Shown: positions 1 to 34,607, numbered from the stretch's first letter. The stretch: 34,607 nt of DNA from Reclinomonas americana ATCC 50394 (GCA_048213135.1 PS015032.1:1-34607); one strand, 5' to 3'. The notes: generated from the letters alone by a model not told the origin. Program-made: numbers and translations.

Positions 1-978
1 CTGCCCTCAACTCCAGCCGCCTGCAGCACCTTTACCGTGTCAATGCCAACAAGGCTTTCCAGCGTGTCAACAACGAGTTCGAGGCCGAGCGTGGCAAGTG
101 CGCCAACATCCGCTACTCTGGCTCGGTCGACGACACTGTGTCTTTCTACCAGCAACTTACGGCCGCCGTCGACAACCCACCGACTGACTGGCCCGACCTT
201 CAAGATCTCGGCATCGACAGCGAGGCCGACTTCCGCATGCCTGACGTTCAACACACCTTGGCCGCCCAAGAGTNNNNNNNNNNNNNNNNNNNNNNNNNNN
301 NNNNNNNNNNNNNNNNNNNNNNNNNNNNNNNNNNNNNNNNNNNNNNNNNNNNNNNNNNNNNNNNNNNNNNNNNNNNNNNNNNNNNNNNNNNNNNNNNNNN
401 NNNNNNNNNNNNNNNNNNNNNNNNNNNNNNNNNNNNNNNNNNNNNNNNNNNNNNNNNNNNNNNNNNNNNNNNNNNNNNNNNNNNNNNNNNNNNNNNNNNN
501 NNNNNNNNNNNNNNNNNNNNNNNNNNNNNNNNNNNNNNNNNNNNNNNNNNNNNNNNNNNNNNNNNNNNNNNNNNNNNNNNNNNNNNNNNNNNNNNNNNNN
601 NNNNNNNNNNNNNNNNNNNNNNNNNNNNNNNNNNNNNNNNNNNNNNNNNNNNNNNNNNNNNNNNNNNNNNNNNNNNNNNNNNNNNNNNNNNNNNNNNNNN
701 NNNNNNNNNNNNNNNNNNNNNNNNNNNNNNNNNNNNNNNNNNNNNNNNNNNNNNNNNNNNNNNNNNNNNNNNNNNNNNNNNNNNNNNNNNNNNNNNNNNN
801 NNNNNNNNNNNNNNNNNNNNNNNNNNNNNNNNNNNNNNNNNNNNNNNNNNNNNNNNNNNNNNNNNNNNNNNNNNNNNNNNNNNNNNNNNNNNNNNNNNNN
901 NNNNNNNNNNNNNNNNNNNNNNNNNNNNNNNNNNNNNNNNNNNNNNNNNNNNNNNNNNNNNNNNNNNNNNNNNNNNCT

Positions 979-2761
979 CCACTCTGCAACACCCCAATGG
1001 TCACTGTGTCGAATGTTCAGAAACTGCTGAAGTCGCTCCACAAGGCGGTGGCGACTGGCTTGGATGGCGTGCCGTACGAGGTCTTCCAGTACTTTGCCGA
1101 CCGCAAGGGCGACACTGAGGTAATGGGCTGGGTTGACATGGTGGCTGACATCATCCGGATCCAGATTGCTCTGTGGTCCTGCCGTTCGCCGCACTCCATC
1201 CGCATGCGCCGCATCATTCACATCTGGAAGGGCAAGGGCGACAACGCCAACGACACCGACAACCTCGACCAGTTCCGCCCCATCTCGCTGCAAGTGGCAC
1301 TGTACAAGATCATCAACCTCTACTTCCTCCGCAACGTCCTCCAGCCGATTGCGCACATGGTCGACCTGTTCTGCGACGAGCAGCAAGGCTTCCGCTTCGG
1401 CTCCGACGGCTGCCTGCAACACCACTTTGTCGGTCAGCGTGTGATCGACGATTTCTGCGACAACATCAACCATTACGGTTCCCTCAGCCCTATTCCAACT
1501 CCCAACCCAGCCGACCAAGACAACTGCCTGGTGGTCCTCAAGCTTGACAGCAAGCGCGCTTACGACAGTGTTCCCCCCGCTCTTGTTCGTTTTGTGCTTG
1601 AGAAGATGCGCTTCCCCCTTTACATCACGCAGTATTTGATGGACTGGATCGAGTTCCAGCCTTTCGTGGCATCCCTCGACAACTTTCAGGTGACACCTGT
1701 CATGTTGTCTGCTCGGGGTGTTCCGCAGGGTGATGTCCTCAGTCCTTTTGTCTACAATGCCATGGCATCTGTGTTCATTCGTGGCGTCCGCGCCCTTCGT
1801 GTTGGTTACTCTTTCTGTGATTCCGCCATTCGTGTGTGTGTTTCTGCCTTTGCCGATGATCGTCACGTGGTGGTGTCTTCCGTTCGTGAGGCGCGCAGCT
1901 GGTCCTGGATCTGTCCAAGCGTTTGCCCGAGTGGTCTCGCATCGCCGACAACCCGCAGAAGTCATTGGTGTTGGCTCTGGCCATGGTCCGATGCTGGCGC
2001 AGAACTTTGTGGCGGAGGAGTTCGATCCCGAGCTGCTGATGGCTGGCACTGCGTTGCGATCCATGTCATCTGTCACTGAGTGCGAGCGTTGGCACCTTGG
2101 CTACCCGTTCTACTCACCGACTCGTACAAGTGAGGCGATGAAGCAAGTGGCGGAGATGCTAGCGCTGGAGAAGCAGCTCTTCACTCCGATCAAGGCCATC
2201 AAGCAGTCGTCGCTGTTGCCGCTCCAGAAGGTGGATGTCGTTCGCCGCTTCGTCCTCACCAAGGCCACCTTTGTCATTTCGGCCGTGGAGCTTCAGCCGG
2301 AAGTGCTCCGCAGATTCGACTGCAAGATCCGCGACAGCATCCGACTCTGCCTTGGCCTCGGCAACGACTCCGGCACACCCTTCCTCTACACTCCGCTGTC
2401 GAAAGGTGGTCTCGGCCTGTACTCTGTGGTGGAGCGAGCGGCCTCTCTGTTGATCAACTCGAGCTCGAGCTCGGCGGTGAAGCTGTTGACACACCGCCGT
2501 CCGCTGACTCGCCGTGTGGCGGAGCACATGCTTCACTGCTCGGTGAAGGCGGCCGGTGGTCGTGTTGACGACTTCTCGCCGTTGCCGACTGCTGGTTTGG
2601 TGGCCAAGTACCGGCCGGGGCAGACGAACGAGGTCACAGACGTCAATCGCCAGCAGCTGCCAGTTGCCACGCCACAGCGGTATTTCTCTGTGTTGCTGTC
2701 CTCCGGCTGGTGCTGCTGCGGTTGCTCCTGGTGCAGGTACCCGGTTCCAAGTGGCCACTGA
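979..2761 (+). pseudogene. Reverse transcriptase and thumb of the retrotransposon, frameshifted
   Basis: ATGLDGVPY, FRPISLQVALYKI, QQGFRFGSDGCLQH, LDSKRAYDSV, GVPQGDVLSPFVYN, AFADD. Several frame changes near 1890-1985 (reconstructs to EWSRIAxNPQKS), then SLLPLQKVDVVRRF and LSKGGLGL in another frame. Confidence 0.9.
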
Positions 2762-3129
2762 TCATGATCCGAATGATCCTCGCCGCGCTGTTCGCTNNNN
2801 NNNNNNNNNNNNNNNNNNNNNNNNNNNNNNNNNNNNNNNNNNNNNNNNNNNNNNNNNNNNNNNNNNNNNNNNNNNNNNNNNNNNNNNNNNNNNNNNNNNN
2901 NNNNNNNNNNNNNNNNNNNNNNNNNNNNNNNNNNNNNNNNNNNNNNNNNNNNNNNNNNNNNNNNNNNNNNNNNNNNNNNNNNNNNNNNNNNNNNNNNNNN
3001 NNNNNNNNNNNNNNNNNNNNNNNNNNNNNNNNNNNNNNNNNNNNNNNNNNNNNNNNNNNNNNNNNNNNNNNNNNNNNNNNNNNNNNNNNNNNNNNNNNNN
3101 NNNNNNNNNNNNNNNNNNNNNNNNNNNNN

Positions 3130-4040
3130 CATACTTCTACTCCAAGAGCCACATTGTGAGCTGGAAGGCCTTGCAGAAGTGTGGTGCCTTTGTCGACTTT
3201 CTGCAGAAGGCTGCTGCTGGAACCCATGACGTGGTGGCTCAGGGCAACAGCATCACCGAGAAGGAGCAGCGCTTCCTGTGCAAGATGCGGACCAACTCCG
3301 TCATGCTCAACAACAAGGCGGCGGTCTTCAACGGCAACCCTGGTGGCCCTGCCTCGCTGTGCCCACTCTGTGGCAAGGAGTCGGAGTCGCTCGGTCACTT
3401 GCTCAACGGCTGTGAAAAGCTGAAGGGCTTGTGGACGACGCGCCACGACAACGTGCTCGACGTCCTTCAAGCGGCTCTGGTGCGGCGCCCCAAGGTGGAC
3501 GGTGTGGCGTGCCAGCTGGTGCGCGAGTGTGTCGACGCCGACCTGCTGCCAGCGCCGGTGGACTTTGCCGACCACGCCAACCTGGCCAGGCTCAAGCCGG
3601 ACTTCACCCTGGTTCATACCAGAGAGGGGACTGGTGAGATCTGCTTGGTCCAGGTGGTGGAGCTGACGTGCCCCTTCGCCAACGAAGACTCGGTCAAGAC
3701 TGCTGTCAACGGCAAGAAGGCCAAGTACGAGTCGTTGGTCAAGGCCATCAAGCAGAAGGTCGGCGATCAGGCCAAGGTCGAGCTGGTGGTGCTCCCTGTG
3801 ACCTCGATTGGCACGGCATCGGCCTTGGTTTCGACTGGCCTCCGTCGTCTCGGCGTGCGCAACGTCCGACAGTGCATCTCGCCATTGCACGACAAACTTA
3901 CGTACAAGTTACTCGATGTTTGTCCAACGATGCAAGGGAGTGGGTGGTACACAGGTTCAGGCTGGAGTGCAAGCATTCCCTGCTGGTGTGGTGTGAGAGA
4001 AGTAACAGTTTCCCAATGCTTGCCCCACTGTTCTTCTTGA
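3130..4040 (+). pseudogene. CCHC zinc knuckle and PD-(D/E)xK restriction-like endonuclease of the retrotransposon
   Basis: CPLCGKESESLGHLLNGC, TRHDNVL, LKPDFTLV...VVELTCPFANED...KKAKYESL, LPVTSIG; reading looks degenerate after about 3930. Confidence 0.88.
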
Positions 4041-4338
4041 TATGATCAATTTCTCTTTGTCTTCTTCGTAGTTACTGCGATGGACGTCTTCTGGTGGTCA
4101 CTGCTGACGAAGTCTTCTTCCTGGCCTGGAGGCCGTGTGCACGTGTCCTGAATAGGGCTTTATTCTCAACATCGACAACACACTTAAAACAGTTTTAGTT
4201 ATAGAAGGAAAGCACACGAGACTTGTTGGCGATCACTGGTAGATGCTCATTGTTGTGTATGTATATAATAGAAACGATCAGTGAAGTTTCTATTATATAA
4301 AGTCAAGAAACAACGATTGTTTAGGCAAAACACCCACG

Positions 4339-7300
4339 TCACTCCTCTTCTTGCGGCGCGCGGGCCTCTGATCGCTCTGCTGAGCTTAGCAAGGGCTGCC
4401 CGAGTGAACCGGGTGTGATAGGGAAGGCAGAAAACATGAACGAGCTAATGCGCCGAGATCGGCTGTTCTCGTCTGATCGCCGCTGTTGCGCTGGTGTCGG
4501 TATCCGATCGCCAAGCAACCCACCGCCCGTGATGGGGAAGGGAGGAGGTCGAGGTGTGCGCTGGCGGCCGCCGCCGCCGACTATTGTGCTCGATCGCCTC
4601 GACCCGGCGCTATCGTCGTCATTAATGCTTGAGCCTGATCGCGAGTGCACATCTTGCATCTCCACTGCCCCGTCGTTACTGTTGGTTTCCTCGTCGGCTT
4701 CGTGCGTTCCGACACGTGAGTCTGTGACGCATGTGTGACTGGTGAGAACAAAGCCGAGAACGTCTTCTGCACGTGCATGCTTGGCGCTACCAGCTGCGTC
4801 TGTGTCGGACCCGGAGGTATCGCCATCGTCTGTATTGTGCCGTCGGCGCTGGCTCCGCCGAATACATCGACGACGGAAGCACGCGAAAAAGGCTCGAACA
4901 AAACGCACGGCGATGGGCAAGGCCAATAGCACGGCTGTCAACACGAGCACCGCGATCGACATGTAAAGCTTGAAGCTTTCGTCCACTCGAGAAGCAAAGA
5001 TCGTCGCAATGATAACCAGTCCACCGAGACCTACGGCCTGTGTGACAATCGAGTGAAATACAAGCGCTGGTGAACGCGCAAACGAGTCAGGTGGCACACA
5101 CAGGCTTTACCTCCAGTGTGTTGTTGTTGATAAACTTGGCATACAAGCGGTTCTCGAAGTCGTACGTGTGCTGTTTCTTCTCATAGGGCCGCACGAAGAG
5201 GTGGACGGCTAAAAACGCCACGCAAATGGCCCACAGCGCCATCGGAAGTGAGTCCAGGTATCCACGAGCTGCCAACGGATACAGGGTTCCCAGCAGCATG
5301 AATCGACGACTCAGTTGATACGCTGTGCATGTCGTCAGAGAGAGAGAGAGAGAGTAATACACATAGAAGGCCCACAAACCTTGAAACCACACCACCGAAG
5401 GCCGATACTGTTCGTATAACGAACCGAAGATACGCATCGGCTGTGCATGATATCGATGCGCAGGGGGTAAAAAGAAAGTTGATTGATTGTAGCCACCTTC
5501 GTCCGCCAGTGTGCTGCATGCAGCAGGAACGCACCTTCTCGTCACTCAGCCGTCTCTGTCGTCGCAATCGAATCGTCCACCAGGCGATGAGAAAAGGCAC
5601 GGATACGGTTACGACGAGAAGGACACAGAATAACGGCAGCAACTGCAACCATCTGCGATTGCGTTCGTAAAGCGCGTACGTGTGGGCTCGAGGGCAAACC
5701 TAGTAAAGCACACATGGCGGCAACTGCACGCAACTCTCCCTCGAAACACACAATACTGGGGGAGAAGAGCACAACCTTGCTCTCACCCACCGGTGCGCAA
5801 GTGAAGAACAAGATGGCATTCTCCGCCTGGCCTTCGTACGCCGCAAGCAGCACGATGACCGTGGTTACCAGATATCCAAACGGCGATGACGAGCTGACTA
5901 ACCAGCGCACAAACCGGCGCCACAAGAAACGTCGTACCACCCGATGATGCAGGCGAGTGTCGCAAGCGCACCAGCGTCGCAGACTGAGGGCGATCAGCCG
6001 ATGTGCAGCAAATGTGGCCCACAGCAGCGCCAAGTAGACGAAAGGCCAGATGGTCCTTGCCACGAGGTCACCCGCGGCACTGAGATCGAACGGGCAACCG
6101 ACGTCGAAAAACTGCGGCACCGAAAGCTTGAGCAAACGCTCTAACTGGAGAAGTTCCACGTTGGGGTAAAACAGGAGCGTGGCCGTCTGAAGCGTGAAGA
6201 TGATCATCTCGGCGGACTCTATGCAAATGACCGCAGCGAGAGATTTCAGCACAGCGTGAGTACCACGAGCAGACGATGCATTAGCAACGCCACCTCCTGC
6301 TCCGCCCACTTGAAAGAACGCATGCACGCCCATCACGTAGAGCCACATACGGCCAAAGGTGGCCAGCCGCGCGACACCCGTGGTGCCATTCCTGCAATCG
6401 ATACAGTCGTTCTGCCAGTACGAAAAGCCCTCCTGAGAGTTGCAAAACGTGAGAAAAGCGAGTACTGACAGTCACGACGCCACCAACAAGCAGACCGAGC
6501 AGGCACCACAGAGTGGCGACCTGGGCTCCCGATTGGAGTCATTTTTACAGTAGTTCGCACCGCTCTCGAACCTTGTCGAGTGAATCCCATTTGCCGGAAT
6601 CGGAGGGCGCTCGCAAAAGTCGTAGGGACAGGTGTACGTGGTAACATCGCCACTAGCTGGCGGCTTAATTTCCGTTCCATTCGTTCCGCGAGAAAGAACC
6701 GGTTCAATCATCCACTGCGACGACACGGGGAACGTCCAGTGACCGGACTTGACAAACAGAGAGTCGCCGCCAAAACAAGCCATATTTGACGGGCAGGCGT
6801 GGCACTGTTGACCAAACGCCGGCAGCGAGTACTTGCCCTCCGGGCACGCCTGACACCCCTCCTTGTCGACGTAATACAGGCCAGCTGGACAAGCAGACAC
6901 AGCAACTTGCACGGTTGGAGTGGACCCGACAAACTTGTAACCGGTGCTCATGGTGACTTGGATGCTGACCTGTGTTGGTGAACCAGTGGCGAACGCGTAC
7001 GGAGCCAGGTAGCTGTGCGTTCGCCCGGCAGTGACAGGTGATGATGATGGTGAAGCGCCGTCGCCACCCATGGCCACCACATAGAGCGGAAACGTAGCAA
7101 CTCCGTTCTCTGTGGCCCGTCTCATTTCCTGCGCACAACATGCAGCAAATGCATTTTCGCGTCAGTGCCGGCACCACCTCAAAGTGAAAACAACAGCAAC
7201 TCTGCTCACGCTTGGACTGCAAGAGCTGCAGTTGACCACAAACACTGTCTGGTCCAGCGTGGCCATGACCTGATTGAACACGTCGGTTGCGTTCACAACC

Positions 7301-10300
7301 ATCTTCCGCGGTGTTTCATTCGTCGGGTATGTGTCGACGGCGGTAGCAGACCACGCGGGACCGCCCGTTACCGAATACAGGGCTAGCATGTGCGATCAGA
7401 GCTTCGTCCGAAAAAGACATGCATAAGGTCGCCAAAACGCAACTGCTGCCTTTGTCGCCGGACGTTCGATCGGTAGCTCGATTGCCGACAAAGGTGATGT
7501 TTCGTGCCGCAGCAAACGACGTCCACCCATTGGCAATGCGAACGGCATTGCTCAGCGGCTCTAACAGAGCAGGATCTCCGTTCCCATTCCAGAAAATGCC
7601 GCCTCCGCTGCCTTCACCGTTGGTGTTGACGGCGCCCTCGTGGGCAAAAGCCCTGTTCTGTCGGAATTCGACGTTTCGCAGCAGCACAGCTGCCGAGTAA
7701 TCTACAGGAGGTGGTGTGTCGGCAATGTTGATGACCAGTCCACCACCGCGCCACGAACTTGTGTTGTTATAAAATGAGGTTTGCACGAATGAGGCGAGAG
7801 CGGAGCTGACCGTGGAAGCGCCGCCACCGTCGCTGCTCGTTGCCGTGTTGTTGGCAATAATACACCCCAAACATGAAAATGTGCTGTTGTTCAAGACTGA
7901 CAAGCCACCGCCGCGGGTTGTAGATGCCATGTTTCCCACGATTGTCGTAGAACTGACAGTCACTGTGCTCTGGTCAGCACACGCTAAACCGCCGCCACCC
8001 AGTGCCTCGTTTCCAGTAAGCAGCGCCCCTGTCAGTGTCAACGTAGCGCTCGACTGCACACAGATCGCACCGCCATCGCCACCTTTCACGACGTTTGACT
8101 GCATGACACCACCACTCAATGTGCCGCTGCTTCGATCGGTGAGGTATGCACCACCTCCGTGCAGTGCTGCTGTGCCGTTATTCAGCAAGCTGTTCTTGTT
8201 GGTCCACACTCCGAGACCACGCACAGTCACGTGTCCGCCCGAAGTTTCTGCACTATTGCCGTAAAACTGCGTGCCGATGGTTGTCAAGTTGCCGCGTTTG
8301 TCCACGAAAAAGCCTCCGCCTGCAATCGTCGCGTTGTTGTTCATAACATAGCCCTTGTACAGAACGACCGTGGCACGATCGTCAATGAATACAGCACCGC
8401 CGCTTGCATCCACCGCAGCGTTGTTCATCAACTGAACGTTGATCAGTTCATGTGAGCTCTCTGAACCAGCAAAGATACCGCCGCCGAACAAAGCTGTGTT
8501 GCTGTACACTGTCACATCCGTCCACGAAATGGGTGCGTCACCAGCATCGGTATCGCTATACACGCCGCCACCGAAGGAACCGGCAGAATTTCCGATGATG
8601 TGGGACTGAGCAATGGTGCAGGTCGCGCCGTCGGTGATGTAAACTCCTCCGCCGTGCTCAATGGCACTATTGTTCCGGATGTCTAACTGAACGACAACGA
8701 GGTTCGCCACATCAGCGCGCACCACCAACGCTCCACCATAATGAGCAGTGTTGTTGGTCAACAATGTCGACTGCACTGTTAGTGAAGGGGCGACGTCTAC
8801 CAGTGCAATGCCTCCACCGAAACCACCGCTGCGATTGCCGGCGCTGCGACGAAGGGCCGAGATGTTGCCACAAATGCTCATGTTTCGCAGCATCGCGTCT
8901 GTTCCCATGATGGCGACACCGCCCCCGGCGAACTCCACTTGATTGCCTTCCACGACACAGTCAGTCATGTTTGAGCGAAACCCCACAAGCACGCCACCGC
9001 CAGTGGCAAAGACACCCGTCACGTAGTTCGCCGAAAACGTACTGGAGGTGGCGTTGCTCATCGTATCGAGGAGCAACGCACCGCCTCCTGCTGCTTGACT
9101 GGACGAAGCGGTGGTGCCCGTAAAGACAGCCGAGTTTTGTGCAAAAGTGCAGCCGGACAACTGCACATTCTTGTAGGCCAGCAGGGCCCCTCCACCACAT
9201 TCGTCGCCAGACAGATAGACGTACTGGCCGGTTCCAGCGGCTCCAGGGTCCACCACACGGTTTCCACTGAACGTGCACTGACTGAGAAGTGCATTCTGTG
9301 CGAAGACGGCGCCACCACCATTGCGTCGACTGCCACTGCCGTCGACAACGTTGTCGTTTCCGCCGAGGCCGTCGCGCAGCGAAGTGTTACCAGTGAATGT
9401 GCAGTTCGAGACTGCGAATGCAGAGTTGTTCGAGTCCTGCTTTTTCGCACAAGGGGTGAGACGGCGAAGATGCTCCCCTGTTCCTGCTGTCGATATCCAT
9501 CACGCAACAACACTAGAAGTTGATGGGCCGATCAGAAGCAGCGCACCACCTCCGTTGATGCCCTGAGTTGAGCCGACGTTGGTGTTGTTTCCACCAATGC
9601 CGTTGAACGCGGAAAGATTGCCGTCCAGAACACACTGGTCGATGGTCTGTGTTCGAGTGTGAGTCGGAAAATTACGAGAGTGAGTGAGGAAGAGAGAGAG
9701 AGAGAGACAAACAGAGAGAGGACTCGCAGTGCTCACAAGTGACACGGTGGAATCGGGTGAGGTGTACAGGAGAACGGCTCCACCACCGCTATATGATGCT
9801 GCACTGGAGCCAGATATTCCGTTGTTATTTCCACCGTTGCCTGCATGAAAGAAACCATCACACACTGCTGACGAAACGCTCATGTTCCCACTCAAAACGC
9901 ACTGTTGTGTACAGCGGAGTTTGACCGGAAGGTAGTGCCAGTAATCTAGTGTTGGCTTCAGTGCGACATCATTCAGGGGGTGTAAGGCTCGGAGAAACGC
10001 ACCGAGAACAGAGAGGCCCACGTCGAATTGGTGGCAAGAATCGCACCGCCTCCGTTGGCCAGTGCTTTGGAGTCGCCGAATCCAGTGTTGTTTGAGCCAC
10101 CGATACCGTTGAATGCTGCTCCGTTTCCAGTGAAAACACAATTCGCGATCATCGTCTGCATAACCACACGTACGCGTTGTCAGCGAATATATACAAGCCT
10201 GGTGGTCGCTGCGTCAGTAGAAAACGAAACGCTGTTTGCCATGGGATAGAGCAAAAGCGCTCCACCGCCATTGTATCCGACACCTAGATTGCTGCCGTCT

Positions 10301-13300
10301 GATCCGCCGTTGCCTCCATTCGCATTACCATTTGCGACGTTACCGCTAAATGTTGAGTTGTTGACTAAGATCTGCATCGTACGTAGTGACAGGCCTATAT
10401 CAATAGATAGTGTTAAAGGGGAGGCCCTGCAACACAAACCTGGTAGCCGACGCTTGCGCGCTGAATACTAATTGCACCACCGCCAGCTCTGCCTCCGTTG
10501 ACGACGCGAGAGATGCCTGAACTCGAAAGGCAGCCTCCTAATGCAGGGATGAGAACAAGGATTCGGCAAACTCTACAGAAAGTTTGAGCAGCATCACGGA
10601 CCAGCACTGCCGTTGCCGTTCGCTTGATTGCCCGAAAAGCTTGTGTCGTTAACTACCACGACTCCGCCTCCCTGTTCCTGCTATGATTAGTTGTATCTGT
10701 ACAGTCTACACACGACCGACACGCTCGCGTGGTCCAACAGACCGAACTCAGTCGCAGCAATAGCGCTCCACCTCCACTTCCGAGGCTGTTGATGGTCGAG
10801 TCTCCCAGAGAGCAGTTCCCTTTGTGAATAGTGCGATCATGAGATGAATGGCGGCATGACACAAAGCAATAACGTTAACGCCCCACCACTCAGCCCGTTT
10901 CTGTTGGCAATGTTCGCGATAAATGAGGCTTGTTGCACAAGAATAACTTGGGATAGCGACTGATGTTGCCGTAAATGAGTCACTAGTCGAGCAATTCCAC
11001 GGAATAGTTACCACAACGTGTTATTACCGATCCAGATGCGCTAATGAGAAAAGCACCGCCACCGTTGTAGTATGAGAAACCCTTTCCATCTCCAGTGTTG
11101 TTGTGTCCTGCCGACAGAACACATCAGAGATCTGAGAAGAGCATTATCAGCTGACGCCGACGGCCTCACACACGAACCACCAACACCGTTCAGGAAAGCC
11201 GCATTATGAGCAAAGGTGCAGTTGCTGATTGTCATCTGCGTGCGTGGAGACTGGATTTCAAACAGAAGGGTTCAAGCTAACATTTGACATGCAGTAGAGC
11301 TTACGAACGGTACTTGTACCGCCTGCAGAGATCAGCGCGGCACCACCACCGTTGTGGTCGCCGAATGACTGATTTGTTCCCTTCTTGTCTGCAGCCGAGT
11401 TGGTATTTCGATTGAACGAGCCTGTAAGTGTAAGAGGTTCTTGTGAGGTTTCGCGCCAGATGGTTTCCGGTAATGGTTAACGTTCGTACCTCCGCAGCCA
11501 CAAGCCTGACTCGTGTTGTTAAGAAACTGAGTGCTGGCAAATGTGGAGGAAATCTGTGTCACGCACGGTAAGCTGCGCGCAGTACAGACGTCAACATGCA
11601 GACCAACATGAGCATGTTTTGACACATACTTTTCCGCTTGCAGAAAGTAAAGTAGCTCCTCCCCCGTTGACACCGCCAGACGACTTAGTCGATAACCCGG
11701 CATAACCGAGGCCTGCATTGTACTTGTTATTGCTTCCTATTATTATTACAGTATTACAGTTAATTAACCACAAGTCAGCAAAGCATCCGGTGACTCTAAG
11801 CTCCATGATTCACCTCCCACTCCACTGTCCAGCACACTATTGTTCGCGAATAAGCTCCCACTTATTGACACAGTCTGCGTCTCATGGTCGTCAACGTAGT
11901 CCAAGTTCTACATGTGGAAGATGTGCCTGCTCACCATGGACGCAAACGATTGTAGCGAAAGAGCGCCGCCTCCATTGTTCGGTCCAATACTCTGAGCATT
12001 GACTTGCGTAGTCTGCGAAGTGAAGTCGTTATTACTCCCTGTACATATATATATCATCAGTGTCGCGAGACCACTGCCACAGTGTGAGCGAATGACACAC
12101 CTCCGTTGCCTACGCGCTCAACAGTGTTATCCAAAAACCGACTTCCTTCAACAGACGTGCTCAGCGTCGACTGTGTGCGTTCGTGTAAGCAACGCTTATG
12201 ATCCTCAGCAACGATCTGGAACGGTTTGTGAACCCCACCGCCACCGACAATGCTAACCACGCCCCTCCTCCATGTCCACCCCCACGGCTGGAAGCGAACG
12301 GAAAACCGGTCGAGTGACCTGAAACAAAATGGCTGTCAGTGAATTCGGGGAGCAGACTGAAAGCAGCACAAATAGCACACCTCCACCATTGCCAGTATCT
12401 TTGGCAGAGTTGCCGACAAATGAAGTGTTGTAGATTGCCTGTGACATCGGCTATGTCGCCCGTACGCGTGGTGGTCAGGTGTCGTCTGCGACTGTGTCCG
12501 CCTTTGGCCATCAACCTTACCGATAGAGACTGGAAGAATGATAGCACTGCTCCGCCACCAGCAAGTACACTCTCCGACTCGATACTAAGTCCGGCTTCGA
12601 GACCAGTTGCATGCGTTCCACCGTTGGCGCAGTCGGACACCGTGTTTTGCGCAAAGTAGTCATCGGTAACCTCCAACGACAGAGTATTTGCGTGGGCCAG
12701 CAATATCAGCGCAAAACAAAGAAGAACCAAGTAAAGTACCTCAACTGATTGTTGAATGGACATAAGAGCTAAGGCACCGCCACCACACGCGAAACACTTC
12801 GTTGAACCACACGTGAAACCCACTGCGAAAGCTGCGTAAGTGACTGTTCCCCCTCCAGCATTGCAGGTGGAGGAGACTGAATTGCCGTCGAACGTGCATC
12901 CAGTCACCTGGCAGCGAATTCACTACAGTTAGCCACCACATCCATCTCACATCATTAGTCGTCAGCCACAATACGATTAGACGGCATACCAGTACTGAGG
13001 CTGCATCTTGCAAGCGAACGGCTCCACCAGAACATCTGTTTCCTGATACGCTACTATACACGAAGGAAGGCCCATTACACATGTCGGTGATGCTATTGGC
13101 TCCAAACGTGCTGTCTTGGAGCTGCTTGCAGACAAAGTGAGTAAGAAGGAGGCGTTTTAGCAGCACCTGCGCCATATCACTTACTCACTAACACTGTCTT
13201 CCGCGTAGCAGCCGAAGACTGAGAAGAGACAGCCCACACCGCACCACCACCACTGTTTACACCGCCCGCGCAATTGTAGATATCAGAGGTACACTCCCCG

Positions 13301-14687
13301 GCTGGACATTCGTAGCCGTTGGAACTGGACGATACCGCGTTGTTGGAGAATCGTGACCCCACAATACTGAGCACGCCAGCATTATTGACAAATAATGCTC
13401 CACCACCCACTTGACTGGAGCCAGACATGGAGTCCGGATACCCATTGCCGCAATCTGCGACGAGATTGCCCGACCACGTGCTGTTGAAGTCGGCCAGGCT
13501 CACTTGGTTCGCATCGGTGATGTATACAGCTCCGCCACCCACGTAGTCATGCGACAGGCCCGTGACAGTGTTGCCGTGAAACTCGCAACTGATCAGAGAA
13601 ACGTCAAGCAGGATCGATCCTGCACCGTAAACAAACACCGCGCCGCCACCGACGCCACCGTGGGAGGCCGAGAAATCTCCACTGCCCGTGACATTGTTAC
13701 CAACAAAAGAGGAGCTGGCGATGGTTATGACGGATGAGACGTCCGCAGGCAGCTCTACGGCAATCGCAGCGCCAGCAGCATCGGTGCCCGATTTGGCGCA
13801 CTTGACGAAACTGCTGTCCAGCACGCTCAACTGCATCACCTGTCCCTGCACGAGCAGTGCTGAGCCCGCTGCACGAGTCGCCGCCGTGGCCTGGTGATTC
13901 TGAAACATGCAGTCAGCTACCGTTAGAGTGGACGACGTCGTGGCAGTGAGTGCCACTGCCCCACCCGACAGTGAACCGGTGAACGTGCAGTCCGTCAGAG
14001 TCACCGTGCTCACGTGCACGCCTGGATTCGTCGCGAGAGCGGTCCACGCCACGGCCGGTGCTGTCTGCGACCCGCCAACGACATTCACACCCGTCAAGTG
14101 GAATTCGGCGGCCTGCAAGACGCGGAACACGCTGGCGGTCGATGGCATGTGGATGGTGGCACCAGAGGCATGCACGGTGACATTGCGACCTGGGTTGCAG
14201 GTGTGAAGCCAGAGAACAGAGGCAGGGCGGGGAGATGGTGGCTACATCGCACCTGAACTCTGCAACTGAGTGGTAGCATCGTACTCGCCAGGTGCCATCG
14301 ACACAACGAGTGACCAGGCAGGCGAATTGGCGGAGAACATTTGAGTCGCAGAGCAGGATGCTATCGCCTGCGCAAGAGTGCATGGTTGCGCTGCAGACAC
14401 ACCGCACGCGGCACTGTTCGCACTGCCACTGGGCGACACGAAAACTGCGCAAGGAATTCGAAAATGCTGTCAGCGCAAGTGGCATCAATGAAACAGCACG
14501 CGCACACACGCAGGATCCCAACAGTGCCTTCACAAGTGGTCGCAGAGCTTGTTTGTAGTGTCCAGTCGTGCTCGTGCCAGTTGCCCATGTCACGAACAAC
14601 AGCGAGAGCTACGCCCGCGAACCACATCGATAACAGAATGAGCGACAAGAGATAAACTCTGCGCCGCTCCCGTCTCGGCAAGGCCAT
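4339..14687 (-). CDS. Large cell-surface multi-pass membrane protein: signal peptide, Pmp-like GGA(I/L/V)/FxxN parallel beta-helix repeats, Cys-rich (ephrin-receptor-like) stalk, about 7 TM segments, low-complexity tail
   Basis: Hand splicing of about 33-34 GT-AG introns gives an open frame from ATG 14687 (MALPRRERRRVYLLSLILLSMWFAGVALA) to TGA 4339, roughly 2600-2700 aa by estimate. Motifs: FVSPSG...C...PC, dozens of FxxN...GGA[VIL] repeats, CPAGLYYVDKEGCQACPEGKYS, PLCGACSEGF, FGSLYEQYRP..W, HLFVRPY...NTLE. Confidence 0.88.
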
Positions 14688-14845
14688 AAGTTCGAGGATC
14701 GGCGCCGATGGCCGACAGGAGAGTGAACGCACGAATAAAGCCAACAAACACGAAAAAAAGAAAAGAGGCGGACAGCGCTGGCCGCCAATATAATAAATTG
14801 CACGCTGCGGTCGAGCTTGAGATCCTCCGCTTGCAGTCACATGCG

Positions 14846-15691
14846 GTGGCGGCGGCGTGAGAGGCCATGGTGCAGGTTACGTGTGAAGACCGTGTGTGTC
14901 TGTGTGTGTGCGTGTGTGTGTGCGTCATGACGCTCATCCCCTTTTGCGACCGGCGCAGGAGGACCTGGTCACGCTGTTGAATCGCCATGAGGGTGGCTTC
15001 CGCACGTCGTCGCACAAGGTGCGTTGAGTGATCGATTGGCGAGCGAGAGAAAGCGATCGCGCGTTTTTTTTTGTCGTTTTCATTGCCTCATGTGTGTGCA
15101 TGCAGACGACCATCGAGCGACTGGATGAGCTGTTTATCGCGTTTGAGATGAACAAGATCGAGCTGGAGCGGCGATTGGCTGCGTTGCAGCGGGAGCAGGA
15201 GGCTGTGAGTGTGTCGCGCGACAATGCGACGCGGGTGACCACCCAGCTGCATCAGGAGGAGGCGAGAAGAGCACGCATGGAGCAGAATCGCGAGGTTGAA
15301 CGGGCATCGGCAGAGACACAGCGGCGGGTGGCGGAGGACCTGCGGGAGGCGCTGGATCGTGCCACGGCGAGGGCGCTGGAGCCGAGGCGCAGACTGCAAC
15401 ACGCATGGTGGAGCTGAACAAGCGCTAGCAGGCGCAGGTGTATCAGGAGGTGCGCGCTGATCGAACGCGCCTCCTCGATCGTGTCGGACAGCTGGAGGAG
15501 GAGCTGCGACGGACACAGGCGCAGCTGCACGACGCCATGCGCTCCAGAGAGATCACCGCCACCTCGGCGCTCACCGACGCCTGTCGCGAACTGGACATGC
15601 GCGAGACCAATATGCGCGTCGAGTTCGAGCGGCTGCTGCAGGAGCCCGATGCCGAGCTCGAGGTACACGCGCTGCGACTCAGGAGTACCGT
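14846..15691 (+). pseudogene. Decayed fragment of a coiled-coil protein gene, introns retained
   Basis: Splices to AVAAA*EAMVQ|EDLVTLLNRHEGGFRTSSHK|TTIERLDELFIAFEMNKIELERR... with TGA 14858-14860, frameshift near 15380, TAG 15426-15428 and a probable frameshift near 15678. Confidence 0.65.
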
Positions 15692-15778
15692 TTGGTGCGC
15701 ACCCTGCGTCCACTCTTCGCTGCTTCGTCACTGCGCGAAACGATCATCGAACTCACCCTGCTGTTTTCTGCACAGTAT

Positions 15779-16083
15779 ATGGATAACAAGAACAACATGG
15801 CTGCAGTTGCGTTGCTCTCGCGCACGCTCTCCTTTTTCCACTGTGCACGATTACTTATTGTGTTCTCTGCCATCGCAGCAAGGTGACGAGGCGGCAAAAA
15901 AGAAGAGAGAGAGAGATAGAAAGAAAGAGAGAGAAGAGAGAGAGAGAGAGGTGGACGATATCTGTCACTCATGCAGACACGCACAGGTCCACCCGCTCCC
16001 ATGGCTGCGCAGCCCGTCGGTATGCAACCAGCGTACTATCCGCCACCTCCTGCGCCCGGCGGAACATACCCCATGCAGCCCAT
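15779..16083 (+). pseudogene. Pro/Met/Gln-rich N-terminal gene fragment
   Basis: Possible splice MDNKNNMAA|QG|PPAPMAAQPVGMQPAYYPPPPAPGGTYPMQPM; no continuation found. Confidence 0.4.
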
Positions 16084-16104
16084 GTCACACCTCTCCATCT
16101 CCCG

Positions 16105-16463
16105 CGCTCGAACTGATGACCAACCATGGCCAAACGACGATGCTCTCGATGTGGGTGGACGGTGCTCTCACCCTTATCGCTCTGGACGCTTCTCAACTCG
16201 CTGTACACGTCGCGTGATTCCTGTACCTGTCTGCGCGTGCGCGACCAGAGGACGGTGGGCTGGTGGGACTTGTCATTTCGTTGCTCATTGATGACGGCAT
16301 GGATTTGTCGATGCATGGTTTCACTGTGGACGCCACGAGACTCTCCCGAGACTGGTATGTGGCCGAAGGAGTGCTGTGCCATCCGACGAAGCTGGTGACG
16401 TCAGCCGATGTGAGAGCATGGGCAGAGAGTGGTGTGATCAGAGGACTTTATGCTCCTGCGACG
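16105..16463 (+). pseudogene. Unidentified exon-like fragment with internal stop
   Basis: ...MLSMWVDGALTLIALDASQLAVHVA*FLYLSARARPEDGGLVGLVISLLIDDG...GLYAPAT, with in-frame TGA at 16215-16217 and a possible donor GTATCG after it. Confidence 0.4.
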
Positions 16464-16502
16464 GTATCGGTGTTTCCTCGCTCTCTGCTTGTGGCTCTCA
16501 TG

Positions 16503-16712
16503 GGATGAAGGGATGGTGGGAGGCGAAGCATGTGGGACACCACCTGCTGCTGTCGATGGGTTGGTGGTGGTGCGCGTTGTCGATGGATTCATCGATGATT
16601 GATGAAGGGATGGTGGTGGTGCGCGCGCTGTCGATGGACTCGATCCATGGATGCGCGCTGTCGATGGTCATCCATGATTGATGATGTGAGAGGGAGGTCG
16701 ATGGGTGATGAC
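16503..16712. repeat. Degenerate short tandem repeats built on (GCGCGCTG)TCGATGG and GATGAAGGGATGGTGG
   Basis: At least five TCGATGG copies between 16550 and 16705; two GATGAAGGGATGGTGG copies. Confidence 0.8.
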
Positions 16713-16743
16713 CGTGTGCGAGAGAATCGGGTGGTAAAAACGA

Positions 16744-16763
16744 GGGGGGAGCGCGTTCCCCCC
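16744..16763. other. GC-rich hairpin GGGGGGA-GCGCGT-TCCCCCC
   Basis: Perfect 7-bp stem, flanked by A5 (16736-16740) and T5 (16769-16773). Confidence 0.8.
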
Positions 16764-17308
16764 CGCTATTTTTGGGTCATTTTCCTTATATCAGTGGCGC
16801 CGTCACAATTGTCCAGGGCGCCGATTATTTCTACTATATATTACTTATATATGAACCCTCCCGTTCCCATTACTACTATTATATTACTTTTCTAGAAGAA
16901 GGAAAGAAGGATAAGGTTTCCACCTCCCCTCTTCCAACCGCGACGTCAACATGAACGACTCGACCATCGATCATCATCCATATATACGATTGAGGGTTCA
17001 TATCATGGCAGAACCGACCGGTAAGCAGCAGGTGGTCTCTCGCACCTGTGTTGCTCTCTGCAAGAAGCATCAGGCAGCGTTACTGCTTTGCCTTCGCCGT
17101 CGATCCCATGCTGTATGCAAGGCAGCTGAGTTGCTCTCTGGATGAGGCATCGGTGTTGCCTTAGTTCCCTTCGGCATCGACTTCAGTTGTGCCGCTCTCT
17201 GCACGAGGCACCACGGGCGGCCGTGCAGCGATGACTGTAGCATCGTGCGATCGAGTTACGCTGCCCTTGCTTGCATATACATCACCTTCGACTCCCCACC
17301 TCTCAGTC

Positions 17309-17941
17309 TCACATCACTGTACACTTGCACATGGGTGGATCATCGGCGGGCTTGGAGATGGTTACCGGCAAGTACACCTCCACCACGCTCTCGGCTCGTG
17401 CACGATTCTGCCCGAGCGTCATATCCAGGAAGCCCAAGTAGCCGTCGACATGCACCGACAGCGCGTCTGCCCGACACCAACATAGACAGATGAGCGACTC
17501 TTTTTGGAGACTGCCAGTGTCGTGCAAAACCAAAAAACCTCTTCTCTGCATGGTGGTATACAACAAATCGAGCGGCGTGCTGCTCAGCCGCGCATTGAGA
17601 AACCACGAGAGCTTGTCATTGGGAGTGCGCACAATGAAGCGCACAGTGACCACTGGGTCGGGATCGTAACCCTGAAGAGGAGAAAGAGAGTGAGAAGGGA
17701 GGGAGGAGAAGGGAGGGAGAAGAAAAGGTAGAGAGTCGCTGAGCAAGTGAAGGGGTGATCTGCAGCAGTAGTCTCTACGATGCACTGATCACGCGAGCTC
17801 TCTGTCTCTCACTGTGAGTGTGCGTGTGAGTGTGTCGCACGTGAACGGGTGATCTGCATCAGTCTCTGCAATGCACGGGTCGTCACCTCCTTCCTCTGTG
17901 CATCACTCGCAGGTCAAGAAGATGCACTGCTCGCCCTCCCG

Positions 17942-17974
<33 letters not shown>

Positions 17975-18073
17975 CGTGTGTGCATCTCTCGCAAGTGAAG
18001 GGATGATCTGCGTCGTCTCTCACACGCTCTTCCTCCACATTGTGCATCATTCGCGGGTCAAGAAGTTGCACTA

Positions 18074-18106
<33 letters not shown>

Positions 18107-18249
18107 TGTGTGCATCTCTCGCAGGTGATAGGTGATCTGCATCTCTCGTCTGTGATACACTGCAGGCCTCTCTCCTCCCTCCTTCTCCCCCATTCCCTGC
18201 CTCCCTTCCTCCCTCCACACTCAACGACAATGCCTGAGGTCTGCTCCAT
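17309..18249 (-). CDS. Putative small protein with a ubiquitin/SUMO-like (Rad60-SLD-like) domain
   Basis: Exon from the acceptor at 17671; removing an in-frame 72-nt intron (17467-17538) gives VTVRFIVRTPNDKLSWFLNARLSSTPLDLLYTTMQRRDALSVHVDGYLGFLDMTLGQNRARAESVVEVYL, a beta-grasp-like pattern. The first exon (MEQTSGIV, ATG 18249) and the 3' end are uncertain. Confidence 0.4.
17750..18160. repeat. Roughly 145-bp tandem duplication containing compound (CT)n(GT)n microsatellites
   Basis: TGTGCATCA.TCGC.GGTCAAGAAG.TGCACT...(CT)n(GT)n GCATCTCTCGCA.GTGA occurs near 17897 and 18042; GTGATCTGCA also recurs. Confidence 0.85.
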
Positions 18250-18886
18250 GCCACAACATAGACAACCAACACTCGTCGTCGTCCTCCGTCGTCCTCTTCT
18301 CCTCTCACACAAANNNNNNNNNNNNNNNNNNNNNNNNNNNNNNNNNNNNNNNNNNNNNNNNNNNNNNNNNNNNNNNNNNNNNNNNNNNNNNNNNNNNNNN
18401 NNNNNNNNNNNNNNNNNNNNNNNNNNNNNNNNNNNNNNNNNNNNNNNNNNNNNNNNNNNNNNNNNNNNNNNNNNNNNNNNNNNNNNNNNNNNNNNNNNNN
18501 NNNNNNNNNNNNNNNNNNNNNNNNNNNNNNNNNNNNNNNNNNNNNNNNNNNNNNNNNNNNNNNNNNNNNNNNNNNNNNNNNNNNNNNNNNNNNNNNNNNN
18601 NNNNNNNNNNNNNNNNNNNNNNNNNNNNNNNNNNNNNNNNNNNNNNNNNNNNNNNNNNNNNNNNNNNNNNNNNNNNNNNNNNNNNNNNNNNNNNNNNNNN
18701 NNNNNNNNNNNNNNNNNNNNNNNNNNNNNNNNNNNNNNNNNNNNNNNNNNNNNNNNNNNNNNNNNNNNNNNNNNNNNNNNNNNNNNNNNNNNNNNNNNNN
18801 NNNNNNNNNNNNNNNNNNNNNNNNNNNNNNNNNNNNNNNNNNNNNNNNNNNNNNNNNNNNNNNNNNNNNNNNNNNNNNNNNCGTCA

Positions 18887-20236
18887 ATGAGCAACGATCC
18901 AACGTTGCACACCTCCACACCCGCCTTCTCCACGCCCGCTCACTCACTCACGCTCTTCCCGCACAGCTTGGCCGCATATTACAGCTCGCGTCGCTCAACG
19001 ACAACAACACCAACAACGCGAACTCGGCCTTTGCCTCCAATGCCCGTCGATCGCTTGGCGCGAGTGCCTTACGGTCCACTGCTGCCTGGAGTCGAGGCCG
19101 AGCGAGCACAGGAAGCACCAGTGATGGCCATGGAGGCAGATGCGTTGGCGCGGCATGTGAATGCGATCATAAGGAACAATGGTAAGCTTGCTGGCGATCG
19201 TTNNNNNNNNNNNNNNNNNNNNGCTCTGTGTGTGAGGGAGTGAGAGAGAGCACAGTGAGTATGCGTGCTTGTCTCGCTCTCATCCCGCGACAGCCACGCT
19301 TTCTCGTTTGCTTCCCGCGCGTGCGTCGGAGGGCACTCGATGGCATACTGCTTCCGCTGCTGGCGATGACGATGATGAAGGCAACGTGCTGGCAGTCGTG
19401 CAGCAACGCTCGTTCGAGGAGAGCTCGTCGAGGCCACCGCTGCCTCCTCGCGGAGGGCATGTGCGTGTGGAGCCTGAGTCGCTGGAGGAGGAGCAGGAGG
19501 AGCATGGGCGGCGTCCGAGTCGTGGTGGAGTGCGACGTGGGGTTGTCGAGTCGTTTGTGAGCTTGCGGGAGTACGACTGTCGCGTGTGCTTGTCGGAGAT
19601 GACGCGCACCAATGTCACCGTGTGCCTGCCGTGCTTTCATCGCTTCTGCTTTGCGTGCATCAAGTTGCGCAGCGACGTGAGGGAAGAGGTGGGTGATCGT
19701 GGTGGGCTCACACTCGCTGTGTGTCGCAGAAAGTGGATGAAGACGCACACTGCATGCGCCCTCTGCAACGCGCAGGTGCAGTACCTGTTGTACACCATTC
19801 GCTCGTCGACGGATTACAAGGTGCGTGGGGGGGAGGGCGAAAGGGGAAGCCAGTGTCTTACCGCTTGTCGTGCAGATCATGGACTACTCGAATCGTGCGC
19901 CGTTGCCCGAGTCCACCGGCACATTGGATCCACTGAAGCCGCCACCACCGCCAGCGGCGAATGCTGGGAAGGAAGGTGGCGACGACGACGTGCAGGTCAT
20001 TCCGGCGCCAGAAGCGAAGAAGAAAATGGAGCGTGAAGATGGCTGACCGTGCAGCAGCACAACAGGAATCGATCTGCGAGTGTGGAGCCAACCTCGACAG
20101 CGCTGTGGCATGGAGGATGCACGTGGACTGCGTCGTGCAGAGGCTGGGATTGCAGCTGGCATCGAGCAGCTACATCACGAGTTGCAGTTATGGAGGCTGG
20201 GATCGCGGGAGGCAGTCCGGTCTGTCGCGTCCTTGA
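18887..20236 (+). CDS. C3HC4 RING finger protein, TOPORS-like E3 ligase
   Basis: Removing intron 19664-19729 gives CRVCLSEMTRTNVTVCLPCFHRFCFACIKKWMKTHTACALCNAQVQYLLYTIRSSTDYK, which matches the TOPORS-type RING and its downstream motif. The start lies next to a gap. The end is TGA 20046 or, with one more intron, TGA 20236. Confidence 0.8.
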
Positions 20237-20646
20237 GAAAGCAATGCAAAGTGCCTTTGATTCGTTTGCCGTTCTACTTCTTGAACTGCATTGCGACGTC
20301 GTCTTGTTTCCAGTTCACTCGACTGTCGCAGCCGCGTATTCTGCTGCAGAAACGCCAACAACAGTTCAACTTTCTATCGCACTTTGTCCGCAATGTCTTG
20401 CTTGCTGGTGCTCAAGATAATGATCTTCATGCGGCCATGCATGAGTTTGCTGAATTCGAATTCGAATTCCGAAACACAAACGCAGTCCGTGTTTGTTTGT
20501 TTGTTTGTTTGCTTGTTTGTTTGGCCGCATATAAGCGTTTGTTCTGCACATCTCGACTTGCAGCGAATGAGTCTCGAAGTCAGTGGACAGTGGCCAATTG
20601 CACCGCGAGCACCGGTCGTTGTTTTACGTAAGATCATCTTTGCGTC

Positions 20647-21601
20647 ATGGCTTTCAACGGAGACACTCGCCAGCGTGCTTACCCGCGCCTNNNNNNNNNN
20701 NNNNNNNNNNGTTCTCCTTTGTTATCCCCGTACCTGCCTTCCCCCTCTCGCCCTCCCCCTCTCTCCCTCCCCCTCTCTCCTCCCTCCTCGCTCTCCTCCC
20801 CCTCTCTCCCTCCCCCTCCTCACTGTCCTCCTCCTCACCTCCCCATCTCCGCAGGACGACGTCGTGTGCAGCGAGAACCGCGCTCGCAAGAACATGGAGA
20901 GTGTGGCCAACCTGGTGGAGCGTCGTGATGTTGCGTCCTTTCCTTCTCCTTCACGCTTCCTCACGCCCCTTTACCTAACAATGTGACTCAGGTTCAACTA
21001 CCCATCCAATCATCGTCGCGAGCGGACTACTCTGGCGCACAGCCACTTGGCAAGACCGTGGGCAAGAAGGAGGCGCTCCGTGAGTTGCAGCTGCGACAGG
21101 AGGCTGAGTTGCGCAAAGTAGTGTCGCCTCCCGAGTATCACCGCTTGGCCTGACGCACTCCATGCGCACAGGGAGATTGTGCGACAGCAGCAGGAGGGCA
21201 TGCGGGAAAAGCCGGAGCCGCTGAGCACGACACAGAGGGAGATGCTGGCTTCGGCGGCGGCGTCGGTCACTGGACCGCAAATACGTGAGTGGATCGTCGT
21301 TTTGGCGTGACACTAGATCCGACGCTGAAGGCTGACATCGTAACGCGCTGTAGATTATGATGAGCCGCTGGAGACATCAGATCCTGTGACGCTGTACTCA
21401 CACAGCGGCACGATGAAGTCGGGAATGACGGCGCCCACTGGTGAGTGTCTCCCTTTCCCCCACTGCCTTTCCAATCCCTTCCCGCCGACTCCTCTCTCTT
21501 CTTGGACAGGCCCCAACAAGCTCGGTCGCAATCACCACTTCTCGACTCCCATCGAGATCTATCGCCCCAAGTCCGGCGTTCCGATCATGAAGGATTTGTA
21601 G
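20647..21601 (+). CDS. SPAG8: SPAG8/FAP143-like axonemal microtubule inner protein
   Basis: Exons 20647-gap, 20855-20929, 20992-21107, 21172 onward and two more. They give SSRADY...VGKKEALRELQLRQEAEEIV...STTQRE and DPVTLYS...SGMTAPTGPNKLGRNHHFSTPI, resembling SPAG8 GKRE..LE and FRKNCSFSTP. Stop TAG 21599-21601. Recognised from recalled motifs. Confidence 0.7.
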
Positions 21602-21672
21602 AAGTAGTAGGCAAGGGCGCACAACCTGTACGAGAGAGTGTTTCGTGGTGGAGGACTGTGATACAAACATAT

Positions 21673-22190
21673 GTGGTATATTAACAGCAACAACAAGTGG
21701 AGACTATTCAGTACTATGGCGGCGGCGACGACCGCACACTAAACACTCTCTGATCAGGCAGCACGTACGTGGTATTAACACACATGATTAGTGGAGACTA
21801 TGACGGCGGCGACGACAACGACGACCGCACACCAACTCTGATCAAGCAGACAACAACAACATGATTAGTGGAGACTATTCAGTACTATGATGGCGGCGGC
21901 GGCGGCTACCGCACACTAAACATCTCTGATCAAGCAGCACGTACGTGGTATTAACACACATGATTAGTGGAGACTACGGCGGCGGGGACGACAACGACGA
22001 CCGCACACGAAAACACTCTGAGCAGAACATACGTGATACATTAACAACAGCAACAACGCACATGAATAGTGGAGATTATGGCGGCGACTCTGATCAAGCA
22101 CAACATACTTGGTATATTAATAACAACAACAGATTAGTAGAGAAACTATTCAGCACTATGCACACTAAACACTCTCTGATCAAGCAGCAC
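21673..22190. repeat. Minisatellite, about six degenerate 68-102 bp units
   Basis: GTGGAGACTA-like anchors at 21697, 21791, 21868, 21967, 22069 and 22137; shared CCGCACAC, CTCTGATCAAGCA and ATGATTA blocks. Confidence 0.9.
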
Positions 22191-22249
22191 ATTATCCGCT
22201 GCTTGCTCCGCTAACTTGGATTCTCCCCCTCCTCCCACTTCATCGATGG

Positions 22250-24051
22250 CTACCTCGCACCCTCCACACTCGCCCTTCTCGTCCTCCTCATCTCACCCGT
22301 CTCCTCATCCTCCTCCCCGTCCTCATCCGCTCCGCCGTCAGCATCCAGTAATCTCCGCTGTGCCAGCGTCTCGTCTGCGGTTCCCGTGGTTGCAATCTCC
22401 TTCATTTCGGTGTCACGCTCGTCGTGCTCGGGATGCTCCGCCGGCACCACCTCCACCGCCGGCGACGATGAATCGTCCGCAGTCGCCGCTTGCTCCGCCT
22501 TTTTCTTGTTCTTGCGCATGTCCTCCACGCGCTTCATCCACAGGAAGATAAAGACGCTGAGCATGACGACGGCCGAGCCTGTCAGCTGCAGCGGCGATCT
22601 GACATTCTCACTGCGCCGTAACGAGAGTGAGGAAGCGGTGGCGACGGAGAGCGGGGAGAAAGCATGATTGCGGCGAAACTCGAGAATTAGCCAGCCAAAC
22701 ACCAGAGCGGAGACGAGGCGCACGGGAAGAACTCTGCGCGCGTGCCAGAGAGTGAGCACGGACACACAAGAGCCGAGGGAGAATGTTGGTACGTACGATC
22801 CGTGCACAGCAGCGCCGACGCGCCTGACCACCCACTGCACACAGTGTCATGCATGTCAGGCTGTGAGAATGCGTGTGGACACGACGCACGCTGCTCACCA
22901 TTTGCATGATACCCGACAGCCACATGATGCCGAGCGACATGGCCAAGAGCGTGCACCACGCCGTCACAGACAGGCGGCCAAGCTGGCTCCAGTCTACACG
23001 TCGCTATGAGATGTCTATAGCAAGGCAGGGCGAACATGACACACGCCACTCACCCTCGTGCAGAACAAACGCCGCGGGAGGCGAGTACAGGGACGAGACA
23101 ATGCTCTGGTACGTAAACGAGGTCTCCGCCGTCAAGTGGTCCAGCTCCTTGATCAGGATCTGCGTCGGGGAGGCGTTCAGTGTCTGTGAGGAGTCACTGT
23201 GAAGGAGATGCACGCACCAAGTACGCGGCGAGGGTGACGGCATTGAGAGCGGCCACGCTGATGCCCTGCAGTCACCAAAGGTCAGGACGAGAGTCTTGAC
23301 AACACCAACAATGATGTGGAACTCACCGCCAGGTCCAGCAGCGTCAGTTCAGAGAAGCCGACCTTGAAAATGTTCGAGCTCAGCATCATCAGCGCACCGC
23401 ACGTGGTGCCAATGACGGTGAACACTGAAGGCGGTGAGTGAGAGGACGGGAAGAAAGAGACGAGAAAAAGAGGATGAAGGCACCTGTTATTCTTGGAATG
23501 GGTTCCTTTTTGTAACACCGTGCAAAGGCGACGACCATGAATGGCGCCGTCAAGTGCACCGCCTGTGTCGCACATGGTGATCAGCGCGAACTATGCGGGA
23601 TATTGAGAAAGGAGGAGAGGAAGCGTCACACACCTGCACATATGCCGCCTTGGTCAATGCTGGGGCCACGACACTTGTGACTGAGCGCTGCAGACGAAGT
23701 GAGATGAGAGAGGGGGGGACGATGGAGAGGAGTCGCTCTGCTCACCTGCTTGCTCTGCTATTCTTCTCTACTCAGCTCTTCTCGGCTCTCCTGTGTCCTC
23801 CTCTCCTCTACATTGCTCGTCTCTGCTCTGCTCTCCTGTATCCTTTCTGCCCTTCTTTTCTCGACTCTCTGCTCTCCTGCGCTCTTCCGACACGAAACTG
23901 CGACCATGTTGAACATGAACAGCCATATTCGCCACTCTTTGATGGCGCCCCATTGAACCTTGCGCATGGGCGTGTACACCAGCAGCGAGATCGCCAAGCA
24001 CGGTGCGTTGACGAGCAGCGGCAGGATCATTACCGGCACGCCGAGGTCGAC
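22250..24051 (-). CDS. EamA / drug-metabolite transporter (DMT) family protein, first exon(s) not located
   Basis: Spliced: VDLGVPVMILPLLVNAPCL...YVQAVHLTAPFMVVAFARCYKKEPIP...GALMMLSSNIFKVGFSEL...LAAYLILIK...LVSALVFGWLILDENVRSPLQLTGSAVVMLSV, two EamA halves plus an acidic tail. The 3' end may extend by one more exon. Confidence 0.85.
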
Positions 24052-24344
24052 CTGATCGGAAAGGGTGGTGAGAGAGGGGGAGGGAGAAGGGAAGGGGAGT
24101 GAGCTGGCAATCAGAGAAGGATCGAAAGCAGGGCAGGCTGAGTACAGGAGAGGGTCTCAGCGCTTGCATGCGCCGGAGTGAGTGAGAGAGACGGAGGTAA
24201 GTGGAGAATACAATAGATCTCCGTGACCCTGACAGACAGTGAGAAAGGAGGAAGAAAGGAAGTGGGTCGCTCCTGTTGTGAGTGACGGGTGCAGTTCATA
24301 TGGGAAAAGAGAGAGAGAGAGGCTCAATGGTTCTGCAGGGGTTG

Positions 24345-24900
24345 CTGTCTGATGAATGCCAGCGGAGAGATGGGGAAACAGCAGTGGTGTCTTCTTATGC
24401 TCGGAGCGAGAGAAGAGAAACAACAACAGCTTCAGGGGACACTGCTGTTGGAGATGGGGTCGCCGCGTGTTAGGAGACAGGAGCGAGAGAAATGAAACAA
24501 CAACAGCTATTCAGGGAGTGGTGCAGTTGGATACCAGTGAAGTGAAGGGAGAACAGCAGTGGGGCTTCGTGCTCGGAGCGAGAGAAGAGAAACAGCAACA
24601 GTTCTTCAAGAATTCACTGTGCCACAGAATGCTAGTGAGAAAACTGAGAGCGAGAATGTGCAGTGAGGCTGCGGCGCACAAGAGAAACGCACAGCAACAG
24701 TTCTTCAGAAGGCCACGATCGATGGATGCCAGTGCAAGAGACGGGTTCACAGCAGTCAGGAATGAGACAAGAGAAAATAACTCTGAAGCGGGTTGGCGTT
24801 GTCGAATGCCGAAGGATGCACAACAGCGGAGTGTTCGCGTGCTCGAAGTGAAAGAAGAGTGCACAGCAATCTATCTGCGGGATGAATGCCAGTGAGAGGA
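24345..24900. repeat. Degenerate 80-90 bp tandem repeats in a long intron
   Basis: Recurring GATGAATGCCAG and GCTCGGAGCGAGAGAAGAGAAACA(A/G)CAACAG blocks. Confidence 0.7.
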
Positions 24901-25006
24901 GAGGACGCACAACAGACGGGTTCTAATCAAAGAAACTTGACGATCGTGATTGCGAACAGTGGGGGTCTATGTGTTTGTGATCACATGACAGCAGTCATTC
25001 TTGCAG

Positions 25007-25037
<31 letters not shown>

Positions 25038-25829
25038 CAAGTCGACAATGAACACTGCCAGCTGTCTTCTCTGCAGTGGTGAGAGACACTAAGAAGACCA
25101 AGTCAAATGCGATCAGTCTCTGCCAGCACATCTTATCACAGAGTGCAACAAGAGAGCTCAGAGAGCGCGAGAGAGCACAGACAAGCAGCCTATCATTGCT
25201 ATCATCAAGCCCACACAATCACCCTCTTCTTGATCTGACAAGTCAGTGACAACACACNNNNNNNNNNNNNNNNNNNNNNNNNNNNNNNNNNNNNNNNNNN
25301 NNNNNNNNNNNNNNNNNNNNNNNNNNNNNNNNNNNNNNNNNNNNNNNNNNNNNNNNNNNNNNNNNNNNNNNNNNNNNNNNNNNNNNNNNNNNNNNNNNNN
25401 NNNNNNNNNNNNNNNNNNNNNNNNNNNNNNNNNNNNNNNNNNNNNNNNNNNNNNNNNNNNNNNNNNNNNNNNNNNNNNNNNNNNNNNNNNNNNNNNNNNN
25501 NNNNNNNNNNNNNNNNNNNNNNNNNNNNNNNNNNNNNNNNNNNNNNNNNNNNNNNNNNNNNNNNNNNNNNNNNNNNNNNNNNNNNNNNNNNNNNNNNNNN
25601 NNNNNNNNNNNNNNNNNNNNNNNNNNNNNNNNNNNNNNNNNNNNNNNNNNNNNNNNNNNNNNNNNNNNNNNNNNNNNNNNNNNNNNNNNNNNNNNNNNNN
25701 NNNNNNNNNNNNNNNNNNNNNNNNNNNNNNNCATGCACGAGGCCCGCAAGTGTGTGTCATATTCTGCGATTCTTGCATAGCATGCATGCAACCAGTCACT
25801 GATGCAGCAGTGAATGCTTGGCCTTCCCG

Positions 25830-26460
25830 AGTTGCTCTTCTCTCTTCCTTTTTCCTCCTCATCTTCCTCTTCCTTGGTATCATCATCATCGCCTTCTCCT
25901 TGGTCTTCTTGTTCTTCTTCTCCAATCTTTGTTCTCCATCTGCACGGTCTTCTTCTTCCGCCTCCTTCTCATGCTCCTCCTCACTTCACCCCTCCTCCGC
26001 CTCCTCCTCCTTCCATCGTTGTTCTCCCTCTGCATTTCCTCCGCCTCTTCCCTTTCATGTTCTCATCGTCTTCTTGTTCATGCTGCTGCTTCTTCTCCTT
26101 GTCCTTCTTTCTTCTCTTCTTGTTGTTGTTGTTGTTTTTCTTTTCTTCTTCTTCTTCTTCTTCTCCTCCTCCTCCTCCTCCTCCCATCGCTGTTCTCCTT
26201 CTGCATTTCCTCCGCCTCCTCTCTTTGTTGTTGTCATCGTCTTCTTGTGCTGCTCGTTCTTTTGTTTTTCCTCTCATCTTTGTTCCTCTTGTTATTCATC
26301 TTCTCCTTCTTCCTTCTCCTTCCCCTTCTCCTTTCCCTTCTCCTCCTCCACCTCCTCCTCTTCATTCTTCTCTTTTTCTCCTTCTCCCCCTCCTCCTCCT
26401 CCTCCCTCCTTCCCTCCCTTCTCACCTCCCTTCTCCCTCTCCGTCCCACTCCTCCTCCCC
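25830..26460. repeat. Polypyrimidine (CTT/CCT)n low-complexity tract, probably intronic
   Basis: Strongly C/T-biased for about 630 nt, with an internal duplication (CCATCG.TGTTCTCC.TCTGCATTTCCTCCGCCTC); ends at the acceptor CAG 26463-26465. Confidence 0.85.
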
Positions 26461-26465
26461 ATCAG

Positions 26466-27952
26466 CTTCAAGACCACATGCCACCCATCGCCCTCACCGT
26501 GCTCATGTCGGCTCCCTGCCTGGTGCTCTCCCTCGCCTTCCTGGCCTCACGCGGCCTGGTCGACTGGCGACAACTGCGACGACCAATGTCGTGGTTCTTC
26601 CTGCTGATTGTCGTGCTGGTGCGTTGCCCGCTGTGTCTCTAGTTTCTCGCACACGCTGACATTCGGCGCAGCGATACACCACCACGGTGCTTGGACCAAA
26701 GTACACCAGAGCCGCGCTGTACCAGGCCGTCGTGATGACTTCGCCATTCGTCACGGTCGGATTGGGACGGTGTTTCTTTGGCGAGCGTATCAGCTTGGTG
26801 GCTGGTGCGGCACATTTCCCCTGCCTCTCACCCCGCATTTCCGCTTTCTCAACCTTCTTTCCAGTGATCACTGCCATTTTTGCGGCATTCGGCGCCGTGC
26901 TCATGTTGTCAACCAACCTGTGGGAAGTGGGCTTCTCGGAGCTGAGCACGAATGACTACATCGGCCTCGCAAGTGCGTCGTGTTTGAGAGAGAGGCAGAA
27001 GATCCATGCCCGCCTCACTCACTCGCGCGATCAGTTGCCTGCGCTCACTCCTGCGTCTTGGCCGTGTACTTTTGTTGCGTCTCTGTTCTCCCCACCGCAC
27101 TTATGAATGCTCGACTGAAGTCGTAACTGGTTCGACACAGTGCTGCTGAAGGGCATCAAGGGCACGGTACGTCTTACTTGTCACGTGTTCGCTTGCTCTG
27201 CGTTTCTGATCGGTCATGACTTCTGCAGTCGTCGGAAACACTCTACACCTTCCAGGTGATTCCGCCTCTGATCTACGGACCGCCGGTATCCTGGGCCACG
27301 GGTGAAGGTTTGTCTCCCTCCTCTCTTCCCCTCCCTTGCTCTCTCCCTTCCCCTTCTATCCTCACTCCCTTTCCCTTGATACACAGACTGGGGCATCTTT
27401 TTGCACGTCTCCCTGCAAGGCTGGCTCATCTTCGCCGTCATCTCTGTGGGCATCCTCTTCGGCGTCAACCTCCTTCAAATGTACGTCGTCAAGAACATTG
27501 GCGCGCCGACGCACAGCAGCATGCTGGCTGTCAGCTTGGTGGCGGCCACGTTTTTCGGGTGGCTCTTTCTTGGGTGCGCTACATGGCATGCATGCATGCA
27601 TGTGGGTATTTGCTAACATCGTCGGTTGCACAGCGAGGAATTCTCGTCCGTCTGGCAGCTTCTCGGCGCAGCGCTGGTCATTGTTAGCGTCACTGTGCTC
27701 TTGTGGCGACAACGTCAGGTTGCGATGCGCGCCCTGGCCGCCCAACAGCTGGCCGCCATGGATAACGTGGAGCTGATTGAGCTGGGCGTCACCGGCACTG
27801 CCAAACAGGAAAAGAATGAGGAGATGACAGAGGAGCATGAGGATGAGGACGCCGTCGCGCGCCACTCACTGCTGTCTGATCAGGAACTACTCAGTACCGC
27901 CGACGAGGAAGAGGAGACGACAGATGGTCGTGGCAAGAATGTCGTCGTCTGA
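26466..27952 (+). CDS. EamA / DMT family transporter, paralog of the 22250-24051 gene, first exon(s) not located
   Basis: Spliced: LQDHMPPIALTVLMSAPCL...LYQAVVMTSPFVTVGLGRCFFGERIS...GAVLMLSTNLWEVGFSEL...LVAATFFGWLFLGEEFSSVWQLLGAALVIVSV, acidic tail, TGA 27950-27952. Confidence 0.87.
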
Positions 27953-27961
27953 CTGAGTGTT

Positions 27962-29703
27962 TTACAACAATTTGGAGGTGAGCAACCAGCGGCGCACCAG
28001 TGCGCGGAAGCCCACAATCGAGTCCGCCGACGCCGGGTGCACCTGCAGCAGGGCGTACGCCGGCCGTCCCATGGGCGACGGCACCTCACCAGGTGGGTCT
28101 GTGGCGTTGCCCGGCAGCACCGTGGCATGCACGCGAATCACGGATCCCGAGCGCGGCAAGGCCGGCATGCCAGTGACAAGAATGAGGAAGCGACGCAAGT
28201 CGGCTTGCGACAGCTGCCCGATGACCTGCGTGCACCAGTATGTTGAGTGAAAGAAAAACGAGGGGAAAGTGTGGAGTGTCCAACCTGAACAATATTCTGG
28301 GGGCCCGGCGACTGCGCCGCAAAGTCCTTGAAGCGCAGCGCATAGAGGACGTCGCGTGCATCCACGGCATTCGGCGCACACACCACACTCTTCAGCTCGT
28401 ACGAACCCAACTCGACAAATACCTCGGAGCGCAAACCGCAGCTCCAGCACTCGGTCAGGCCGTGACGGACCAGCTCAATGGCCTGTCGTCTCTCGGCACC
28501 CAACAAGCGAGTACGCGCTCGACCACACACATACGCCAGCACAGTCGTCGAGGTGACGGGATCCGATCGCACTGAGGTGCAAGGATGAGGAGCGAAAGGA
28601 AGAGAGATAGATGTTCGTTGTCCACTCACATGTGCCGGTCGGCAAGAACTCGCGCTCCACCAACTCAAACGTAAGATTCGCCGGCAGCGGCAGGTAGCAC
28701 AGCACTTGAAGCGCGCGAGACAAGGTCGGATCCACTGGCTCCAGCAGCGTCTGCAGCGCCATCCACACCTCCGGCGACGACATGGTCGATCGGAGGATGG
28801 TGGACAACGACGACGAGCCGGTGGCGAGCACGTCCCAGAACACAGGCGCCAGCAGCGTCGGCGGCACCGGACGACCGTCGCCCACGCACTTGGCGATGAG
28901 GTGACCGAGCTGCACCAGGTGGCGCTCGCACTCATCTCGCTGGCGCACCGGCATCGATTGCAGCGGCACCGGGTACCACACGGCGCTGTCGGGCAGACGC
29001 TCAAACGCATCGCTCTCCACCAGCAGGCGCAAAAAGAGCTGCGTGTTTCACACAAGTGAGATTCACAGTTGGAAAGAGGTGGGTGAATGGAAACAGACCT
29101 CTTCATAGAACTCGAGGACGCGGCCGCTGCGCTGCGGCACGTCGGTGAACACAACAGTGGTCGGTGCAATCCAGCTATCCAGCGGCAGTGATTCCAGTGC
29201 ATGCAGCGTAGTGCCCAGCATGGTTTCCCGTGTGACTCGAAGTTGCTGCGGAACCATGGTGAACAAAATGAGGAGGAGGAGGAGGCACGGAGACTGAACA
29301 GCGATCGCAGTACCAATCCAGGATCGTTGAGGCGGTGCAGTTCGCGTGTCTGCACCACGCCGTGTGCAAATGCCGCAATCCGCGCTTCCTCGCCTGCTTC
29401 CAATGACAGCTGCTTGGTGAAGTACGGTTGCCAGGTGGTGTCGCGGGCGTAAATGCGGGAGCTGGGGATCGGGTGAAGCTGCGGGAGAGAGTGATAATAA
29501 GTACAAGAAATCAACTGTCGTGGTTCTCTCTCCCTGATCACCTCCACGTTGACATCCCTTCGTCCTCTCTCCACCTCGTGCTATGTTCTCTATCTCTGTC
29601 TCCCTTTCTGTCGGCTTGTTAATCTCTGTGCACATCCACGTTGTCTTTTCCCTAATCCTCTCTCCACTTCTACCTCTCTCTCCGCCTCTTCTCACGCTCT
29701 GTT

Positions 29704-29740
<37 letters not shown>

Positions 29741-32700
29741 CTGTCTCTGTTTCTCCATTTCTTGCTCGCCTTCATACTCAATTACTCGCTCACTCATTCA
29801 TTAGTCTCTGCATCTCTGCTTCCATATTTCTCCCATCCTCTCCACTACATTCACCCTTCCGTCATTTCCTCCTTCCCACTTAAGCACTCCCCATCTCCTT
29901 TTGTCTCTCTTTCTCTATCTTGGCGCAACTCCACGTTGATTTTTCTCATTTCTTCCTCTGTCCACTTCAATCTCAATTCTCTCACTCCATCTCCGTCTCG
30001 CCTCTGTTTCCATGCACTAGTTTCAGCACGCCTCTCTCTCATATGCCAAGTCCGCGAGCTTCTACGTTGACGTTCCCTTCTTCCAATCCATCGATTCTCC
30101 CTCTTTTTCTCCATCTCAGAGCTCCTCCACTCTGACCCTTCGTCATCTCTTCACTTCTGTCTCACTCTCTCTCTCTCTCTCTCCCTTCTCCCTTCCCCAC
30201 CCTCTCCCATCCCTTCTCCTTCTTGCTCCCCCGCCCTCTCCCCCTTCCCGCACCATTGCCTGCAGCAGCGGCACCGCATCCGGCACCGTGATGCTCGACA
30301 GCAACGGACCAAGCATCACCTGCTCCGTGTTCACATCGACCACCACGGTGGCATCGGCACCCGCAAAGGCTCGCAGCAGCAGCATGCCCGCCGCAAACAC
30401 ATCACTCGCCATGGTCGGCGACGCACCCTCCACATGCAACTCCGGCGCCCAATATTCGGGTGCGTTGCCCGGCGTCACTGCAAACGCAAAGTGGTGTTGA
30501 GCGAGAAGGGAAAAAGAGAAGAATAACTAAGTTAGGTGGCGACTACTCACCAAGTGGTTCGCCCTTGACCAGTCGTCTGGCCGTCCGCCCAATGCCCACC
30601 CCGACAATCACCGGTCGACCGTCGGCCTGCACGAACACATGGTCGAGCGACAACTCGCCGTGGACCAGCTCGCGAGTGTGCAGCGCTTGCAGACCCTGGC
30701 AGACGAACGGCGTGAGTCACACGCAAAAGTAACGATTGGAGACTGAGGGTTCGTGACGTACGTGCAGAATACCGCGCATTACGCCGGCCAGATCGGCAGG
30801 TGAGCGCGTCTCTGCGGCCAGCCACTTTCGCAACGTTACAGGACCGACGTACGGTTGTTGCAGGAACACGACGCCGTCCACGACTCCCGTAAAGAGGCCT
30901 TCGATGCGCATGACATTCGGGTGATGGAGGGCCGACAGATCGGTCACCAGTTGCAGGAAGTGGCTCAGCACGGATCCCGCGTGACGGCAGTCGCAAAAGT
31001 CAAAGCGCTGCAGAATGCACATGTGGCCGTCCTCCTTCAATCTGCAATGGGCGTGAGAAAAAGCATCACCCGCACGTGAAAGGGAATCATACAAACTGCA
31101 CACCTGGCCATCACCACATCGCCCGTGCTGCTCATGCTCTCCACCGTGTCGTAGTCGTCGCGACGTCGACCACAGATGAACATGTCGCACTCTTGTAAGA
31201 TGCGAGGCTTGCGCGGGAGTGCGATCGGTAGCGACGAGCCAATGTCCTCCTGTACATACAAGCATCAGGGCGATGTGTGCACGACAGATTGTGTGACTCG
31301 CGATTGATTACACAACCTGCCACTTGCTCATGTCGGCCACGCGCAGTCGGAACTCGGGAACCAGCGAACTGTTCTCAAACTGCAGTCGCTGCTGCTGCGC
31401 GCGATGCATTTCGACGCGAGCGACATCTGCCGTGGACTGCAGGCGAGCCAACTCGCTCTCCAATTGTTGCATGTCGCCGGGCGCGGTACCGTCAAACTGT
31501 CCCAATCGATGTCGCAGCTGGGGTTGATAGAGATGGTGAGGTTACGGCACAGAACACGCCATGAACAATTATGATGGTCGACTGACCTGAATGCGCTCCA
31601 GCTGCAGCTCCGCCTCGGAAAGTGTTCGCTTACACCGGATCAGGTTCTCGAGGCAGCGATCCGACTCATCGTGTGCCTGCACAACCTCGCGCATCCGCGT
31701 GTACTCGGCGTTGTAGGCCACACACAGCAGATGCAGGTGCACAAGCCACTGTCATCGCGCGAGAGAATGAATGCGCATAACGACGACCGCAGCGATGAAG
31801 AAGAGACGCAACCACAGTGCGAGAGTCCAGAATGTCACGCTGGCCACTGGGTGGAACCGGGAATGTGACGATGGCCTGGAAACGATAGAAATGAGCATTG
31901 GAAGAACAGATTTCCAATAAAAGAGCAGCAATGCACTGCCTCACTCTCTCGTTCTCACGCTTGCACTCACCGAGGCCAACTTGTCATGCTCGTAGTTGAC
32001 TGCCGCCAGAAGAGCGGGTGTGGCCGCTCTGTCACCACGCTCGTCCACAGGAGCCTCCATCCACGCACGATTGGTGCGCAAGACGGCATCGGAGAGCCAG
32101 CGCGCTTCGTCCACCACCCACCGACCAATGTCGGTGTACAACTGAGACACGTTCACTGCACGCGCCTGTGAGCCCGTGCAGACATCAAGAAAAAACAACA
32201 GAATTCCACGACACTCACCGTCAACTTGACGCTCGCTCTCATCAAACGACGACGAATCGCGCGCCGCCGTTAGTGCAGGCGGATGCAACAGTTGCTGCTG
32301 CACATGCTCGTTGAGGACGAGGTGCAATCGCGCCGCTTCTGTGCACTCTCGACGACGAAGCTCGACCGCTTGCTTCACTTCATCGGACATGCTGTGAAGA
32401 ATGAAATGAGTACGCCGTCCTTTCGAAGATACGCGCTTGTGCGACTCACCGCCAGTGCTTATTGACGAGATTTTCGACGGCCGCAATGGCGGTATTGGCG
32501 GCAGCCAGTCGCGCCTCCAACAATGTGATCAATTCGCGCGTCTCGTGGTGCGAGGTGTGCAGCTGTGCCGCAATATAACCGTCACCACATGATGGGAGAC
32601 ACAGCGCGGAGCATTGAGAGTACAAGACGCACCCAGTCAATCAGCTCGATCACCTGCTGGATCTTCAGCTCTGCCGCACTGCGACGAAGTGCCGCCAGCG

Positions 32701-34481
32701 TCTCTCCGCTCGAGAGCGTCTGCTCCGTGGCCGCCAGTGTTGGTGGCAGCGGCGTCTCTGCGATGCCTTCCAGGAACACGGCCAGTTGGTCCAGTGATTC
32801 TGCGGCGCCATGAAGTGAGAAGAAAGTGCGTGCACAAAGGGTGGACTGCAGAGGCGCGCTTACCGATTTTGTGATCGACATCACACCAAGGACCTCGAAT
32901 CCAGTCGTTTGGTTCGACGACAGGCAATGGCAAGTGAACCTTGCGGGGAGAGTGGAGTGAGAAATAATAAGTGCGAGGACGACCTCCTGGTGTCTGCACA
33001 CCTGATCGGGAAACTCCTCATTCGGGTTGCGCTTCCGCACGGGATGCGCGGAGGGGGAATCGCGTTGACCGCGATGATGGCGGACCTCCATGCAGAACGA
33101 GTGCAGTCCATTCGTCAGCAGGTGGCCGGGAATGGCACAGCAGAAGACGTCGGGGTCCACTTCGCGAGTGTACGACGTGTCGACCACTGTGCATGCCAAA
33201 TGAGTGCCACGAGAGAGAAGGATTCCACACACTGTGCTTGAGCAGCACCTTGCACGCTCTTGTCCGGCTTGACGTGCACGAGGCGCGCGTCGAACTCAGC
33301 CGAGGGGAACTTGCGCGACACCCACTGCAGCCGCACTTCACCGCCCACCAGGTGCGGCTCATCGGCCGATGCCACTCCCATGACGCGTCGCGGCAATACT
33401 TGCAGGGCCGGCACTTCGTTGCCATCAATGCCCGGTTGCTCCAGCATGCTCACCTCTGCAATCGGGTGAGTTCACACGCAAAGCAGAGTGAGAGAGGGAA
33501 GGACAGTGATTGGCACGCACCGACGTGCATGGAGAAGACGTCGTTGCTGGCGCCGGAGCCACCAAACATCATGCAGCTGGTTGGAGGGATGAAAATGAGC
33601 AACGGGGGAAGTGGGGAGACAGTGGGAAAGACTGCAGGCAAACCAGTCGGGACGAAGTCGCACGAGTGAGTGGCCGGCGCGCGCAGTGGGGCACTCGGTA
33701 TCGGCGGGGAACTCATGACGGTGCCATGTCATGGAGACTGGGGTGATGGGAAGGAGGGGTATGTAAGATCAGGATTGCGCATAAAAAAGCACACACACAA
33801 ACGCACAGGCTGACACTCACTCACGTAAACACCACGCACACAAACGCACACACGAATAGGCAGGCACGTACACACTCTCTCACAGCACTCCTTAACTCAC
33901 TCCTTCACTCACTGTCACTCACACAATACAACCCGTACGCGCTCACACAATTGCAAATCACCACGCTTACGCAAGCACGAATTCTCTCACTCACTCACTC
34001 GCTCACTCTCCTTCACTCACACGTCACACACTCCTTCACTCACTCTCACTCACTCTCACTCACACAGTACAACCCGTACGCACTCACACAGATCACCATG
34101 CATACGCAAGCACGAACTCTCTCACTCGCTCACTCCTTCACTCACTCTCTCAATCAGTCATCAAGTCACTCACTCTCACACAAATATCACGCTCAATCTC
34201 ACAAACTCAGTCACACTAACAACACTCACTTACTCACTCAGTTATTCTCATACTCACTCACTCACTCACTCACACCACGCACACACTTCTTTGCAGTCTC
34301 ACTGGGGACTAACCCGTGTTCAACTCATACAGATGGGGCGACAGAGCGCCATTCACATCGCGTCCACCCAAGATCACTAGACGCGTCTTGTAGATGTTGA
34401 CGGCCGCGGCGCCGGCCAGCGGCGGTGGGGCGTGTGCCGAGGTGGCGTTGGCGAAGGCCACGCGCGACCAGGTCATCGTAA
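27962..34481 (-). CDS. Kelch repeats, possible Ig/CBM-like domain, coiled coil, pseudokinase and pseudo-HECT multidomain protein (5' partial)
   Basis: About 21 GT-AG introns give a continuous frame. Kelch: PPPLAGAAA..LVILGG, PTARAGHS..MMFGG. Kinase: LHHPNVMRI, GLQALH..LVHGEL, YWAPEL, SDVFAAG, MLHP...R....QPYF. HECT: LRVTRE..., LGHLIAKCV.DG, RRFLILVTG..ALP. Stop TAA 27962-27964. The first visible exon begins at an acceptor (34481), so upstream exons probably lie outside the window. Confidence 0.85.
33790..34285. repeat. (CACT)n/(CA)n degenerate microsatellite inside an intron
   Basis: Dense CACT units plus a duplicated block ACAACCCGTACGC.CTCACACA...ACGCAAGCACGAA. Confidence 0.85.
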
Positions 34482-34494
34482 CTGGCGAGGGTGG

Positions 34495-34607
34495 GGAAGG
34501 GGACAAGGGGGAGGAGAAGGGGGAAGAGTGAGGGGGAAGAGCAAGGGGGAAGAGAGAAAGGGGGAAGAGAGAAAGGGGGAAGAGAGAAAGGGGAAGAGAG
34601 AAAGGGG
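34495..34607. repeat. Purine-rich tandem repeat (G4-5)AAGAGAGAAA; polypyrimidine intron tract on the minus strand
   Basis: Repeated 14-15 nt units running to the end of the window. Confidence 0.9.

Follow-up and report, generated by a model that had tools for sequence, protein, structure and literature searches.

A Reclinomonas americana kinase-HECT fusion gene that is probably non-enzymatic in both of its enzyme-like domains

The gene analysed in this study, which encodes a kinase-like and a HECT-like domain in a single predicted protein, is likely to represent a non-enzymatic branch of a protist family of kinase-ligase fusions that is already known, since both domains appear to lack the residues that their chemistry needs. 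It is located on a stretch of Reclinomonas americana DNA of 34,607 nucleotides (the window). The account that in our view explains the data best as a whole, and which we hold with reasonable though not high confidence, is that of an intact and divergent gene of the kinase-HECT family, whose two domains would both be catalytically dead and whose product would play a non-catalytic role as scaffold or regulator. Such a reading had been outlined in a first-pass annotation of the same DNA, of which the dead but homologous domains, the intact gene and the existence of active-looking relatives have stood, while the suggested role as scaffold, E2 sponge or dominant-negative partner would be an interpretation that goes beyond these features.

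As modelled, a large and intact eukaryotic gene is represented at the locus by its 3' two-thirds. The kinase and HECT part of this gene is contained in nine exons on the minus strand spanning 31249-27962, whose introns all combine a GT donor with a CAG acceptor and whose spliced product consists of 688 open codons in a single frame. The full chain in the window, a hand model with checked phases, comprises 21 exons and 20 GT-AG introns, with 1277 codons and no internal stops, and extends past the window end; cruder automatic exon chains are also open. About 21 introns had initially been counted across an open frame, of which the open frame holds whereas the count in the window is 20. The features referred to below are the following:

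31317..34481, minus strand: twelve further exons upstream in this open chain, with Kelch-like blades and then a helical region (hand model)
31104..31249, minus strand: exon 1 of the kinase-HECT part, a linker plus a Gly-rich loop in degenerate form, S-M-S-S-T-G-D (profile alignment)
30762..31041, minus strand: exon 2, kinase N-lobe (profile alignments, PDB matches)
30551..30695, minus strand: exon 3, catalytic and activation loops (PDB phmmer, profile alignments)
30254..30477, minus strand: exon 4, kinase C-lobe, in which A-P-E and S-D-V-F-A-A-G are retained (Pfam, PDB, profile)
29479..30253, minus strand: long intron (775 nt), GA-rich and bounded by GT..CAG, separating the kinase and HECT halves
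29314..29478, minus strand: exon 5, final portion of the kinase-like domain (subdomain XI with I-P-S-S-R, followed by Q-P-Y-F-T) and linker to HECT (family alignment)
29099..29245, minus strand: exon 6, HECT start, L-R-V-T-R-E-T-M-L ... V-V-F-T-D (profile alignment)
28630..29038, minus strand: exon 7, HECT N-lobe (Atlas, profile alignment)
28285..28571, minus strand: exon 8, covering the last part of the HECT N-lobe and the first part of the C-lobe, with V-V-C-A-P
27962..28225, minus strand: exon 9, the last, 87 codons and TAA at 27962-27964; C-lobe L-V-T-G-M-P-A-L-P-R-S-G, then a 60-residue tail
27965..28144, minus strand: the C-terminal 60 residues, the site of the Cys loop and of the Phe at -4 in HECT domains, here with neither
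26660..27952, plus strand: last exons of a convergent EamA-type transporter gene (Pfam EamA E 1.5e-4 and 0.011, two exon-bearing frames)

The splice model is reflected in the sequence itself. The frame of exon 4 meets a stop if continued into the 775-nt intron, and removal of this intron yields a motif that runs without interruption from exon 4 into exon 5. Intron 6, which with 60 nt is in phase, contains two stops. The GC content at codon positions 1, 2 and 3 is 0.67, 0.46 and 0.76, with values of 0.45-0.56 in introns. The first-pass claim of an intact frame is thus borne out by nine exons bounded by GT..CAG introns, by their 688 open codons and by a frame-specific coding signal.

These properties bear on the possibility that the gene was recently inactivated, as a unitary or duplicate pseudogene without visible lesions, in which case the loss of residues would reflect decay instead of a new role. 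We consider this unlikely, despite the fact that no orthologue or paralogue was found either in protein searches or in a metagenome scan with exon 7: a word-indexed search among longer proteins returned 1612 candidates, of which none reached E <= 0.001 or even E <= 10, a full phmmer search over 1.84 billion representatives gave no match and did not recover even the product of the gene itself, and none of the 305 pattern matches of the metagenome locus scan was confirmed. Similarly, the 60-codon tail could be open by chance with p ~0.18 at the local base composition. However, the identity of the protein to its nearest relatives amounts to only 13-39%, and after neutral divergence of such depth the frame should be broken, whereas it is kept throughout 1277 stop-free codons and 20 in-phase GT-AG introns. 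The two alternative frames of the 688-codon spliced sequence contain 14 and 9 stops, where about 20 would be expected at random, and codon bias is strongly frame-specific even in the C-terminal tail, with log-odds of +20.2 bits in its own frame compared to -41.8 and -26.5 bits in the others. Since codon usage favours its own frame, the tail is presumably translated as read.

A second alternative concerns the upstream part of the gene, where the first three exons in the window encode two Kelch-like blades (34314-34481 and 33644-33737 + 33521-33576), followed by a helical, coiled-coil-like region of ~480 residues. The Kelch matches are weak and found at the level of exons (PF24681 with E 9e-4 and 19 bits at a cut-off of 50, Kelch_4 with E 0.005 and Kelch_3 with E 0.032), all of them under Pfam cut-offs and in two exon-bearing frames at the window edge, where the remainder of a propeller would lie beyond that edge. 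In light of these scores, of upstream exons that are a hand model from which automatic chains differ in places, and of one exon that starts with C-ATG, the Kelch-like exons might belong to a separate upstream gene, so that the kinase-HECT gene would begin inside the window and lack a Kelch adaptor. We give this arrangement a small chance, slightly below that of a pseudogene, as the Kelch-like blades are joined to the kinase part by an unbroken and phase-consistent chain of 12 exons, and the exon starting with C-ATG is preceded by a pyrimidine tract and CAG, with a phase that completes the open codon of the preceding exon.

The kinase-like domain is recognized in the spliced protein by a profile built from 38 kinase ORFs with a score of 30.9 bits (E 9e-12, compared to -0.7 bits for the best of 200 shuffles), which, like that of the HECT profile described below, depends on the hand splice model and on custom profiles from motif-selected ORFs. 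Its assignment is mirrored in phmmer searches of single exons against the PDB, where kinases account for 44 of the 45 matches of exon 3 (the best being 9gmp_A with E 0.0028), for 9 of 14 matches of exon 4, located at the APE region and with a DELLA protein as top match, and for 5 of 7 matches of exon 2 (E 0.17 to 1.6). The official Pfam model Pkinase (PF00069) matches exon 4 at profile positions 161-194 with E 0.067, far under the cut-off. For the placement of catalytic columns, we have relied on profile alignments and on the alignment between exon 3 and 9gmp_A obtained from the PDB search, and the columns are named according to the usual kinase nomenclature. In these alignments, the column of the beta3 Lys is occupied by Gln (31008-31010) in the sequence C-I-L-Q and that of the alphaC Glu by a Leu encoded in exon 2. 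The catalytic loop H-R-D-L-K-x-x-N is replaced by H-G-E-L-S-L-D-H (with H-G-E at 30654-30662), which converts its Asp, Lys and Asn into Glu, Ser and His, and the DFG position reads G-V-G (30594-30602), with a Gly in place of the Asp. In contrast, profile and family alignments show that APE, S-D-V-F and the Arg of subdomain XI have been retained. The substitutions in beta3 (noted as CILQR), in the catalytic loop and at DFG, as well as the conserved elements, had all been described in the first-pass annotation, whose coordinates are correct and whose assignments agree with the alignments to 9gmp_A and the profiles. Together with the profile match, they demonstrate for the predicted protein that its kinase-like domain is a true homologue without any of the residues needed for phosphate binding and transfer.

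The HECT-like domain follows at the C-terminus. A profile built from 36 HECT ORFs matches residues 298-628 of the spliced protein with 50.1 bits (E 1e-17 in a one-sequence search; best of 200 shuffles 1.5), covering positions 41-357 of 421 in a colinear manner across five exons and ending at the Gly of P-R-S-G. This identity is significant on the spliced protein only. In the official Pfam scan, which was run exon by exon, HECT (PF00632) matches exon 9 at profile positions 223-249 of 306 with E 0.36 and 10.9 bits (cut-off 23.9), and exons 5-8 show no HECT match. Per-exon PDB searches likewise found no HECT domain, with no match for exon 7, one unrelated match for exon 8 and three unrelated matches for exon 9 (E >= 0.34). 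When the window was scanned in six frames (1109 pieces) with the HECT profile, the top four hits were exons of the gene in profile order, and in the Atlas, HECT was found in 28 of the 30 nearest clusters of exon 7 (score 0.96) and in all 30 of exon 9 (score 0.97), with recognition in both cases under the tool's mark of 2300 (2111 for exon 9). An AlphaFold2 model of exon 9 alone, calculated without an alignment, has a mean pLDDT of 46 and is unusable for a fold search. In the spliced model, which depends on the joining of exons 4 and 5 over the 775-nt intron, a kinase domain is located directly N-terminal to a C-terminal HECT domain.

The pronounced departure from other HECT domains concerns the end of the protein. 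Its last Cys is residue 570 of 688 (V-V-C-A-P in exon 8), which aligns to a non-catalytic position of L-l-c-G, and the final 118 residues are free of Cys, whereas the catalytic Cys is found 31-35 residues from the C-terminus in 42 canonical reference ORFs that were chosen for that spacing. In hmmalign, the tail of the gene remains unaligned, while 36 of 36 references contain a Cys in the column. The tail obtains no score with a generic HECT tail profile and -2.0 bits with a family tail profile, a value equalled by 297 of 1000 shuffles. With 60 residues, compared to 56-66 in references, its length is normal and the domain sits at the C-terminus, but there is no Phe at -4, the protein ending with S-K-L-L where references end with G-F-G-x-x or F-D-L-L, as had already been recognized. 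A crude comparison of regional identity in 45 gapped pairs (20-27% in the tail compared to 13-39% elsewhere) does not set the tail apart as more diverged. The first-pass annotation had placed the catalytic Cys at an Ala (28058-28060) by pairing P-M-G-R-P-A-Y-A-L-L with P-x-A-H-T-C-F-N-x-L. Whereas the coordinate and the absence of the Cys hold, the exact pairing results from a forced MAFFT alignment that carries no statistical support, and the closest-family alignment uses a different register. Collectively, the alignments establish at the level of the predicted protein that the HECT-like domain keeps the N-lobe and the first half of the C-lobe and that, in place of an active-site half, it ends with 60 unrelated residues without a Cys, a tail of normal length.

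It appears very improbable that the protein is still a ligase, either by obtaining a Cys from an alternative 3' exon or by using another nucleophile in a rebuilt active site: the canonical length of the tail, the preserved E2-binding N-lobe and gaps in the assembly of the window (the closest on the downstream side being 25258-25731) would be compatible with such activity, but the best match of a tail profile in any of six frames of the 34.6-kb window has E 3.9 and is far from the gene, the minus frames from 25732 to 29500 contain no active-site-like motif, so that a Cys-restoring last exon, which had been named as a potential counterargument, is not supplied by any other frame or exon in the window, the stop of the convergent transporter gene is only 9 nt from that of the kinase-HECT gene and therefore leaves no nearby space for an extra 3' exon, the codon bias of the tail argues for its translation as read, and the sole Cys of the C-lobe aligns to a non-catalytic column.

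The relationship to other proteins places these losses in context. Among 61 environmental HECT ORFs, two contain a kinase domain, and these rank first and third against the HECT part of the gene, while the sequences L102, L094 and P0002 are the top three of 44 against its kinase part, in comparison sets that are small and motif-selected. Pkinase and HECT were confirmed by Pfam in both environmental fusions, where HECT scores 179-192 bits, compared to E 0.36 on one exon in the gene. A family profile of five sequences matches the gene with 86.4 bits (best shuffle 0.1), and the match runs in sequence from the kinase N-lobe through its C-lobe to HECT. For each of the two halves, the nearest sequences identified are L102:4290-6389:+, L094:8422-10911:- and P0002, which share with the gene the C-[VI]-L-x motif in beta3, the L-S-L-D loop variant, P-Y-F-T following the kinase and the order of domains. 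Unlike the gene, they retain the beta3 Lys, the alphaC Glu and D-F-G, which reads D-F-T in L094, as well as a complete L-P-E-A-H-T-C-F-N ... F-D-L-[LI] tail, although the catalytic loop in these nearest relatives is already non-canonical, with H-R-S or H-Q-N instead of H-R-D. The active kinase-HECT relatives proposed in the first-pass annotation thus exist as active-looking proteins that keep L-P-E-A-H-T-C-F-N, but they come from environmental contigs, and paralogues in the Reclinomonas genome would be hypothetical. P0004 was considered as a second relative without the Cys and rejected, as it departs right after L-P-E at a codon starting with GT, which we read as an intron that automatic gene calling had left unspliced. 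Judged by its sequence, the gene is a divergent member of a protist kinase-HECT fusion family, to whose members both of its halves are nearest. In L094, 9gmp_A is the only kinase among the 60 best PDB matches (E 1.1e-13), and we take 9gmp to be the kinase domain of Leishmania TKUL. Since the kinase domains of both the relatives and the gene match it best, the kinase-HECT fusion, of which the initial annotation was unaware, is an already known family and it is the HECT domain without a Cys that is unusual. The respective protein from Leishmania mexicana, TKUL or HECT12, was reportedly the subject of a study by Fokkens et al. (2025, Mol Cell).

The proposed architecture would thus start with Kelch-like blades, continuing with a long helical region and a kinase fold, and end with a C-terminal HECT fold, in a protein that should be unable to phosphorylate or to form a thioester with ubiquitin. 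It would instead work non-catalytically as scaffold or regulator, most likely by binding partners or oligomerizing via its Kelch-like and helical parts, with the retained HECT N-lobe and the pseudokinase as surfaces on which an E2 or active relatives, for instance, could dock. More tentatively, and with a probability that we regard as modest, the protein could be a natural pseudo-HECT kept under selection and fused to a dead pseudokinase, which acts as a brake on active kinase-HECT ligases in the organism or as a decoy for them. In that case, it might hold E2 or substrate via its N-lobe and Kelch-like parts or co-assemble with active copies via the helical region.

Pseudoenzymes are known among kinases, phosphatases, proteases, E2s and deubiquitinases. 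According to the pertinent section of a 2023 review that cites Murphy et al., they are apparently absent from the HECT family, which is viewed there as a sign that catalysis is indispensable (PMC10211241), and a phrase search of the accessible literature for 'pseudo-HECT' returned only two partial Leishmania domains that are suspected pseudogenes. An intact gene that encodes a HECT N-lobe and half of the C-lobe but has discarded the Cys loop would be a counter-example to this view, and if the decoy reading were true, the family would gain the pseudoenzyme counterpart that, according to that section of the review, is apparently missing (PMC10211241). This value is limited to a single gene in one organism, whose reading as a dead enzyme is based on sequence.

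Pseudokinases and inactive HECT folds have separate precedents in known systems. As described in the same review, the pseudokinase Tribbles, which lacks the DFG Asp, serves with COP1 as substrate-positioning scaffold in a ubiquitin-ligase setting (PMC10211241), but its ligase is a separate and active RING protein that is recruited via a short motif, whereas the ligase-like domain of the gene is fused and would be inactive. In human and mouse G2E3, the HECT domain is described as non-functional (PMC3673628, citing Brooks 2008) and thus provides a precedent for a non-ligase HECT fold, although G2E3, unlike the gene, contains active RING/PHD-like fingers and no kinase domain. Closer in composition are HECT proteins of Naegleria gruberi and Ectocarpus siliculosus (GL-Bikonta class IV), where a divergent HECT domain is combined with an 'unusual protein kinase domain of unknown function' and for which, in the description on which our comparison is based, loss of the Cys is not reported; Kelch repeats are also noted there on Ectocarpus HECT proteins (Grau-Bove et al. 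2013, PMC3673628). The closest parallel is found in TKUL, where, as in the gene, a kinase domain adjoins HECT in one polypeptide and where, as far as described in the accessible account, it acts as an allosteric regulatory module for the ligase (PMC13196369; 10.64898/2026.05.08.723729). According to the same account, TKUL needs both activities and its ligase requires autophosphorylation (PMC13196369; 10.64898/2026.05.08.723729), whereas the gene appears to lack both sets of residues, namely the kinase Lys, Glu, Asp, Asn and DFG Asp and the HECT Cys. The Gly following the His of the catalytic loop is common to both (H-G-D in 9gmp_A and H-G-E in the gene), while the Kelch-like and long helical regions upstream distinguish the gene from TKUL. 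In the product of the gene, a TKUL-like kinase switch and the ligase would both be frozen, and because the gene belongs to the TKUL family, it may offer a natural comparison for the TKUL mechanism in which both switches are off.

The minus-strand gene described in the first-pass annotation as a dead kinase joined to a dead HECT domain is a real, intact and coding member of a kinase-HECT family, and the catalytic residues are missing from both of its enzyme domains. It resides in eukaryotic DNA with a GC content of about 0.56 that contains assembly gaps. The kinase part is encoded by exons 1-5 and the HECT part by exons 5-9 of the following feature:

31249-27962, minus strand: nine exons of the kinase-HECT gene, with GT donors and CAG acceptors

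Upon splicing, these exons form a single open frame of 688 codons ending with a TAA at 27962-27964, while the remaining two frames of the same sequence contain 14 and 9 stops. The GC content at codon positions 1/2/3 of 0.67/0.46/0.76, compared to 0.45-0.56 in introns, provides a clear coding signal. Twelve additional exons upstream complete a hand-built model with checked phases: 21 exons separated by 20 introns, with 1277 stop-free codons, extending past the window edge on its 5' side. Cruder automatic exon chains are likewise open, with details differing from the hand model. On the first in-window exons, matches to Kelch repeats are weak (E 9e-4, 0.005 and 0.032), each under the Pfam cut-off. 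The introns between the nine exons include seven of 58-73 nt and one GA-rich intron of 775 nt (29479-30253). The latter and a second long intron on the same strand (33738-34313, 576 nt) carry GA-rich and GT-rich microsatellite-like repeats, whereas every other intron of the gene measures 58-222 nt.

Reference sequences for both domains were obtained by scanning public contigs with degenerate back-translations of one short motif per family and excising the ORFs around matches. Since references were chosen by that motif, its columns are invariant by construction. Among 145 HECT-motif ORFs, 51 have the Cys preceded by at least 330 residues and followed by 25-45; a stricter filter (at least 370 before, 31-35 after) left 42 canonical sequences, and 36 after removal of near-duplicates, which define a profile of 421 positions. 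The kinase profile was built from 54 ORFs cut to 38. Both profiles recognize the spliced protein, in line with the domains proposed from inspection of the sequence: the kinase profile with 30.9 bits (E 9e-12 in a one-sequence search; best of 200 shuffles -0.7) and the HECT profile with 50.1 bits (E 1e-17; best shuffle 1.5) at residues 298-628, in a match that is colinear through exons 5-9 and spans four splice junctions. A six-frame scan of the window covered 1109 open pieces; the best three kinase matches are the frames with exons 2, 4 and 3, and the best four HECT matches those with exons 9, 8, 6 and 7, in profile order.

Database queries of Pfam, the PDB, protein collections and the Atlas used single exons rather than the spliced protein. 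Pfam returned only Pkinase for exon 4 (E 0.067) and HECT for exon 9 (E 0.36), both far under the cut-offs and located at the expected profile positions. In PDB searches, 44 of the 45 matches of exon 3 are kinases (top 9gmp_A, a kinase chain, E 0.0028), as are five of seven weak matches of exon 2 and nine of 14 matches of exon 4, where an unrelated DELLA protein ranks first. HECT domains are absent from the PDB results for exons 7, 8 and 9, each queried singly. Exon 7 found no match in a word-indexed protein search, a full phmmer search over 1.84 billion representatives or a metagenome scan and thus missed even its own gene product, which implies that the searched collections apparently do not contain the proteins of this genome. 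The language-model-based Atlas placed exon 7 in HECT clusters in 28 of 30 cases and exon 9 in 30 of 30, with both recognition values under the mark of the tool.

The kinase-like domain is a pseudokinase by all sequence criteria, as illustrated by its catalytic positions:

Residues of the gene product at catalytic kinase columns, from the profile alignment
beta3 Lys column: Gln
alphaC Glu column: Leu
HRD Asp column: Glu
catalytic-loop Lys column: Ser
catalytic-loop Asn column: His
DFG Asp column: Gly

In the alignment of exon 3 to 9gmp_A, H-G-E-L-S-L-D-H pairs with H-G-D-L-K-P-S-N and G-V-G with D-F-G. The annotated loss of the beta3 Lys, HRD Asp, loop Lys, loop Asn and DFG Asp is confirmed, and the coordinates assigned to Gln (31008-31010), H-G-E (30654-30662), G-V-G (30594-30602) and Ala (28058-28060) are all correct. 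The domain retains A-P-E, S-D-V-F-A-A-G and the Arg of subdomain XI, and the splice over the 775-nt intron preserves the continuity of the motif (L-L-Q-A-M / L-H-P-I-P-S-S-R).

In the HECT-like domain, the profile alignment ends at the Gly of L-V-T-G-M-P-A-L-P-R-S-G, leaving the last 60 residues (28144-27965), the place of the catalytic Cys loop in HECT domains, unaligned, whereas all 36 references carry a Cys in the catalytic column. This tail is of normal length (references 56-66) but does not score with the HECT tail profile built from the references and obtains -2.0 bits with that of the closest family, a value reached by 297 of 1000 shuffles. The absence of a Cys from the tail is not in doubt: there is none after residue 570 of the 688-residue protein, and the Cys at that residue falls in a non-catalytic column of the alignment. 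Its proposed replacement by the Ala at 28058-28060 is less secure, since a forced MAFFT alignment pairs the two while the alignment to the closest family adopts a different register, and the exact correspondence is thus unproven. The near-terminal Phe, found near position -4 in references, is absent as described, with the protein ending in S-K-L-L. In a crude table of regional identities, the tail does not stand out, at 20-27% (45 gapped pairs) against 13-39% in other regions, which counts against its proposed special decay, although profile tests are the better measure.

A Cys encoded elsewhere appears unlikely. The tail profile matches no frame of the window (best E 3.9, far from the gene), and an active-site-like motif was not found in the minus frames of 25732-29500. 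The codon log-odds of the tail (+20.2 bits in its own frame, -41.8 and -26.5 in the others) argue against a frameshifted or untranslated segment. A restoring exon may hide inside an assembly gap, but the nearest one downstream is 2.2 kb away, past a convergent EamA-type transporter gene (26660-27952, plus strand) that abuts the kinase-HECT stop. Because 9 nt separate the two stop codons, the 3' untranslated regions necessarily overlap, which points to a compact genome.

The closest relatives found are environmental kinase-HECT fusions. Among 61 environmental HECT ORFs of at least 300 residues, only L102 and L094 also contain a kinase domain, and they rank first and third against the HECT part of the gene product; Pfam detects Pkinase and HECT in both (HECT 179 and 192 bits). 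A protein search with L102 retrieved 13 proteins, including itself (P0001) and the further fusion P0002, and L102, L094 and P0002 are the top three of 44 against the kinase part. A profile of five family members matches the gene product with 86.4 bits in three colinear stretches (best shuffle 0.1). Unlike the gene product, these relatives keep the beta3 Lys, alphaC Glu and D-F-G (D-F-T in L094) and the full L-P-E-A-H-T-C-F-N ... F-D-L-[LI] tail, and their HECT domains look fully active. Their catalytic loop reads H-R-[SC]-L-S-L-D in four of six cases, H-Q-N in L094 and H-R-D only in P0007. Since L-S-L-D is shared with most of them, the non-canonical loop predates the gene, whereas, among the sequences compared, the losses of Lys, Glu, DFG Asp and HECT Cys are specific to it.

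The kinase part of L094 finds 9gmp_A in the PDB (E 1.1e-13) as the sole kinase among the 60 best matches. With Lys, Glu and D-F-G kept and mostly H-R-S or H-Q-N in place of H-R-D (L102, L094, P0002, P0005-P0007), the clade's kinase module may function as a pseudokinase switch that binds nucleotide. P0004 (474 aa), considered as a second Cys-less HECT protein, diverges from the family consensus immediately downstream of L-P-E in the active-site motif and terminates shortly afterwards, probably due to an unspliced intron in the automatic gene call.

Divergent HECT domains are also found in long proteins of giant-virus contigs (L003, L013, L015, L016, L017, L019, L023, L025), with Pfam scores of 23-43 bits for L003, L013, L015, L016, L017 and L019 and no match for L025. 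Several extend 38-65 residues beyond the Cys, compared to 31-35 in cellular-type references, and two contain a 2-cysteine adaptor domain. Within the window, an open frame at 19236-20033 (plus strand), flanked by gaps at 18314-18881 and 19203-19222, constitutes a second ubiquitin-system-like gene with RING-finger matches (zf-RING_2 at E 1.7e-4 plus four related models, none reaching its cut-off). A 727-codon frame at 7319-9499 (minus strand) matches the Chlamydia polymorphic-membrane-protein repeat PF02415 (E 5.4e-7, 29.7 bits, cut-off 20.6); the similar-looking minus frames 9503-10213, 12164-12919 and 13180-14241, which contain Gly/Asn-rich F-x-G-N-like motifs, could belong to a single very large repeat protein as additional exons.

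Collectively, the first-pass observation is confirmed and its interpretation supported in part. The deep divergence, together with a frame open over 1277 codons, 20 introns in phase and a kept codon bias, favours long-term maintenance by selection over decay, as an argument and not a measurement. The gene product would act without catalysis, and a putative role as scaffold or decoy, in which the Kelch and helical parts would serve for binding or assembly, would be the most economical mechanism. In literature phrase searches, 'pseudo-HECT' appeared only for two partial Leishmania domains, taken as possible pseudogenes. A survey of HECT proteins (Grau-Bove et al., 2013, PMC3673628) describes 'unusual protein kinase domains' in HECT proteins of Naegleria and Ectocarpus; Kelch repeats also occur on HECTs of Ectocarpus, and the HECT domain of G2E3 is called 'non-functional'. 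In Leishmania TKUL/HECT12, a kinase domain is integrated as a regulatory element, according to a review (2026, PMC13196369), and both activities matter, with ligase activity requiring autophosphorylation, as stated in a preprint (2026, 10.64898/2026.05.08.723729).
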